Positions 1 through 64,000 of a stretch of 64,000 nucleotides of DNA are shown piece by piece; position 1 is the first letter of the stretch, and each line of letters begins with the position of its first letter. This DNA is from a virus, in the IMG/VR virus record IMGVR_UViG_3300017746_000001, positions 32,001-96,000 of that record; one strand, 5' to 3'. The notes beneath the pieces are model-generated. The model was not told the origin of the DNA and ran no database searches. It saw only the letters and a list, made by a program, of their open reading frames with translations. The position numbers and the translations under genes are program-made.

Positions 1-3000
1 GATTCTCAATTTCTATTGCTTGACCAGACATTGATTGTGTTAGGGGATTGGCCTTGGGTTGTTTGTAGTCTGATTCCCAAGGGAACGGAACTGGTTCTCC
101 CGCTAACCGCCTTGTATATTCTCTTTTTCCACCTTCGGAACCAAAGAATTCTCGCTCTCGGGTTTCATGGATATACTTGTGGCTGATTGATTGAGGGTTG
201 TCGCAAGTACAATATCCAGCAGGAGGAGGGATTTTGGCTCCTTTGGTTCTAGGTTCTCCATCCCATGTGGATTCGTAAAATAGGCCGCCGCAAGTACAGC
301 GTTCTATGCGTTTCCCGTTTTCATCTAAGAATACGGGGTTGTCTTGTACTGTTTGTTTCTCTAATTTTGCGTGGAGTTTTTTGATTCGAGGATGCCAAGG
401 GATTCTTTCTCCTTTCTCGGCTCTTGCTTTCTTTCTTGCTTGTTTCCGTAATACTTCTTTTCCAGATTCGGATTTCAACAGGGCTTGGATTACTTTTCTG
501 GGCAAGCATAATCGAGGTTTGCCCGATTTTGTTTGTGTGCCTTCTGCTCCGCATTTTTCTGAATAATCAATTTCACCTTTGTTGTTTACCTTTACAGATC
601 TCCAGTCTTGACTTATCCAACTGAATGACTGATACCCTGGTGCCATAGGATTTGATTTGATTCCACTTCTCTCTTGCCACTCATACGACACATCATCCTC
701 GTCTATTGGGCCTCCTGCAGCCCATGTGAAGCAGGTTCTTGCTGAATGGCACTTGAAGTGGTGCATCCAACAGTAGCCCAAGTAGCCGTCCTCATCCTCT
801 ATGTCCTGGGAGACTGGCCCAGGCATACAGTCCAACATTCTTGGAGAAATGTCGAAAGCAACGCAGTTCGAACACTTTGACTTCTTGGCTGTAGCTACAT
901 CTGTGTTCCAATGCTCTGCAGCATCTTCGTAGTATTTCTCGTCTGATAGGTTGAGTGGCCCGTATCTGATGTAGTCGGTCTTGATTGCACTATTCCTGTT
1001 CTTCGTGTTCAGTTCTAGATCTTGCGTAGCAGGAGGACAATCCATCGGAGGATTTGTCTTTGTCGGCCATTCAGATTTCGGCCTTCCAGAGCCGTAATCT
1101 TCGTCCCAACGGCCACCCCATGGGTCAAACTCTTCTTCGATGTATGCAACCTTAATCATTTCAGGAGAAATTGTGTCTGGACCCTTTGTTTCATCGTAGC
1201 CTTTGGTCCTGACAACATAGGATTCAGGAGGGTCTTTCATGTAAAAGGGCGTATCAGGGAGTGCGAAGATGTCTAATTCGCTTGCGTCAATTTCAAGCAC
1301 TACTGGCTTTTCATTATCTCCATCTTCAAAGTGATACAGCATCCTCGCTGCGCCTCTTGCATAGTCAAGAGCCCCACTTTTTGTTTTGGTCACAAATAAG
1401 CCGTGGGCTTTAGCAGAGCCGTCCTTTTTCCCCTCTTTCATGTATTTCTTTGCAAATCGCATTGATGTGCCGTGATAAAATGGGCCACTAGGTCTTTCTG
1501 AACCTTCAAGTTTGACGAAATTCGGAGGATTCCTATCTGCGGGGATTGACCCAGATAGACTTGTCTTTACTTTTAGTTCTCCAGTTAATGAGAACATAGC
1601 AAGATAGTGGTCGAAACTTTTCTTGAGAGATGGTTTATTCCATAAAATCCATTTCGATAAAGCACCTGCAGTAGTGAAATCTTCCCAATCTTCTCTTTTA
1701 GAATGGCGACTGTCGTATTGTTTCTTTCGCTCTGGATCATTATGTATTGTATAGTCCGAATAGGTCTTAGCACCAAAGTGAGTTGTCTTCTTTCTCCCGT
1801 CAGAGAATGAGAATACTGCTCGTAGCTTCTTATCCTTCTTCGGAGAACCGTCAATCACCACATGGACTCGGTTTAGTTCGTCTAGCTTATTCTTTAGCCA
1901 CCTGTATGTCTTGGGGGCTTTCTGTTTGAGTTTTGCTCGACCTTCACCTATTCCTGGAATGTAATATATGCTTTGATATTGCTTACTTGCTTCCTTGATT
2001 TTGTTTAGATCGTTTGACATCTTGCGTATGTTGCTTTCGTGTTCTTTGTCTGAATAGTAGGAGTCTGCTGTCGTCTTGGGCTTCTTTTTTGTTCTAAGCC
2101 CGATTGCATTCGGCTCATCTCGTATTTTCGCTTGACCCCCTTTTCCTTCTCTAAGGTCGTTGTCGCCAAATACGAAAAGAGTATTCTTGTTTTTCCTAAC
2201 ATACTCTGGTGTGATTTTCTTAGGAGGATTCATCTTGTATTCATCAACTTTTAATCCATAAGAACCATCAAGTCCTCTTTCAGTCAAGCGCATTGCGAGG
2301 AACTTACCTGCGTATGTTTCCCATACGAAGGGCGGTGCGTTGAGTGCAGAGGTAGCCATTCCCTCTGCGACATATGCTGGATATTCCAATTGTTCAAACG
2401 CTTGACGGTCCCCTTTAGCATATCGGTCTATTTGTTGAGGGCTGTATTCGAGTATTGTGGCTTCGTGCATAGCCTCATGTGCAATCGTTGAGACTGGTAT
2501 GTGATAGCCCCACCATTCGAGGAACCTTTTTTTATCTTCTTCTTGCATGTCAAATTGCTTTGCTAATCTGCGCCCAAGATGCATGATTGATACAAGGTCG
2601 ATGTTGCTTTCAAAGCCCTTTACGGGGATGATTTTCACATTATACACTTTACCGTCTTTGTAATTGACTCTTATAGCGACATGCCCGCCTCCTATTTCTT
2701 GAACACCGTCCTTCAATGAGATAACGCCCGTAGGGTTTGATTTTGTGGTTGGAACATACCTCATGTGATAATTAATGAATCCATTGTAGGATTTTTGCGC
2801 CCATCCGTCTTTTGCTACTGTTCTTTTTGCTACTGGCGCTCTGGTCACTTCTTCACCGCATGATTCACAAGTGTAGGTTTTCTTGTCTAATTTTTCTCTT
2901 TTTCCTGTACCGGATTGAATCCATGATGGATCTATTGAATCCCATTTTGCCACTAACTGTGCTTTTGGTTTCTTACACCCTTCATGTGTAGCGTACCAAT

Positions 3001-4351
3001 ACCATTCACCAGGTACAGACATTGTAGGAGGGTTTGTTATAGCCATGTTTGAGATTACCCTAGAGTGAATCTTAGATGCAGTCTGCTTTAGTTTGCCGTA
3101 TTTGTTTCTGATAATATAATCGAAGTTGTGTTTTTTGTAGTTTTTCTCCATCAAATTTCCTGATTTGATTCTTTGTTCAACAATCTTCTCTGGTTCTTTT
3201 CTTGACCTTATGATTTTTCTCCATTCATCTATCGGTCTATCGAGGGGAAGATATATCGAGAAGATTGGTGCTATTTCTGCTTTTCTCATTCTTTCTAGTG
3301 CCTTGAATGACTGATCTATAATCACGATAGGCGTTGCTGTCAAGTCAGATATTCTTCTCGCATATTTCTTCCCCCCGTAGTTCTCGAAGACGAGGTCTGT
3401 TCCGTTAGGAGCAGTAAATTCCCCCGATTCCCTCATCTTCTCGAACTTTGCATCAGTCACGGTCTTTATGTCAATGCCCTGCTTCTCATTGACCCTCTTT
3501 CCCCTTGTGGTGTATGTTCGGGCGAGGGAGGCCTTTTTTCCAAATAACTTCTTGAGTTCCTTCTGAACGCTGCTTTTCCCCATGCCAGAAGGCCCAGAGA
3601 TGGAAATAATCAACTGAGGCGGGAGTAGGTCTGCTAAAGGTGTGGGTGATACCTTTCGTGGTTGGACGGTGACAGGTGGGTTCCAAACTACCTCTCCTTT
3701 GGGGCTTAGAATCTCCAAGTGTGGAATCTTCTTCCCAAGTAGGGCCATTGCGTAGTTCCGGTGATTGCCTTCTCTGCCGATGCTTGGGTACATCAATCCG
3801 TTTTTCTCGATTGAATTCAACAATTCTGGTGACACCCATTTTCGTGCTTGCTTTCCAATTCTGACTTGATTCTGGTCTTTTTTGGATATTCCGAATGCTT
3901 CTTGTAATGCCAAGAATTTCTCATCAGTCATTTTGGCGACTTTGTAAGCCATTCTTAGGTCATCTGCCGATACAAGTTCTTGTATTCCAATGTGCCTCAA
4001 TTCATTAGGATTTATCAAGACTGCACGATATAGGGCGTCTTCTGCCTTTCCAGGTAATCCATAACCGCCATCTTCGATGCTTCTAAAGTGATGAATTGCG
4101 TCCTCTTTCAGTGATGTTCCGACTGGCCCATATTCCTTTTCCATTGCGATAATCATGCGCCCTGTTTCATCTCCAGGCAGTTCATCAAATTTGTAGATTC
4201 GTCCTGGTTCGAAGTCGAAGTGGGTTGTGTATGGTATTTCTTGTGGGTTGAAGGAAATCGTAGGAGATATTAGATCCGCATACAGCAGGTGCGGGTGCTT
4301 TATTGCAGCATTACCTGGAAAGAACGGTGAGCCTTCTCTCGGGTCTTTCAA
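1..4351 (-). CDS. Giant multi-domain (polyvalent-like) protein, 3'-truncated at the window edge; modules separated by NP/NPP motifs
   Basis: Manual translation: TTG at 4351 (4-nt overlap with the upstream TGA, GAGGGG upstream), open with no stop to position 1 (~1450 codons). Modules: ParB-like (EGNHR), guanylate-kinase-like (GPSGMGKS, YTTR), HEAMH zincin, FVFGDN..GKGGQA, DUF5754-like, ART-like (FYHGTS), Cys-rich domains. Confidence 0.85.
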   Translation of the reverse strand, partial: MKDPREGSPFFPGNAAIKHPHLLYADLISPTISFNPQEIPYTTHFDFEPGRIYKFDELPGDETGRMIIAMEKEYGPVGTSLKEDAIHHFRSIEDGGYGLPGKAEDALYRAVLINPNELRHIGIQELVSADDLRMAYKVAKMTDEKFLALQEAFGISKKDQNQVRIGKQARKWVSPELLNSIEKNGLMYPSIGREGNHRNYAMALLGKKIPHLEILSPKGEVVWNPPVTVQPRKVSPTPLADLLPPQLIISISGPSGMGKSSVQKELKKLFGKKASLARTYTTRGKRVNEKQGIDIKTVTDAKFEKMRESGEFTAPNGTDLVFENYGGKKYARRISDLTATPIVIIDQSFKALERMRKAEIAPIFSIYLPLDRPIDEWRKIIRSRKEPEKIVEQRIKSGNLMEKNYKKHNFDYIIRNKYGKLKQTASKIHSRVISNMAITNPPTMSVPGEWYWYATHEGCKKPKAQLVAKWDSIDPSWIQSGTGKREKLDKKTYTCESCGEEVTRAPVAKRTVAKDGWAQKSYNGFINYHMRYVPTTKSNPTGVISLKDGVQEIGGGHVAIRVNYKDGKVYNVKIIPVKGFESNIDLVSIMHLGRRLAKQFDMQEEDKKRFLEWWGYHIPVSTIAHEAMHEATILEYSPQQIDRYAKGDRQAFEQLEYPAYVAEGMATSALNAPPFVWETYAGKFLAMRLTERGLDGSYGLKVDEYKMNPPKKITPEYVRKNKNTLFVFGDNDLREGKGGQAKIRDEPNAIGLRTKKKPKTTADSYYSDKEHESNIRKMSNDLNKIKEASKQYQSIYYIPGIGEGRAKLKQKAPKTYRWLKNKLDELNRVHVVIDGSPKKDKKLRAVFSFSDGRKKTTHFGAKTYSDYTIHNDPERKKQYDSRHSKREDWEDFTTAGALSKWILWNKPSLKKSFDHYLAMFSLTGELKVKTSLSGSIPADRNPPNFVKLEGSERPSGPFYHGTSMRFAKKYMKEGKKDGSAKAHGLFVTKTKSGALDYARGAARMLYHFEDGDNEKPVVLEIDASELDIFALPDTPFYMKDPPESYVVRTKGYDETKGPDTISPEMIKVAYIEEEFDPWGGRWDEDYGSGRPKSEWPTKTNPPMDCPPATQDLELNTKNRNSAIKTDYIRYGPLNLSDEKYYEDAAEHWNTDVATAKKSKCSNCVAFDISPRMLDCMPGPVSQDIEDEDGYLGYCWMHHFKCHSARTCFTWAAGGPIDEDDVSYEWQERSGIKSNPMAPGYQSFSWISQDWRSVKVNNKGEIDYSEKCGAEGTQTKSGKPRLCLPRKVIQALLKSESGKEVLRKQARKKARAEKGERIPWHPRIKKLHAKLEKQTVQDNPVFLDENGKRIERCTCGGLFYESTWDGEPRTKGAKIPPPAGYCTCDNPQSISHKYIHETREREFFGSEGGKREYTRRLAGEPVPFPWESDYKQPKANPLTQSMSGQAIEIEN

Positions 4352-7305
4352 TCCAAAGACCCCCTCTGAGCTAGTAATGCCTCCTTCTCATCCTCCTCTT
4401 CGACAAATGCCCTGAATTTTGGCCTTGCTGCTCTCTCTATGTCCTTTGAGTCAGGTAATTTAGTTCGAGGGTGCGCTTTGAGATACCAAGGAACAGGTTG
4501 TAGCGAATCTAATCTAATCTCATTCACCGTTCTTCTCAGCCCGTATTTCTTTGGAATTCTTATCGTCTGAACCGCCCAGTTCTCAACAGTATCTCTTAGT
4601 TTCCCTGCTATTACTAATCCACCTTCATACCCGTCGTATCTTTCGTTCCATCCGATTATGTTCTTTACGAAATCCCTGTCCTTTTTCTTATCTAGGTTGA
4701 ATGTTCGGAGAATGGCCTTTCCAGACTTGTCTCCTGTGTGTTTGAACTTCCAAGGCGGAATCTGTCTGTGACTGGAGAAATTCGCTGTAGGAGGATTCAG
4801 GCTTGCTGCTATCAAAGCCTCAACGCTTGGTTCGAACTCATTAGGAATGAAGGGCTCAGGGCCGTTTATCTTGAACTGGTCAAGAGAAATGTCTGATAGG
4901 AACACTTTGCCTTTGTCTGTTTCGTATTCGGACTTAGCAGTAAGTGTTTCACCTTCGTCTACATTGAAGTCAAGCCCTTCAATGACGGATCTTATTCCAA
5001 CCACTCTAGGGTTGACTAAGTCAGGTAGTTGCTTTACATCAACGATTGAAATTCTTGAAAGCCCTCTTATTTTTTCTGGAACACCCCTAGGAGGAGCAGT
5101 TTGGCCTACAGGCATAACTGGAGATACTTGCATTTCTCTCATCCGGCCTGTTTCTGGGTCTTTGTACTTCATAGGAGGCGTTTCATCCCTCATCCTATCC
5201 TCTGCTGCTGACTTTGCTCTGTCCAAATTATCAACTAATTGAGTTGTTCGTGAATATATTGGTTGCATTTTCAGATTCATATTCTCGAATTCCACTTCAA
5301 GGATCAAATCTGACTCTAATGGATCCACAAATACCATGTTGCCGTCTTGATGTGTTGCGTATTCTGATAAATGAGATAGTAGGGCTCTCCTGTCTTGAAC
5401 ACTTATTCCTCTGAATGCCCCTACTTTACCTATTGAATTGAATAATGTTTTTTTCTTCTTTTTTGTTCTTATTTTTTCACCCGTATTTGCATCGATTACA
5501 GGCTTTTGTATTTCTCCTTCGCTTACTACTCCTAGGAGGACTGTTCCGATTTCTCCATTCTCGAACCTCTTTCCTTTAGCTTCGAACCCTAGAACTGTTG
5601 CTGTGGCTTTCATTCTTTTCTTGTAGTAAGATGTTTTACCTGCAACAATTACCCCTAGTTCGATTGCATTTCCATTGATTACTTCATCTTCGAATACAGA
5701 TAGTGCCTCTCCCGAACTGTGCTTTACAGGCATTATGTTCTCTCCGATTAAATGTGCAAGTTCCTCTAGGTCTTTCTTGGCATCTTTGCTGTTTATTCTT
5801 CCTTCGATGTGTAAAGTCACATTCTCCCAGTCCGAAGATTCGAAAGACAGGAGTTTTGCAGGTAGGTTGGGGTCAATTGTCGGCTTGGATGCTAAAGTTC
5901 CAAAGATTACTTCTTCTTTGCCCTCATCCATCATAGCGTCTATTTGCGCTAGTTGTATTATGCCTGCTCGAACTGAACCGTCTTTGAAACCCGCCATAGT
6001 TGAGCTTCCAGAGTTTGCATTTACTACTACGCTTCTTCCATAAGGAACCGCGAATGTTATTTCTGGGTCGTCAGGCAATATTTCTATTTCCTCTGTTTTC
6101 TCTCTCCTATGTTTTCTCTCGGCCTCGCCCAGTTTGTCATTGTTTACTTCCATTATTCGTTCTTCTTTGGGGATTTTTGATTCTTTAATCAATCCTGCCC
6201 CTCGTAAGAATGAGAACACTATCGGAGCATGCACACCTATATTGTAGGCCGCCACTAAAGGATGCCCGTCATATGCGGGATCGTATTCATCATTATGTAT
6301 TGGCACTATAGCATAGCCCATTCCAGTCAGATTGTGTGAGAAAAATCCCTTCTTGTTGCTTGAGGTCTTACTAGGAGGCCTAGGTATGTCTAAAGATAGT
6401 GGACTTAATGAACTAGATGTTGGATAACTTGCTTCAACTTTATCGGTTTTACCAGAACCCTCTAGCACCTTTGTACCGATGCTCTCGAATCCTACATCTG
6501 CCGCTACTGCTTCTGGGCTTTCATTTAGTATGAAAAGAAGCATTTTCCTCAATCCAGCACCGCAGAGCATAGTTTGAACGCCCTTTTCGTTAAGCCTTAA
6601 CTCGAAGTCTTGGGCGATTGCGACTTCTGGCCTTCTTATGTTCCTACTTGCAGTCAATTCTATTACAGTAATCCCCTCTATATTGAACCCCGTAGTTTCT
6701 GAGGACAATGCAGACTTCAACCTACCCTTCGTTACATTGAATCCTGCCCTGTCTTTCTCTTCCAAGATTCTTTCGAGATATGATAGAACTCTCTTTCTAT
6801 ATGTGTTGTGTAATTCATTCAACCTTTCGATTCTCATTAGTGTCTTCTCATCACCTAAGCCTTCGTTGACAACAGTTAGTAGGCTTACAGGGTATTTCTG
6901 AAGCTCTGAAAGGTTCGGACCCTCCCTAGATCTGCGGCTCTCAAGCCTATGCATGACTCTAGCATTCCCTTCGAATAACTCTGCTACCACTTGAATTGGC
7001 ACACCAGGGTAGTCCTCTTCCAATATGATAACTGGCCTCCCATGACCAAACTTCTTTTTCTTAATCCCCCATGAAATAGATGCTGTAGGCTCTGCGAGTT
7101 GTGCGCCTGGGGCTAATGTATTCGCAGTTCGAGGGAGAAAGAAATCTTTAGGAGATTTGGTTAGGAAAGCCCCGTTCCTTCCGGTTGAAGTTATTATGCT
7201 AGCCTTTGCTCTCTGGGCAAACTTGTCCTCGCTGAGTTGAGAGAACCTAAAATATGGGCTGTTCTTGAGAATGTAAGTAGCCGTTTCAGGTAAGCTTGTC
7301 TGCAT
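4348..7305 (-). CDS. Large protein with divergent ATP-dependent DNA ligase-like (OB-fold) region
   Basis: 985 aa; ATVLGF..IGTVLLGV..IGKVG..VFVDP..ILEVEF..NPRVVGIR resembles the ligase C-terminal OB domain; no canonical KxDG motif. Confidence 0.55.
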   Translation of the reverse strand: MQTSLPETATYILKNSPYFRFSQLSEDKFAQRAKASIITSTGRNGAFLTKSPKDFFLPRTANTLAPGAQLAEPTASISWGIKKKKFGHGRPVIILEEDYPGVPIQVVAELFEGNARVMHRLESRRSREGPNLSELQKYPVSLLTVVNEGLGDEKTLMRIERLNELHNTYRKRVLSYLERILEEKDRAGFNVTKGRLKSALSSETTGFNIEGITVIELTASRNIRRPEVAIAQDFELRLNEKGVQTMLCGAGLRKMLLFILNESPEAVAADVGFESIGTKVLEGSGKTDKVEASYPTSSSLSPLSLDIPRPPSKTSSNKKGFFSHNLTGMGYAIVPIHNDEYDPAYDGHPLVAAYNIGVHAPIVFSFLRGAGLIKESKIPKEERIMEVNNDKLGEAERKHRREKTEEIEILPDDPEITFAVPYGRSVVVNANSGSSTMAGFKDGSVRAGIIQLAQIDAMMDEGKEEVIFGTLASKPTIDPNLPAKLLSFESSDWENVTLHIEGRINSKDAKKDLEELAHLIGENIMPVKHSSGEALSVFEDEVINGNAIELGVIVAGKTSYYKKRMKATATVLGFEAKGKRFENGEIGTVLLGVVSEGEIQKPVIDANTGEKIRTKKKKKTLFNSIGKVGAFRGISVQDRRALLSHLSEYATHQDGNMVFVDPLESDLILEVEFENMNLKMQPIYSRTTQLVDNLDRAKSAAEDRMRDETPPMKYKDPETGRMREMQVSPVMPVGQTAPPRGVPEKIRGLSRISIVDVKQLPDLVNPRVVGIRSVIEGLDFNVDEGETLTAKSEYETDKGKVFLSDISLDQFKINGPEPFIPNEFEPSVEALIAASLNPPTANFSSHRQIPPWKFKHTGDKSGKAILRTFNLDKKKDRDFVKNIIGWNERYDGYEGGLVIAGKLRDTVENWAVQTIRIPKKYGLRRTVNEIRLDSLQPVPWYLKAHPRTKLPDSKDIERAARPKFRAFVEEEDEKEALLAQRGSLD

Positions 7306-10040
7306 CAGATGAAGCCTCCTACTTGCGTTATTGGCGAAACTTCACCCGTGTATACTGCAGGTTCTAGAGACATTGAGTCACTTTGCTTGCCATATGCTAT
7401 CAAAACAGCCATCAGGAATCCCTCTCCCCTTTCTTCCTCTACTGCAGAGATGAATGCGTCTACCATTTCAGCATATCTTCCAGGCTTGTAGTATGAAAGT
7501 GCCTTTGCCGTATGATAGGCTGCCGCTACTTCGGTAAATGCTTCTGTCGATAGGGGGTTGCTACCATAAGCCCATGAAAGGAAATCAGAAATCTCTTCCT
7601 TGTTTCTCTTACGATCTATCGCGGCAAAGTCGCTAGGTAGAGAAGGCATCCATGTAGGTACTGAAATTTTGAGTTTAGCCTTTGACTTTGCTAAGAACCT
7701 CAATACTGCTGCGAACGCATAAGGTTCAGGGGGGTCGCCTTCTGCATCAGTCAGTAAGGCTTTCCAGAACTCGGGCAGGTTTGCATCTTTCGCGTTCGTA
7801 CCTCTTGAACGCATTCTAATTGGATAAAACGCCAATCTGTAATATGACAATACTATCAATGCTAGATTGTTCATCAATGTGGTTTCTTTCAATTTAACAT
7901 CAAATTCAGTTGTTGGTGCTTGGAAGAATGTAGGCACCCCCGAATCATCGACTGCGGAAATCGAGATAAGTCCTAGTTCGGCAAGCGACCACACGCACAT
8001 TAGCTTCGCTGGATTTTTACTGTATTGCTCGAATACTAGCGATTGGCCTAACGCGGTGATACCTTCGTTTCTTTCAGATGACCTTACTGCTGCTTCAAAA
8101 ATTGTCACGAGTTGTTCGTGGTGCAACATCGCATGATATGTTGCAGGCCCAGGGGTGTCGTATGTCCCTATTAGTGAGGCTACTGCTATATCGAAAGGAG
8201 ATTTTGTCCTTTCTCTTTCTCCGATTGCGATAGAGTTTTTCTTTATTATGTAAAGCAAGATATTCCCTAGTGCTTGAAATGCCCTTGATAATCCATAATC
8301 CTCTTCACCAAGTTCGTCAGAAGATATTACTTGGTCTAGCATAAATATTCTCGAAACATACAACTCGTCGTAAACATTATCCAGAACAGGTTCGAATAAT
8401 GCATATTCACCTTGAGTGTATCTTCCCGCGCCCATTGAAGGATCATCTTTGGTTTCGCCCTCTAAAGGATTGTAAATGTGTTTCCATACAACTTCCCATT
8501 GTTTCAGACCCATATTCTTAGTTGCTACATTACCAAATTTTCTGCGGAAATTTTTATCTAATCGTTTCTCTATTTCTGATTCTGTTATCTTGGCTTTGTC
8601 GAGAACAAATCTTTGGTCATTGAAATATTCATTGTCAACATCACTTACCACTATTATTTTGTCATCAGTTATGTTTACGATTTTGACTGTTGTATATGCA
8701 GCAGTTTCAATATAATAATCTATATCTCTCATCTCGCTTATCAATTCATCTAATGCTTCGTTGTCGTTTTCATCCTCGTACTTCTGCTTAATGAGTAGCA
8801 GATTTGCTTCTCTATCATCCCAATCAAAATTTACATCAATTGACAAGAAATCTTGCATAATCTCTCTACCGTTGTCAGCCGTATATGCTAGAAGCATCCA
8901 GTTAGGTATATTGATTGTATCGTTAACAGTCACTCTATCTGTTGTGTATTCCTCTGTGGTTTTGTTGATATTACTAAAGATTTTGAAGTCCCCTCCAGAT
9001 TCAGCACCTCCAAGTATCATTTCCTCAATATATACGAAAACATCTTCTAATATTTCAGAATCAACGCAGTAGTATGCACCATATTTTTTTTCTCTTGGTA
9101 GTGTTTTGATTAGATTTGCTACACCCTTTTTGAATTTGGTTTTGCTGAAGCTTGGTAGCATCGAGTATATGTTCTGCAGAATTCCTATCTCAGTTGTCCC
9201 TGCACCGCCTGATGTTTCTCTATCCACAACGGCAGGCTTTGTTTTATCCGCTTCAATGGGTTCGTTGAATCTGATTGTTGTTTGAAGAGGAAGGATGTCA
9301 TATATTCTATCAATTCCTGTCTCATCCTCTGGTGCAAGATTGATTGCATCGGTAATAAGAGTTTCAATGTCTTCAGATAATTCAGATATTCTCTGGATTT
9401 CTTCTTGTTTCAAATTGAATGCTTCGTCGGCCTGTTTTGATAGCATTGCTGCTATATATCTTGACGCATAATAGTGTACTAACGGAGTTGAGGCGACTTT
9501 TTTCCCCCCATCTTCTCCTCTTTTGTTCTTTGAGTTTGGAATTGCTTTTTGGTATTCTTTTATTTTCTGGTCTAGACGCTTGATCTGTGGTTGCGTAAGA
9601 CCTGTTTTGTTCATTGTTGGTTTTTCTGGTCGAGAAATTGGTAGTGCAACCTTTAGGTTATTATCATTTAAATTTCTTATGTCCATCCCTCCGTTTGGCC
9701 TAGGAAGAATAGGCGACCAATCGGCAAAGTCTGTGTTTTGGTAGTTTGCATTTTTTCCTGAAAGGACTTCCTTTACAGTCCCATTAGTTTTTAGATTGTT
9801 TTCGTCTATGAATTTTCCGAAGGTATCTGCTTCAAGAAAATGAAGAGATACCAATGCAGACGGACCATCGAGGACTATGCCTTTGGCGTTTTTTCCTGCA
9901 GCGCCTTTTAGGTCTGGTATTTCCGAATCTGTGTCCATCAAGTCATTGTATTCTTTGAATGTTTGCCCATCTGCTCTTAATGTCCCAAACCCGACTTTGT
10001 GTTCGAGTGCTTTTTCGAGAGTATCAATGGATTCCGGCAC
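7305..10040 (-). CDS. Hypothetical large acidic protein
   Basis: 911 aa ORF coupled to its neighbours; no recognisable motif. Confidence 0.8.
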   Translation of the reverse strand: MPESIDTLEKALEHKVGFGTLRADGQTFKEYNDLMDTDSEIPDLKGAAGKNAKGIVLDGPSALVSLHFLEADTFGKFIDENNLKTNGTVKEVLSGKNANYQNTDFADWSPILPRPNGGMDIRNLNDNNLKVALPISRPEKPTMNKTGLTQPQIKRLDQKIKEYQKAIPNSKNKRGEDGGKKVASTPLVHYYASRYIAAMLSKQADEAFNLKQEEIQRISELSEDIETLITDAINLAPEDETGIDRIYDILPLQTTIRFNEPIEADKTKPAVVDRETSGGAGTTEIGILQNIYSMLPSFSKTKFKKGVANLIKTLPREKKYGAYYCVDSEILEDVFVYIEEMILGGAESGGDFKIFSNINKTTEEYTTDRVTVNDTINIPNWMLLAYTADNGREIMQDFLSIDVNFDWDDREANLLLIKQKYEDENDNEALDELISEMRDIDYYIETAAYTTVKIVNITDDKIIVVSDVDNEYFNDQRFVLDKAKITESEIEKRLDKNFRRKFGNVATKNMGLKQWEVVWKHIYNPLEGETKDDPSMGAGRYTQGEYALFEPVLDNVYDELYVSRIFMLDQVISSDELGEEDYGLSRAFQALGNILLYIIKKNSIAIGERERTKSPFDIAVASLIGTYDTPGPATYHAMLHHEQLVTIFEAAVRSSERNEGITALGQSLVFEQYSKNPAKLMCVWSLAELGLISISAVDDSGVPTFFQAPTTEFDVKLKETTLMNNLALIVLSYYRLAFYPIRMRSRGTNAKDANLPEFWKALLTDAEGDPPEPYAFAAVLRFLAKSKAKLKISVPTWMPSLPSDFAAIDRKRNKEEISDFLSWAYGSNPLSTEAFTEVAAAYHTAKALSYYKPGRYAEMVDAFISAVEEERGEGFLMAVLIAYGKQSDSMSLEPAVYTGEVSPITQVGGFI

Positions 10041-10051
10041 ACCAAATCCCC

Positions 10052-10255
10052 TCAGACATCTTCATCTCTTGCTGCAGAAATCGCTCCCGATATAGTTTGA
10101 ATGATTAGCAGGTTAGCTACACCCAACGCTAATGCATAGAATCCAAATCGGACTGGATTTGAAAATATTCCAATAGGGCCGTAAAGTGCCTGATCTAATT
10201 CTCTAGAGAAGGTGTTTTGTATTGCGTTCACTTCTTTGTTCAAATCAAAACTCAT
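10052..10255 (-). CDS. Small membrane protein
   Basis: Likely start MSFDLN just after the upstream stop; hydrophobic segment FGFYALALGVANLLII. Confidence 0.65.
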   Translation of the reverse strand: MSFDLNKEVNAIQNTFSRELDQALYGPIGIFSNPVRFGFYALALGVANLLIIQTISGAISAARDEDV

Positions 10256-10256
10256 C

Positions 10257-10853
10257 TTAATCCACCAACCATAGTTTACCATCTGCTCTTTCTTCTATCT
10301 TCCAATCGCCACCAAGTATCATCATTATTCTATCATAACCAGGAGGAGGGCAAGTCACATACAACTTAGGTGGATCTCCACCCTCTTCTCCAAAATGATG
10401 TATGTAGTCGTCTTGCTCGCCATTCTTGTTAGTCTTACCAGATGTGTAGCCTATGAACGGGCAATCCCCCTCTCCTAGTGCCACTAAAGGACTGTTCTCA
10501 TCAGGAAGCCAAACTGTCTTTGATACGATTTCCGTTGGTTCTGCACCGTTGAATTGCCTATACAGGTCTATTGCATCACCATCGACTTTTGTTTTCTTGG
10601 ATTTCTTTTTTCCTCCAAGATGAGGATTCAACTTGGCCTTTACCTTCTTAGTTGGTAAAATCCACTTCTTTGATATTTTGTTGGGTGCTGTGCCGTCTTT
10701 GAAATTGACATCGTGGCCCCAGGACTTGAGTCCTCTGCAAAGAGCTTCTAATCCGAGTAAGTGGTGTGTGGCGTTAGAGTTGCCATCGAATGTGACTATG
10801 AAATCACCGTTCTTCTCTTCCATAGTCACCTCCCACTTCGACTTCTTTGCCAT
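10257..10853 (-). CDS. Hypothetical virion-associated protein
   Basis: 198 aa; SD GAGGTGA; KLNP motif followed by a YxxFxG..P / YIHHF domain. Confidence 0.75.
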   Translation of the reverse strand: MAKKSKWEVTMEEKNGDFIVTFDGNSNATHHLLGLEALCRGLKSWGHDVNFKDGTAPNKISKKWILPTKKVKAKLNPHLGGKKKSKKTKVDGDAIDLYRQFNGAEPTEIVSKTVWLPDENSPLVALGEGDCPFIGYTSGKTNKNGEQDDYIHHFGEEGGDPPKLYVTCPPPGYDRIMMILGGDWKIEERADGKLWLVD

Positions 10854-10857
10854 TATA

Positions 10858-13800
10858 TCACCTCATTTCGTATTTTGCACCGCAGTCGTGGCACTTGTAT
10901 ATCCTGCCATTCTTCATCAATTTCACTTCGCTACCACATGGCTTGCTTCGCTTGGTTTTCTTGTAAGTGCATTTCAATTTGGGAGATGATTCCGCCCTAC
11001 TTGTGTATTCTCCTGACTTGAATTTATCATGGCCGCACTTCTCGCACTTGTCTTTGAGGCTTTTCATCGTCTGCCTGTGTCCACATTTTTGACATTCTGC
11101 AGTTATTGGGTTGCTCTTTGGAGGTTTAGTCATCTTGATAGCGTCTGCAGTAGCGATCAGAGTCAGAGTAACTGTTTGCGAAATCATCTCGTAGTCTACT
11201 TTCAAGTTGGCAACAGCGTTGCCTCCTTTTGCTTTCGCTCTGTCAGAGAGTTCTTGTTGCATACTTGCTATAGCCATAGCCATTCTTTTTTCGGCCATTG
11301 ATGTCCTTCCACCAATAAGTCCTCGGTATATGCCTTGAACTGTCTCGCCAATATCTTTTACGAAGTTTCTTCCGATTTGGACTTCGGATGAAACCAGGCC
11401 TTTGTTAGTGAACTTAGATGATGGCGCACCTGCGTAAATAGGGAGAACATTTGCGGGGTTGCTCTTTACCTCGCCTCGAGCGAATTTATTTTGAAAACTC
11501 TTTGAGAATTTTGGTTTTGACTGAGGTATCGTATTGAATCCTTTCTTGTTGGCTTTACCTATTTCTTTTTGAGATACTACGATATACACATTCCCCTTTT
11601 GCATTATCACATATTCTTGACCGTGTTCTGCCGCCACCATATCTTGTAGTGCTTTGGCATGATTTAATCCATTTGCTTGAAGAGAGGCAGGTAAAGGAGG
11701 GTTTTTCTTAGTTGGTCCTTTACCAAAATCCACATCACCACTTGACTTTATGAAACCAATTAATTTCTCTTTATTTTCTTTGTCATATCGGTCTACATCT
11801 TTCCAAAACTCGTATAATTTAAGGGGGCTTCCGGCTACTGCTTTATATTGTTCTGCAAGTTCCATTACTTTAGTCATGTCTCCTGTTCCCATTGCGTCCT
11901 TGCCTGATAGGAGGGCTCCCGTATTTGTCTCTACGGTGCTGTCATCTTCTTCGGTGGCTTCTGCTTCCTCTTCTTTTCTATCCGCTTCTGCCTTAGAGGT
12001 CCACTGGTCGAATTCTTCGAATACTGGGCCTGAGTTTGATTGGAAGTCTATTCCGGCCTGGCCTATTTTTCCGAGTAAATCGCTAGGAAGGCCAGGGCGC
12101 TCTCCGGAGTCTCCTTCCCATGTGTCTTTCCACAATTTCTTCGCATATTCTTTGTTCTCTTTTTTAGTCTTCGCCGCATCATCGGATTTATTATGATAGG
12201 CTGCAAGCTTCCTAAAGAAGTTGATTTTTTTATCATAGTCTAGAATATCTTGTGAAAGTTCTGTGCCGTATGGCATGATGCTTGCCCTGCTCGTTACCCC
12301 TAGACCTTCGATTGCTCTCTCTGCAATACTAGGTTCTTCAACCGCAGGCTCCGTATCACCTAGAGGGTTAAGCATAGTGTAAAGCAACAGAGTCTCTGCT
12401 TCTTTCAGATCATAGTTGTATAGTGACTTCGCTCTAGCGGCAATGATGAATAATAAGTCAAGGCCGTTAATCCTTCCTTGTGGGTCTTGTGCTACTTCTG
12501 CATACTCATCTAATATTTGCATTGTTGGGATGACCCATTTCGAACTCCAACCCTTCGGTTGTTTTCTAAATCCGCCCGAGAATAGAGGCACCAAGTAAAA
12601 TCCACTCGTGCCTTTAATCGGGAACGCTAGTTGCATTTTCACTAATTCATCCATCTTTCTTTTCTTAATTTTCATATTTTTTTGGTTATCATTACCATCA
12701 ACACCTCCTACAAGGAAGAGGTCTTCGAATGATTCTCCATCGACTCTGTCATTATTCGCCCTGTCTAAACTATAATTGATATTTCTACGAATGTTTGCTG
12801 ATGTGATTTTTTCTGCAGCGCCGAAATCCCTGAATCCAATGTCAATCACGCCTTTTGTAGATTCGAATGCCCTTGAGGACGCATTGAAGATTGCCTTTGC
12901 CGCCTCATTTTCATTTTGATTAAAGGCTGCAAGTAGTCTGTTTGCAGATTTTTCCGCGTTTTGTCTAACGAACACAGGTGTTGGGGTTGAATCTTTTTTT
13001 GACGGAGAGACTTCTCCAAGGAGGAAGTCCCACCATGCATTATATTTGGGTTTCTTTGGAGGCCTTTGGTTTTGCCCTAGGTCAAATATGTAGTGTATTA
13101 CATGAGGCTCTGTCATATTGACTGCAGTAGGAGCTATACTGTTCAGGAACTTTTCATTCAAACCTTTTGACTCACTTTGAGTGCCGAGATAAGGCGATAT
13201 TTTTTGCAAATATGGCACATTGTTTAGCCTTGTACCGTGATATGCATTAATTATCCTCGCGAAATCTTTCTGTGTTCTTTCTGTCCTGTCTATGTATTTT
13301 TCATGTCCCTTCAACAAACCGTCAATAAGTGTTTCACGGCTTATTCCTGTAGTTTCTAGATAATTGTCAATCTGTTCTCCACTTACTTCTCCAGGTACTC
13401 CGATTAATCTTGCCATGTCTTCATAACTATTGTAAATTCTAGTTCTGATTTGATCTCTAAGTTGTCTTGCATTTTTAGATGAGACAACTTCGGAACTTGT
13501 AGGTTTGAATCCACGAATTTGCGCTCTTATCCTCTTGTCTGTCGAACCCCTTAGTTTGATAGGTCGAGCAGATGGTGATTTGAAACCGGAAGTAATCTCT
13601 GCCATAGTACGGAATGTCCCTGCTTCATTCATCCTTTTTGCTTGATCTATCTTAGCCATATCGGGAAATAACTTTCTAGATAATTCAGATGACTCGAATC
13701 TTTCTACGGCCTCTGTCGCTTTAGTAGCACTTTCTTCTTCGCTCTCGAAAGGATTGTTCAAAATTATTTTTTCGCTTGGTAAGATGTATATTTTGTCTTC

Positions 13801-14064
13801 GTTGATTACTGCATTCATAGCAGACATCAAATCTATTTCTGTGAGGACTGTCATATCTTTTTTCTTGTTGTATCTCCCTTTTGCTATGACAGTTTCATTA
13901 TTTTGGAATCTGTCGCTTGTCAAAGAGCCCCCATGACCCTTTCTCTTTATTTCATCTCTCTTCATGGCTAATATCGGCATGAAAGCGGCAATTTTCCTGT
14001 CTTTGATTTTATCTCTTTCTTTCCTTGAGAAATTCAGAGGAGTTATTCGCCCTTTTACATTCAT
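10858..14064 (-). CDS. Multi-domain protein with YbjQ (UPF0145)-like domain and C-terminal Zn ribbons
   Basis: 1068 aa; GLVSSEV.IGRNFVKD..GGR..AKAKGGNAV..L..DYE..ATADA is YbjQ-like; CxxC pairs at the C-terminus; NP motifs at module boundaries. Confidence 0.75.
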   Translation of the reverse strand: MNVKGRITPLNFSRKERDKIKDRKIAAFMPILAMKRDEIKRKGHGGSLTSDRFQNNETVIAKGRYNKKKDMTVLTEIDLMSAMNAVINEDKIYILPSEKIILNNPFESEEESATKATEAVERFESSELSRKLFPDMAKIDQAKRMNEAGTFRTMAEITSGFKSPSARPIKLRGSTDKRIRAQIRGFKPTSSEVVSSKNARQLRDQIRTRIYNSYEDMARLIGVPGEVSGEQIDNYLETTGISRETLIDGLLKGHEKYIDRTERTQKDFARIINAYHGTRLNNVPYLQKISPYLGTQSESKGLNEKFLNSIAPTAVNMTEPHVIHYIFDLGQNQRPPKKPKYNAWWDFLLGEVSPSKKDSTPTPVFVRQNAEKSANRLLAAFNQNENEAAKAIFNASSRAFESTKGVIDIGFRDFGAAEKITSANIRRNINYSLDRANNDRVDGESFEDLFLVGGVDGNDNQKNMKIKKRKMDELVKMQLAFPIKGTSGFYLVPLFSGGFRKQPKGWSSKWVIPTMQILDEYAEVAQDPQGRINGLDLLFIIAARAKSLYNYDLKEAETLLLYTMLNPLGDTEPAVEEPSIAERAIEGLGVTSRASIMPYGTELSQDILDYDKKINFFRKLAAYHNKSDDAAKTKKENKEYAKKLWKDTWEGDSGERPGLPSDLLGKIGQAGIDFQSNSGPVFEEFDQWTSKAEADRKEEEAEATEEDDSTVETNTGALLSGKDAMGTGDMTKVMELAEQYKAVAGSPLKLYEFWKDVDRYDKENKEKLIGFIKSSGDVDFGKGPTKKNPPLPASLQANGLNHAKALQDMVAAEHGQEYVIMQKGNVYIVVSQKEIGKANKKGFNTIPQSKPKFSKSFQNKFARGEVKSNPANVLPIYAGAPSSKFTNKGLVSSEVQIGRNFVKDIGETVQGIYRGLIGGRTSMAEKRMAMAIASMQQELSDRAKAKGGNAVANLKVDYEMISQTVTLTLIATADAIKMTKPPKSNPITAECQKCGHRQTMKSLKDKCEKCGHDKFKSGEYTSRAESSPKLKCTYKKTKRSKPCGSEVKLMKNGRIYKCHDCGAKYEMR

Positions 14065-16433
14065 TTTTTAGCCCCCCATCTAAGTGCTACTGGACCCATT
14101 TTCTTGCCACCCGATAGTCTAGCATCATATACTAGGCTACCATTTAGTTGTACTTGAGAAACATACAAGTTGCTTGCGTTTTCTATTCCAGGTGAATGAC
14201 CTTCTGATTGGAATTGTTTCGCTACACCTCGGTTGTAATTTACCTTTTTTGATTTGACTAACGGATCGTATGAACCCTTTACAGTTAAGTCTTTGACGAA
14301 AGTTAGATTTCCGAAATCTCTTTCTATTCGCTTGAGGAGTTTTCTGACTTGTGCTGTTGACTTTGAGCCTTTGCTAGCTACAAGCCTACCCGATGAAAGG
14401 TCGTGCTTGGCTAAAATTCTAGGGAGAATGATTCTGTGAGGCACTAAGTTCCCGTTGTCCTTTCTCTTAGCATAGAGAATTTGCATCTTAGGATGACCTT
14501 TGTCCACTTGGTTTCCACTTTTGTCTAATGCGGCTTGCAATAGTTGTTTGGAACCGTACTTCTTACCTCGCCACCTTAGTTTGTCCGGTATTTGCCCTTT
14601 GCCATAGTTATCATACAATTGCTTCAAATCCTCTTCCTTCACTACCTTTTTTAGATACTTCATAGATGGGTGCTTTTCGGTTAGAGTTTTCACATCTATT
14701 TGACTTCTTGGCACTACATCAATTGCTATGGCCTTACCTATTGCCCCCCTAGGGTTCTTCTTCACCTTGCCCCTTCCAGTCTCGGTTTGTCTCAAATCAA
14801 TTTCTCCACCAATTTCTGTGGCGGAATCTACTTCTTCTACTAATGCGGCATCTGTGAATGCGTCGCTGTAATTCTTCGCTCTCCCTAGATCTTCGACGAA
14901 GAAATCAGTAGGCAATATATAAAATGAATCTTCTTTCGCAATTGATGTCGGCCATTTCTTACCAGGCACCTTCCTCAAAGTTACTGTTAGAGTACCTTTT
15001 GGAACTAGGAAGTCGTTTTCTATACCTACTGAAAGGTTGGCGTGTATGATGAACCGTAGAGAAATCGAATCTTGATTAGGCCATTTTGAGAATATTTTTT
15101 TTTCAGGCGTGGATTTACCAGTCAATGCCGCATGGAAAATTGGGATCCAATTTGTTGTGAGATAATTTGCACTTGGTTTGATTGCTGTCAACCCCAATGT
15201 ACCTCTAGTGTTTTTGGTTTTAGCGATTTCAATGTTATCGTTACTGCCTCCCATTGCTAAGTTGCTTTGGTTTGCTGTTTTCATCACTTCATGCATTTTT
15301 GTTGATTTCCAACCATCTCTTGTCGGAGGCATCGACATATCTAGTGATACTAGCAAGGGCTCTGGACTTCCTTTGAATGAGATTTTCGCCTTGTTACTGT
15401 TGTTGTTGTTGTTGTTGTTGTTGCCGCCACCGCCACGATTACGATTGTGACTACTAGAAGCACTACGCCGATTGGCGACACTACCAGGGAGGTATGTCAA
15501 GGAAGATGCGGTGATTACGAACATATCCTTCAATCCTGTTTGGAATGTACTCAGATCCATTCCGTATTCATCTTGTATCGCATCTAGATTTTTCCTAGCA
15601 GTTCCTATTTCTCCCTTCTCGAATGCCTCAACAGCGTTTTTCGCTAGTTCGAATGCTTGGAAAATATGAGTCCCTATACCTTTTCCACTCGATGTCACTA
15701 TGTTTTTTGAGCTTTGAGAAAGTGCGATACTGAATTTCTGTAGGTTGCCATCCATAACAAGTCTCTTTAGGGCTTGAATTGCATCTATTTCCGAATCTTC
15801 CATCGGTTCTGGTCTTGGAAATATTTGCTCGCCAATTTGAGGGTCGTCTAATGTTATCTGAGCTATTGTATATCTGTTGTAAGAATTTACAGGCAGATTA
15901 TTTAGAATTCTTATATGAAGCCCAGGTAAGTCGTGAATATCTAGACCTCTGAAAGATTCCATCTTCTTAGAGAAATCTGGACATTGCGATATTATTTCTT
16001 TGTCCCAAGAAAGGTCAGAGACTTCGTTTCCTATTCTGAGTACACTCTTTTCGTTTGCACCCGTAATCATCCAGTATAGAAAATCCCCTATTACAGCCGC
16101 TTCGAATCTGTCATATCCATCCGGCACTTGAGACAAGTAGTTTGCATGGTCTCTATCACTATTGGACCAATCCTCTGCAAACTCGAACAATGTTTCCCTA
16201 ACAATTACAGGTAATTTTTCTGTATTGCTGTAATTCTTGATTTGTTTTTGTGTCAGAGAGTTTATCATGCCATACAAGTCATCTATTACAGGATATTTCG
16301 ATACTGTTGCTAGAGTTCTTTCCCTTCCTGGTTTTTTCAGCAATTTTGTTTTACTGAATGCCTTCGGTTGTTTATCATAGAATCTTTCTGAGTCTCCTAC
16401 CGGATTCTTCTTGATGACTTTCTTCCTTGGCAT
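14061..16433 (-). CDS. Hypothetical protein with KKNP motifs and a poly-Gly/Asn linker
   Basis: 790 aa ORF; basic C-terminal module after VKKNP. Confidence 0.8.
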   Translation of the reverse strand: MPRKKVIKKNPVGDSERFYDKQPKAFSKTKLLKKPGRERTLATVSKYPVIDDLYGMINSLTQKQIKNYSNTEKLPVIVRETLFEFAEDWSNSDRDHANYLSQVPDGYDRFEAAVIGDFLYWMITGANEKSVLRIGNEVSDLSWDKEIISQCPDFSKKMESFRGLDIHDLPGLHIRILNNLPVNSYNRYTIAQITLDDPQIGEQIFPRPEPMEDSEIDAIQALKRLVMDGNLQKFSIALSQSSKNIVTSSGKGIGTHIFQAFELAKNAVEAFEKGEIGTARKNLDAIQDEYGMDLSTFQTGLKDMFVITASSLTYLPGSVANRRSASSSHNRNRGGGGNNNNNNNNSNKAKISFKGSPEPLLVSLDMSMPPTRDGWKSTKMHEVMKTANQSNLAMGGSNDNIEIAKTKNTRGTLGLTAIKPSANYLTTNWIPIFHAALTGKSTPEKKIFSKWPNQDSISLRFIIHANLSVGIENDFLVPKGTLTVTLRKVPGKKWPTSIAKEDSFYILPTDFFVEDLGRAKNYSDAFTDAALVEEVDSATEIGGEIDLRQTETGRGKVKKNPRGAIGKAIAIDVVPRSQIDVKTLTEKHPSMKYLKKVVKEEDLKQLYDNYGKGQIPDKLRWRGKKYGSKQLLQAALDKSGNQVDKGHPKMQILYAKRKDNGNLVPHRIILPRILAKHDLSSGRLVASKGSKSTAQVRKLLKRIERDFGNLTFVKDLTVKGSYDPLVKSKKVNYNRGVAKQFQSEGHSPGIENASNLYVSQVQLNGSLVYDARLSGGKKMGPVALRWGAKK

Positions 16434-16443
16434 TGTATCACAC

Positions 16444-17775
16444 TCACAGGTCAGTAATTATTTCGTCAGTTGGTGCTGTCCAATCCATAACGGGGGTCTG
16501 TCTTTTTCTTCTCATCTTCTTGTCTGCGAATTTGTATTTCTGCCTTGTAGCATACATCTTGGAGATAAAGTAAAATCCTAATCCGGCTACTGCTATTCCT
16601 CCAAATGTAGTATGATTTGGATTGTTATTCGTCCAACCCGCAGTTCTCATAGGGGATGAGTAAAGTGCCTCATTCTTTTTTTCATGCATGGCTGCAAGTT
16701 TACCTGCCGCTTTGTGCCGTTGTGACGAGTGTTCTTCGTTTGTAACTAAGTGAGTATTTGGACTTCTAGGGTCGAATGGAGTAAACACGCTTGTGTTCGA
16801 GCTTTGCGCCCCTTGAGGTGTAGGGCCACGATAATTTGCGTTTTCCATTCCACTTACCCTTATCCCGTCGCCCGAATTATGTGTTGAGCCTAATTGAGAT
16901 ATTCTATGTTGGCGGCCAGAAGATACGAACATACCTCCTGCAAGAGTGGTTTGGGCCGCTTCTCTGTTTAGCAGAGACATTGCTTTATCCAATACTCTGT
17001 CCATTTGCCCCAGTATTATTGAAGGATCACTACTGAATTGTTTTATTGAAGCCATCTGTTCTGTAAATATACTACCTTTTCCAAGTAAATTTTCTATTTG
17101 CTGATAATCACCGTATGGAATTAGCGACTGTTTCTTTGATGACTTGGCTTCTGCAAGAATCATCTCTCTCGTAGTCATACGCTCGGCTACTTCTCCTTTC
17201 ATTGCAACAGCCTCAGCACCCTTAGAGGATGCGATTAGAGTCGCTTCTAGTCCTTCCAAAGCGGCCTTTGAGTTTGCAATCGCTATTTGCTTATCTTCAA
17301 TCGTACCGAATGCAGGAACCATTGAGAGCGCTTTATCTCTTGCTCTATCTATTGTACGGAGATCGTGGTCAGTCATACTTTGGAGCCCTGCTGAGTGTAT
17401 TGAAAGTAATTTATTCCATCCACCAATCAGGCTTTCTGTCACATCTTTCAACGGAATAACTCCCGATTGTGTAGCACCAAGTAAGAATAAATCGTGTTTG
17501 CTGTTGTGAGTAAGAGACAAGTCTGAAAGTATTCTTTCAATTTCATTTTTAGCATCTAACCATAGAGATTCACTACCTAGTAAATCTGCTCCTTCTGAAG
17601 CTACTGCCCATTCGGCTACTATGGCCTCAACTGCGTTTAATCTATCTGTTCCAACATACTGCCCTACACCTAATCTGGAGGCCATATTGTTGACTTCTGC
17701 CATCTTTGTTTCTATGGCTGTGTCTGCACTCATGTTATGCGCATAGGGGTATAGAGGATAAACTCGACCCGTCAC
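16444..17775 (-). CDS. Putative membrane-anchored structural protein
   Basis: 443 aa, GTG start; C-terminal TM segment (FGGIAVAGLGFYFI); N-terminus identical to that of the transglutaminase-like gene. Confidence 0.75.
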   Translation of the reverse strand: MTGRVYPLYPYAHNMSADTAIETKMAEVNNMASRLGVGQYVGTDRLNAVEAIVAEWAVASEGADLLGSESLWLDAKNEIERILSDLSLTHNSKHDLFLLGATQSGVIPLKDVTESLIGGWNKLLSIHSAGLQSMTDHDLRTIDRARDKALSMVPAFGTIEDKQIAIANSKAALEGLEATLIASSKGAEAVAMKGEVAERMTTREMILAEAKSSKKQSLIPYGDYQQIENLLGKGSIFTEQMASIKQFSSDPSIILGQMDRVLDKAMSLLNREAAQTTLAGGMFVSSGRQHRISQLGSTHNSGDGIRVSGMENANYRGPTPQGAQSSNTSVFTPFDPRSPNTHLVTNEEHSSQRHKAAGKLAAMHEKKNEALYSSPMRTAGWTNNNPNHTTFGGIAVAGLGFYFISKMYATRQKYKFADKKMRRKRQTPVMDWTAPTDEIITDL

Positions 17776-17786
17776 ACCGTTACGGT
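17740..17786. repeat. 47-bp exact direct repeat, copy 1
   Basis: cgcataggggtatagaggataaactcgacccgtcacaccgttacggt, identical to 29040-29086. Confidence 0.95.
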
Positions 17787-18415
17787 GTTAATATTAATGG
17801 AGCGACAGTTGGAATGTAAAATGATGCGATATAACCCATTAAAAGCAATAATCCAATAGGAATTATGCCCATAAGAGGGTCTGCTAGGAATCGGAACAAC
17901 GGCAACCCTCCATAATCAGGTTTTCCGTCTTGATCTATGTCTAAATCTATATTGGTAAAGGCTTGAATTGGGGTTTGAGCCCAATCGGGAATCGGTAGGT
18001 CTTTTCTTGCGAAGTCATGGACTGTGTATCTTCCCCCTCCGTCTGTTGAATAAGGCCAAATCACCGTAGGATAGTATGTCGAGAAAGGCGCAACGATTTT
18101 CTTTTTCTGCCCATTCTTGAGTATGTGACCATCGTATGGACTTAATTTGTAATCCTTGAACATTGAAAATATATTCTTCGAGTCTCTAGCCGCATCTGTC
18201 TTTGAGAGCATCGTTACTGTCGTAGCCCCCCTTGAGACATCATCCACCCATGTCCTGTCACTAGGACTTGGTATAACACCTATGAGTTTGCTAACTGCAT
18301 CCTCTACTGATACTTGTATTGGGCCATAGCCGAATTCTCTTTTGTATAGGTGATTTATTGTATCAACCACATCTGACGCTTCATCAGAAAATTCCTCTCT
18401 AACCTTGTTAAACAA
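17780..18415 (-). CDS. Membrane protein
   Basis: 211 aa; DIDQDGKPD Ca-binding-like loop and a C-terminal TM segment. Confidence 0.75.
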   Translation of the reverse strand: MFNKVREEFSDEASDVVDTINHLYKREFGYGPIQVSVEDAVSKLIGVIPSPSDRTWVDDVSRGATTVTMLSKTDAARDSKNIFSMFKDYKLSPYDGHILKNGQKKKIVAPFSTYYPTVIWPYSTDGGGRYTVHDFARKDLPIPDWAQTPIQAFTNIDLDIDQDGKPDYGGLPLFRFLADPLMGIIPIGLLLLMGYIASFYIPTVAPLILTP

Positions 18416-18426
18416 TGCATCATCCC

Positions 18427-19086
18427 CTAATCACCAGCAGTCACTTCAATTATTTCATCGGGTATGTCTGCTGCTGCTGCAAATAAGTTAGGTAATGATT
18501 TTCTTACAGCGAAAGAAACAGCGATTATTCCTAAAGGAACATACACAAGATTCCAAGTCCCTGCTAGTGCGTTGAATCCTGTCCTTACCCAGAAGTTATC
18601 GACTTCGTGCGCTTCGTATCTTGAACCGTCTTTCTGAGAGAATATATTCCATAGTCCAGGCATATAATCTGCTGCAGAGGTCCTAGATACTGTTGAAGGG
18701 AATATTTCTTCCGAAATAGAATTTATCCAATCCGTCCTTCCCTTTTGTGCTTGTTTGTAAAAGTATAGTGAGTCGAAGTCCTGTCCTGGAATCATTTTTG
18801 CCCATCCAGGATTCAGTAAGAGAGAATCGGCATTCAAGGGATCTGTGGGGTCTAGCATCCCTGGCGCATTTGCTGATGGGTCTTTTGGCGCACCGTCTTC
18901 GTTAGGGTCTACTGCGAATTCTAACCATGACCGAGGTTGAGGCATTGCATCAAGTCTCATCAAAAATGCACTATCTGTCTCCCCTGAAATTAGTTCTGCG
19001 TTGCTAAGGGCATCTTGCCTTGCTTCGGTTTCGTTTTGCCATGCTAAATATTGGTCTATCTTGTAAGGACTCATTGTTTGTGCCAT
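18427..19086 (-). CDS. Membrane protein
   Basis: 219 aa; hydrophobic C-terminal segment. Confidence 0.75.
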   Translation of the reverse strand: MAQTMSPYKIDQYLAWQNETEARQDALSNAELISGETDSAFLMRLDAMPQPRSWLEFAVDPNEDGAPKDPSANAPGMLDPTDPLNADSLLLNPGWAKMIPGQDFDSLYFYKQAQKGRTDWINSISEEIFPSTVSRTSAADYMPGLWNIFSQKDGSRYEAHEVDNFWVRTGFNALAGTWNLVYVPLGIIAVSFAVRKSLPNLFAAAADIPDEIIEVTAGD

Positions 19087-19451
19087 TATCTTTGCCTCCC
19101 GTATGCTTGGTCAAAAGATGTACCGCTAAAGGTTTGATACACCTCTGGAGATTCGTTTCTCAATACTGAAAACGCTGTTGCCCATAATGCTAGTTCTTCT
19201 AGTGGTTTTAGACTTCTGGAATATTTGAAAAATTGTTCTTTTTTGACAGACCGAGCATCATCTAAGGTCATTAAAGTAGCTAATGCTAACAATCCTGTAT
19301 AGGGGTTGATTGTTCCTTCGAAAACGAATCGTTGCGGATTGACTAACAAATTCGACAGGGCAAATCCGACTAGAGGGAAGGCAGGAATCATCTTTCCTAC
19401 TTTTCCTAGCTTGGTCATCTTCCTCACCTTCCTTGTCTTTACTTCACTCAT
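19086..19451 (-). CDS. Small membrane protein
   Basis: 121 aa; two hydrophobic stretches. Confidence 0.7.
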   Translation of the reverse strand: MSEVKTRKVRKMTKLGKVGKMIPAFPLVGFALSNLLVNPQRFVFEGTINPYTGLLALATLMTLDDARSVKKEQFFKYSRSLKPLEELALWATAFSVLRNESPEVYQTFSGTSFDQAYGRQR

Positions 19452-19455
19452 CTAA

Positions 19456-20124
19456 TCACCCCGCTATGAATCCCATCGTGTCTGGATCTTCCGGCTCGAC
19501 TATAGGAGCGTAGAGAATGTCACTTACTGGCTTGCCATCCCATTCCAGCGCACCTAACGAATCGAATGCCTTTGTTCTTCCAAGCCCTTTGTCCACATCA
19601 TTTCTGCCTTGCCCATAAACGCCTTGACTAACGCCTGTTGATTGACCTTGAGATTGACCTTGAGATTGAGAAGTAGTGGCTTGCATCGTCGAGCTTGTTG
19701 TCTTGTACTCGACTTGGCCGATTTGAGCAGGGTAGCGGTTCAACCAGAGGCCGATTGGGTCCTCCGAGTATAACCATCCCTTCCCACTACTTGTGGAGTC
19801 TATTCGAGGTAAAGCACCCCCGCCCTTCAAAGCAGTTGTCACACGATCTAATGCTGCATCTATGCCTGCAGTAACACGCAGGGACATTCCTGAATATAAT
19901 GCACCATCGAAATCCTTCTTGATTAGTGTCTTCCCTAAAAATGTGTCTTGTCTTCTCAATTCGTGCTTTGTCTGTTCAATCCATCTTTCTATATCGGGTA
20001 TCGAAGATGCTCCTGGTACGATTTGACCCCCTTCTATAGTGGATTCGGACTGTATTACGAATGTTTCAGTCGCTACTACTTCCCCAGAAGAATTCTTAAT
20101 GACTGCTCGGACTGTTTTACTCAT
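19456..20124 (-). CDS. Hypothetical protein
   Basis: 222 aa; SQGQ repeats; coupled to the upstream gene. Confidence 0.75.
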   Translation of the reverse strand: MSKTVRAVIKNSSGEVVATETFVIQSESTIEGGQIVPGASSIPDIERWIEQTKHELRRQDTFLGKTLIKKDFDGALYSGMSLRVTAGIDAALDRVTTALKGGGALPRIDSTSSGKGWLYSEDPIGLWLNRYPAQIGQVEYKTTSSTMQATTSQSQGQSQGQSTGVSQGVYGQGRNDVDKGLGRTKAFDSLGALEWDGKPVSDILYAPIVEPEDPDTMGFIAG

Positions 20125-23078
20125 AATCTCGGCACCCCACCTGCTGCGATTTCTCTCATAATTCTCTCGTGTTCTGCTGCTGTTGCGGCTTTACCCTCTT
20201 GAGATGCGGCATAGGCTTCTGCTGCTGCCACGGCTTCTGCTACTGCGGCTTCTTTAGCAGCAATTTCATTGTTTGATAGTCCGTTTCGCCATGTGATGTA
20301 GCCATCTCCGTCTGTGTTCATTGAAGCTATTGTTGAAGGTAGGCCGTCGCCTGTGTTGTTGTTATTTGCTGATGCGTTCTGCGTAGGCAAACTGTTCAAT
20401 ATGTTTTGAACTGCTTGTGGCAGTTGAGATGTTGTGTTTGTTGCTTGATTATTGGCTATCTTTTGGAATCGCTCTGCTTCTTGGAGACTATTGATATATG
20501 ACTTTACGGCACTTTCAGCACTATTGGATGTGCTAAAACTATCTTGAAGGGCTAATACTGATGAATAATTAAAATATTCTCCGTTAGAGGCTTCGGGCGG
20601 ATAAAGCGTGTATGCCCAACCCCTGTTTTGCCCCATAAAATTAGACAGGTCTGCTATTTCATAGTAATAGCCCATGTAAGAGCTTGGTCCCGTTTGTATT
20701 GGGGGTACTGGCTTAGGCGTTGGCTGTATTGGTCCTGGAACTATTGGAACGGTTTCTTCCTCCACATCTTCTATAAAAGCAGTAAATTCTTCGGGACTAC
20801 TTAACACTTCCACGGAATTAGTTGGGTACGCGACAATATCTTCATTACCCACAGGATAGAATACTAGAATATCTTCTGCTGATGTTAGATTGTATGCTCT
20901 CTTATATCCAATTTCCGATACAGCAAATCTCTGCTTACCTGCAATATCAAGCGGAGAATCTAGGTCATAAGCCCCCATATACTGTACTGTTGGGCTAGTT
21001 CCTCTCTGAACTGCGATCCTACTTACCTTCCATTTTGTTCCTGCAGGTGTCGGGTCTATCCCTAATACTACTGGCCCTGTTGATTCTTGAGTTATCTCAA
21101 TGGTTTCGTTAAATGAAATACTTGGTTTCGTTGTTTTTTCAACTTGGATTGTCTCCATCGCTTCGCCAATTTCCACTTCGGCAGGCAAAGGCGGTAATAG
21201 GACTTCGAAGTAATCGAAAGCTTCCTCATTACTTGCTGTCCCTGCTGCGTTCGGCCAACCCTTATCGATAGCAGTAAGGCTTCTGATAGCATAAATTGTA
21301 TTGGTTTCTGCAGATTTACCAGTAGGCAATCTTGGAATTGGATTTTTTAGGTTATAATCGACGATTGTCAATGAACTGTCAATCATTTTTACCCCTGCTG
21401 CACCTATTGGCGTAGTGTCTCTTTCGCTTGTATCTCGGAAGAAAACCCCTGCAGGTACACTAAATGTCCCTATTTTGTTATCGGTTTTTTCCCCTGTTTC
21501 GGTTTGAGATATAATGAATGCATCATATACACCAGGAGGAAGCACCACAGATGCAACTCCTGACAGATCTGTTGCAGTAGTGATTGTATCTCTTGCTGAA
21601 AGCCAAGTATTTTCATTTGAGGGGCGGAATTCAACATTCATCAACCTTACAGGGATTTTATCGTCGAAGTCTAAGGCTTCTCTCGCTGCTTCTCCTGCTG
21701 TTGATTGATATTCTTCTTGAGTGATTACCCCATCAGAGTTTCTGTCAGCTTGTTCCCAAAGTGCTGTTTGCTTCAATCTAGATATTTTCAGCCTTAGCCT
21801 TACAGTTTGATGGTTTGGTAAATCTGAAATTTTATTTAGGGTTGACCATTTACTGATTACTTGGCCGTTTTCATTCATTACTAGATGCATCGGTACTGGT
21901 TCTAGGTAAATTGGGACTCTTACTTCGTGTGAAGTCCCCATTCCTGTAAAAGAAAACACTTGGTTTGTTAGAACTTGTCCGGACTTAGGGGGTGAAATGC
22001 TTCCTTTACGGTCATTTGGACCGCGAGATGTATTACTGTAAGTTTTCAATCGTGCGTCCGACCATGCAGACTGGGTATGAAGCTCTGGAACTAATACTTG
22101 GACTCTAAATGTGCCTCTGTGCGGTATTTCATCGTTTATTTTGTATCTAAATAATTGGTGTTGGCCGTCTGTTGAATCTATATCGTTTTCAAAAAGCGTC
22201 GCACCAGAAGGAAAGTTTCCAGGGTCTTTACCCGCATTTGTTCTATCGTAAGCCTCTCTTAAGTTGATTGCGCCTTTTACACTTACCGCATACGGTAAAT
22301 TCTCTATCTTGTTACCTTTCTGATCTATGAATGTGATTTTGAATCTTGAATAGGGAGTGTTGGGTAGTAAAGTCTCATTTTCGTTTGAAGAGAAGTTGTT
22401 TAGTGACCCTTCATATTCTGACATTTGATATGCACTTCTTACTACTCTGTTGGCTCTTAAGATTTCAGCAATGACATTAGGCTCGATATAATCCATCAAA
22501 ACAGACTCTCTCATATCTTTTAGGGCTTGCATTCTTACTTCTTTTGGATAAGACCTATAGTAAATAGCAGCGTTTCTGTATGCAGTTTCTTTCCCCCAAA
22601 TGAACCCCTCTGGGAATCTTAGATCTAATGCAGTCTTTTGCGACCCCATGTGATTTACTCCTGGCCTTTGCAATTCTTGGATTAGTGGTTTTTCGAAACT
22701 CTCTAGTGAAGTTAGAATTGAATCTAAATCTTGGAAGGATGTGGCTAACTGTACCTTTACCCCCGTTGATGATCCAGAACCATGACCAGATATAGAATAT
22801 TGTTGGAATTTGGCATATGCGGTTTTAGCATCTCTTTCAACAAAATTTGTGCCATCTGCTGAATTATCAAAGGTTGTGGGGTACAACTTCTTTTGTTGAG
22901 GTGTTGTGTAGTTTTCCACTATGATATAGCATAACCCACCACTTTCATGTCGAGCAGAAAGTAATGATAAGTTTTCTTGATATTTTGCTACACTCCAATT
23001 ATAATTTGCTGTACCGCTACCTGAATTCGAAGCGCTACCAAGCGCTCTCAATCTCAAAGAACGGTAATCTGCTTGCAT
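20121..23078 (-). CDS. Large putative virion surface/spike-like protein with EF-hand-like loops
   Basis: 985 aa; beta-rich; DRNSDGVITQEEY and NTDGDGYIT Dx[DN]xDG loops. Confidence 0.65.
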   Translation of the reverse strand: MQADYRSLRLRALGSASNSGSGTANYNWSVAKYQENLSLLSARHESGGLCYIIVENYTTPQQKKLYPTTFDNSADGTNFVERDAKTAYAKFQQYSISGHGSGSSTGVKVQLATSFQDLDSILTSLESFEKPLIQELQRPGVNHMGSQKTALDLRFPEGFIWGKETAYRNAAIYYRSYPKEVRMQALKDMRESVLMDYIEPNVIAEILRANRVVRSAYQMSEYEGSLNNFSSNENETLLPNTPYSRFKITFIDQKGNKIENLPYAVSVKGAINLREAYDRTNAGKDPGNFPSGATLFENDIDSTDGQHQLFRYKINDEIPHRGTFRVQVLVPELHTQSAWSDARLKTYSNTSRGPNDRKGSISPPKSGQVLTNQVFSFTGMGTSHEVRVPIYLEPVPMHLVMNENGQVISKWSTLNKISDLPNHQTVRLRLKISRLKQTALWEQADRNSDGVITQEEYQSTAGEAAREALDFDDKIPVRLMNVEFRPSNENTWLSARDTITTATDLSGVASVVLPPGVYDAFIISQTETGEKTDNKIGTFSVPAGVFFRDTSERDTTPIGAAGVKMIDSSLTIVDYNLKNPIPRLPTGKSAETNTIYAIRSLTAIDKGWPNAAGTASNEEAFDYFEVLLPPLPAEVEIGEAMETIQVEKTTKPSISFNETIEITQESTGPVVLGIDPTPAGTKWKVSRIAVQRGTSPTVQYMGAYDLDSPLDIAGKQRFAVSEIGYKRAYNLTSAEDILVFYPVGNEDIVAYPTNSVEVLSSPEEFTAFIEDVEEETVPIVPGPIQPTPKPVPPIQTGPSSYMGYYYEIADLSNFMGQNRGWAYTLYPPEASNGEYFNYSSVLALQDSFSTSNSAESAVKSYINSLQEAERFQKIANNQATNTTSQLPQAVQNILNSLPTQNASANNNNTGDGLPSTIASMNTDGDGYITWRNGLSNNEIAAKEAAVAEAVAAAEAYAASQEGKAATAAEHERIMREIAAGGVPRL

Positions 23079-23081
23079 TAC

Positions 23082-25883
23082 TCAACCCCACCTGTGACCT
23101 TGTCTTGGATCTTCGAAGCGATGTGCGCCGCTTGTTCTTGTCGAGGTTGTAGTCGATGTCGAAGCTCCGAGACCTGCATTATCTTCTCGGTGGAATCTTC
23201 GCGGGTCATGGCTAGTTGAAGTGGTGCTAGATGTGCTACCTAATATTGGCCTTCTCCCCGCTTGGATGTTTCTTGCTATAGATTGCTTAGTAGGTATTCG
23301 AACAAGTTTGTTTCTATCCATTCCATGATTTATTATCTTAGGCTTTGGCTTTGGTAATATTTTTTCGACATTCTGTTGAGAAGGTAATCTTGCTATTGCA
23401 TTAGCGACTTTTTGCGCTGGACTTCTCTTATTGACAGGTTTTACTATTGGCCTGACCGTTGGTGCCTTTTGAGGTGGCCCTGGATTGACGCTTGGAGGAA
23501 CTGGCCTTGCTTTAGGTGGTCCAGGCTTTACTGTTGGCGGTCTGCTTGGCGGTATTGGCCTTGCTTTAGGCGGAGGGGCTACTGGCATCGGTTTTCCTTG
23601 AGGTGGCGCTATTGGCTGTATTAGCCCTGGATCTATTGGAATAGGTAATGGCCTTTTGTTCCCGTTAGCAGGAGGAGCCCCATTTGGTGGCCTTGGCCTG
23701 ATTATAGGAACGGGCTTAGGCTTAGGCTTAGGTGTTGGCTTTGGAATTACAGGCGGCATAGGCCTAGGCTTTGGCTTAGGCTTAGGTGTTGGCTTTGGAA
23801 TTACAGGCGGCATTGGCAATGGCTTTGGCTGAGGCTTAGGCGTTGGCTTTGGAATTACAAGACTTCCACTGTCTATCCATTTTTTAGCTTCTTGGAGGCC
23901 GCTATGTCTTGTTATTTTGTCATATACTACTTTACCTGTTTCTCCCCTTTGCATTGAAACAATGACTGTGCGCTCCTTATCTCCTGTAAATCTTCCATAG
24001 GCGTTCTGAGTGGGCATTATACTTGCATGAAAAATTTCATATCCTCTGTAAACAGAACGATTTGCCTCTTTCATAAAGTAAGAAAGTTCCTTTTGTCTCA
24101 GGAATGCATCTGGCATTGGCTTAGGCTTAGGCTTAGGCTGAATAATCGGTGAAGGCAACGGAGTTACCTGTTGTCGATTCATAAAGCGTTTGATGTCATT
24201 TAGGTACATTTTTGCTTTTGGGAATGGTCTTCCATCATTCATTATAGGCTTCCACATTTCGGGCCAACTATCCAACGGACCAAGGTAATTTTGGTTATAG
24301 AAAGTGGGGTTCATTCCCGTATCACTTAACATGAATTTTGCAAATTCTGGAGATGTCAATAACTTCAAGTTCTGCTCGCCTAAATTCGTAATCAATTTTT
24401 CATGTTGGTTAACATAAGATTGTAATAGCCGTTGTTTTTCATTAGCGGCTTTCTTTTCGTTTGCGGCTTTCTTTGCTGCGGCTGCTGCTGCGGCCTCTTC
24501 TTGCTTCTTCTTCTCTTCAAGCAATTTTGCCTGACGGGCTTCGGCTTCAAGTTGAGCCTTCAAAGTGGCCTCTCTAGCCTTTCTAGCTTCGTTTGCCTTT
24601 CTCTTGGCTAGTGCGTTGGCTTCTTTCTTTGCTTTGTTCGCTGCGTTCTTTCTCACCTTAGCCTCTGCTTCACGAATTGCGGCTTCTGCGGCTATTTGAG
24701 CGAGTTTTTCTCTTTCTAGTCGTGCTGCTTCTCTCGCTCTTGCTTCTGCTTCGAGTCTTTGCTTCTCAGCGAGTTCTGCCTCTACTCTCTGCTGCTGTGC
24801 GATTCTTTGTAATTCGAGTTCTTTTTGTCTCTGGTTAACTACTGGATTTATTGTAGGCTGAGGAGTTACTAAAATTTGGTTCGTAGAGTTTCCAGTTATG
24901 ACATTACTCTCATTCATTCTTTGATTTAGAGTATTGTTGGCCTGCTGTACGAAGTTCGCTGCCCAATCTAGTTCGTCTTGGTCTGCCATTGGATCTGCAA
25001 GAGTATCTATTGCGGCATTTCTAACTTCAACTAATTCTTTTATCGGCATTGCGTTAGTATTCACAGGTGCAACATCAGGTATAATTTCGTTAGCCACTAA
25101 TTTGTTTGATGTAACCGCCTTTGTAGCATCTCTAAGATCCGCAGACACCATGTTTTGTGCCGCGATTAAGTTCATCTCTCCATTTACAACTGCAGTTACT
25201 ATTTCTGCTGCTCTTTGCCTATCATACCCTTCACTTGTTAATGATGCTCCAGCATTTCTAGCGTTGCTTAGAATGTAGTTTTTGGCTGCAGATACAGGTA
25301 TTCCTTCGTCTATTGCCCCTTCAACCCTAGTCCTTACCGAGTCCGATAATTTAGCAAGTGCATTAACAACCGCAGGAGTGTTTGAAATATCGCTCCAGAC
25401 ACCATCTAGGCTCATTCTTGTCCCAAGTAATTTTGAAGACCTCATGTTTTCAACAGTATTGAGTGCTGCATTGAAACTGGAAGGCGCTGAATTTGATTGT
25501 AGTCGGTCCATGATACTATCAGTAGCTACATCTGTGTAGGCATTCTGTAGTTGTGCTTGTCTGATTTTACTTTGTGACACCATTCTACGAGGCCCGTCTA
25601 ATTCTTGGCTGACTGCTAAGGATTCCTTGTACCCAATAGGCCTTGGACTTAGATTTAATTCATCTCTACCATAAAAACCGTCTTGGTTTAGGGCTAAGGG
25701 AGATTTTGCATACAACACTCTATCTAGGTTTTTTACAAGTCTTTCTCTTCTTGAAAGATACATTGCCTTTGTCATACGATTTTCCGAGTAGGCTCTTTCT
25801 AATTTGTTTATAGCCTTCTGCGTTGCTTCAAGTTCGTTTTCTGTAATTTGGGTGTGGCTTCGGTTGTTAAACATCTTTTTCAC
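23082..25883 (-). CDS. Coiled-coil and Pro/Lys-rich repeat protein
   Basis: 933 aa; Ala/Glu/Lys coiled coil followed by PKPTPKPKP repeats. Confidence 0.8.
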   Translation of the reverse strand: MKKMFNNRSHTQITENELEATQKAINKLERAYSENRMTKAMYLSRRERLVKNLDRVLYAKSPLALNQDGFYGRDELNLSPRPIGYKESLAVSQELDGPRRMVSQSKIRQAQLQNAYTDVATDSIMDRLQSNSAPSSFNAALNTVENMRSSKLLGTRMSLDGVWSDISNTPAVVNALAKLSDSVRTRVEGAIDEGIPVSAAKNYILSNARNAGASLTSEGYDRQRAAEIVTAVVNGEMNLIAAQNMVSADLRDATKAVTSNKLVANEIIPDVAPVNTNAMPIKELVEVRNAAIDTLADPMADQDELDWAANFVQQANNTLNQRMNESNVITGNSTNQILVTPQPTINPVVNQRQKELELQRIAQQQRVEAELAEKQRLEAEARAREAARLEREKLAQIAAEAAIREAEAKVRKNAANKAKKEANALAKRKANEARKAREATLKAQLEAEARQAKLLEEKKKQEEAAAAAAAKKAANEKKAANEKQRLLQSYVNQHEKLITNLGEQNLKLLTSPEFAKFMLSDTGMNPTFYNQNYLGPLDSWPEMWKPIMNDGRPFPKAKMYLNDIKRFMNRQQVTPLPSPIIQPKPKPKPMPDAFLRQKELSYFMKEANRSVYRGYEIFHASIMPTQNAYGRFTGDKERTVIVSMQRGETGKVVYDKITRHSGLQEAKKWIDSGSLVIPKPTPKPQPKPLPMPPVIPKPTPKPKPKPRPMPPVIPKPTPKPKPKPVPIIRPRPPNGAPPANGNKRPLPIPIDPGLIQPIAPPQGKPMPVAPPPKARPIPPSRPPTVKPGPPKARPVPPSVNPGPPQKAPTVRPIVKPVNKRSPAQKVANAIARLPSQQNVEKILPKPKPKIINHGMDRNKLVRIPTKQSIARNIQAGRRPILGSTSSTTSTSHDPRRFHREDNAGLGASTSTTTSTRTSGAHRFEDPRQGHRWG
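23712..23859. repeat. Intragenic tandem repeat, about 3 x 54 bp
   Basis: cttaggYgttggctttggaattaca at 23727, 23781 and 23835; encodes VIPKPTPKP units. Confidence 0.85.
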
Positions 25884-27472
25884 TCCATTAAAGAATCTGA
25901 AAGGTGCTGCAGTAAATCTGCCACCTCAGATAGTGGTTCGCTCTTGCCTATTTCTATAGGGCCAAGAGAAAACAAGGGATCTCTCTTCTCCATTGAATCA
26001 TCTCTTTGGCCGAAGTCAATTATTTCTTCAATCATATTTCTGTATGATTCTGTTCTTTGCGAATAAGTCATATCTCTAAGTGCCATTACTCTTGCTGTTC
26101 CAGGCACATAATCTAGTAGCGTTCCAAGTCTTGCAACCTGTTCTAACACTAGCACCTCATCCCTGTCTAGATAATCAGATACCATGTCTATTGCTGACAC
26201 GAATTCTTCCATCTTTGCAATCTTCTCGGCTGAAATCGCCTTTTGCATGTATATTGATGAACCCTGCGCTGAAACTGCTGCTTCTTGAGCCAATCTTAGG
26301 TTAGCGAAAAGGTAGTTTTCTATGTCAATGTATACACCCGATAGGTGATTGACCCACATCCTTACTAAATCAGACTCGTTTTCAGATACAATTAGGTTTT
26401 GAGATTCTTTCAATTCTTTCATTTTACCTGCAAGGAACTCAACATCGGCTGAGAGTTTAGCACCTTGCTCCCTTACAGATTGTATTTCTGCTTCGTTATA
26501 CAAGTAATTTGCCTCACTTTTTCTCAATTGTTGTAAGATTGGATTCAAAAGTTTCATTTCACTAGATAATTGGGCATTCAGAGTTTTGATAGCAGAATTC
26601 ATTCCGGTAGCATCGCTATATGTCGCTTGTAATCTTTGGACTTGTATTCCTAATCCTCTGATTCTTTGAGAAAGTTCCCCGTTTGCCTTACCTAGTTCAG
26701 TTAGTTTCTTTGATGCGTTGGCATGAGACATTCCGTCCTCTTTTCTTACTGCATTGGACATTACTGATTGGTAGTGTTCGATTTGGCTTACTACTGAGTT
26801 ATGCTGACCCTCTGCGCTTTTCAATTCCTTTGATAGTTTTGATATTTCTTTTGCTGCTTGTTGCGAGTAAAGTATGCCTTGGCTTATTTGGTCAATTTCT
26901 GCATCCAAGACTGCAATGTTTCGTTGCTTTGCCTCTACTTCTTTCCTCATAGCAGTAATAGCCTCGTAGCTGATGTAATCTTCTTCTAGATCAGCCATTC
27001 TGTTCACTAGACTACTCATCATCTGTAGTTTTGCGTTATATTCTGTCTCAATAGTTGCCATTTCTTGCCCTACTGCACCAGACATAGAGCTTCTCTGCAA
27101 TAGTGCGTTAATCATGGGCTCGAATGTTGCTGAGGCGATTTGTATTCTTCCTAAGTCCCTTGAAGGTTGAATTGCAGGTAGCGATGTCCCTCCTATTCCG
27201 TGAGCAGGGATGTATTGATTCATAGCCAATAATTCACCTATCTTCCATAGTTTTTCCCCGACTATTGCTTTGTAAGCACCGTTAGATATGGCTTCGATTT
27301 CTGCAAGAGTAGGGGCTATGTCGAACTTTGAGAAACCCGTCCTTACCTCTAATGCTTTTGGTAATTGTTTGTATATCGATTGCCAAAACCCATAGTAAGG
27401 AAATACACCTAATGGTGGTGCGTTACCTGGTACATCTATCATCAGACCTGATACTCTATCTTGTTTCTTCAT
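25880..27472 (-). CDS. Long coiled-coil protein
   Basis: 530 aa; heptad-rich central region. Confidence 0.8.
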   Translation of the reverse strand: MKKQDRVSGLMIDVPGNAPPLGVFPYYGFWQSIYKQLPKALEVRTGFSKFDIAPTLAEIEAISNGAYKAIVGEKLWKIGELLAMNQYIPAHGIGGTSLPAIQPSRDLGRIQIASATFEPMINALLQRSSMSGAVGQEMATIETEYNAKLQMMSSLVNRMADLEEDYISYEAITAMRKEVEAKQRNIAVLDAEIDQISQGILYSQQAAKEISKLSKELKSAEGQHNSVVSQIEHYQSVMSNAVRKEDGMSHANASKKLTELGKANGELSQRIRGLGIQVQRLQATYSDATGMNSAIKTLNAQLSSEMKLLNPILQQLRKSEANYLYNEAEIQSVREQGAKLSADVEFLAGKMKELKESQNLIVSENESDLVRMWVNHLSGVYIDIENYLFANLRLAQEAAVSAQGSSIYMQKAISAEKIAKMEEFVSAIDMVSDYLDRDEVLVLEQVARLGTLLDYVPGTARVMALRDMTYSQRTESYRNMIEEIIDFGQRDDSMEKRDPLFSLGPIEIGKSEPLSEVADLLQHLSDSLME

Positions 27473-27786
27473 TTCAACGACCTCTTGTTTAAGTAATAAT
27501 TTAGTGCCAGACCTAAGACGACACCTGTAACGATTGCATTTCCGGTTGTCAAATTGATTGCCCCTAGTTTGGGTGTCTTGAAACTAATTGGTATTGGCAA
27601 CCTTGTGCGCACCGCATTTTGTGAGATTGATAGATTGTTTTCTTCGGCAGTCAGTCCCATGTTAGATCCGAACAAGTAATCCGGCTTTGTCAATATGTTG
27701 GATTTGGAGAATGCTCCTGGTTTCGTAGCGAAGTTGTTTGGAGTTATTTCTCCGTTTCTTATTGCTTGATTGCCCATTATGTTCAT
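27469..27786 (-). CDS. Small C-terminally anchored membrane protein
   Basis: 105 aa; SD AGGTGA; AIVTGVVLGLALNYYL. Confidence 0.75.
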   Translation of the reverse strand: MNIMGNQAIRNGEITPNNFATKPGAFSKSNILTKPDYLFGSNMGLTAEENNLSISQNAVRTRLPIPISFKTPKLGAINLTTGNAIVTGVVLGLALNYYLNKRSLK

Positions 27787-27899
27787 TATTGTTCACCTTC
27801 TGTAATTCGGGCGTAGCCTATTCCTGCTAAGGCCGATATTAGCAAAAACGCTGTTGTGCCGTTGCTAGTTATTTCTCGGATTGTACCTAGTGTACTCAT
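27786..27899 (-). CDS. Very small membrane protein (not in ORF track)
   Basis: MSTLGTIREITSNGTTAFLLISALAGIGYARITEGEQ, 37 aa; overlaps both neighbours by 1-4 nt. Confidence 0.6.
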   Translation of the reverse strand: MSTLGTIREITSNGTTAFLLISALAGIGYARITEGEQ

Positions 27900-28291
27900 T
27901 CGTTATCCCCCTCGCTGAAATATTGATACGACTTGTAGGCTCCAAACGCAAGAATTGTCCCTACACCAATCAAACCGACTGTTTTTGATGCGTTACCTAA
28001 TCTGCCTCTGCTTACTTTTGGTTTGTCAATACTACCAAGAGAGGGCATTTGAACCATATTTTCACTCGGAAGAGGTTGAGGGTTTGTTCTTGGCGTGTAA
28101 GCGAATTCTGGAGGTATTGGCCTTGCGGCTACTTTTGGCGGATCTAGGTTAATCCCTGATTGGTGACTCCCCATTCTTTGAGGCGCTGCAGGTTTTCTTC
28201 CTACATGAGACATCCCTGATAATTCCATAGGCATTTTAACATTTGAAGTTTTTTCTGCTCCTTCTAGTTGCGCGTGTAATCTATTCATCAT
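27896..28291 (-). CDS. Small C-terminally anchored membrane protein
   Basis: 131 aa; VGLIGVGTILAFGAY. Confidence 0.75.
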   Translation of the reverse strand: MMNRLHAQLEGAEKTSNVKMPMELSGMSHVGRKPAAPQRMGSHQSGINLDPPKVAARPIPPEFAYTPRTNPQPLPSENMVQMPSLGSIDKPKVSRGRLGNASKTVGLIGVGTILAFGAYKSYQYFSEGDNE

Positions 28292-28292
28292 A

Positions 28293-29075
28293 TCATCTGA
28301 ACCCCTTTGGTATGAGTCTATTCTCCTTTGGCGTTAAATCGTAATTCTCCACCAGAAGAGGAATGTAACTAGAAATTCTGACTGATTTCCCTAGCTCGAA
28401 AGGATGAATCAGTTCTACAGGAAACCAATCATGGCCGAACATTGGGTTTGGACTAAATGTTTTTGTCGCTAACATAACATGAGAATATGCTCCTTTCGGA
28501 CCCCCTGCATCCACTATAAGCAACATTGACGGATAGCCTGCCGCATTTAGGGCGCATGCACACGCGGCTGCTATATCGTCGCAATCCGCGCCTGATTCGC
28601 CCGCTTGAATATCTCTGATTACTTTTGGTGGGCTTTGAAAATACTCTACCGAATACGGGTCTTTTTGGTATCGATAAGAGCCTTGGTCGCCATATAGCAG
28701 AGGCTTTCCGATTTCATTGTTGCCTACATTATTATGATTAGTGCCTTGGAAATACGAAACGATTGCTTGTATTTCACCCAATTCATCGTGGTTTCGTAAT
28801 TTTTTTGTATTGAAGAGGCGACGAGTGAATTGTATCACTTCTGGGTCTGCAACATATTTTGATGCCATTTCTTGAAGTATCCTTATTGTTCTTTCGAACG
28901 CTCTTGGATCACCATTGAAAGTAAATCTTGCTTGTTGTTTGACACCACCCGATGTTGAGACACTATGGCTTTCGTCAGCGCCCCATCTTGCTCTTGCGAT
29001 AGGGTTCGAAAATGCTGCTAGCCCCTCACCCATGTTAGTCGCATAGGGGTATAGAGGATAAACTCGACCCGTCAC
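28293..29075 (-). CDS. Transglutaminase-like cysteine protease/cross-linking enzyme
   Basis: RYQKDP..EYFQSP..GADCDD..YSHV..W.PVE pattern with Cys-His; GTG start at 29075 inferred from the duplicated N-terminus. Confidence 0.8.
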   Translation of the reverse strand: MTGRVYPLYPYATNMGEGLAAFSNPIARARWGADESHSVSTSGGVKQQARFTFNGDPRAFERTIRILQEMASKYVADPEVIQFTRRLFNTKKLRNHDELGEIQAIVSYFQGTNHNNVGNNEIGKPLLYGDQGSYRYQKDPYSVEYFQSPPKVIRDIQAGESGADCDDIAAACACALNAAGYPSMLLIVDAGGPKGAYSHVMLATKTFSPNPMFGHDWFPVELIHPFELGKSVRISSYIPLLVENYDLTPKENRLIPKGFR

Positions 29076-29086
29076 ACCGTTACGGT
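29040..29086. repeat. 47-bp exact direct repeat, copy 2
   Basis: Identical to 17740-17786. Confidence 0.95.
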
Positions 29087-30501
29087 TGTTCAAAATCTGA
29101 AAGTATCATTTGCCCATCTTCGATTGTGATTCCTCGGCCTTGAAGTGATTGTTCGAATCGTGTTATCGCCCGACCCATTCTTTCTGTAAAAGCGGCTCTA
29201 TCTGCCTCAAATGTATCATTCCATACTGCATTACGCCTTTCTTCTTCGCGTAATCTTCTCTCTTCTTCCCTGGTAATCATTTCTTCGTATGTGTTATTCA
29301 TCTTCTCAATAAGGTTGAGTAGTTGCGTTTGCATGTTATCTGCTATTCTTGTAGTAGTGTTAACTGCGTTTTCCTCGATGATTTCTATTTGCTCGCTAGC
29401 AAGTTTACCTACATTCTCTCCAACGCCTTCAACGACTTTCATCAACGAGTCTAGTGTCATAACAGGGTTTGCTTGCATGGCGGCTTGCTTGCCTGTTTTT
29501 GCATCTAAATGAACTATGTTGTCCTTAAGCAAGTCGTGAGAACCGTCTGCCGTGATGCCATCGGCCATCCGAAGCATCCTTGGCTCGCCTGATTTCCTCC
29601 TTCTGATGACTTCTTTTGCTAATTCAGGGTCGTACCTAGATACTCCGAACTCCATTTCTTGTGAGTTCTTTTGCTTAGGGAAACCGAATGTCCACCCGTA
29701 TTCTTTAGACAATTGCCCCATTATATCCCATAGGACTTTTGCAACCCTTTGCTTAATTGTATCTTCATCCATAGCTTCTTCGGCAGTTACAGGCATTCGC
29801 CCAGGCATCGTTAGCCGTACAGGGTGTCCATCACACCAGTCACCATATACTAATCCTTGATCAGTTTCCTTGACCTTCCTCTTAAAATGCACTTTCCATG
29901 TTCCGACTTCCGTCTGTATTTCTGGAGCATTGAACGATTGCCACCCCCTAACGACCCTTCCCGATGGCCTAACACCCATTCTTTCGAGTTGCTGTATGTC
30001 GAATTGATGCGCTTTTCCGCCTCTAGCCCCGTTTGTATCGATTGGGAGGTTCCAATCTAGGCGGTGAATGTCGATTACAGGCATAACACCCCCTGGTAGT
30101 GGTGTCCAGACTGCCTGCTCACGATGAACCCCCATATTAGACTGCAACTTAGTGATGTTATTCTCCATTTCAACGCTTCTAGCCCCTGGCTTGTATGCCT
30201 TGAACCTCAAACTAACAGAGCCTTTTCTTACCTGTTCAAGCTCCTTTTGATGTTCTATGTAGTTGTTGGACTGAACGATGTACTGCTCGTCAATCAATTT
30301 CTTTATCCATCTGCTAGTTGTTGACTTGTTAATCTCTAAGGTTCGAGTAATGTTAGCAGCGATCTGCCCCTCCCGAATTATTAGATAGTAAATTGCTGCC
30401 TTTTTCGTCAGAGTTCTTCCAGTAGCCCACCAAGTTGCAATCATGGTTGCGGTATCTGATGTCATGTGCAACTTGGCCTCCTGGAAGTTTGGCGGGTGCA
30501 A
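29080..30501 (-). CDS. Winged-HTH protein with C-terminal coiled coil (possible replication initiator or regulator)
   Basis: 473 aa; AANITRTLEINKSTTSRWIKKLIDEQYI is MarR/wHTH-like; true start may be downstream (MTSD). Confidence 0.6.
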   Translation of the reverse strand: MHPPNFQEAKLHMTSDTATMIATWWATGRTLTKKAAIYYLIIREGQIAANITRTLEINKSTTSRWIKKLIDEQYIVQSNNYIEHQKELEQVRKGSVSLRFKAYKPGARSVEMENNITKLQSNMGVHREQAVWTPLPGGVMPVIDIHRLDWNLPIDTNGARGGKAHQFDIQQLERMGVRPSGRVVRGWQSFNAPEIQTEVGTWKVHFKRKVKETDQGLVYGDWCDGHPVRLTMPGRMPVTAEEAMDEDTIKQRVAKVLWDIMGQLSKEYGWTFGFPKQKNSQEMEFGVSRYDPELAKEVIRRRKSGEPRMLRMADGITADGSHDLLKDNIVHLDAKTGKQAAMQANPVMTLDSLMKVVEGVGENVGKLASEQIEIIEENAVNTTTRIADNMQTQLLNLIEKMNNTYEEMITREEERRLREEERRNAVWNDTFEADRAAFTERMGRAITRFEQSLQGRGITIEDGQMILSDFEQP

Positions 30502-30554
30502 GTTGGTTCATAATACTACTGTGGCTGATAATGTATAGAACTTGCTTTCTAATT

Positions 30555-30705
30555 AAACTAACCTTGCATGGTATACCTTGTTTTTTACCTTTGTTTCTCT
30601 TCGATATTATCGGCCTTTTCCTCTTGGTAAAAAAAAACAAGGTATTGCAACCTTATTTTGTAAATGGTTTTTACCTTGTGTATTCAATTTATGGTTAAGG
30701 TAGTT
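30555..30705. repeat. AT-rich intergenic region with TACCTT/AAGGTA repeats and a long inverted repeat (candidate origin or operator)
   Basis: taccttgttttttacc (30574-30589) inverted against ggtaaaaaaaaacaaggta (30626-30644); further ACCTT/AAGGT copies; lies at the strand switch. Confidence 0.5.
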
Positions 30706-30783
30706 GTTGTTCAATTAATGCAGATGTTAGATTTCGCCCTATGAAAATGATTGCAACCATACAAGCATAACTGAATGAATGCC

Positions 30784-30795
30784 TTGATACGACAA
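30784..30795 (+). promoter_or_regulatory. GACAA-box promoter candidate (variant)
   Basis: ttgatacgacaa, 18 nt before the in-frame GTG at 30814. Confidence 0.5.
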
Positions 30796-30813
30796 TGACG
30801 CTTGACATGGTTC

Positions 30814-31173
30814 GTGCTGAAAGCGGAACAAGTCTTACTAACTGATGGAGTATCATTCGAAAATGTCTGGGTAGTGCCAGGAGATATTTCTATTCATGTC
30901 GTAACTCCTGATGGAGCAACACTAGATATTACTAGAGAGCAGGTTAAGTGGGTCAAATATACTGACGAGGTAGCTCAATGGATGACTCGCACTCTTGCAA
31001 TGGGGCTTATGGTCGATACATTCGAAGATGTCCAAGAAATATTAGAAGATCTAGAAGTTAGGGCCAATGAAGTACAAGACTATATCAGAAATCTTCACGA
31101 AGGCATGAATGAAGAATCTAATGAGGTTCCACAAGAACCCGTTACAAAAAGTAACAAATCCCCCTATGAGTGA
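30814..31173 (+). CDS. Hypothetical protein
   Basis: ORF track start is 30802; GTG at 30814 fits the promoter spacing. Confidence 0.7.
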   Translation: MLKAEQVLLTDGVSFENVWVVPGDISIHVVTPDGATLDITREQVKWVKYTDEVAQWMTRTLAMGLMVDTFEDVQEILEDLEVRANEVQDYIRNLHEGMNEESNEVPQEPVTKSNKSPYE

Positions 31174-31481
31174 TTATCATGTCTTTTTTCGAACAAAATA
31201 GCGATGATTTGAACCAAAGGTGTTTCAGAGGAGTCACCCTACTTACACATATAGCAGAAAATCCTGTGAAAAACGCACATCTAATAGACGATGTGATTGA
31301 ATTAGCAAGAGGCTTAAAGTTAGCATTAAATGAAAGGGGATTCGAAGGCGATGGAAAACCTATCCCTGAAAGTACGCAATTAGATGTGGTGGACCTAATA
31401 GCGTTGAAAGCAGTTTCCGGTCTGAAAGATTATTTCGCAAATAGACTGGTGGAAAACACCGATGAGGAGGATGAAATATGA
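31170..31481 (+). CDS. Hypothetical protein
   Basis: 103 aa; 4-nt overlaps with both neighbours. Confidence 0.75.
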   Translation: MIIMSFFEQNSDDLNQRCFRGVTLLTHIAENPVKNAHLIDDVIELARGLKLALNERGFEGDGKPIPESTQLDVVDLIALKAVSGLKDYFANRLVENTDEEDEI

Positions 31482-32914
31482 GCAACGAACAAATGAAAGC
31501 AGAATTGAACAGATACTTTACGGCTGTTGTCGATGAACAATACTTGAAACAATTCCCAGATATAAGCAGCCCAATGGGAACACCATTATTTTATGATGAT
31601 GCAGGAGTTTTGCATGCAAAACATATCTCAGAGAAAACCGGAATGACTGAAAACGCAGTCTTACAATCTTTTGAGGCGTGGAAAAATGTAGGGAACACTC
31701 CACCTACAGAGAAGCCTATCTCTTCTAGCATAGGCACCAGAGAAGGAGTAAATGGCAGAAGAGGAGCAATTGCTATGCCTCAAGTCTCTCCATTAGAAGT
31801 ACAAAGAAAGGAAAGACGAGAGGGTAGTATATTATCTTCCGTCAGAGATGATATGGGCGAAGTATTAGAACTTAGAAGATTGGAAAACGAGTTGGCTAGA
31901 GAGAATTATTCACATCAACCACCACCTAATGCCGGACCTACAAGCGATCTTACGGCAGTCATAACGGCTTTGGCACCCTTATTGAAGCAAGATAGGCCAT
32001 CGATGGACCCTATGACTATGACATTAATGAAGCAACTTAATGATAGAACACAGGACTCTACGGCTCAAATGATTGCTTTATTCAACATGAATCAGCAAAG
32101 CTCACAGCAATACATGACTATGTTAATGGAAACTATGCGTCAAGGAGGAAGCAGAACGGGTTTAGAAGATAGGTTGCTCAACCATAGCCTAGATAAAATG
32201 CTAAATGGAGGTAATGAAGGCCCAGAAGAGTCTATTTGGGGAGAACTTGTTCGAACGGGACAATTATCAGAGATTGTTCAGGGTGCAGCAGCAGGCATCG
32301 CAGGCATCGCACAAAGAAGACCTCCTATGGGAGAAAACCCATATGCAGGGGCTCAAACTGTTCAACAACTAGAACCTCCTGTTCAAAATGCCCCTCCTAA
32401 CCTTGCTCCTGAATTCGAAGCACCTGCTCCATCACCTATGCAATTCACTTATCAGGAAAAATGCACACACATTATGGACCAAATGATGAATAGTCTACCT
32501 GATGAATGGAAAAGCGATGGAAATACAATGCAATTACTAATGAATGTCGTGGAAGTTGCTGTAAAGAGGGCCGAAGACATACAACCGACAGATCTTCAAG
32601 AACAATTGAACTTGGCAGCAAAGGAAACTCTCCTTGTAGCGAATTTACGATTGGTAGGCACTTCTCTAAGTCGTATCGAAAAGGGAGAAGTTCCAGTCGA
32701 ATTGGCTGCGAATGTTTTGAAGCAGCATCCGTTGTGGCCTGTTTTCGAAACTGAGACTGCAGATTCACTCATATTTATGGCAAATCAGTATGAATCAGCA
32801 GATTTAGCAGACAGTCCTTCCTTGATACATGACCTAGAGTATTTGAATCGGCCAACCACAAAGCCGATAATCGATTCCCTTTTGGAAACAGCTAAGGGAG
32901 GTATGACAAGATGA
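31478..32914 (+). CDS. Met/Gln-rich hypothetical protein
   Basis: 478 aa; SD GAGGAGG. Confidence 0.8.
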   Translation: MSNEQMKAELNRYFTAVVDEQYLKQFPDISSPMGTPLFYDDAGVLHAKHISEKTGMTENAVLQSFEAWKNVGNTPPTEKPISSSIGTREGVNGRRGAIAMPQVSPLEVQRKERREGSILSSVRDDMGEVLELRRLENELARENYSHQPPPNAGPTSDLTAVITALAPLLKQDRPSMDPMTMTLMKQLNDRTQDSTAQMIALFNMNQQSSQQYMTMLMETMRQGGSRTGLEDRLLNHSLDKMLNGGNEGPEESIWGELVRTGQLSEIVQGAAAGIAGIAQRRPPMGENPYAGAQTVQQLEPPVQNAPPNLAPEFEAPAPSPMQFTYQEKCTHIMDQMMNSLPDEWKSDGNTMQLLMNVVEVAVKRAEDIQPTDLQEQLNLAAKETLLVANLRLVGTSLSRIEKGEVPVELAANVLKQHPLWPVFETETADSLIFMANQYESADLADSPSLIHDLEYLNRPTTKPIIDSLLETAKGGMTR

Positions 32915-33594
32915 GTATTGAATATTACAATTATGATTTAAGAAGAAGCAGAATGGGGGCTATGTTTGGAGACAAAGTAGCCATTAGAGAGGAATGGGTG
33001 AAGAGAACTCGCAGATATGTCGTCATGCAAGGGTTGGACCTCAATGCTCTTGCAACTTTTATCAAAAAGGGTCTATACGATAGGCGATGCGAAGGATTTA
33101 ACCAAAAGGCACTAGATGTTCCACTATCTGGCGCTCAACAATGGGTCTTGACATACATTATTCTTTCAGACTTCGGTGTTCCAGATTGGCTCAGAGACAA
33201 AGAAAAAGATGAAAATGTCCCTGCTATGGTAGTAGCAGAGCCGGAAGAAGACGATGATACAGTCGCTCAGGCATTGATTAAGCCTGCTGCAAGTATGGCA
33301 GAGGCCACTACTCAAGCAACCATTGATGCGGGTAGTGCGACTCTCAATGCTAGTAAAGCAGTAGTAGGAGCAGCCGCTTCAATAGCATCTGTGCCTGTAA
33401 AATCTCTAGCAGGACTTGTTAGAGGAACTGAGGCCGCAGCCAATGAAACTATTGAGGCTGTGGATCAGGCAATTACAGAGGCAACAGAAACCGCACCATT
33501 GGATGCAGAACACCCAGAAGCAACACAGGCTGACGCACAAGAAAACTCGGAAGACCAGGTTGAAAGTGTCGAAAGTGGTGAAAGTGGTGAGTAG
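32911..33594 (+). CDS. Hypothetical protein with Ala/Glu-rich C-terminus
   Basis: 227 aa; SD GGAGGT. Confidence 0.8.
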   Translation: MSIEYYNYDLRRSRMGAMFGDKVAIREEWVKRTRRYVVMQGLDLNALATFIKKGLYDRRCEGFNQKALDVPLSGAQQWVLTYIILSDFGVPDWLRDKEKDENVPAMVVAEPEEDDDTVAQALIKPAASMAEATTQATIDAGSATLNASKAVVGAAASIASVPVKSLAGLVRGTEAAANETIEAVDQAITEATETAPLDAEHPEATQADAQENSEDQVESVESGESGE

Positions 33595-33596
33595 TC

Positions 33597-34241
33597 GTGG
33601 AGGAAGAGGGCGAAAGCCAAAACTTCGACGGTCTATTGTACGAAGAACTAAGCCTTAATTATAGTGAGTCTCAAGAAGAAAAGCGAAAAACCGAGCAATT
33701 GAGAATTGGGTTGCTAGTATTTACCGTAGCTTTGATGATTCTTGGCCCCGCTTTGCAGTATTACTATGCAGATATGTTCCTGTATATTTTAGCAGCCGGA
33801 ATAGCATTTACCATTGGTACGAATCTGACGATTGGAATTCTTTCTATAAGAATCGAAGATAAAGCAGATGTTATGGAGAATAGAATCTCCGATCTGCTAG
33901 AGGAATTGAAAACTTCGACAGATGCATTGGCTGATTTTAATGATGTTTTGGGTAAAGTTCCTATCCATACTATGGTTGAATCTATAGAATCTGCTAGAAA
34001 TGAGATAGGACCTGCTCTTTCGAATATGCAAGATGTAGGTTGGGGCGAGATAACTGATGCGATTCAGACAACACTACGATGGGTCGATAAGTTGGATATG
34101 GATAAAATCCAAGGAATGATTCAGCCCTTTGTAATTGAAGCCCCTGTTATACAAATTTTAGATGATCCATTCGGAGTTCAAGTTGAGGTTGAAGCCGTAC
34201 CAGATTTCTTCCCACCCCCACCGCCTTCTCATAGAGGATAG
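33597..34241 (+). CDS. Two-TM membrane protein with coiled coil
   Basis: 214 aa; two hydrophobic helices; poly-Pro tail. Confidence 0.75.
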   Translation: MEEEGESQNFDGLLYEELSLNYSESQEEKRKTEQLRIGLLVFTVALMILGPALQYYYADMFLYILAAGIAFTIGTNLTIGILSIRIEDKADVMENRISDLLEELKTSTDALADFNDVLGKVPIHTMVESIESARNEIGPALSNMQDVGWGEITDAIQTTLRWVDKLDMDKIQGMIQPFVIEAPVIQILDDPFGVQVEVEAVPDFFPPPPPSHRG

Positions 34242-34385
34242 AATTCCACAAGAAATCAGGGGGTAGGGGGGTATCAAAACTCGCTTAGTTAATATCGTAT
34301 GCGAATGTGGAGACACATATACTGCAATTGATTACCATAGATGCCTAAGTTGTGGAAAGAAACTACAAATCTTCTGATTGTTATT

Positions 34386-34802
34386 TTACCAGTCAGTAAT
34401 TGCCCCTTTAGGCATATTTTGAGAACTAAGAATATATTCCCCTAGAGTACGGTGTCCTCCTCCTTCTTTCTCGACCCTTACTGTTCCAACTCTTCTAAAG
34501 TCAGGGTGTTTGAATACACCCCCTATGACTCTTCTATCAACACCAGGAGGAGGAGGTAGTGCTTTACATACAAGATAAATATTTACCTTTTGACCCATTA
34601 AACATCTATTCTTCGCCCATTTCCTTGCTTCTGCTATCCATAGGGCAGTCGGGTCTCTTCTTTTTTTGACATATGATTCTGGACCTGTTTTTAGATTGAG
34701 TTCTGATAGCCTCTTTCTAAGCATAAGCTCACGACTCTCTGAACCTATGCCTATAGTTCCTTTGATTACTGAAATGATTTGTTCCATATGATCATCCCTC
34801 AT
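34386..34802 (-). CDS. Hypothetical protein
   Basis: Probable ATG overlapping the RusA stop (TGATG). Confidence 0.7.
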   Translation of the reverse strand: MRDDHMEQIISVIKGTIGIGSESRELMLRKRLSELNLKTGPESYVKKRRDPTALWIAEARKWAKNRCLMGQKVNIYLVCKALPPPPGVDRRVIGGVFKHPDFRRVGTVRVEKEGGGHRTLGEYILSSQNMPKGAITDW

Positions 34803-35296
34803 CAAATCGCCTCCATTATTGAATCCACCATATTCTTCCAAGGGTTGTCATCTGATAAAATTTCATCTATTGTTACGAGAGTATAGGGCTTTTCACCTTG
34901 AGCAAGTTCAATTTTAGTCACTAGAAGAGAACAAACAAGATTATCGTCAGTAGCAACAATGCCAGATGCTAATAATGCATCCATGTAGTGTTTAGCGATG
35001 TTATCAACATCTGGGCCGTTTGCCTTCAAACAGGCTTTTGCTGGATTTTTTACTCTATGTTTGTATTTTGGACATTCAAACATTGCATGTATTCGTACTT
35101 CTAATGCACCTTCAAGTCTTTGCTTGCCTTTCATTTTTTTTTCGGCCATTTTTTTAATTTTTATGGAGGATTCGTGATTTTTTTTTGTTGGGTGTGTCAT
35201 TACGCCTTTAGGAGTTCGACGGAATCGTGGCCTTGCAGCCGCTACAGGTTGTCCATCGATCTTGATTTCAAACCTACTCAGTTGTCTCCCCCCCAC
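34802..35296 (-). CDS. rusA: RusA-family Holliday junction resolvase
   Basis: GQPVAAARPR, PDVDNIAK..DAL, DD.LV..L...K motifs. Confidence 0.85.
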   Translation of the reverse strand: MGGRQLSRFEIKIDGQPVAAARPRFRRTPKGVMTHPTKKNHESSIKIKKMAEKKMKGKQRLEGALEVRIHAMFECPKYKHRVKNPAKACLKANGPDVDNIAKHYMDALLASGIVATDDNLVCSLLVTKIELAQGEKPYTLVTIDEILSDDNPWKNMVDSIMEAI

Positions 35297-35475
35297 TCTT
35301 TGACAACATCATAAATCATTTCAGCCCAAGACTTCCATCCTCGCTGATATTTTATTATCATTAATTGTGCTTTAATCGTAACTGGAACATCTCTTGCGAC
35401 TATGTAACAAGTTTCTATTGGCTGTAAAGTAGGTTGTTCTTCATCGTCGTTCGGACTTGCCACTTCATCTCCCAT
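35278..35475 (-). CDS. Small hypothetical protein, possibly RHH-like DNA-binding
   Basis: ATG at 35475 lies 18 nt after the GACAA box. Confidence 0.55.
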   Translation of the reverse strand: MGDEVASPNDDEEQPTLQPIETCYIVARDVPVTIKAQLMIIKYQRGWKSWAEMIYDVVKEWGGDN

Positions 35476-35493
35476 ACCTCTATTCAAGAGTTA

Positions 35494-35505
35494 TTGTCCT
35501 TTGAC
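35494..35505 (-). promoter_or_regulatory. GACAA-box promoter candidate
   Basis: GTCAAAGGACAA, 18 nt before ATG 35475. Confidence 0.55.
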
Positions 35506-35546
35506 CGTTCCGAAAGCAATATCCGTCAAACCCCCTGTCGAGCATC

Positions 35547-36047
35547 ATGGAAGAGGATATGCCATTCCCAATAGGGTCGGCTCTGAAACGACCTATAGGG
35601 TACAATTTGTACCATTGGGGCATCGCTTCTGAGTTCTATGACCCTGAAACAAAAAAACAGATGATTTATCAGTTCGGAGGCCCATTTCAAGGATTATTGG
35701 AAAACCCTGATGTTAAGACAAAATTTGTAAATGCCGTTTGGCCTAGTACGAAAAGTGGCTCACATACAGGAATACACATTGGATTGACCCCCTATGATGT
35801 ATTTTCAGAAAATAAGAAAATTGAAGTTGTTGAAGTCCCAGAGAACCCCGTACCTGTATTAGATAGAGCGAAGGAGCTTCTCCATAGATCTGATTACAAC
35901 CCTGCGATAAGGAATTGCGAGCATTATGCTAACTATGCCCTTTCTGGTTCTTGGCAATCAGTACAAAGTAAAAAGGTCTTTTCTGAAGCTATGCAAATAG
36001 CAGGTTTGGCTTTGGTTGCTGCAGTATTCGGGGGAAGTAAGAATTAA
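35547..36047 (+). CDS. LRAT/NC-domain (permuted papain-like) protein
   Basis: YHWGI ... YNPAIRNCEHYANY; C-terminal hydrophobic helix. Confidence 0.8.
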   Translation: MEEDMPFPIGSALKRPIGYNLYHWGIASEFYDPETKKQMIYQFGGPFQGLLENPDVKTKFVNAVWPSTKSGSHTGIHIGLTPYDVFSENKKIEVVEVPENPVPVLDRAKELLHRSDYNPAIRNCEHYANYALSGSWQSVQSKKVFSEAMQIAGLALVAAVFGGSKN

Positions 36048-36065
36048 TGGGCAATACCCAATCCC

Positions 36066-36833
36066 TTGCTTGTGCCTAGCCATCGGCCCCCAGTAACTTT
36101 CACCCCAATTAAGACTGTCCCAGAAGTTGGAGATAAAATAACAGCCCTCCCAAAAGTAAGTTTTTGTGAGATTATGAAAATTACAATTCACCCAAATATC
36201 AATCAATTATTCGGAGATTATCTTTTAATGGGCTCATGCCAATATGAACTGTGGCTATCTAAAGAAGGCGAGGAAGCAGAGTTTGGAAAAATATTGGCTC
36301 CTTCTAATCATTTGTCGTGGCTTGGAGATCATTGGGTGTTATTTCAGCACCCCTACAAGATTACTATTGACGAAGGAGTTGGTCAAGACTGGTGCGTAAC
36401 CAACCCTAATACGCAAAAAACAATTCGAATGGTTGCTAAAGATGCCAAAGATGCAATAGAAGCACATAAGGAATATTTAGAAAAAATTGACGAATCATGC
36501 CCAGATGATTTCTATGTAGGAGAAGCTTACATGGCATCAATTGAGTTGGATGCTAATAAGTTGCTTAGGCAAATAGCAAAAGACATTACAAAACAAAAGC
36601 ACCCTCTCAGCCCGTTGCATGGAATGGATGTCAATAGTTCTGCATTCTTGTCTTTGACTTCTCAGTTGGCTTTCTTGGATAATTCGAAAATAGATAAATT
36701 CGTTAGAATTGTTGAAAACGCCTTTTTGGATTTGACAAATGGCAATGGTTTCCAATGGTATACAGAGGGTCAAACGACACAATATTGCTCCACATGTGTC
36801 AACAAGATTTTGTCTTGTAAATGTATTGAGTGA
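36066..36833 (+). CDS. Hypothetical protein with C-terminal Cys cluster
   Basis: 255 aa ORF; CSTC..CKC; start uncertain. Confidence 0.65.
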   Translation: MLVPSHRPPVTFTPIKTVPEVGDKITALPKVSFCEIMKITIHPNINQLFGDYLLMGSCQYELWLSKEGEEAEFGKILAPSNHLSWLGDHWVLFQHPYKITIDEGVGQDWCVTNPNTQKTIRMVAKDAKDAIEAHKEYLEKIDESCPDDFYVGEAYMASIELDANKLLRQIAKDITKQKHPLSPLHGMDVNSSAFLSLTSQLAFLDNSKIDKFVRIVENAFLDLTNGNGFQWYTEGQTTQYCSTCVNKILSCKCIE

Positions 36834-36842
36834 AGAACAGAC

Positions 36843-36854
36843 TTCAAACGACAA
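36843..36854 (+). promoter_or_regulatory. GACAA-box promoter candidate
   Basis: TTCAAACGACAA, 17 nt before the in-frame GTG at 36872. Confidence 0.6.
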
Positions 36855-36871
36855 GACCGCTTGCTATATTT

Positions 36872-37507
36872 GTGTCTGAGGATTGGAGAAGTCAATACCT
36901 TCCGAGTAATACTACTGCCGCCGAGGAAATGGAGGATTTCCCTACCTCAAACACACCCGTAGTTGAAAAGGAAATCTTTGAGAGCGTTGAGGAACCATTA
37001 GATGAAAAGACTGTGGTGAATCTGTTAGAAGAAGGCCCTGAATCACAACTTTCTGTAGTCCTCGATAATCAACAGCGATTGATGATGGCAATAGATCAGA
37101 TGGCCTCTGGATTCTCTAGTCAATTACAAATACTCGCTAGAAGAATCGATAATTTTGAGAGAGTGCTTGAACAATCTCAAGGACAGCCTACGATGACCAA
37201 CTTATTGTTTGATGCGCCAGAAGTTTTTGAAAAGGTAGTGACTAGAGAGGATGATTCCTCAGAACTTATGCGAGCTGATGTGATGGGAAATCATGTTCCA
37301 GCAATTCAGCCTAAAACCCCCGACCTTCAATTTGAAATTCCCGACGAAGTTGAGTCTCTGATAGATTTTGACCCGCATTTCCCTGTTTCAATTGAGACTC
37401 AAGTTGCATTCCACATGTGGAAGATTAAGAAATCGACATGGAATGAATTTGTCAAAGTTGCAGGTGGACCGAAAAAGGCAAAAACAGCCAGAGAACTGAT
37501 TGAGTAG
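36872..37507 (+). CDS. Acidic hypothetical protein with coiled coil
   Basis: ORF track start is 36830; GTG at 36872 fits the promoter spacing. Confidence 0.7.
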   Translation: MSEDWRSQYLPSNTTAAEEMEDFPTSNTPVVEKEIFESVEEPLDEKTVVNLLEEGPESQLSVVLDNQQRLMMAIDQMASGFSSQLQILARRIDNFERVLEQSQGQPTMTNLLFDAPEVFEKVVTREDDSSELMRADVMGNHVPAIQPKTPDLQFEIPDEVESLIDFDPHFPVSIETQVAFHMWKIKKSTWNEFVKVAGGPKKAKTARELIE

Positions 37508-37543
37508 TGTCAATCTCTAAACGGCTGACCCCTATCCTTTGCC

Positions 37544-40063
37544 ATGGCCGAAGACCTTGTGATGCATTGGTTGGTTCGGCTTAGAGACATTTCAAACAAT
37601 AGAGTCCCAGACATTTCATTGCTCAATGTTGCTCGAAGATTGGGTGGTGTTTCTGGAGACAAACCCCTTGAGAGCAAGTATTATCGGGAAAAGGAACAGA
37701 TAGATGATTCGGTTTTAGAAAAAATAGTCGATGGCTTGAAAGAAGCCTACAACAAAGATAGAGTAGTACCTGGAGAAAATGTAGGTGTTATTGCGGCTCA
37801 TTCCATTTCTGAACCTGGTACTCAGATGACAATGAGGACATTTCATTATGCAGGGGTCGCGAATACGGTCAATCCGTTGGATGCGATGATTGCGGAACAA
37901 TCGATGGTTCGAAGAATATACACAATGGGTCTTGCATTGGGTGAAGATATTAAATTAGATAGAGAAAAGGCCGAAAAATTGCGTTTTGGCGTTATGAGAA
38001 CAAAATTGGGAGATGTTTGCGATATTGATTTCATAGATTATGAATCACAAGATGATATTGTGATTACAATGAAAAAGAAGTCTTCGGAAGATTCTGATGA
38101 AGAATGGGCGGCACTCAATAGTGACAATAGGTTTCCATCTTCTGATGAACTTGTTGAAGCGTTTCAGACTGTTTTCTTTTTCAATTACGCTGGAGACCGG
38201 CGGTCTGATCCAGCAACGAGAGGAATGGAGATGCCTGGTTTGAGGTCGAACATTTCTGTTGGTAAAAATGAAGATGATTCGGTATTTGTCAGGATGCCTC
38301 ACTTCCCTGCTCGGTATAGGACTTCCTTACTGCACCTATTACACAATCTAGAGATTTGCAACAACTGTTCTTACCCCATACAATACATGAAAACACAACA
38401 CCATTCTGAAAAAACCAAAGTAATTTCTAGAGATGATGAATCGGTGCCTTCCAACGAGGATTACTTGGCGATGGCAAAGAATTACATGGACTTTGTTGAA
38501 AGTGGAGACATAGGCCAGATTGGGTTTGTCGAGGACTTAGCCCCAAAGAATAGGGAATCTTTGGCCGATGATGCCGTAGCCGAAGACCTCTTTGAAAAAA
38601 TAGTTGAGGCTTCAAACGACTCAGAGGTTGAGAACTTTGAGGAATTATCTTACGGTTCTCCAGAATGGGCATTAGGGATTCGTAAGCTCTGGACTGCTAC
38701 GCCTGCACACTATACTTTGGAGTTAGCCACTCAGACAGATTTCAAGTGCTGCAGAAGATGTGGCTTGGGTTGGCAGTTAGCTTCGGCAACACTTCGGCAA
38801 GTTGGAGACATAGACATAGACTACCTTATGTCGGAAGATATTTCGATTACAGATAAAACAAAAGTAAAGGATGGTTTTACCAATTTGTATAGTCAGTTGA
38901 CTAAAATTGCAGATCACCCACTAGATGATGTCAATTACGAGATTGTAAGTAAAGGTGATTCTAAAGGTAAGCAGATTCCATCCGATGTTTATGAGGGCGT
39001 TTATCCTGGTTCTGGCCGCGAAGGTTCACTTACAGATTATCCTATACAAACAATGTCTTCTGGCAGAGGAATTGCAGGAGGCGTTGAGGGAGAGTATTTC
39101 CTATATGTTGTAGGCTCAGACACTCGAGGTTCGTCTGATTTCGTTTCTTCCTTACTTAGTGGCCCTGCAGCGAGAAGTTACTTCAATTCACCTATTGCTA
39201 ACGGAAAGGGCTTTTCTAAGGATGTTTGGAAGGATAAACAAAGAGCGTCTTTCGCAGGTTATTTTGCTTTGACCGATGGAGATGATAGGTTTGATTTCAT
39301 GCGTTCAACTTGTGATGATCCGCGACAAGTGTACCATGCTTTAGGGATAGAGCCCGCTAGGATGGTTTTGTTAGAGAATTTGTACCATATTGAAACAAAT
39401 AGCGATGCAGATATAGCAGAGTTCGGAATTTCAAGTGCGGGGCTAGGAGTCCACATTAGCCACATGAGTTTGTTGATTGATGCACTTTGTAGCGGAACTA
39501 CCATGACCACTATCAGGAGTCAATCTTCCATCCAGGGAGGGCAAGGCATCGTTTCTAGAAAAGGCTCTATATCCAAGCAGTTACCAGATGGTTCGCTCGT
39601 TAATTATGGAGAGATGTTAGCCATCGCATCTTATGAAACAGCAAATAGAGTCTTAATGGATGCCTCTTTAATGGGTGTCGTTGATAGAATTCGTTCACTT
39701 AAAGGAGTACAGATTGTAGGAAATTTCGAAAATATAGGTTTTGATGGCACACCTCACAGAAGTAAAGGAGAAAATCTGCATCTTGTTGATGAATTGATAG
39801 CCCTACAAGGAGTAAAAGGGACAAAAGGCATAGGTGGGTTGAAAAAGCAAATCATCGATGAAATGGATTCCTATGTAAGTGAATTATTCAGTGAAGGCTA
39901 TACAATTACTGGTATGATGGAACTTCGAGAGTATGGCCCTCAGTTTGCACAATCTGACAAGTTCGCAATCTTGGCTCGCGACCCTGAATTTTTAGAACTC
40001 AAGTCAAAGCTCAAACGGGTTTTGGCTCGAATAGAAGAGATAAGAAATATTCTTGCGATCTAA
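37544..40063 (+). CDS. rpoA2: Divergent, enlarged archaeal RNA polymerase subunit Rpo1C (A'')
   Basis: [31 protein letters not shown] trigger-loop region; C-terminal [18 protein letters not shown] and ASYET..L..AS..G.VD blocks; 839 aa. Confidence 0.9.
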
Positions 40064-40449
40064 ATGCCGTAAATCGCATTATCTCTTAGCCTCTTACTAG
40101 CTTCTTCTTCGGAAGTGTTCTGGGGCGGTTGAGGCTCTGGAGTAGGTTCTGGCTCATCTTGAGGTTCTTCTTCGCTCTGCGGGGGCTCTACGGGCTCAAT
40201 TTCGAGAGTCTCTTCTACATCTTCAACTTCTTCGGCTTCATTTTCCTTTACCTCTTCTGGATTAAGTTCCTCTAATGCTTTTTGTTCCTCTTCATCTCTA
40301 GGGTATTCTTCTGTTTTGGACTTTACAGCATTACTTTCTCCAATGAAATATCTGCCTTCTTTGTATTTTTTCCAAAGAATAGAGATTTCTTCGTTTTCTA
40401 TACCTGAATGTTGGTGTTTGAATTGAGGCCATGTCATCTCGTCAGTCAT
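40060..40449 (-). CDS. Acidic protein with WPQF...EEIS.LW..YKE domain
   Basis: 129 aa; domain shared with 45738-46166. Confidence 0.75.
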
Positions 40450-40877
40450 TAGAACGCCCTCCTTACTTCTTTAATGATTTCTTGAACCATATCTTTCGCT
40501 TCTTGAGTTAGCATTTTTGCCATGTGATCGTGATAATCACGCTTGGATTTGATTTCTTTCAAAGAAGTTAGTAAATCTTCGCTTACTTTATCCGCCTTTT
40601 CAAACAATTCAATAGCATCTTGCTCTAACATAGCCTCTCCAGTAAACAAATCCACTAGTTGTTCTTTCGCTTCAAGTATTTCCTCAACTGGATTGTATTC
40701 TTCCTTTTCCTCTTCTTCTCCATCAAGATGAACTGCTTCTGTCAGCCAAAGAAGTTCCTCTAATGCTTCATTCTCTGCCATCTCATGCAGTTTCTTATAG
40801 TTCTGATATGTCTTGCTTGCTTGCGCCAAACTCAAATTATTTTTGGAGCAAAGTTTCCTCCATTCGTTCCAGTTCAT
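40449..40877 (-). CDS. Acidic helical hypothetical protein
   Basis: 142 aa ORF. Confidence 0.75.
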   Translation of the reverse strand: MNWNEWRKLCSKNNLSLAQASKTYQNYKKLHEMAENEALEELLWLTEAVHLDGEEEEKEEYNPVEEILEAKEQLVDLFTGEAMLEQDAIELFEKADKVSEDLLTSLKEIKSKRDYHDHMAKMLTQEAKDMVQEIIKEVRRAF

Positions 40878-40895
40878 ACAATATTGTAGGGATGC

Positions 40896-40907
40896 TTGTC
40901 GTTTGAA
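40896..40907 (-). promoter_or_regulatory. GACAA-box promoter candidate
   Basis: TTCAAACGACAA, 18 nt before ATG 40877. Confidence 0.6.
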
Positions 40908-40921
40908 TGCTTCTAGAGTTT

Positions 40922-40991
40922 AGGTGGACGGAGGAGCCATGGTTACAGCCTATTCTGCCGCGCGGTCAGAACCCCCGTCCGAACTGCCATG
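40922..40991 (-). ncRNA. Candidate structured RNA (three-way junction)
   Basis: GGACGGGGG/CCUCCGUCC outer stem; inner hairpins UUCUG(A)CC-GCGC-GGCAGAA and GGCUGU-AACC-AUGGCU; G-U pairs work only on the minus strand. Confidence 0.45.
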
Positions 40992-41008
40992 AAGGTGTTG
41001 TGGTTTAG

Positions 41009-41071
41009 GAGTTCGGGTCGGCAAAAGGGGGGAGCCTACCCAAGAGTTCGGGTCGGCAAAAGGGGGGAGCC
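41009..41071. repeat. 28-bp direct repeat x2 (period 35)
   Basis: gagttcgggtcggcaaaaggggggagcc at 41009-41036 and 41044-41071. Confidence 0.9.
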
Positions 41072-41087
41072 CCCCCGAAGGAGGGCT
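41068..41087 (-). terminator. cUUCGg tetraloop hairpin at the end of the 41-64 kb array
   Basis: AGCCCUCC-UUCG-GGGGGGCU directly at the stop of 41086-41382, followed by CCCCCCUUUU. Confidence 0.55.
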
Positions 41088-41382
41088 AGTATGATTCCAA
41101 GGCATTCTTCATTGCGAGATGGAAGTTGCTACTCTGCCATGAGCTACTGTGATACAGTACCTCGAAGGCCGGATGGTCTTCCGATATGCTCCTAGTGGCT
41201 TCCCCTTGTATGGTGATTTCAAAAACACCTTCTATAACTCTTAATTTAGCGGTCAAGTAGGCATCAAGTGTCCCATGACCGCTTTCTTCGAGTAATTTTT
41301 TCATTTTGTTTTCTGTTGCATTCCAAAGACCTAGGTTTTGGAAGTTTCCTCCACTAGCGGCATAACCCATGCGCTCAGGCAT
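41086..41382 (-). CDS. Hypothetical protein
   Basis: 98 aa; preceded by a degenerate ACTGACCATA copy. Confidence 0.65.
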   Translation of the reverse strand: MPERMGYAASGGNFQNLGLWNATENKMKKLLEESGHGTLDAYLTAKLRVIEGVFEITIQGEATRSISEDHPAFEVLYHSSSWQSSNFHLAMKNALESY

Positions 41383-41412
41383 AGGTGCTACCGTTTGAAT
41401 CGTATGGTCAGT

Positions 41413-41688
41413 TCACTCCACATATACCATATTGTATTCTGGAGAGTTATCACTTGTTTTTGAATTGTGAAATACTAGAATCTTAGATCCTGCAGGAATT
41501 ACCAGTTTCTCTTGCGTCCTTCCTTCATATGCCACTTTTCCTCTTGCTTCCCACAATCCAGAGATTGTGATGTAATTTTCTTGTTTTGCTAATTGTGCTG
41601 TTGCATTAATTATTTCGTTTATGTCGGGATTAGCCCCGAATTCTCCCGCTTCAATGCGGGACTTCATCTTGTCTTGTATGCTTGCCAT
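41413..41688 (-). CDS. Small beta-rich protein, possible ssDNA-binding
   Basis: SGLWE..KILVFHN.K..DNSPEY; start at motif ATG. Confidence 0.6.
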   Translation of the reverse strand: MASIQDKMKSRIEAGEFGANPDINEIINATAQLAKQENYITISGLWEARGKVAYEGRTQEKLVIPAGSKILVFHNSKTSDNSPEYNMVYVE

Positions 41689-41736
41689 GGTCAGTTGACA
41701 GAGTATCTGTCTTATCAATTATGTCTTATTCAGTCA

Positions 41737-42525
41737 TCATCTCGGTGCGAGTATATATTCTAATTTTGCACCATCAGGTAGTTTCGTTTTTATGCTAATT
41801 GGCATATTTTCTCCAAACCAAATATCACAAGTTTCTGCTTTAGCAGATTTGAGTTTCATAAATAGTGCGTTGAGATACTTTGTGCTGTATTCAGATTGAA
41901 CAATTATTCTTTGCTCGTCTTCATTATTAATCTCTACCTCATGCGTCATATAGTTCCAGTCCCGAACCCAAAGGTTGATTTGGCCTGTTTCCGAATCTGC
42001 AGATAGGTTCCCTGTGTTGGCTTTCTTACGCATTCCATTGAGTGCTTCTTTCAGCCATGCAATTGAAACGCCATTTAAATGACATCCCACTATGTTGCTA
42101 AAATCAGGCGTTCTCGGTATATTCATCGTTCTCCAATCAATAGTTTGTGGTTTTGCAGTCAAATATTTTGTCTTAATTTCTATTAACATGTCCTCAATTC
42201 TTATTTCGATTATATCAGACATACCTGCTGTTTTTACTGCAGTCAGTATATCATTCAAATTATCTAATGCTATTGAGCCCTCTTGTTCTACTTCGAATGA
42301 GGGGAATGAATTTGCAGACCATTCCCATATCATCATTGCTACATGGGAACCGTCAACTAATGTTGCACTTATTCCGTCTTTGGAAATTTGCATGCGTAAC
42401 TCTAATTCTAAGATTGCAGTTATCTTTGTAAAATTCTCCAATTGCCTTCTTGTTAAACTTATATTTGCTATTGCACCTTGTTCCGGTACTTTTTTTATGA
42501 TTTTTTTTTCTTTTATTATTGCCAT
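41737..42525 (-). CDS. pcn: PCNA / DNA sliding clamp (divergent)
   Basis: 262 aa; DGISATLVDGSHVAM..F.SF, SEYSTKYL, FGENMPI, LEYILAPR. Confidence 0.85.
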   Translation of the reverse strand: MAIIKEKKIIKKVPEQGAIANISLTRRQLENFTKITAILELELRMQISKDGISATLVDGSHVAMMIWEWSANSFPSFEVEQEGSIALDNLNDILTAVKTAGMSDIIEIRIEDMLIEIKTKYLTAKPQTIDWRTMNIPRTPDFSNIVGCHLNGVSIAWLKEALNGMRKKANTGNLSADSETGQINLWVRDWNYMTHEVEINNEDEQRIIVQSEYSTKYLNALFMKLKSAKAETCDIWFGENMPISIKTKLPDGAKLEYILAPR

Positions 42526-42534
42526 GGTCAGTAT

Positions 42535-43668
42535 TTATCTTGTGTAATTCAAGACATCTTTATTCACGGTGGCATCTCCTCTGATTGAGTTGTATGCCTT
42601 GTGTAATACTTTCAAATTGTTTCTATCGACCCATGTGCTGTGAAATCTTTCATACAGCATATCTGCTAGTCCTGTCGGATCACCTTCAAAATCTGATAAT
42701 CTTTCAGCGTCCCTATCTAATTCATAGATATTGTGCAGTTTGCATACTTCTGTACCTGCCGCGCCTGGTAGGTTGAAGGCTGCTATGAGTTCATCGAATG
42801 TCATCCCTGCGAAGGGATAGTAGTCGTCTTGTAGTCTTTCTTTCAAGAATTCTGTAGCCCAATCTTCTTCATAGTTGGGTTTTCGACCTACATTGATGAA
42901 GCGCCCATGATCTGTGCAGAATATCTTCTTCATCATTGCATTTAGTCTCCAACTTGTCGCATCGACTGATTTCGCCCCTAGTAAAGCAGCGATTGGTGCG
43001 GCATTCATGCCTCCAGCTCCTAGTAGGAAAACTGGCCTCTCGTTGTTTCTAATTACGGACATCATATCGATTGCCTCATACCACAAAGAAGTAGTTGAGG
43101 GCCTGATTCCTTTTTGTTTGGGCTTTTGACCGCCCTTTTTCATTGAGTCATAGACTCTTGCTTTAGCTTGTGCCAGATTAGATCCAAAACAGACTTGTTC
43201 TTTTTCGTCTAGTTCGTACATATCGATGTGTCTCTCTATGTCCACATCATTTCTGCCGTGAACTACTGGGACAGTTACCGATATTTCAGATTTCATCAAC
43301 TCATACCATTCTTTCGAAGTTTTTTGTCTTTTCAAAGCTTCTTCATCTGATATTCCATCCATCCTTGGAATTGGAAAATCAGCCGAAATGATTGTGTCGT
43401 TTGGTCCGAATCCTACTTTTCTGTGCTTATCTATCAATCCTTCAACATCGAAGTCTTTCGCTAAGGAAGGATTTTCTAAAAACAGGAAGCCCCCTGAATC
43501 TTTTGCCACGAAGTTATCTTCCGTGAAATTCTCAAAGTGCCACCCTGGTTCTTTTATTTTTGATAAATCGACCAACACGCTGTCGGTCACATCTGCTATT
43601 TTCCAATTTTTACTTCCCATCGTCGCTGGATGCTCCGATGTATAATTTAGAAATTTTTTTCTTGCCAT
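42535..43668 (-). CDS. Queuine tRNA-ribosyltransferase (TGT)-fold protein, DpdA-like
   Basis: DSGGF, D.PIP, PVVHG, FLLGAGG, SVDATSW, HN motifs. Confidence 0.7.
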   Translation of the reverse strand: MARKKFLNYTSEHPATMGSKNWKIADVTDSVLVDLSKIKEPGWHFENFTEDNFVAKDSGGFLFLENPSLAKDFDVEGLIDKHRKVGFGPNDTIISADFPIPRMDGISDEEALKRQKTSKEWYELMKSEISVTVPVVHGRNDVDIERHIDMYELDEKEQVCFGSNLAQAKARVYDSMKKGGQKPKQKGIRPSTTSLWYEAIDMMSVIRNNERPVFLLGAGGMNAAPIAALLGAKSVDATSWRLNAMMKKIFCTDHGRFINVGRKPNYEEDWATEFLKERLQDDYYPFAGMTFDELIAAFNLPGAAGTEVCKLHNIYELDRDAERLSDFEGDPTGLADMLYERFHSTWVDRNNLKVLHKAYNSIRGDATVNKDVLNYTR

Positions 43669-43680
43669 GGTCAGTCAGTT

Positions 43681-44385
43681 TCACTTAGGATCTCTGAATC
43701 TTTCTTCCATCATCCAGGGGATTGTATTCTCCCCTTCGTCTGAAAGGTGGTGTAATCCGTCGCTATTAATGGTGTTTTCCAGCAATCGTAGGCTGTCGCA
43801 CCATTTGTCGGAACTTTCTTCTAAGTGTATTTTTAATTCTTCTGCGCGTTCTTCGCTTAGTATGTATTCAGTATTGTGCTGATAGGTAATCAATACTCTT
43901 GGACCGCCTTTTAGTTCGACCCAATTGTGTATGAATACCGCTAGAGGCCCATTGTATATTGGTACCCAATGCTTAACCATTTCAGCACCGCACTTTTTAC
44001 ATTGGTATTCTGCTTTTTCTGCATTTAACCATAATCTCTCATAGGGGTATTTGCGGAAATCATACAGATTATCCTCATCATACCCACTCCATATATGTTC
44101 TTTTACATGCTCCTTCATCCAATACGGATTTCTGCTTACTTCATGTTTCCATACTCTGTATCTATATTGTGTGTCTCCATGTGCTGTATGTCTCGATTTC
44201 TCGGCTCTGTGGTTTGCAGCGATAAAAGAATCGGCATAGCTTCTTCTCATTTGTACGCTGTTTCGTGCTTTAACAAGCATTTCTTCACACATCCTCAAGA
44301 GATACGATGCAGCGCCTTCTTCATATCCGTCGTGATGGATATAGAAGACTTCATTTTCTATTTCATATGTTGCCCTTGTTGACAT
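43681..44385 (-). CDS. Phage conserved hypothetical protein
   Basis: MSTRA..YIHHDGY.EG N-terminus; CxxC. Confidence 0.75.
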   Translation of the reverse strand: MSTRATYEIENEVFYIHHDGYEEGAASYLLRMCEEMLVKARNSVQMRRSYADSFIAANHRAEKSRHTAHGDTQYRYRVWKHEVSRNPYWMKEHVKEHIWSGYDEDNLYDFRKYPYERLWLNAEKAEYQCKKCGAEMVKHWVPIYNGPLAVFIHNWVELKGGPRVLITYQHNTEYILSEERAEELKIHLEESSDKWCDSLRLLENTINSDGLHHLSDEGENTIPWMMEERFRDPK

Positions 44386-44387
44386 GG

Positions 44388-44501
44388 TCAGTCGAACTTC
44401 TCGTACTCTCTAATCTTTGAAAGAGGTACGGAAGTCACTATTTCTCCTGTTTTTTTGTGCCTAAATTTTTGTTTAGGTAATTCTCTTGGGTCTTTAGGCA
44501 T
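44388..44501 (-). CDS. Small hypothetical protein (not in ORF track)
   Basis: MPKDPRELPKQKFRHKKTGEIV..., 37 aa; stops at the TGA inside the motif. Confidence 0.5.
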   Translation of the reverse strand: MPKDPRELPKQKFRHKKTGEIVTSVPLSKIREYEKFD

Positions 44502-44967
44502 CGTCAATCACCTTCCTCAAATCTTCAATGAAAAAGGGGAAGTCCCTACTATGGTATAACCCATCAGTCGCTTCCATCCTGTCAGCAATATCAGTAATCG
44601 CTTTACGCAATTGTTTGATTTCTTCATATCTATCAAACTCTTTTCTTACTACCGTTAGGTCGAGTCTAAAGTTTTCTGAGTCAAATTGCTCATGGCTAAG
44701 TGAGAATGATAGCCCAGACAAAAACTCGACTGGGTACATTTCTCTGCCCATTTCTATGATGAACTCTCGGTTCATCTTGTTTTTCAAATCTAACATTTCA
44801 TTGTTGATGAATTCGTCCACTATGTCTGCGAAAGAGTCGCCCCAGACTAGATCTTGAACTGGAGTTATTCCTGGTTCAATATTCACTAGCCCTTTTGTGG
44901 GTTGATTTTCACTTTCTTTGCCAAAGTGTATTCCTCCAGTTTCAATATCTAAAGGCCAAAATCCCAT
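44494..44967 (-). CDS. Hypothetical protein
   Basis: 157 aa; SD GGAGGTG; TAATG coupling. Confidence 0.75.
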   Translation of the reverse strand: MGFWPLDIETGGIHFGKESENQPTKGLVNIEPGITPVQDLVWGDSFADIVDEFINNEMLDLKNKMNREFIIEMGREMYPVEFLSGLSFSLSHEQFDSENFRLDLTVVRKEFDRYEEIKQLRKAITDIADRMEATDGLYHSRDFPFFIEDLRKVIDDA

Positions 44968-45419
44968 TATTGCACCTCCTCAACATTAATCTTTGAAAAT
45001 CCTATTTTATCACAAATCCAATATTCTAATCCTTTTTGCACGATGTCTCCAACAGACATAGAATGCATGTTGATTGTTTCGTGTCCTGATTTGTATTTTA
45101 TTAGTGGTAAAAGTGGTTCTAACAACCCTTTTTCCACCATATCCATGTGTGAGCCACCATATGCATTAGATATTCTAAATGATTCTTCTAGCTCCTCTGT
45201 GTTTATTTTGGCTACTGCTCTGTAATATTCGAAATACTCTGGTTTCCAATTCTTACTTCCTTTACTTGTGGTCTCTAAATACGCTTCCCATGCAGGATAT
45301 TTCTTTGCTGCATTGTCCCAACCACCGTCAGGACCATTTACGAATTCAACCATTTCATCTGTCGTATGTAATTGAAACAGAGTAATTTTATCTTTATCTA
45401 ATATTTTTTGTATTGCCAT
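44967..45419 (-). CDS. YodL-like domain protein
   Basis: HSMSVGDIV..YW.CD..GF; start at motif ATG. Confidence 0.6.
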   Translation of the reverse strand: MAIQKILDKDKITLFQLHTTDEMVEFVNGPDGGWDNAAKKYPAWEAYLETTSKGSKNWKPEYFEYYRAVAKINTEELEESFRISNAYGGSHMDMVEKGLLEPLLPLIKYKSGHETINMHSMSVGDIVQKGLEYWICDKIGFSKINVEEVQ

Positions 45420-45421
45420 GG

Positions 45422-45622
45422 TCAGTATTTGAGTTTCCAAGTGTCATTCGCGTAGTTCTTACGAAATCTAGGGTTTCTTCCAAGGTTTCTCCCAATATCC
45501 TTGGGGGAAGTTCCGTGTTTGTATCTGTCATTAATCAGATCTGCTAATTGATTAGAGGTTAGCGCCCCTTTTTGTCTCAAAAGACTGACGACATATTGTT
45601 CTAATCTTTTACTCAGCGCCAT
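45422..45622 (-). CDS. Small wHTH (DUF3860-like) protein
   Basis: LTSNQL...IN...HGTS...IG..L...PRF. Confidence 0.6.
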   Translation of the reverse strand: MALSKRLEQYVVSLLRQKGALTSNQLADLINDRYKHGTSPKDIGRNLGRNPRFRKNYANDTWKLKY

Positions 45623-45735
45623 TTTTTCCGTTTCCTGGGTTTATGCCCAAGGCTTTGTAAACGGTTTTGACATTTGGACTTCTCTGCTTTTGTATGTTGG
45701 AGATATTCCTTTCCACATGCTAAACATTTAGCCAT
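45613..45735 (-). CDS. Small Zn-finger-like basic protein (not in ORF track)
   Basis: MAKCLACGKEYLQH..C, 40 aa; starts at motif. Confidence 0.6.
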   Translation of the reverse strand: MAKCLACGKEYLQHTKAEKSKCQNRLQSLGHKPRKRKKWR

Positions 45736-45737
45736 GG

Positions 45738-46166
45738 TCAGTTAAGGGATTCTTTGTACTCTGCCCAAAGTTTTGAAATTTCTTCCTTTGGTGTTCCCTT
45801 GTGTTTAGTTCTGAATTGAGGCCAACTTAGCCTCTCGAGTGTTTTAGGCTCCGAGGAAGAAGCGTCTTTACCTTCCACCCCTTCACTCTTCGCCTCGTCC
45901 GAATCAAGATTTGAGGAACTTGATGTTTCAGCCTTGTTATCAGAGGCCAATTCGGTTTCGAGTGTTGTTTCGGCTATTGGTTCTGCATCATTTTGAACAG
46001 ACCCGCCCTTTTCAAGTGCGATAAGCCTTCTTTTTATTTGTTTAATTTCCACGGTCAGTTTGCGAATTTTGTCCTTATCCTTTTCTTCATCAGGAACACG
46101 GAGTAAAGTCGCTCTTTGTACTTTCAATTGCACCAAACGGGCATGATCACTATCTGTCCAACTCAT
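45738..46166 (-). CDS. Protein with C-terminal WPQF domain
   Basis: 142 aa; TTCAAACGACTA box upstream at 46192-46203. Confidence 0.75.
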   Translation of the reverse strand: MSWTDSDHARLVQLKVQRATLLRVPDEEKDKDKIRKLTVEIKQIKRRLIALEKGGSVQNDAEPIAETTLETELASDNKAETSSSSNLDSDEAKSEGVEGKDASSSEPKTLERLSWPQFRTKHKGTPKEEISKLWAEYKESLN

Positions 46167-46209
46167 CTCGCTCGATTTGTTAGAGAGGGGATAGTCGTTT
46201 GAATGTTGT

Positions 46210-46431
46210 CTAAGCAGTTTGTTTTTGCTTAATCGGCCAAAACCTCTTCATAGGAAGATTACAATGCTTGCAATAGCCGTTGCCATCTGCCATAACATCT
46301 GTCCTCCATAGTTTCTTTCTTTCAGAAAGAGGTCTGCCTTTTCTGTCTAATTCCCAACAACCGCACCTTTCATCTGCCTCAGTCATCTGTGCATTCTTAG
46401 TAGTTATGTCGTTTCTAACTTTCGTCTTCAT
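46210..46431 (-). CDS. Small Cys-containing protein
   Basis: 73 aa; starts at motif. Confidence 0.7.
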   Translation of the reverse strand: MKTKVRNDITTKNAQMTEADERCGCWELDRKGRPLSERKKLWRTDVMADGNGYCKHCNLPMKRFWPIKQKQTA

Positions 46432-46441
46432 GGTCAGTTTT

Positions 46442-46948
46442 TCATAGTAAATCTAGAATTTCTTCCACATAAACGCCCATTGCCACATTAGCTTGCGCAT
46501 TCATAATGAAATTCACACCTTCATTGATAGGTGCTGCTTCATCTGCGGCTCTGATTCCTGAAAAATATCTTTTGTTGTTATGAGGCCCAATTATGCAGTA
46601 GAAGTGGGATGTGTATTGTGCTTCCGTATATTCGCACATCCTAAATCCCTCGACATTGTATGTAATTCCATCTCTTTCATATCTTTGTCCGGTCATCCAT
46701 ACCTCGGGAGGAAGAACTTCCAACATTTCTTGGTATTCGCTCTCTTCAATTTCCGTGAAGGGTTTGCTGTAGGTCTTTTCTAACACATTAGCAATTAATT
46801 CTAATGCCACTTCAAAGTTCATCAACTCCCCTCCTGATTCATCTATTACTTCTGCAATCGGCCTTTTGCCGTAATGCGTAACATCGCCATCAACGAGTGC
46901 TTCGATGTTACTCTTTCCTTTTTTGTAAATAACTTGTATTTCTTCCAT
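46442..46948 (-). CDS. Hypothetical protein (EMLEVLPP, DUF1419-like)
   Basis: 168 aa; starts at motif. Confidence 0.65.
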   Translation of the reverse strand: MEEIQVIYKKGKSNIEALVDGDVTHYGKRPIAEVIDESGGELMNFEVALELIANVLEKTYSKPFTEIEESEYQEMLEVLPPEVWMTGQRYERDGITYNVEGFRMCEYTEAQYTSHFYCIIGPHNNKRYFSGIRAADEAAPINEGVNFIMNAQANVAMGVYVEEILDLL

Positions 46949-46955
46949 GGTCAGT

Positions 46956-47312
46956 TTAGAACCCTTTAGAGGGTTTTGCCTTTCTTAGTGCATTTCTAGC
47001 CAGTTCAAAGAAAGTTTCCCAATCTCCTCGGTCCATTTCAATGAAGGCATCGATTTCTTCGCTATGATCACCAATTACATATTCTAAGGCCGCATACATT
47101 TCTGGTGCTGCCGATATTAGTTCCGCTATTGCGAATCCTTCATCTTTATCATTTACTGTTCCGGCTTTAGCAAAACCAGTCTTAGCTTTGCTTTGTGATT
47201 TTACCAAGGCGATATGCTCGCCTAATTCTGTTTTTACTGCATAAGGATAGTGTCCTTGGATGATTCTTAAGGAAATATCTTGTGTTTTTGTGCTATCTAC
47301 AGACCAACGCAT
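46956..47312 (-). CDS. Phage hypothetical protein
   Basis: A.LISAAPEMY.AL...AR.AL.KA motif. Confidence 0.7.
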   Translation of the reverse strand: MRWSVDSTKTQDISLRIIQGHYPYAVKTELGEHIALVKSQSKAKTGFAKAGTVNDKDEGFAIAELISAAPEMYAALEYVIGDHSEEIDAFIEMDRGDWETFFELARNALRKAKPSKGF

Positions 47313-47314
47313 AG

Positions 47315-47494
47315 TTAGGCCTCCAAATCATATTCTATGTATCTTCCGTCATTTGTCCTTATATCCCCTACCATTTCGCAAGTAGCGCCACAGTCCTTGC
47401 AGACAAGTGTGACTCTTGCTTCTGTTAAACCATCGGTGTGATCTTCCACAATCCAATCGTGGCTGCCTCTTTTTTTACATTTCTCGTAGTTCAT
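47315..47494 (-). CDS. Small Zn-ribbon protein (not in ORF track)
   Basis: 59 aa; C..HDW..CKDCG; starts at motif. Confidence 0.65.
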   Translation of the reverse strand: MNYEKCKKRGSHDWIVEDHTDGLTEARVTLVCKDCGATCEMVGDIRTNDGRYIEYDLEA

Positions 47495-47502
47495 GGTCAG
47501 TA

Positions 47503-47940
47503 TCAGTCTTCTCTTTCTTTGAAGATCCTAATTATATCCAATAGAAACTCATTGATTGTCCACTCCGAATACGGAGCGTCCGAGAAGTCCACTTTGGCGT
47601 GAATCTCATCATGCGGTACGCCGATTGCGTCTGCGAGGTCGTTGAGCCATGCGATTCGCAACTTCCTGAGTTGGACTGCATCATCAATTGTGTCTTTGGG
47701 ATTCCAGGCTGTAATTGCCATACTTGCTTCGAATAGCAAGTCATGTAGCGCCGTTAGCCCATACACTTCAATTATGTGCATTCCCCACTCAGAAAGTTCC
47801 TCTTTTGCTTCTAAGGAACCAGCGTTTATCTCCGCATATTCTGTCCTTAATTCCATTTCGTTTGTTGCCATTAGTCTGATTTGGCAATTCTTCAGTTCGT
47901 CATTTCGGATTAGTTCGTCTAAAATGTCTTCTTCTGTCAT
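47503..47940 (-). CDS. Hypothetical protein
   Basis: 145 aa; starts at motif. Confidence 0.75.
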   Translation of the reverse strand: MTEEDILDELIRNDELKNCQIRLMATNEMELRTEYAEINAGSLEAKEELSEWGMHIIEVYGLTALHDLLFEASMAITAWNPKDTIDDAVQLRKLRIAWLNDLADAIGVPHDEIHAKVDFSDAPYSEWTINEFLLDIIRIFKERED

Positions 47941-47949
47941 GGTCAGTAT

Positions 47950-48159
47950 TTATTCAAGTACACTCATACAAGTGGCGATAACATTGTTGTAATCTGCACT
48001 CATAGCTAGGTCCGTAACTTGTTTGATGTCTTCTCTGGGCCATTGAGCCCTTTTTAGTTGTCTTTCAGTATAACCGATTATTGCGAAGGCGTTTCCATCA
48101 ACTCCTAGTAGAGTCCCTTCTGCCTTTCCATTCTTTTCAATTAATTTTTCTATTGCCAT
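47950..48159 (-). CDS. Phage conserved small protein
   Basis: LGVDGNAFAIIG..A.S.DYNN; start at motif ATG. Confidence 0.75.
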   Translation of the reverse strand: MAIEKLIEKNGKAEGTLLGVDGNAFAIIGYTERQLKRAQWPREDIKQVTDLAMSADYNNVIATCMSVLE

Positions 48160-48161
48160 GG

Positions 48162-48518
48162 TCAGACTTGGGGCGGTTGCTCTAATTCCCAAGTGGAAAG
48201 TTCTTGATTCCACTTCCAAAGGAAACCATCCCATTGAACAAACCAACCACCGTTCATTTGAAACGGATCTGAATTAGTCATCATTTGATTTGAAAAGGGC
48301 GTGGGAGCATTGGGGAGCAAATTTACTTGCTGCGCCCCTGGTGTTCTAATTAACTGAGGTATCATACACCAAATGAAGACTGAGGCATATCCCATCCAAA
48401 AGATAGGTGCTTCAACTTGTTCTGGTAATTTTAACCCGCTAATGTCTAAATCGACTAATCTAGCATACCAATAACCCCCTGCTACGAGGGCCATCACTAC
48501 GCCAAACAATCTTCTCAT
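48162..48518 (-). CDS. Two-TM membrane protein with Trp-rich tail
   Basis: Start at motif ATG (alternative 48530); TTCAAAGGACAA box at 48548-48559. Confidence 0.7.
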   Translation of the reverse strand: MRRLFGVVMALVAGGYWYARLVDLDISGLKLPEQVEAPIFWMGYASVFIWCMIPQLIRTPGAQQVNLLPNAPTPFSNQMMTNSDPFQMNGGWFVQWDGFLWKWNQELSTWELEQPPQV

Positions 48519-48560
48519 GGTCAGTAACATGGCAGTGCCATGCGTCTTTGTCCTTTGAAA

Positions 48561-48770
48561 TTACTCGGTATCGAGTATTTCATAATGTTCTTTCCAACTA
48601 CCTACCAGTTCCATGTGTTTTGGAGATAGTGTGTCGCTATTTCCAGGACAAGGCTTTACTGGCCCATCCTGCCATTTCTTAAGTTTAGACTTAGACATGC
48701 TGATTGTGTGGATACTTCCACAAAATCTGCATTTAGCTTTCCAATTCGGTACTGTCGGCATCTTCATCAA
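48561..48770 (-). CDS. Small Zn-binding protein
   Basis: CRFCG..CP..H. Confidence 0.6.
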   Translation of the reverse strand: MMKMPTVPNWKAKCRFCGSIHTISMSKSKLKKWQDGPVKPCPGNSDTLSPKHMELVGSWKEHYEILDTE

Positions 48771-49026
48771 CTGTAAAATTGGGTGTTAATTCCCATACTT
48801 TGTGTGTGTATGACGAACTACTCGCCCGAATGCGTGCAGTTCCGACATCTTTGAATCTTGGGTCTTTCGCTAGAATGTTTCCTAATACATTCATTGTAGT
48901 CCCATGCCTTGTAGTGTTGTTAATATGGTCATATATTGCTCCAGTAGGAGCGCTTCCATTTTCTTTTAGGTATTTTTCAACCTTATTTCTTAGTCTTGCT
49001 GTTCTTCTACCTATCTTTAGTCCCAT
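48733..49026 (-). CDS. DUF3860-like wHTH protein (Thermoplasmatota type)
   Basis: RLRNKVEKYL..T..IYDHIN.TTRHGTT...LGNILAKD. Confidence 0.75.
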   Translation of the reverse strand: MGLKIGRRTARLRNKVEKYLKENGSAPTGAIYDHINNTTRHGTTMNVLGNILAKDPRFKDVGTARIRASSSSYTHKVWELTPNFTVDEDADSTELES

Positions 49027-49037
49027 GGTCAGTCACC

Positions 49038-50297
49038 CTAGTCGTTACGGCAGAAGTCTTTAGTGACTTCGCCTATGATTAGGGAATTCTTTCTTCTTTG
49101 TATATGTTCTTTCATAGATTTTCTCTTTCCATCGTATTTCTTTGAGATGATTCTTGCTGGACCATGATTCTTTACAGGAATCTTGGTGTATCTTTTCTTT
49201 TCCTCTTCGGAAAGAGAAGATTGTATTTCTCCAGCGTAGTATGTGTTAAAAATCCCCTTTTCCAATTGAGAAGGAGTTAGTTTCCAAGAACCAGGCGTAT
49301 ACGGAGCAGGATAGTTTTTCTTTTCCTTGCTTGTGAGTCCTTTGATGACATACACATGCGTACAATCTGGATGGTCGCACCAACCAGTCGCGTATGGCAT
49401 TCTGTGATGGCCTGCATTACACCTGCCACCACGATTGAGAGTCATTCCTGCCTCGTGCCATTTAGCGTGTTTGTCGGTTTCAACGAATTTCTCTTCGATA
49501 GCAAGGGCTTCCTTTAGCCCTATTCCGTCTGCGTCGATTAGACGATCCACTTCCCATTCTTTGCAGAATGGACACCACATACAGGAGCTTTTCTTGACAG
49601 GCGAACCATCGCCCCGATAATCCCAACCTAAATGCTTGAGCATTTCCAAACATTCCTTTCTGTTCATCTCCAAGCCTTGTAAGGGGTAATTGTATTCGTG
49701 ACCCTTTATTTTGTTCTCAGAGTGATTGGCTGTGAATCTGTCGGTTCTCCCGCCTTCATCCTTCTCAATCCCTAAGCTCCAATGCTTAGTACATACCGAA
49801 GCATCCCCAAATCTTGAGTCGCCCCATTCCTGTTGAACTTGGCCCTTGAACCTCATACTGCAGATGTGGCTCGCCCCAGGCATTAGCGGGAGCATTCCTC
49901 CATCCAACAACCATTCTGAGATTGTGTAGGGCTCGTTTCTCTGTTCATACTGTTCTTTTTCATCATCTGAAAGTGATTTCCATTGTTTTTGTTGTAACGC
50001 CTTGTTGGTTTCCTTGTGGAAATATCGCACTAGATGATGTCTTACGACTACCAGTTCGACTCCTGCGGATTCACAACGATTTTTTGCGTATTCTATATTT
50101 TCATATGTTTCAGGCCATTCGCTACCAGGATCCGAGAACACAGCCGCTTCGAAGGGTGGGAACAGTTCGTCGAGTTTTGCTCGACTCATTCCCAGGTACT
50201 TCGCTGCTTTGTCTCTTTCCAAGTGCATTGCGAGTAGTGCGGTTGAATCCACACCACCCCCAAAAGCCAACAAATTCACTTTTTTTTGAATTTTCAT
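49038..50297 (-). CDS. PAPS-reductase-like / PP-loop adenine nucleotide alpha hydrolase
   Basis: LAFGGGVDSTALL, SDPGSEWPETY, CS.RFK, KSSCMWCPF; start at motif ATG. Confidence 0.75.
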   Translation of the reverse strand: MKIQKKVNLLAFGGGVDSTALLAMHLERDKAAKYLGMSRAKLDELFPPFEAAVFSDPGSEWPETYENIEYAKNRCESAGVELVVVRHHLVRYFHKETNKALQQKQWKSLSDDEKEQYEQRNEPYTISEWLLDGGMLPLMPGASHICSMRFKGQVQQEWGDSRFGDASVCTKHWSLGIEKDEGGRTDRFTANHSENKIKGHEYNYPLQGLEMNRKECLEMLKHLGWDYRGDGSPVKKSSCMWCPFCKEWEVDRLIDADGIGLKEALAIEEKFVETDKHAKWHEAGMTLNRGGRCNAGHHRMPYATGWCDHPDCTHVYVIKGLTSKEKKNYPAPYTPGSWKLTPSQLEKGIFNTYYAGEIQSSLSEEEKKRYTKIPVKNHGPARIISKKYDGKRKSMKEHIQRRKNSLIIGEVTKDFCRND

Positions 50298-50308
50298 GGT
50301 CAGTCTTC

Positions 50309-50746
50309 CTAGATACAATTATTGCAAACATGTGCTTTCTTCGTTCTTAGGTAGTTCATTTGTTTTATTGGGAATAAAACCTTGCATTTGTAGCATTGTC
50401 TTGATTTAAGACAAATCTTACAGGCTGTCGGTCTTAGACCCCATTTTGCCTTAGCATCTCTCTGCCAGTATTCCGGCTTAATTGGTAGTTCTTCCTTGCA
50501 AGTCTTACAGAATCGTAATTCTCCTTCCGGAGCGTTTTTCCAACTGTCAGGGCCAAAGGTTGGATTGTTTTCAATCAATCTTTCGTTGGCTTTCATCCTG
50601 ATATGTATTGGAGTTTCCATGGCTTTTTTCGAAGCACATTTCTTACAGGTTGACCTATACACTCCACGATCCTTTCGAAATCCGAACTTGCTTAGAGGAA
50701 GATTTCGGTCACAAGACCTACAATACTTCTCTTCTTCATTTACCAT
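50309..50746 (-). CDS. Tandem Zn-finger protein
   Basis: Three C-x2-C...C-x2-C units of the HNH-associated type. Confidence 0.7.
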   Translation of the reverse strand: MVNEEEKYCRSCDRNLPLSKFGFRKDRGVYRSTCKKCASKKAMETPIHIRMKANERLIENNPTFGPDSWKNAPEGELRFCKTCKEELPIKPEYWQRDAKAKWGLRPTACKICLKSRQCYKCKVLFPIKQMNYLRTKKAHVCNNCI

Positions 50747-50748
50747 GG

Positions 50749-51186
50749 TCAGTCACCTCTCGCCGCCTTTTTTTTAGCATGATAGCCCTTATTCTCTGCA
50801 GCATGGCAAATACGACATCTCGGGTTGAGTCCGTACTTGCATTTTGCCTTCTGGCTGAAATACTTGTCATTAGCGGGTAGCTCTGGGCCTTCTTCGTGCT
50901 TGCACTCGCCTTGGTAGCCTGTGCATTTCTTCGTAGTCCCTGCAGGAAGCGTCTTCCAAAGTCCTCGGTTTCTCTCCTGGTATCTTTGTGTAGAAGCAGC
51001 CTGCTTCTTCTTGTCTCTGGTCGCGTGTGCTACTTTCATGTGACACACCTTACATCTTGCTTGTTTGCCACTACTAGAGTTCTTCCTCATCTTCTTACCC
51101 CTCTTGGCATCATATACCGAGAGTCGCTTGTCGTCATAGAAGTCATCTAGTGGCTTTATTTGTTTACATAGTGTACATTGTTTCAT
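50749..51186 (-). CDS. Tandem Zn-finger protein
   Basis: KQCTLCKQIKPLDDFY..CKVC; second unit CRIC. Confidence 0.7.
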   Translation of the reverse strand: MKQCTLCKQIKPLDDFYDDKRLSVYDAKRGKKMRKNSSSGKQARCKVCHMKVAHATRDKKKQAASTQRYQERNRGLWKTLPAGTTKKCTGYQGECKHEEGPELPANDKYFSQKAKCKYGLNPRCRICHAAENKGYHAKKKAARGD

Positions 51187-51236
51187 GGTCAGTCTCCGAA
51201 CATCTAAGTTCGGAATTGATTGCTATTAATATTATC

Positions 51237-52112
51237 TCACGAGTCGTGCGAACCATACAGGTGCTTTATTTTTCGAAGTGTTTCGAATTTCATGCTACCT
51301 GCTTCAATCCTGCCTTCCTTGTGCTTGAGGAAGCATTTTCCTATGTGTTCCGTGTAAGACGGAGGAATTGCCTCTTTCAGATTCGACCATTGGGTAATAT
51401 GCTTAATTCCCATTGCTTTCTTAGCGGTTTTCATATCGGGTGGAGTCCATCCACCTTCAACGGCTCTGCCAGTCTTTTTGCATGTGCCTTTTACATGGTC
51501 TCGTAAGCTACCATAGATCCCCCATGGCTTGGGCTTACCTTTCGGCCCTATAGGCCAAGTTTTTGTTTCGTGATTACATAGAAGCGATTCTATGGGAAAC
51601 GATGACTCAAACATACGGTGCCTTTGGACACCTAAACCGAATGAACTACCGCAAAGAATGGTATTCACCATCTTGGGGTTCGAACCGATTCTGCCTGAGT
51701 TCTCCCATGGAATCATCCATGCTTCAACCACATTCTCAATCACATACGGCACACCTACATTCAGCAGGAAGTATCGTATTAAAGGCATTAAATCGACATC
51801 GCTCGGGTCATTTCCTTGTGCTATTGCTAAGTGTTTTGTCCTCGAATGAAATTGGCAGGGAGGTGATGCGTGGATTAAGTCGAATTGTTGAAACCACCCT
51901 ATAGGGGTTTCTTGAATAAAATCGATTATATCCGACTTTATGAACTTGTACGGATATTCTTTTTTACTTACGATGTCTATTCCTGTTATCTCGACATTTC
52001 CAAACGCTCTCTCATAGCCTACTGCTCCGCCACCGGAGCAGCAAAACAAATCGAGGATCTTCATTGGTTCGTCTATTTTCCAATTGTAAGACCTGTCTTT
52101 CATATAATGCAT
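51237..52112 (-). CDS. DNA cytosine-5 methyltransferase
   Basis: LDLFCCSGG, HASPPCQ, IENV, QRHR.F. Confidence 0.85.
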   Translation of the reverse strand: MHYMKDRSYNWKIDEPMKILDLFCCSGGGAVGYERAFGNVEITGIDIVSKKEYPYKFIKSDIIDFIQETPIGWFQQFDLIHASPPCQFHSRTKHLAIAQGNDPSDVDLMPLIRYFLLNVGVPYVIENVVEAWMIPWENSGRIGSNPKMVNTILCGSSFGLGVQRHRMFESSFPIESLLCNHETKTWPIGPKGKPKPWGIYGSLRDHVKGTCKKTGRAVEGGWTPPDMKTAKKAMGIKHITQWSNLKEAIPPSYTEHIGKCFLKHKEGRIEAGSMKFETLRKIKHLYGSHDS

Positions 52113-52120
52113 GGTCAGTA

Positions 52121-52612
52121 TTACTCATTCCAGTTAGATTTCTCTATGAATCCGTTTTCTTCCAGGTAATCGAGTCCAAATGAACCCAATATCTCTTCTC
52201 TTAATTCAATCACCGACATTTCGAGGAATTCCCCTGTTGTCTTGTAGCCTAAATCAATTAGGGGTTCTCCGTTCTTCAAAACACCACCTCGGTATATGTT
52301 CTGGTATTGCTCCTCGACTATAAAGAGGGGGTCTAGATCTTCTGCATACCCTCCGTCGTCTAAGGTGAGTACAATATCTCCGTCTGGTTCTTCCCCTACT
52401 CTAAATTCTGTGCCTAAGATGAAACTCTGCGTGTAGTGAATTCTTTTTTCGAATTCCTTTGTCCCTTCTGATGTGAGAATGATATATCCATCCCCCTCAT
52501 ATAGTCCTAATCTCCACTCTAAACCTCCTAAATTGGTATCTCTTCTGTCAATCATTATTTTAACTCCTTTTGGTAGTTTTGCTGTAATATCTTTAGTTTC
52601 TTTTCTTGCCAT
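52121..52612 (-). CDS. Hypothetical protein
   Basis: Start at motif ATG (MARKET). Confidence 0.7.
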   Translation of the reverse strand: MARKETKDITAKLPKGVKIMIDRRDTNLGGLEWRLGLYEGDGYIILTSEGTKEFEKRIHYTQSFILGTEFRVGEEPDGDIVLTLDDGGYAEDLDPLFIVEEQYQNIYRGGVLKNGEPLIDLGYKTTGEFLEMSVIELREEILGSFGLDYLEENGFIEKSNWNE

Positions 52613-52625
52613 GGTCAGTATTAAT

Positions 52626-52895
52626 TCAGTTCGTGAGAGTAATTTCGACCCAACTCTTACTGCCTTCGTTTGGGCGAAGACCGTCAGAATAGGATTCATC
52701 TATTATCATAATGTTCTCAATCACTTGCCCTTCAAGGTTATGATTTTTGAGATTGCACCAAACTATTTGTGTCTCATCGCTCAATCCCTTTTTCTTTAGT
52801 TGTTCCATGCTTTCAATTACCTCCCCTATGGTTTTCAATGTCCAGGGAGGGTTTCTAATTTCGTTGTTCAATGAACTGATTTTCATATTTGCCAT
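52626..52895 (-). CDS. Hypothetical protein
   Basis: Start at motif ATG (MANMKI). Confidence 0.65.
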   Translation of the reverse strand: MANMKISSLNNEIRNPPWTLKTIGEVIESMEQLKKKGLSDETQIVWCNLKNHNLEGQVIENIMIIDESYSDGLRPNEGSKSWVEITLTN

Positions 52896-52990
52896 GGTCA
52901 GTATCATTCTACCTCATAGGTCGTATTCAAACCCGTAGTTCGCCCACAAAGGAAATCCAGAGTTGTTGTATTTTTCTTTTATCTCTTCAT

Positions 52991-53404
52991 TCATTCATCA
53001 TCACCTTCCGTTGATTCATTTTCATATTCCCATTGTCCATGACATTCTTGACATATTCCATATTCATTAAGAGGGGTTGGTATGTTTTGGTCGCAAACGA
53101 GTCCATAATCACATATACCTATTTCCGTGTAGTCTTCATCGGTGTTTAGGTGAAACTCTCTCCACCAATTATTGTAACCTTGAATCATTTTCTCAATCGC
53201 GTCGAATCTTGCTCCACCAAGCCATCCCGTACAGGTTGGACATAACACCACATCTGGGCTTATGTCTCTGTTTAATTTGGTGCTTATTTTTCGAGGGATT
53301 ATGTAGTTGTCACTCTCTGGGAACATCAAGGCATAAATCTCCTCGAGGGTTTCCTCTGCTTTGTGCATTCTTTCCTTGAAATCTGTTTCTTCTTTTGTTG
53401 CCAT
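52991..53404 (-). CDS. Cys-containing hypothetical protein
   Basis: 137 aa; CPTC and CQEC. Confidence 0.7.
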   Translation of the reverse strand: MATKEETDFKERMHKAEETLEEIYALMFPESDNYIIPRKISTKLNRDISPDVVLCPTCTGWLGGARFDAIEKMIQGYNNWWREFHLNTDEDYTEIGICDYGLVCDQNIPTPLNEYGICQECHGQWEYENESTEGDDE

Positions 53405-53413
53405 GGTCAGTAT

Positions 53414-53899
53414 TCACAGTTGTTCAAAGACAACTTCCTTGTCCTTGAGATAAATTATCTGTGTTATGTTGTGTTTTTCCTTTTCACCTCTAATGTAATT
53501 TAGAGCGTATTCAAGATTGCCTTTGTGGGGCAATACCCCGTAGGAGCCTTCTGGCTCGCCTTCTTTTACGAATAACACATTATCCTTACATTTCTTTTTG
53601 AACCATTGAGTTGTATCAAACTCAGTCACTAATGTCGTGACTATATGATCTAACTTCTCAAATGTTACTTCAGCTTCTTCTCCTTCCCAATTCGTGTAAG
53701 TATATTTCTGCGCATTTGCCCATTCATGTACTTTCTTTCCTTGTTCGAAGTCCAGCCAATCGTAGTCATTACAACCTCCACGCCCTCTGTTTGTTGCCGT
53801 TCCAACTCTTTTCCCGTTGAAATAGACTGATGCAGAGAAGCAGAGTGTTTCCTCGCTTAATTCATCGTGTATCTTTACATTCTTTACTGTAATTGCCAT
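53414..53899 (-). CDS. Phage conserved hypothetical protein
   Basis: SEETLCFSA..NGK.VG...N.GRGG; start at motif. Confidence 0.75.
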   Translation of the reverse strand: MAITVKNVKIHDELSEETLCFSASVYFNGKRVGTATNRGRGGCNDYDWLDFEQGKKVHEWANAQKYTYTNWEGEEAEVTFEKLDHIVTTLVTEFDTTQWFKKKCKDNVLFVKEGEPEGSYGVLPHKGNLEYALNYIRGEKEKHNITQIIYLKDKEVVFEQL

Positions 53900-53907
53900 G
53901 GTCAGTA

Positions 53908-54366
53908 TCAATCGAGTTCGATTATTCTCAAGCGATTACAATAAACAACCCAATTTTCGCTGTATAGCTTGTATTCGCCTTGCATCCATTCTACGATTTC
54001 TGTTTTGGTTGGAGGCATCCAACCTCCGTTCTGTGCTTCCGTATGGTCTGCTACTTGTCTAGCAGTTTCTAGTTGCCATCTGGCTCCATTGAAAGTGATA
54101 ATCCAATGTGCAGGGTCGCTAGAAAGACCGTATTCCTTCGAGAAGTCGTTTATCACATCCTCAAAACTTCTGTATCTTCCTTTAGCTCCACCATTCATTC
54201 CTGCCCCAGTACGGCCTAGTTCTCCATTTTCATACGAATCCTCGTATATCTCGCATATCCATGCCCTCACTTCAACGAATGCGTGACCGCAATCGTTTTC
54301 GTTATATTTTCTATCTTTTAAGCCATCATTGGCTTCTTCTAAGGTATATTCTCCTTTTTCTGCCAT
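53908..54366 (-). CDS. Hypothetical protein
   Basis: Start at motif ATG. Confidence 0.7.
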   Translation of the reverse strand: MAEKGEYTLEEANDGLKDRKYNENDCGHAFVEVRAWICEIYEDSYENGELGRTGAGMNGGAKGRYRSFEDVINDFSKEYGLSSDPAHWIITFNGARWQLETARQVADHTEAQNGGWMPPTKTEIVEWMQGEYKLYSENWVVYCNRLRIIELD

Positions 54367-54374
54367 GGTCAGTT

Positions 54375-54929
54375 TTACCAATCTGAACCTTCCGTAATTC
54401 GGGCATAGCCGCCAGAATGGAAGTTTCGTAAATCTTGTACTCTTTCATAGTATGCCACAGCATCTTCTTTACTTTCATGCATAGACCAATGATCTTCTAG
54501 AGGTTCCATTGTATCTGAATCATATCCTACGCCTTTCAAAGCATGGAATACTACATGCCAGTCTGCAACTGGTTCAGTAAGTCCTGCCATATCTTGAGCG
54601 TGTTGCCCAGATGAATGCCATCTTTCTAGGCGTTCAAAGGCTTGTGTTGCTTCATCTGCAGCAGAATGAAATCTTTCTAATTCAATTTCTCGTTCTTTTT
54701 TGTTGATGATTTCTTCGGACTCTCCTATGTATTTTGAAATATTAATTCCTAGGTCGTTTTCTAATTCCCATAATGTACCCGCCATTGCGGTTTCCAATGT
54801 GGCTTCTCTGAACCACTGTATGCTTTGTTCGAGATTTTCTATGCTAAGACTATCTAGAATTTCTTTTTCTATTTTTTTAATATCTTCTTCCGCCATTTGA
54901 CTTATCAAAGTCGTTTTGTCGTATTTCAT
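54375..54929 (-). CDS. Hypothetical protein
   Basis: Start at motif ATG (MKYDK). Confidence 0.7.
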   Translation of the reverse strand: MKYDKTTLISQMAEEDIKKIEKEILDSLSIENLEQSIQWFREATLETAMAGTLWELENDLGINISKYIGESEEIINKKEREIELERFHSAADEATQAFERLERWHSSGQHAQDMAGLTEPVADWHVVFHALKGVGYDSDTMEPLEDHWSMHESKEDAVAYYERVQDLRNFHSGGYARITEGSDW

Positions 54930-54937
54930 GGTCAGTA

Positions 54938-55894
54938 TTACCAGTATTGCTCTAGGAGTTTCTTTTCTGCTATGAATGGGAGCATTCTGAACCACTTGTC
55001 CATAGTTCCCACTATTCGTTCTCCTGTGCTTCCACTTGGCCTGTATTTTACATCTTTAAGTGCAAAGAGAAGTTCTTCTTCTGCGTTTATGCATAGTGTG
55101 AAGGACAGGTTGTAGGGGATCTTGGCTGCTTCGTCTGATGCCAACCCCTGTGTTCCTGTCTGCGCTCCTCTAGCCGCTAATTCCCATCTTCTGGGTTCAG
55201 GCCAAATCATATCCTTTGGGAATTGCCCCCACAAGTCAGTAGGCTTCTTCGGCCTTCGATATTCGTAATTCCCTCCAGACCACGCTGAAAAGTGCGTAGT
55301 CAATGCAGGGGGTTTCCATACCTTTCTTAACATGGCTCGTGGGTTTTCCATTGCCCAATATACCGGATTTATTTCTTGTATCAGTTCGTATGTGTGTTGA
55401 ACGAGTTGCAGCGCGTTGTCTGCGGCATCGCTCTTTGGCACTCTAGGTTCGTTTGCGCTCCAATGATGCATACAAGATGCAATGGAGAAGCATTGACAGG
55501 GTGGACTCGCTAGTACGATGTCCCAATCTGTCCCTACATCTTCAATTGTCAATTCTTTGATGTTCATGCAGATGTCTGGTTCCATTCCTGGGTCATTGTC
55601 TATTGTCAAAACATAATGCCCTCTGTCCTCAAACGCCTTTGTCCAACCCTTTCTTCCACTAAACAAATCTAGAATTTTCAATTTCTTGTCATGTTCTGCG
55701 AATTGTAGCTCATCAGGGCCTTTCTTTCTGCTTTCTAGGACTGCGGAGATGAATTTCTGCCTACATTTGTAGTTTAGCCATACTCCTTCGCCCTCATCAT
55801 TCAATCTTATTGCATATTTGCCCCTGATAGGGTCATCGCAACAAACACACTTTTGCCTTTTTCCTTTTTCCATAATTGCGTTCTGAATTATCAT
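54938..55894 (-). CDS. DNA cytosine-5 methyltransferase-like protein with N-terminal Zn finger
   Basis: ILDLFSG, LASPPCQ, ENP, KKPTDLW. Confidence 0.8.
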   Translation of the reverse strand: MIIQNAIMEKGKRQKCVCCDDPIRGKYAIRLNDEGEGVWLNYKCRQKFISAVLESRKKGPDELQFAEHDKKLKILDLFSGRKGWTKAFEDRGHYVLTIDNDPGMEPDICMNIKELTIEDVGTDWDIVLASPPCQCFSIASCMHHWSANEPRVPKSDAADNALQLVQHTYELIQEINPVYWAMENPRAMLRKVWKPPALTTHFSAWSGGNYEYRRPKKPTDLWGQFPKDMIWPEPRRWELAARGAQTGTQGLASDEAAKIPYNLSFTLCINAEEELLFALKDVKYRPSGSTGERIVGTMDKWFRMLPFIAEKKLLEQYW

Positions 55895-55936
55895 GGTCAG
55901 TCTCCGATATTGTAGATCGGAATTTATAGTTCTTAT

Positions 55937-56833
55937 TCATATCGGAATTTTCCTGTTTACTGGTTCTTGTATTTCAAAGTCCAGCGCAGGATGTTTCCTG
56001 TATTTTTTACTATCTTTGTCGTTGTCCCAGATCAGATACCCACCAACATAGTTGCATGTCCATCCTCCGAAGTAATCGTTAATATCCGCCCAGAATATTG
56101 CTTCTGGGAAAACAACTGTCTTATCACAACATCTGTGAAAATATTCATACGGATGATTTCCGTTTGTAGTTTGGGGAGGCCAGAACAGATTCGAAGAATC
56201 ATCAACGAGTATACTGTCTGCTTCCCACCCATTTGTTCGAGCAAGGACTGGAATTAGAGGGACTTCGTCCTTTGGTTCCCAGTCAGATTCATCTATCAAA
56301 TCACCTTCATTGGTGGTTATCTTAATCTGGTCTATTCCTCCTTCATCACCGCCGCCTGAGAACTCAATTTCGATTCTCTTCCAGCCGAGTGCATCCATTA
56401 TAGCAAAGCCTCTATCGACCTTGTTTTCAATTGTCGGATAATAGTAATGCCCATCATCTAGATTTCTTTCTAGACTGCCCAAAGCGTCTTTAATGTCTTT
56501 CAATGTATCTTCTAAGATGTATTCATCAGTATACCTCTCAATTGTTCTATCCATTGAAATTTTCTTCGCTTGTTTGGATTGATAAGGATATTCTAATTCA
56601 CCATTGTATTTTCTCTCCTTTTCCATAGGTATTGCATTTTCATAATCTTCTTTAGAATTTTTTATCGCTTCTTTCGCCTTAACAGATTTTAATCCGTGTA
56701 AGTAAGAGAAATCTGTTGTTTTCATAATTTCTTCATCACTCAAAGACATCCATTGAGATATATTCATTCCTCTTAATATAAATTCTCTCCTTTCGTAAGG
56801 GAGTTTTTCAATTTCTTTTATATTCATTGCCAT
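55937..56833 (-). CDS. Hypothetical protein (FSGGGDEG, DUF6878-like)
   Basis: 298 aa; IEFSGGGDEGGID. Confidence 0.65.
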   Translation of the reverse strand: MAMNIKEIEKLPYERREFILRGMNISQWMSLSDEEIMKTTDFSYLHGLKSVKAKEAIKNSKEDYENAIPMEKERKYNGELEYPYQSKQAKKISMDRTIERYTDEYILEDTLKDIKDALGSLERNLDDGHYYYPTIENKVDRGFAIMDALGWKRIEIEFSGGGDEGGIDQIKITTNEGDLIDESDWEPKDEVPLIPVLARTNGWEADSILVDDSSNLFWPPQTTNGNHPYEYFHRCCDKTVVFPEAIFWADINDYFGGWTCNYVGGYLIWDNDKDSKKYRKHPALDFEIQEPVNRKIPI

Positions 56834-56843
56834 GGTCAGTATT

Positions 56844-57593
56844 TCAAAGCTTAATGAAAGCGAACCAATATGTTCCGGTTCCGTTGCTTCCTACGCTTTT
56901 CTTAGTTCTTGTTCCAACAAGTGGTTGCTCTGGTAATATCTTCAACATATCTGAGACACTTATCGAAAGATCATTGTATTTGAATAGAAGAACTCCTTTT
57001 GGCTTTAAACATCGCCAAATTTCATCGAATCCTCTTCTCACATCGTCTTTCCATCCGTACCCTAATTTTCCGTATTTCTTGAGCATTATTCCTCCCTTTG
57101 CTTCTAGAATATGAGGGATGTCCCACACAACTAGGTGGAATGTTTCATCCTCGAAGAACATATCTCGATAGTCTCCTATCACATCGGGCTTTACAGACCA
57201 TCCTGGTTGTAATTCAATTGCCCCTGGTTCTTCCTCTCGAATATCCATGTATATGCAACTTGGGTGTTTCTTGTCAAACCAAATTGAACGCGCACCGCAG
57301 CATAGATCAGCCAATATTTTACCATCAAGATGTACTTGAACTCGCCAATATCCTTTCTCTAAGCCCGTTTTATGCACTCTTCCTTTTCCTTTTAGTGTCT
57401 GTAGTGCGTTTCTTACTTTGTGTTTCCATTCCGGTGAATCTTCCCAACCTGTAGTGCATACTTCGTCGTCTATAAGTTCCTTGTGAGACTTTTTGACATA
57501 CTCGTATATCATTTCTATGTGGTGAAGACCATCTGGAACGCATTTCATATTTGTTTCAGTTAGTTTCTTTTGCAAAGTTATTTTATTTGCCAT
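56844..57593 (-). CDS. SAM-dependent amino methyltransferase fused to an Mrr_N-like wHTH
   Basis: WKHKVRNALQ.LK..G.W; DLCCGARSIWFDK; DIPH (DPPH variant); RCLKPKG.L.FK. Confidence 0.75.
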   Translation of the reverse strand: MANKITLQKKLTETNMKCVPDGLHHIEMIYEYVKKSHKELIDDEVCTTGWEDSPEWKHKVRNALQTLKGKGRVHKTGLEKGYWRVQVHLDGKILADLCCGARSIWFDKKHPSCIYMDIREEEPGAIELQPGWSVKPDVIGDYRDMFFEDETFHLVVWDIPHILEAKGGIMLKKYGKLGYGWKDDVRRGFDEIWRCLKPKGVLLFKYNDLSISVSDMLKILPEQPLVGTRTKKSVGSNGTGTYWFAFIKL

Positions 57594-57601
57594 GGTCAGT
57601 A

Positions 57602-58174
57602 TTACACTTTGAATTGGGCTAGTATCTCTTCCTTTGAATAGGGTTCAATATCTGCCCAGTTTGCTGCGACTCGTAATATTAATTCCACTTCTCTTTTTGT
57701 CATATTGACATCATGGATTTCGTATTCATCTCTTTTTTCTTCGCTTGATGAATTAAAATTTCGAATCGGTAAGTGTTTCTTTGTTTCTTTGTGTTTTGCA
57801 TAGTGCAAAGTGATCCTCTTTGGAATTTTCTCCGTTGGGTTGAGTTGGAACTCACCCATAGGATTGTCTGCGAAAAACGCATAGTAGCGTTGTGGTAGCT
57901 CCCATGCTCCATCAGGGTCCAAAATGAGGACCCTGTGCATATATTTCTCAAGGTGTTCTTGGGCGAAGAAGCAGAACGGGTGTTGTCCTACATCCAATGA
58001 TTCATCATATTGATTGCCTAGAACTTCCATTACCTTTTCAGCAAGGCCTCTGTTGATTTCTTCCGACAAGTCAATCAGTCCCTTAATGAAAGAAACTGAG
58101 TTGCTATTGGTATTTCTGCTTGTCCTGCTCTGTGGCCCACTAGAGGGGTCACTTCTGCTTCTGATGCGCTGCAT
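57602..58174 (-). CDS. Hypothetical protein
   Basis: ORF track entry; true start probably near 58070, after the upstream stop. Confidence 0.6.
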   Translation of the reverse strand: MQRIRSRSDPSSGPQSRTSRNTNSNSVSFIKGLIDLSEEINRGLAEKVMEVLGNQYDESLDVGQHPFCFFAQEHLEKYMHRVLILDPDGAWELPQRYYAFFADNPMGEFQLNPTEKIPKRITLHYAKHKETKKHLPIRNFNSSSEEKRDEYEIHDVNMTKREVELILRVAANWADIEPYSKEEILAQFKV

Positions 58175-58296
58175 CTAATCACTCTACATAGTGTCCCTGA
58201 TTCTAAGAACCCTAAGTCCTTTACCAGTTTCACAATTTGGTTTTTCATAAATGGGGCTTTCTTTACCCCTTTCTTTCGTATCTTTAGTCCTACCAT
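58075..58296 (-). CDS. Small SH3-like beta protein
   Basis: 73 aa; starts at motif. Confidence 0.6.
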   Translation of the reverse strand: MVGLKIRKKGVKKAPFMKNQIVKLVKDLGFLESGTLCRVIRCSASEAEVTPLVGHRAGQAEIPIATQFLSLRD

Positions 58297-58298
58297 GG

Positions 58299-58550
58299 TC
58301 AGTAACCGCCTACTCTCTTGATTTTGAGTGGCCTCTGTCTTGTTTTTCCTGTTTTTGTCTTAGGCTTGCCCTCTAGGACATAATTAATCATTTTTCTAGA
58401 GTGTCCATCTAGACACTTCTTTACGATTGTTTCCATTTCTAGTATCTTCCATCTACATTTTGTTTTGGCATACTCATCCCAATGAGGAAATATTCCTTCT
58501 TTCCTCAATCGAGCAGCCGTGTAGTTTTTTCCTATATTCAAATCGCTCAT
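58299..58550 (-). CDS. Small basic protein
   Basis: 83 aa; starts at motif and stops in the next motif. Confidence 0.7.
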   Translation of the reverse strand: MSDLNIGKNYTAARLRKEGIFPHWDEYAKTKCRWKILEMETIVKKCLDGHSRKMINYVLEGKPKTKTGKTRQRPLKIKRVGGY

Positions 58551-58578
58551 GGTCAGTATTTTTTATTTCTTCATTGCC

Positions 58579-59118
58579 TCACTCGGAGGCTGGGTATTTC
58601 TTGTTAATAATATGGCGTGCCAAACTATCTATATACCCATATATGGCGTCGGCACTTTCACGCTCAAAAGGTTCCCAAGCGTGGCCTACCAAGTGAGCAT
58701 CTTGAGATGCTTCGTCCATCTCAAAAAATTCATCAGGCAGTTCTTTGAAGAGATAGAAGCAAGATGCCCATTTAAGGCACCTCTCTTCGTAACTCAACTT
58801 TCCTTTTTCGTTTTCTTTTTCGTTTTCACTTTCGTGTGCGCTGTCGATCTTACCCTGTAGGTCGTCAATCTTTTCATAACATCTCTTCAACGCAGTAATC
58901 AGGTCGCTAATGTCAACTTCCGGATTTCCATGTTGTAAGTCGTCGTTTAACTTTTCTAAGTCAATTCTTTCTGATTCTTTTACCTTAGTACGGGCTTCAG
59001 AATTATCTTTCTCCCGTATCCATATAGATGCGTCTTTTACATTTTTACCTGCAAAATAGAGTTTGATTTTGTCGATTGTTATCCAACCTACTGTTGGTCT
59101 ACCATCGCTTCCTCTCAT
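58579..59118 (-). CDS. Hypothetical protein
   Basis: 179 aa; SD GAGGTGA; ATGA overlap. Confidence 0.7.
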   Translation of the reverse strand: MRGSDGRPTVGWITIDKIKLYFAGKNVKDASIWIREKDNSEARTKVKESERIDLEKLNDDLQHGNPEVDISDLITALKRCYEKIDDLQGKIDSAHESENEKENEKGKLSYEERCLKWASCFYLFKELPDEFFEMDEASQDAHLVGHAWEPFERESADAIYGYIDSLARHIINKKYPASE

Positions 59119-59333
59119 TCGTTCACCTCGATTGCATCATCTACAGTCAGTTTTCCGCCATCAATTACTTCATCGAGGCTTGCACCGTCTTTTGCTACTT
59201 CAATAGCAAATTCTCTGTCAGATAAACTTGAGTCTATCCATTCATATTCTTTTCTTAATTCTTCATTTACTGTTATTTCTTTCGCCCAATAAATTGATTG
59301 GGATAACATTACATTGAATTTTTTGTCTGCCAT
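59115..59333 (-). CDS. Small acidic protein
   Basis: 72 aa; starts at motif. Confidence 0.7.
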   Translation of the reverse strand: MADKKFNVMLSQSIYWAKEITVNEELRKEYEWIDSSLSDREFAIEVAKDGASLDEVIDGGKLTVDDAIEVNE

Positions 59334-59342
59334 GGTCAGTTT

Positions 59343-64000: not shown

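Follow-up and report, generated by a model that had tools for sequence, protein, structure and literature searches.

The open reading frame (ORF) at the left edge of the analysed DNA encodes a chain of unrelated protein modules that carries a conserved Asn-Pro (NP) tag at its joints and a protease-like module at its C-terminal end. We propose that this chain is a polyprotein cut at the NP joints, with the JAMM-like module as the prime candidate cutter, a reading that we regard as about evenly balanced between right and wrong. The window, meaning the whole 64,000-nucleotide stretch analysed, spans bases 32001-96000 in the record of an uncultured marine virus, which is 128,784 bp long and carries direct terminal repeats. 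Within it the ORF occupies positions 2..4351 (-), encoding residues 1-1450 (1,450 aa), and leaves at the edge. The original reading of a frame open from 4351 to the edge was borne out, and in the full record the frame goes on to genome base 29896 to give 2,151 residues. The remainder (genome 29896-32000, equal to L002:9896-12000) lies to the left of the window and holds the JAMM-like module.

The 2,151-residue protein contains 19 NP dipeptides against 5.5 expected, a count reached in 0/20,000 shuffles (shuffle maximum 17), and NP ranked first among its dipeptides by enrichment; [KR]xNP occurred 9 times against 0.87 expected. Pooling of the genome's other 121 ORFs of at least 100 aa gave 96 NPs against 78.0 expected; within the genome the excess is ORF-specific. 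Both residues are encoded by varying synonymous codons (AAT 10, AAC 9; CCT 11, CCA 5, CCC 3), as elsewhere in the ORF, and the signal therefore acts at the protein level. All ten NP coordinates originally listed (4249, 3682, 3034, 2737, 2230, 1531, 1054, 652, 340 and 49) proved to be Asn codons of NP. The list had omitted three further NPs of the window (4012, 199 and 4); those at 4012 and 4 showed no conservation in relatives and that at 199 had no homology breakpoint, so that at least two of the three are chance sites.

The modules are described here from the N-terminus, all on the minus strand. The chain starts with a 35-residue leader ending in SFNP (4247..4351), whose TTG start codon shares bases with the TGA that ends the preceding gene (TTGA); relatives have an ATG at the same residue, and the leader is 89-94% identical across five representatives with differing next modules. 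Residues 36-224 (3680..4246) form a single segment in relatives; the NP inside it, at residue 114, is not conserved. This segment had been called ParB/Srx-like and the HEAMH module (residues 540-708, 2228..2734) a zincin; the motifs are present in both cases but no family match was obtained, the former showing no Pfam or PDB-profile match and the latter neither a Pfam match nor a relative among 28 representatives of the family. On these two grounds the HExxH module is not the shared protease. The predicted guanylate kinase module (residues 225-440, 3032..3679) was confirmed by Pfam PF00625 (residues 251-417, E 5.4e-12), PHROG 1815 and guanylate kinase structures in the PDB (E as low as 1e-10), and belongs to a cluster of 27 segments (cluster 0). 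It is followed by a CxxC module (residues 441-539, 2735..3031; cluster 32) lying between ITNPP and KSNP, for which only sub-threshold Pfam rows were found. Residues 709-941 (1529..2227) make up a double module with no NP between its parts, namely DUF7831 (Pfam PF25176, residues 711-821, E 4.6e-36), which cultured phages carry as a free-standing gene, and DUF5754 (Pfam PF19058, residues 831-883, E 3.9e-14), which had been correctly recognised and which in relatives makes up 16 NP-to-NP segments by itself. The ART-like label given to the YHGTS module (residues 942-1100, 1052..1528) found sub-threshold support only, from PF18760 ART-PolyVal (E 0.18) and from Tpt1 RNA 2'-phosphotransferase structures (E 0.12-0.86). 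Next come the Cys-rich module (residues 1101-1234, 650..1051; cluster 9) and the W..CG..RLCLP module (residues 1235-1338, 338..649; cluster 3), the latter represented by 15 segments of 104-108 aa whose position varies among relatives. Lastly, small segments of 47, 50 and 15 aa (residues 1339-1450, 2..337) lead into a collinear block beyond the window.

Comparison with relatives placed the tag at the joints. All 50 giant proteins found by searching for homologues had an NP excess, one of these 50 being the record of this ORF itself, and 85 ORFs carrying the JAMM motif (82 related loci) contained 435 [KR]xNP against 42.6 expected. Among 28 non-redundant representatives of the giant-protein family, an alignment end lay no more than 6 aa from 322/458 NP sites, as against 267/1,120 random positions (24%). 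Of the internal BLASTP alignment ends (n=2,202), 45% fell within 5 aa of an NP, as against 8.3% of random positions. NP is thus commoner at boundaries than elsewhere, and these breakpoints uphold the predicted chain of unrelated modules with NP(-P) at its joints. Breakpoints coincided with 244/294 of the sites that have K/R at -2 or P at +2 and with 78/164 plain NPs (Fisher p 4e-15). The joint consensus is [P/I/V/A]-[K/R]-x-N-P-(P), in which the second Pro is present in only about a third of distinct sites (152/442) and conservation upstream is confined to positions -3 and -2. Where alignments of <60% identity spanned an NP, N was retained in 60% and P in 68%, compared with 22-35% for the flanking columns. 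Eight sequences of 43-72% identity share a collinear block. The NPs of this block at residues 1559 and 1700 were present in 8/8 and that near residue 1798 in 7/8, its position shifted by 4; those at residues 1450 and 1521 were present in 1/8 and 2/8. A short leader plus tag was not enriched at ORF N-termini (6 observed, about 14 expected), which like the frequent lack of the second Pro counts against cleavage.

The segments between NPs keep near-constant lengths in relatives while their order changes, the swaps between relatives occurring exactly at NP; cluster 1 segments, for example, measure 179-220 aa, with 18/20 at 215-220 aa. Enzymes recognised in the relatives' chains include a kinase, ligases, NUDIX, glutaredoxin and acetyltransferase. 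In other IMG/VR contigs the Cys-rich module is free-standing (ORF of at most 200 aa) in 56/74 distinct complete ORFs at 64-80% identity; these free-standing ORFs extend a median of 3 residues past the alignment, stopping close to the tag's position in the chain, and none has an NP in its last 8 residues. Near-constant lengths, changing order and this tagless free-standing gene together indicate that the modules correspond to whole genes.

The JAMM/MPN-like module (residues 1937-2151, L002:9899-10543) forms the C-terminal end of the ORF, just beyond the window. Its E..HxH..S..D motif is intact, E54, H91, H93, S103 and D106 being invariant in 13/13 sequences. The module is some 215 residues long, and its AlphaFold model (pLDDT 92) shows an additional helical portion at the C-terminal end. 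Among the 16 best VIA-align 2 structure matches, 15 were JAMM/MPN-fold proteins or complexes containing them, including PfJAMM1 5ld9 (Z 5.9, rmsd 3.8, 106 aligned), Rpn11, Cap3 and RadC, the sixteenth being an unnamed structural-genomics protein; all Z-scores were below 8. A Foldseek search with the model returned nothing at E <= 0.001, and searches of Pfam, including any JAB family, and of PDB profiles gave no match. The module thus resembles JAMM/MPN+ proteins (PfJAMM1, Rpn11, AMSH, CSN5 and CBASS Cap3) in fold and in the invariant Glu, His-x-His, Ser and Asp, and differs from them in the missing sequence match, the helical extension and its HxH-x9-SxxD spacing, which is longer than the canonical x7; a JAMM/MPN assignment is moderately supported. 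Characterised JAMM enzymes cleave after Gly-Gly and are not known to cleave before Pro, whereas the putative substrate here has Asn before Pro, and X-Pro bonds resist most proteases; these points count against the proposed cutting. A profile of the module gave 81 matches among 1.84 billion representatives, mostly giant proteins that have it either C-terminally or at about residues 110-325. P0028, a family member that lacks it, is directly followed by a 1,107-residue NP-rich ORF that carries it. The module is private to the giant-protein family. RadC, which is among the structure matches above, belongs to the JAB domains that in polyvalent proteins have been argued to be nucleases, not peptidases (PMC5512222), a further point against the proposed cutter.

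The tag extends to neighbouring genes. Directly upstream of the polyprotein gene is a 985-residue gene (4348..7305 (-)) that is fused to the polyprotein in relatives: in BLASTP its product matched the N-terminal ~980 residues of P0024 (E 1e-122), P0031, P0048, P0028, P0049 and P0041, and its two NPs (residues 765 and 837) fall in NP columns common to relatives. The C-terminal part of a 1,068-residue protein (10858..14064 (-)) has three [KR]xNP joints at residues 788, 869 and 985, and its Pfam YbjQ_1 domain (888-975) sits exactly between two of them; a 790-residue protein (14061..16433 (-)) has KKNP at residues 10 and 560. Some [KR]xNP sites of the neighbouring ORFs are part of zinc-ribbon repeats and not joints. 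Presence of the tag in these three proteins suggests a factor acting in trans. A protein encoded at 28293..29093 (-), the enzyme originally put forward for a cleavage test, resembles a transglutaminase core (papain fold) in language-model features only, its atlas feature scores being 0.94-0.97 to clusters with PF01841 in 14-82% of members, and gave no Pfam or PHROG match. It remains a second candidate protease because a 58%-identical homologue is conserved in G001, the one complete relative searched.

A processed chain of this kind would have parallels in other DNA viruses. ASFV pp220/pp62 are cleaved at Gly-Gly-X by pS273R, and adenovirus protease sites are comparable. These systems share with our proposal several mature proteins per ORF and a short joint motif read by the virus's own protease. 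Their products, however, are structural core proteins and their protease a separately encoded papain-like cysteine enzyme, whereas here the products would be enzymes, the motif is K/R-x-N-P and the candidate JAMM lies inside the chain. Polyvalent proteins of phages and conjugative elements also combine many unrelated enzymatic domains per viral polypeptide in mosaic, fast-changing architectures, JAB (RadC) and ART domains among them, and embedded peptidases have been proposed to self-process them (Iyer, Burroughs, Anand, de Souza and Aravind 2017, PMC5512222). The word "linker" is absent from the main text of that paper and no common joint motif is known from it, while here the joints share one tag; the recognised modules here are mostly metabolic and nucleic-acid household enzymes, as opposed to the methylase/SNF2/ParB/MPTase core (PMC5512222). 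The original placement among zincin/ART/ParB polyvalent proteins was not supported, as the HExxH module lacks relatives among the 28 representatives, the ART match is sub-threshold and a ParB match is absent. The zinc protease PPEP-1 reads hydrophobic-Asn-Pro|Pro and cuts VNP|PVP, PPEPs being secreted Firmicute enzymes that act on surface adhesins (PMC10413326). Its target is matched by x-N-P-P at a third of the joints, the other two thirds having no second Pro, and a PPEP-like domain was not found here, the single HExxH module being without relatives in the family.

A less probable but still credible alternative is that the chain is a strictly polyvalent protein, staying uncut and working as a multi-enzyme string of beads. 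The tag would then be structural or kinetic punctuation, acting as a helix cap or turn that insulates neighbouring folds or, as N-P-P, as a slow-translation spot that lets modules fold one after another. Free reordering suits independent beads as well as it suits cleavage, several polyvalent proteins are transferred uncut according to the same survey (PMC5512222), and a hard-to-fold giant protein fits with the group II chaperonin gene directly downstream (Pfam Cpn60_TCP1, E 2e-101), a homologue of which was present within the fetched flanks of 31/82 related loci. Composition is near average up to 12 residues from the joints, unlike that of obvious long disordered linkers, which also favours this reading in that the flanks are not clearly linker-like. 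However, linkers rarely hold a five-position motif, with a basic -2 and a hydrophobic or Pro -3, across unrelated module pairs; the tag is retained although its position drifts, 41/434 gaps between tags are of 25 residues or fewer, Pro-Pro occurs at no more than a third of sites, the tag is missing from the free-standing module and the family has a protease-fold module found nowhere else.

We consider it improbable that the tag serves to bind a partner without proteolytic activity, such as the viral chaperonin or a factor for packaging or docking by which the chain or its neighbours would be loaded into the particle. The virion-docking tag originally suggested is of this kind; neither it nor the suggestion of packaged effectors gained support from the analyses. 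The tagged neighbouring proteins, the fusion of the 985-residue neighbour to the chain in relatives and the short conserved end-pieces (the 35-residue leader and, in a second architecture, an acidic NPGWRHGE..DDPF tail) would agree with a binding mark, as would 14 DNA runs that contain >=0.98 of the words sampled from the stretch; ten of these runs are labelled viral metagenome, and the source sample may be among the 14. Yet no PHROG or Pfam structural family matched the neighbouring large proteins, so that nothing marks them as virion parts, at least 15 docking marks per chain are hard to explain, and household enzymes are untypical capsid cargo.

Breakage of the Asn-Pro bond with no protease, by Asn side-chain autocleavage as in reovirus mu1 or by ribosomal bond skipping as at 2A, is highly unlikely: although Asn-Pro is an established chain-breaking point in FlhB/YscU/EscU (NPTH) and RsgI, those bonds are described as lying inside one conserved, bond-straining fold and here NP separates mutually unrelated modules, NPTH and the N-P-G-P that ends the 2A signal each occur at 0/462 NP sites of the 28 representatives, and 2A needs a longer upstream peptide than the -3 and -2 positions conserved here.

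Overall, a short conserved motif that stands in otherwise variable joints and is retained despite drift, a free-standing module lacking it and a family-private protease-like module make it plausible that NP is a protease site. About 15 complete, independently evolving small proteins, among them guanylate kinase, DUF7831, DUF5754, the widespread Cys-rich protein and the ART-like module, lie head to tail in one frame, and under the cleaved-polyprotein reading the tag at nearly every joint would be the recognition site for a cut that probably falls at or beside the Asn-Pro bond. The cutter would be the JAMM/MPN-type zinc peptidase module or, as second candidate, the virus's transglutaminase-like protein of cysteine-protease fold, and cutting would release the modules in equal amounts.

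The reading frame opens at window base 4351 on the minus strand and runs for 1,450 residues to the left window edge. The single open frame of the original prediction was thus borne out, and its ten Asn-Pro (NP) coordinates all proved correct when checked codon by codon. The frame also continues beyond the window. The source record, of which the window forms bases 32001-96000, is complete at 128,784 bp with direct terminal repeats, and in it the frame reaches base 29896, giving a protein of 2,151 residues. The TTG start codon overlaps the TGA stop of an upstream 985-residue gene (TTGA, window 4348-4351), and is credible because relatives carry an ATG at the matching residue. By BLASTP, six longer family members have a homologue of the 985-residue protein as their first ~980 residues; in them this gene is therefore fused to the chain. 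Both NPs of the 985-residue protein sit in NP columns common to the relatives. The same chain is found as one to three ORFs in different viruses, and in locus L087 it is split further downstream. A ligase identity for the 985-residue protein was considered from Atlas features (0.89-0.91, 153 shared) and judged too weak.

The giant ORF contains 19 NP dipeptides where 5.5 are expected from its composition, a number reached in none of 20,000 shuffles, and NP is its most over-represented dipeptide. The remaining 121 ORFs of the genome (at least 100 amino acids) hold 96 NPs against 78 expected, and among genome ORFs of this size a p value below 0.001 for NP was obtained with the giant ORF only. The longer word [KR]xNP occurs nine times in the ORF against 0.87 expected. 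A recombination or initiation word at the DNA level was considered for the joints and ruled out: the NP codons (AAT 10, AAC 9; CCT 11, CCA 5, CCC 3) are as mixed as those in the rest of the ORF, which places the signal in the protein and not in the DNA.

Fifty giant proteins of 1,324-3,518 amino acids, the record of the ORF itself included, came back from a word-indexed search of 5.8 billion proteins; they derive from marine metagenomes, on contigs of up to 140 kb. All 50 show an excess of NP, with observed-to-expected ratios of about 2.0 to 3.8. The precomputed Pfam content varies among these relatives and includes DNA and RNA ligase, NUDIX, glutaredoxin, GNAT, M48 peptidase and TFIIS domains, together with guanylate kinase, DUF7831 and DUF5754, the three found by Pfam in the present ORF. 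In 82 related loci fetched via the C-terminal module of the chain (residues 1937-2151, JAMM-like), the 85 ORFs with the module motif, four of which are upstream ORFs caught by a loose pattern and possibly false picks, hold 843 NPs against 283 expected and 435 [KR]xNP against 42.6. The corresponding figures for the 487 neighbouring ORFs are 737 against 423 and 155 against 53.7. Near the left ends of eight of these loci (L038, L044, L053, L056, L067, L073, L077 and L082), ORFs of 446-489 amino acids are rich in [KR]xNP through repeated zinc-ribbon knuckles (C..CG.K.NP....C..CG). This is a different context, and not every KxNP is to be counted as a joint.

For breakpoint tests, the family was reduced to 28 non-redundant representatives. 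Among 2,202 distinct internal BLASTP alignment ends, 45% lay within five residues of an NP, compared with 8.3% of random positions. Viewed from the sites, 322 of the 458 internal NPs had an alignment end no more than six residues away, as did 267 of 1,120 random positions (24%). The share at breakpoints was 244/294 for NPs with Lys or Arg at -2 or Pro at +2 and 78/164 for plain NPs (Fisher p 4e-15). Cutting the 28 representatives at NP gave 490 segments that fall into families of near-fixed length (104-108 amino acids in cluster 3; 215-220 in 18 of the 20 segments of cluster 1, the remaining two being of 179 and 207), and these families differ in order from protein to protein. The proposal that NP marks module boundaries more often than it occurs elsewhere is confirmed by these frequencies, and the module swapping at NP suggested between relatives is upheld by the position of the alignment ends and the changes of segment order.

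Alignment of 442 distinct contexts gave a consensus for the joint tag of [P/I/V/A]-[K/R]-x-N-P-(P), with Lys in 161 and Arg in 49 at -2 and Pro in 152 at +2. Where alignments of less than 60% identity run across an NP (504 site instances, which are non-independent), the Asn was kept in 60% and the Pro in 68%, whereas the ten columns on each side were kept in 22-40%, against 40% overall. To judge by these alignments, selection acts on the tag itself. Across a collinear block of eight sequences (43-72% identity), every sequence has the NPs at residues 1559 and 1700, and six or seven have the NPs at 1926 and 1936; the NP near residue 1798 is present in seven of the eight but displaced by four positions, and those at residues 1450 and 1521 occur in one and two, respectively. 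The NP of residue 114 was not found in relatives of its module. This pattern of conservation suggests that the ORF comprises about 15 real joints and three to four NPs due to chance, a number near the 5.5 that composition predicts. The ends of the chains have features of their own. One architecture opens with a leader of 35 residues, 89-94% conserved, and a second (group-2, for instance loci L038-L041, L058, L059 and L075) closes, after the last NP, with an acidic tail that is likewise conserved, (G/S)WRHGE..DDPF..F; leader and tail alike have the look of terminal pieces that serve some separate function. An N-terminal mini-leader followed by the tag, as seen in the family member P0023, the 790-residue ORF and a 1,107-residue ORF of L087, was rejected as a general feature, since 524 ORFs gave six sites where about 14 are expected at mean tag density.

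Some of the modules also exist as whole genes. The Cys-rich module (residues 1101-1234, window 650-1051) matches at least 599 IMG/VR stretches, and the 142 loci fetched (L088-L229) yielded 74 distinct complete ORFs. In 56 of these 74 the module is free-standing (200 amino acids or fewer) at 64-80% identity. These free-standing ORFs run on for a median of three residues past the alignment, whose own end is at module residue 129 of 134, and none of the 56 has an NP in its last eight residues. The Cys-rich module is therefore a whole gene product that gains the tag only within the chain. It is among the most widespread small viral genes that we met, mostly as free-standing genes of 136-150 amino acids, and the label 'high potential iron-sulfur protein' is given to it in one cultured-phage record. 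Cultured Caulobacter and Rhizobium phages carry DUF7831, too, as a small gene standing by itself. The constant-length families, their varied order and the free-standing modules together indicate several complete protein units within one ORF. Pfam searches with single modules returned sub-threshold rows only: the ART-like module (residues 942-1100) matched ART-PolyVal PF18760 weakly (E 0.18, 13 bits against a cut-off of 31.2), the HExxH module (residues 540-708) matched no Pfam family, and neither did the ParB-like module (residues 36-224), for which a PDB profile search gave chance rows only.

The JAMM-like module at residues 1937-2151 is the last in the ORF and lies outside the window. Of the 28 representatives, 20 have it, in the last or the second place of the chain, and it also occurs in the complete relative G001. 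The JAMM/MPN+ motif E...H-x-H...S-x-x-D is found in it, and E54, H91, H93, S103 and D106 of the module are invariant in 13 of 13 aligned copies. Nine residues separate HxH from the Ser, the canonical spacing in JAMM being 7. An AlphaFold2 model of the module was obtained with a pLDDT of 92.0 and a pTM of 0.89. Foldseek returned nothing at E <= 0.001 with this model; its best E-value was 0.025, and its weak rows were rich in MPN proteins. When the model was compared with 48,161 chains by VIA-align 2, 15 of the 16 best rows were JAMM/MPN-fold proteins or complexes containing them, the sixteenth being an unnamed structural-genomics protein. The top rows were 5ld9 (Z 5.9, rmsd 3.8, 106 aligned), 3jck_G (5.8), Cap3 9ild (5.8), RadC 2qlc (5.7) and BRCC36 5cw3 (5.6), every Z lying below 8, a range in which a match may reflect a common arrangement. 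Searches at the sequence level gave no Pfam family at E <= 1 over residues 1441-2151, and so no curated JAB family; no JAB chain in a PDB profile search, which gave chance rows only; and no match in cultured phages by tblastn. A profile search of 1.84 billion representatives found only 81 proteins matching the module. Of the matches whose length allows a whole protein, most are giant chains exceeding 1,000 residues that carry the module at about residues 110-325 or at the end, and the short matches are read as fragments, since they begin or end inside the match. Family member P0028 is without the module; the ORF that follows it on its contig, the NP-rich 1,107-residue ORF of L087, carries it, and the stop of the first overlaps the start of the second. 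Overall, the module appears protease-like and private to this family, and is a candidate peptidase.

The genes around the chain were also surveyed. The product of a 1,068-residue gene further upstream (10858-14064) has [KR]xNP at three places of its C-terminal region (residues 788, 869 and 985), and Pfam places YbjQ_1 (888-975) exactly between two of them. The adjoining 790-residue gene (14061-16433) encodes two such sites, at residues 10 and 560. Together the two proteins account for five of the 12 [KR]xNP sites outside the giant ORF. Searches of the neighbouring large ORFs with PHROGs and Pfam recognised no structural family, and the suggested virion packaging and effector roles found no support in this analysis. 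Directly downstream of the chain lies a group II chaperonin (thermosome) gene (L002:8242-9744, genome 28242-29744), with a homologue within the fetched flanks in 31 of the 82 related loci; a homologue of a small AAA ATPase (254 amino acids, genome 27441-28205) lies within these flanks in 47 of them. Neither this ATPase nor a 473-residue gene had a tblastn match in cultured phages. A serine recombinase is encoded outside the window at L003:2417-3370 (Pfam Resolvase, E 5e-36, and Recombinase). In the available text of the 2017 magrovirus paper, unassigned 'group D' elements are described as carrying a thermosome, a resolvase and an RNA polymerase subunit (PMC5434244); the present virus resembles them, which is a resemblance only. 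In public sequencing runs, 14 DNA runs hold at least 0.98 of the words sampled from window 1-4400; ten are labelled viral metagenome, and any of the 14 may be a source of the record. In six RNA libraries, 8-21% of these words are present, as short contigs. Contigs from RNA libraries of three studies align to parts of the ORF mostly at 99% or above over 150-450 bases, with no informative bridging. They were set aside as evidence of a single transcript, being short and possibly due to DNA carry-over, and the gaps between them carry no meaning.

Taken as sequence, the anatomy of the chain is that of a viral polyprotein, with whole protein units, one short motif per joint and a family-private module of probable protease fold. 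The odds that the chain is cut at the tag are, in our estimate, even. For the cutter, the JAMM-like module is a tentative candidate; less probable still is either a host enzyme or the transglutaminase-like protein (28293-29093, minus strand, 266 residues), which shows likeness to the transglutaminase core and papain fold by language-model features and has a 58%-identical homologue in G001. JAMM enzymes read a Leu-Arg-Gly-Gly tail and cut after Gly-Gly, and the hydrophobic and then basic residues that stand two to three positions ahead of the presumed cut are reminiscent of the Leu-Arg of that tail, as a resemblance only. That Gly-Gly and not Asn-Pro precedes the known JAMM cuts, and that bonds before Pro are hard to cut, both favour the opposite reading, in which the JAMM-like module is not the protease of the tag. 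The RadC-type JAB domains of polyvalent proteins, which the available text of PMC5512222 argues to act on nucleic acids, favour it as well. A zinc protease that reads V-N-P|P-V-P is described in the available text of PMC10413326 (PPEP-1). Complex prediction with the JAMM-like module and a 40-residue stretch over the IKSNP joint gave no answer for or against binding.

That the chain is never cut at all is a substantial possibility, which we place below cutting at the tag. An AlphaFold model of residues 930-1345 (three modules and four joints) has a mean pLDDT of 47 and is therefore uninformative on domains spanning the joints. FlhB/RsgI-type self-cleavage or 2A-type ribosome skipping at NP is improbable, since none of the 462 NP sites of the 28 representatives bears the FlhB/YscU signature NPTH or the 2A/StopGo signature NPGP, and the modules flanking NP are unrelated to each other, unlike the NPTH loop within one conserved fold. 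Returning to cleavage at the tag, we propose, as a speculative scheme, that a lineage of large marine DNA viruses, probably of archaea, might express 15-25 changeable accessory enzymes as self-processing polyproteins. The family-private JAMM metalloprotease within the chain would read the Lys/Arg-x-Asn-Pro code and cut before the proline, and a new gene would join the expression unit by insertion between two tags.

Site-coded polyproteins are a classical strategy of RNA viruses and are also made by ASFV. No such joints in viruses of prokaryotes were found among the matches listed from 8.1 million PMC papers and 0.36 million preprints. The word 'polyprotein' is absent from the main text of the Poseidoniales-virus papers PMC5434244 and PMC11706807, whose supplementary gene tables may list such proteins. 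The closest described class is that of the polyvalent proteins of phages and conjugative elements (Iyer et al. 2017, PMC5512222), which, as presented in the available text, share with the present chain a many-domain mosaic and the idea of self-release. A common joint motif is not described in that text, whereas here one tag recurs at the joints. Disparate catalytic domains in one viral or plasmid polypeptide, one criterion for polyvalent proteins, are found in this family, and the signature domains of that class (MPTase zincin, ART-PolyVal, DdrB-like ParB and RadC) are represented here by sub-threshold, motif-only or weak structural matches.

If the tag is a cut site, the family would represent a polyprotein expression strategy in viruses of prokaryotes, to which nothing alike appeared among the literature matches listed, together with a simple, easily read code and a protease specificity that is new; cutting before proline would, if true, be a specificity not known for the JAMM class. 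The tag and its enzyme would then form a compact natural kit for multi-protein expression. An uncut tag would still be an exceptionally clear case of a conserved signal of domain boundaries, usable in domain prediction. For annotation, a code of cut sites would allow a giant 'hypothetical protein' of marine metagenomes to be split into its real units, and at least 81 representative proteins carry the protease-like module. For the evolution of these viruses, accessory genes pass between free-standing and chained states, and the chain would, if the scheme is true, be a protein-level counterpart of the gene-cassette array.
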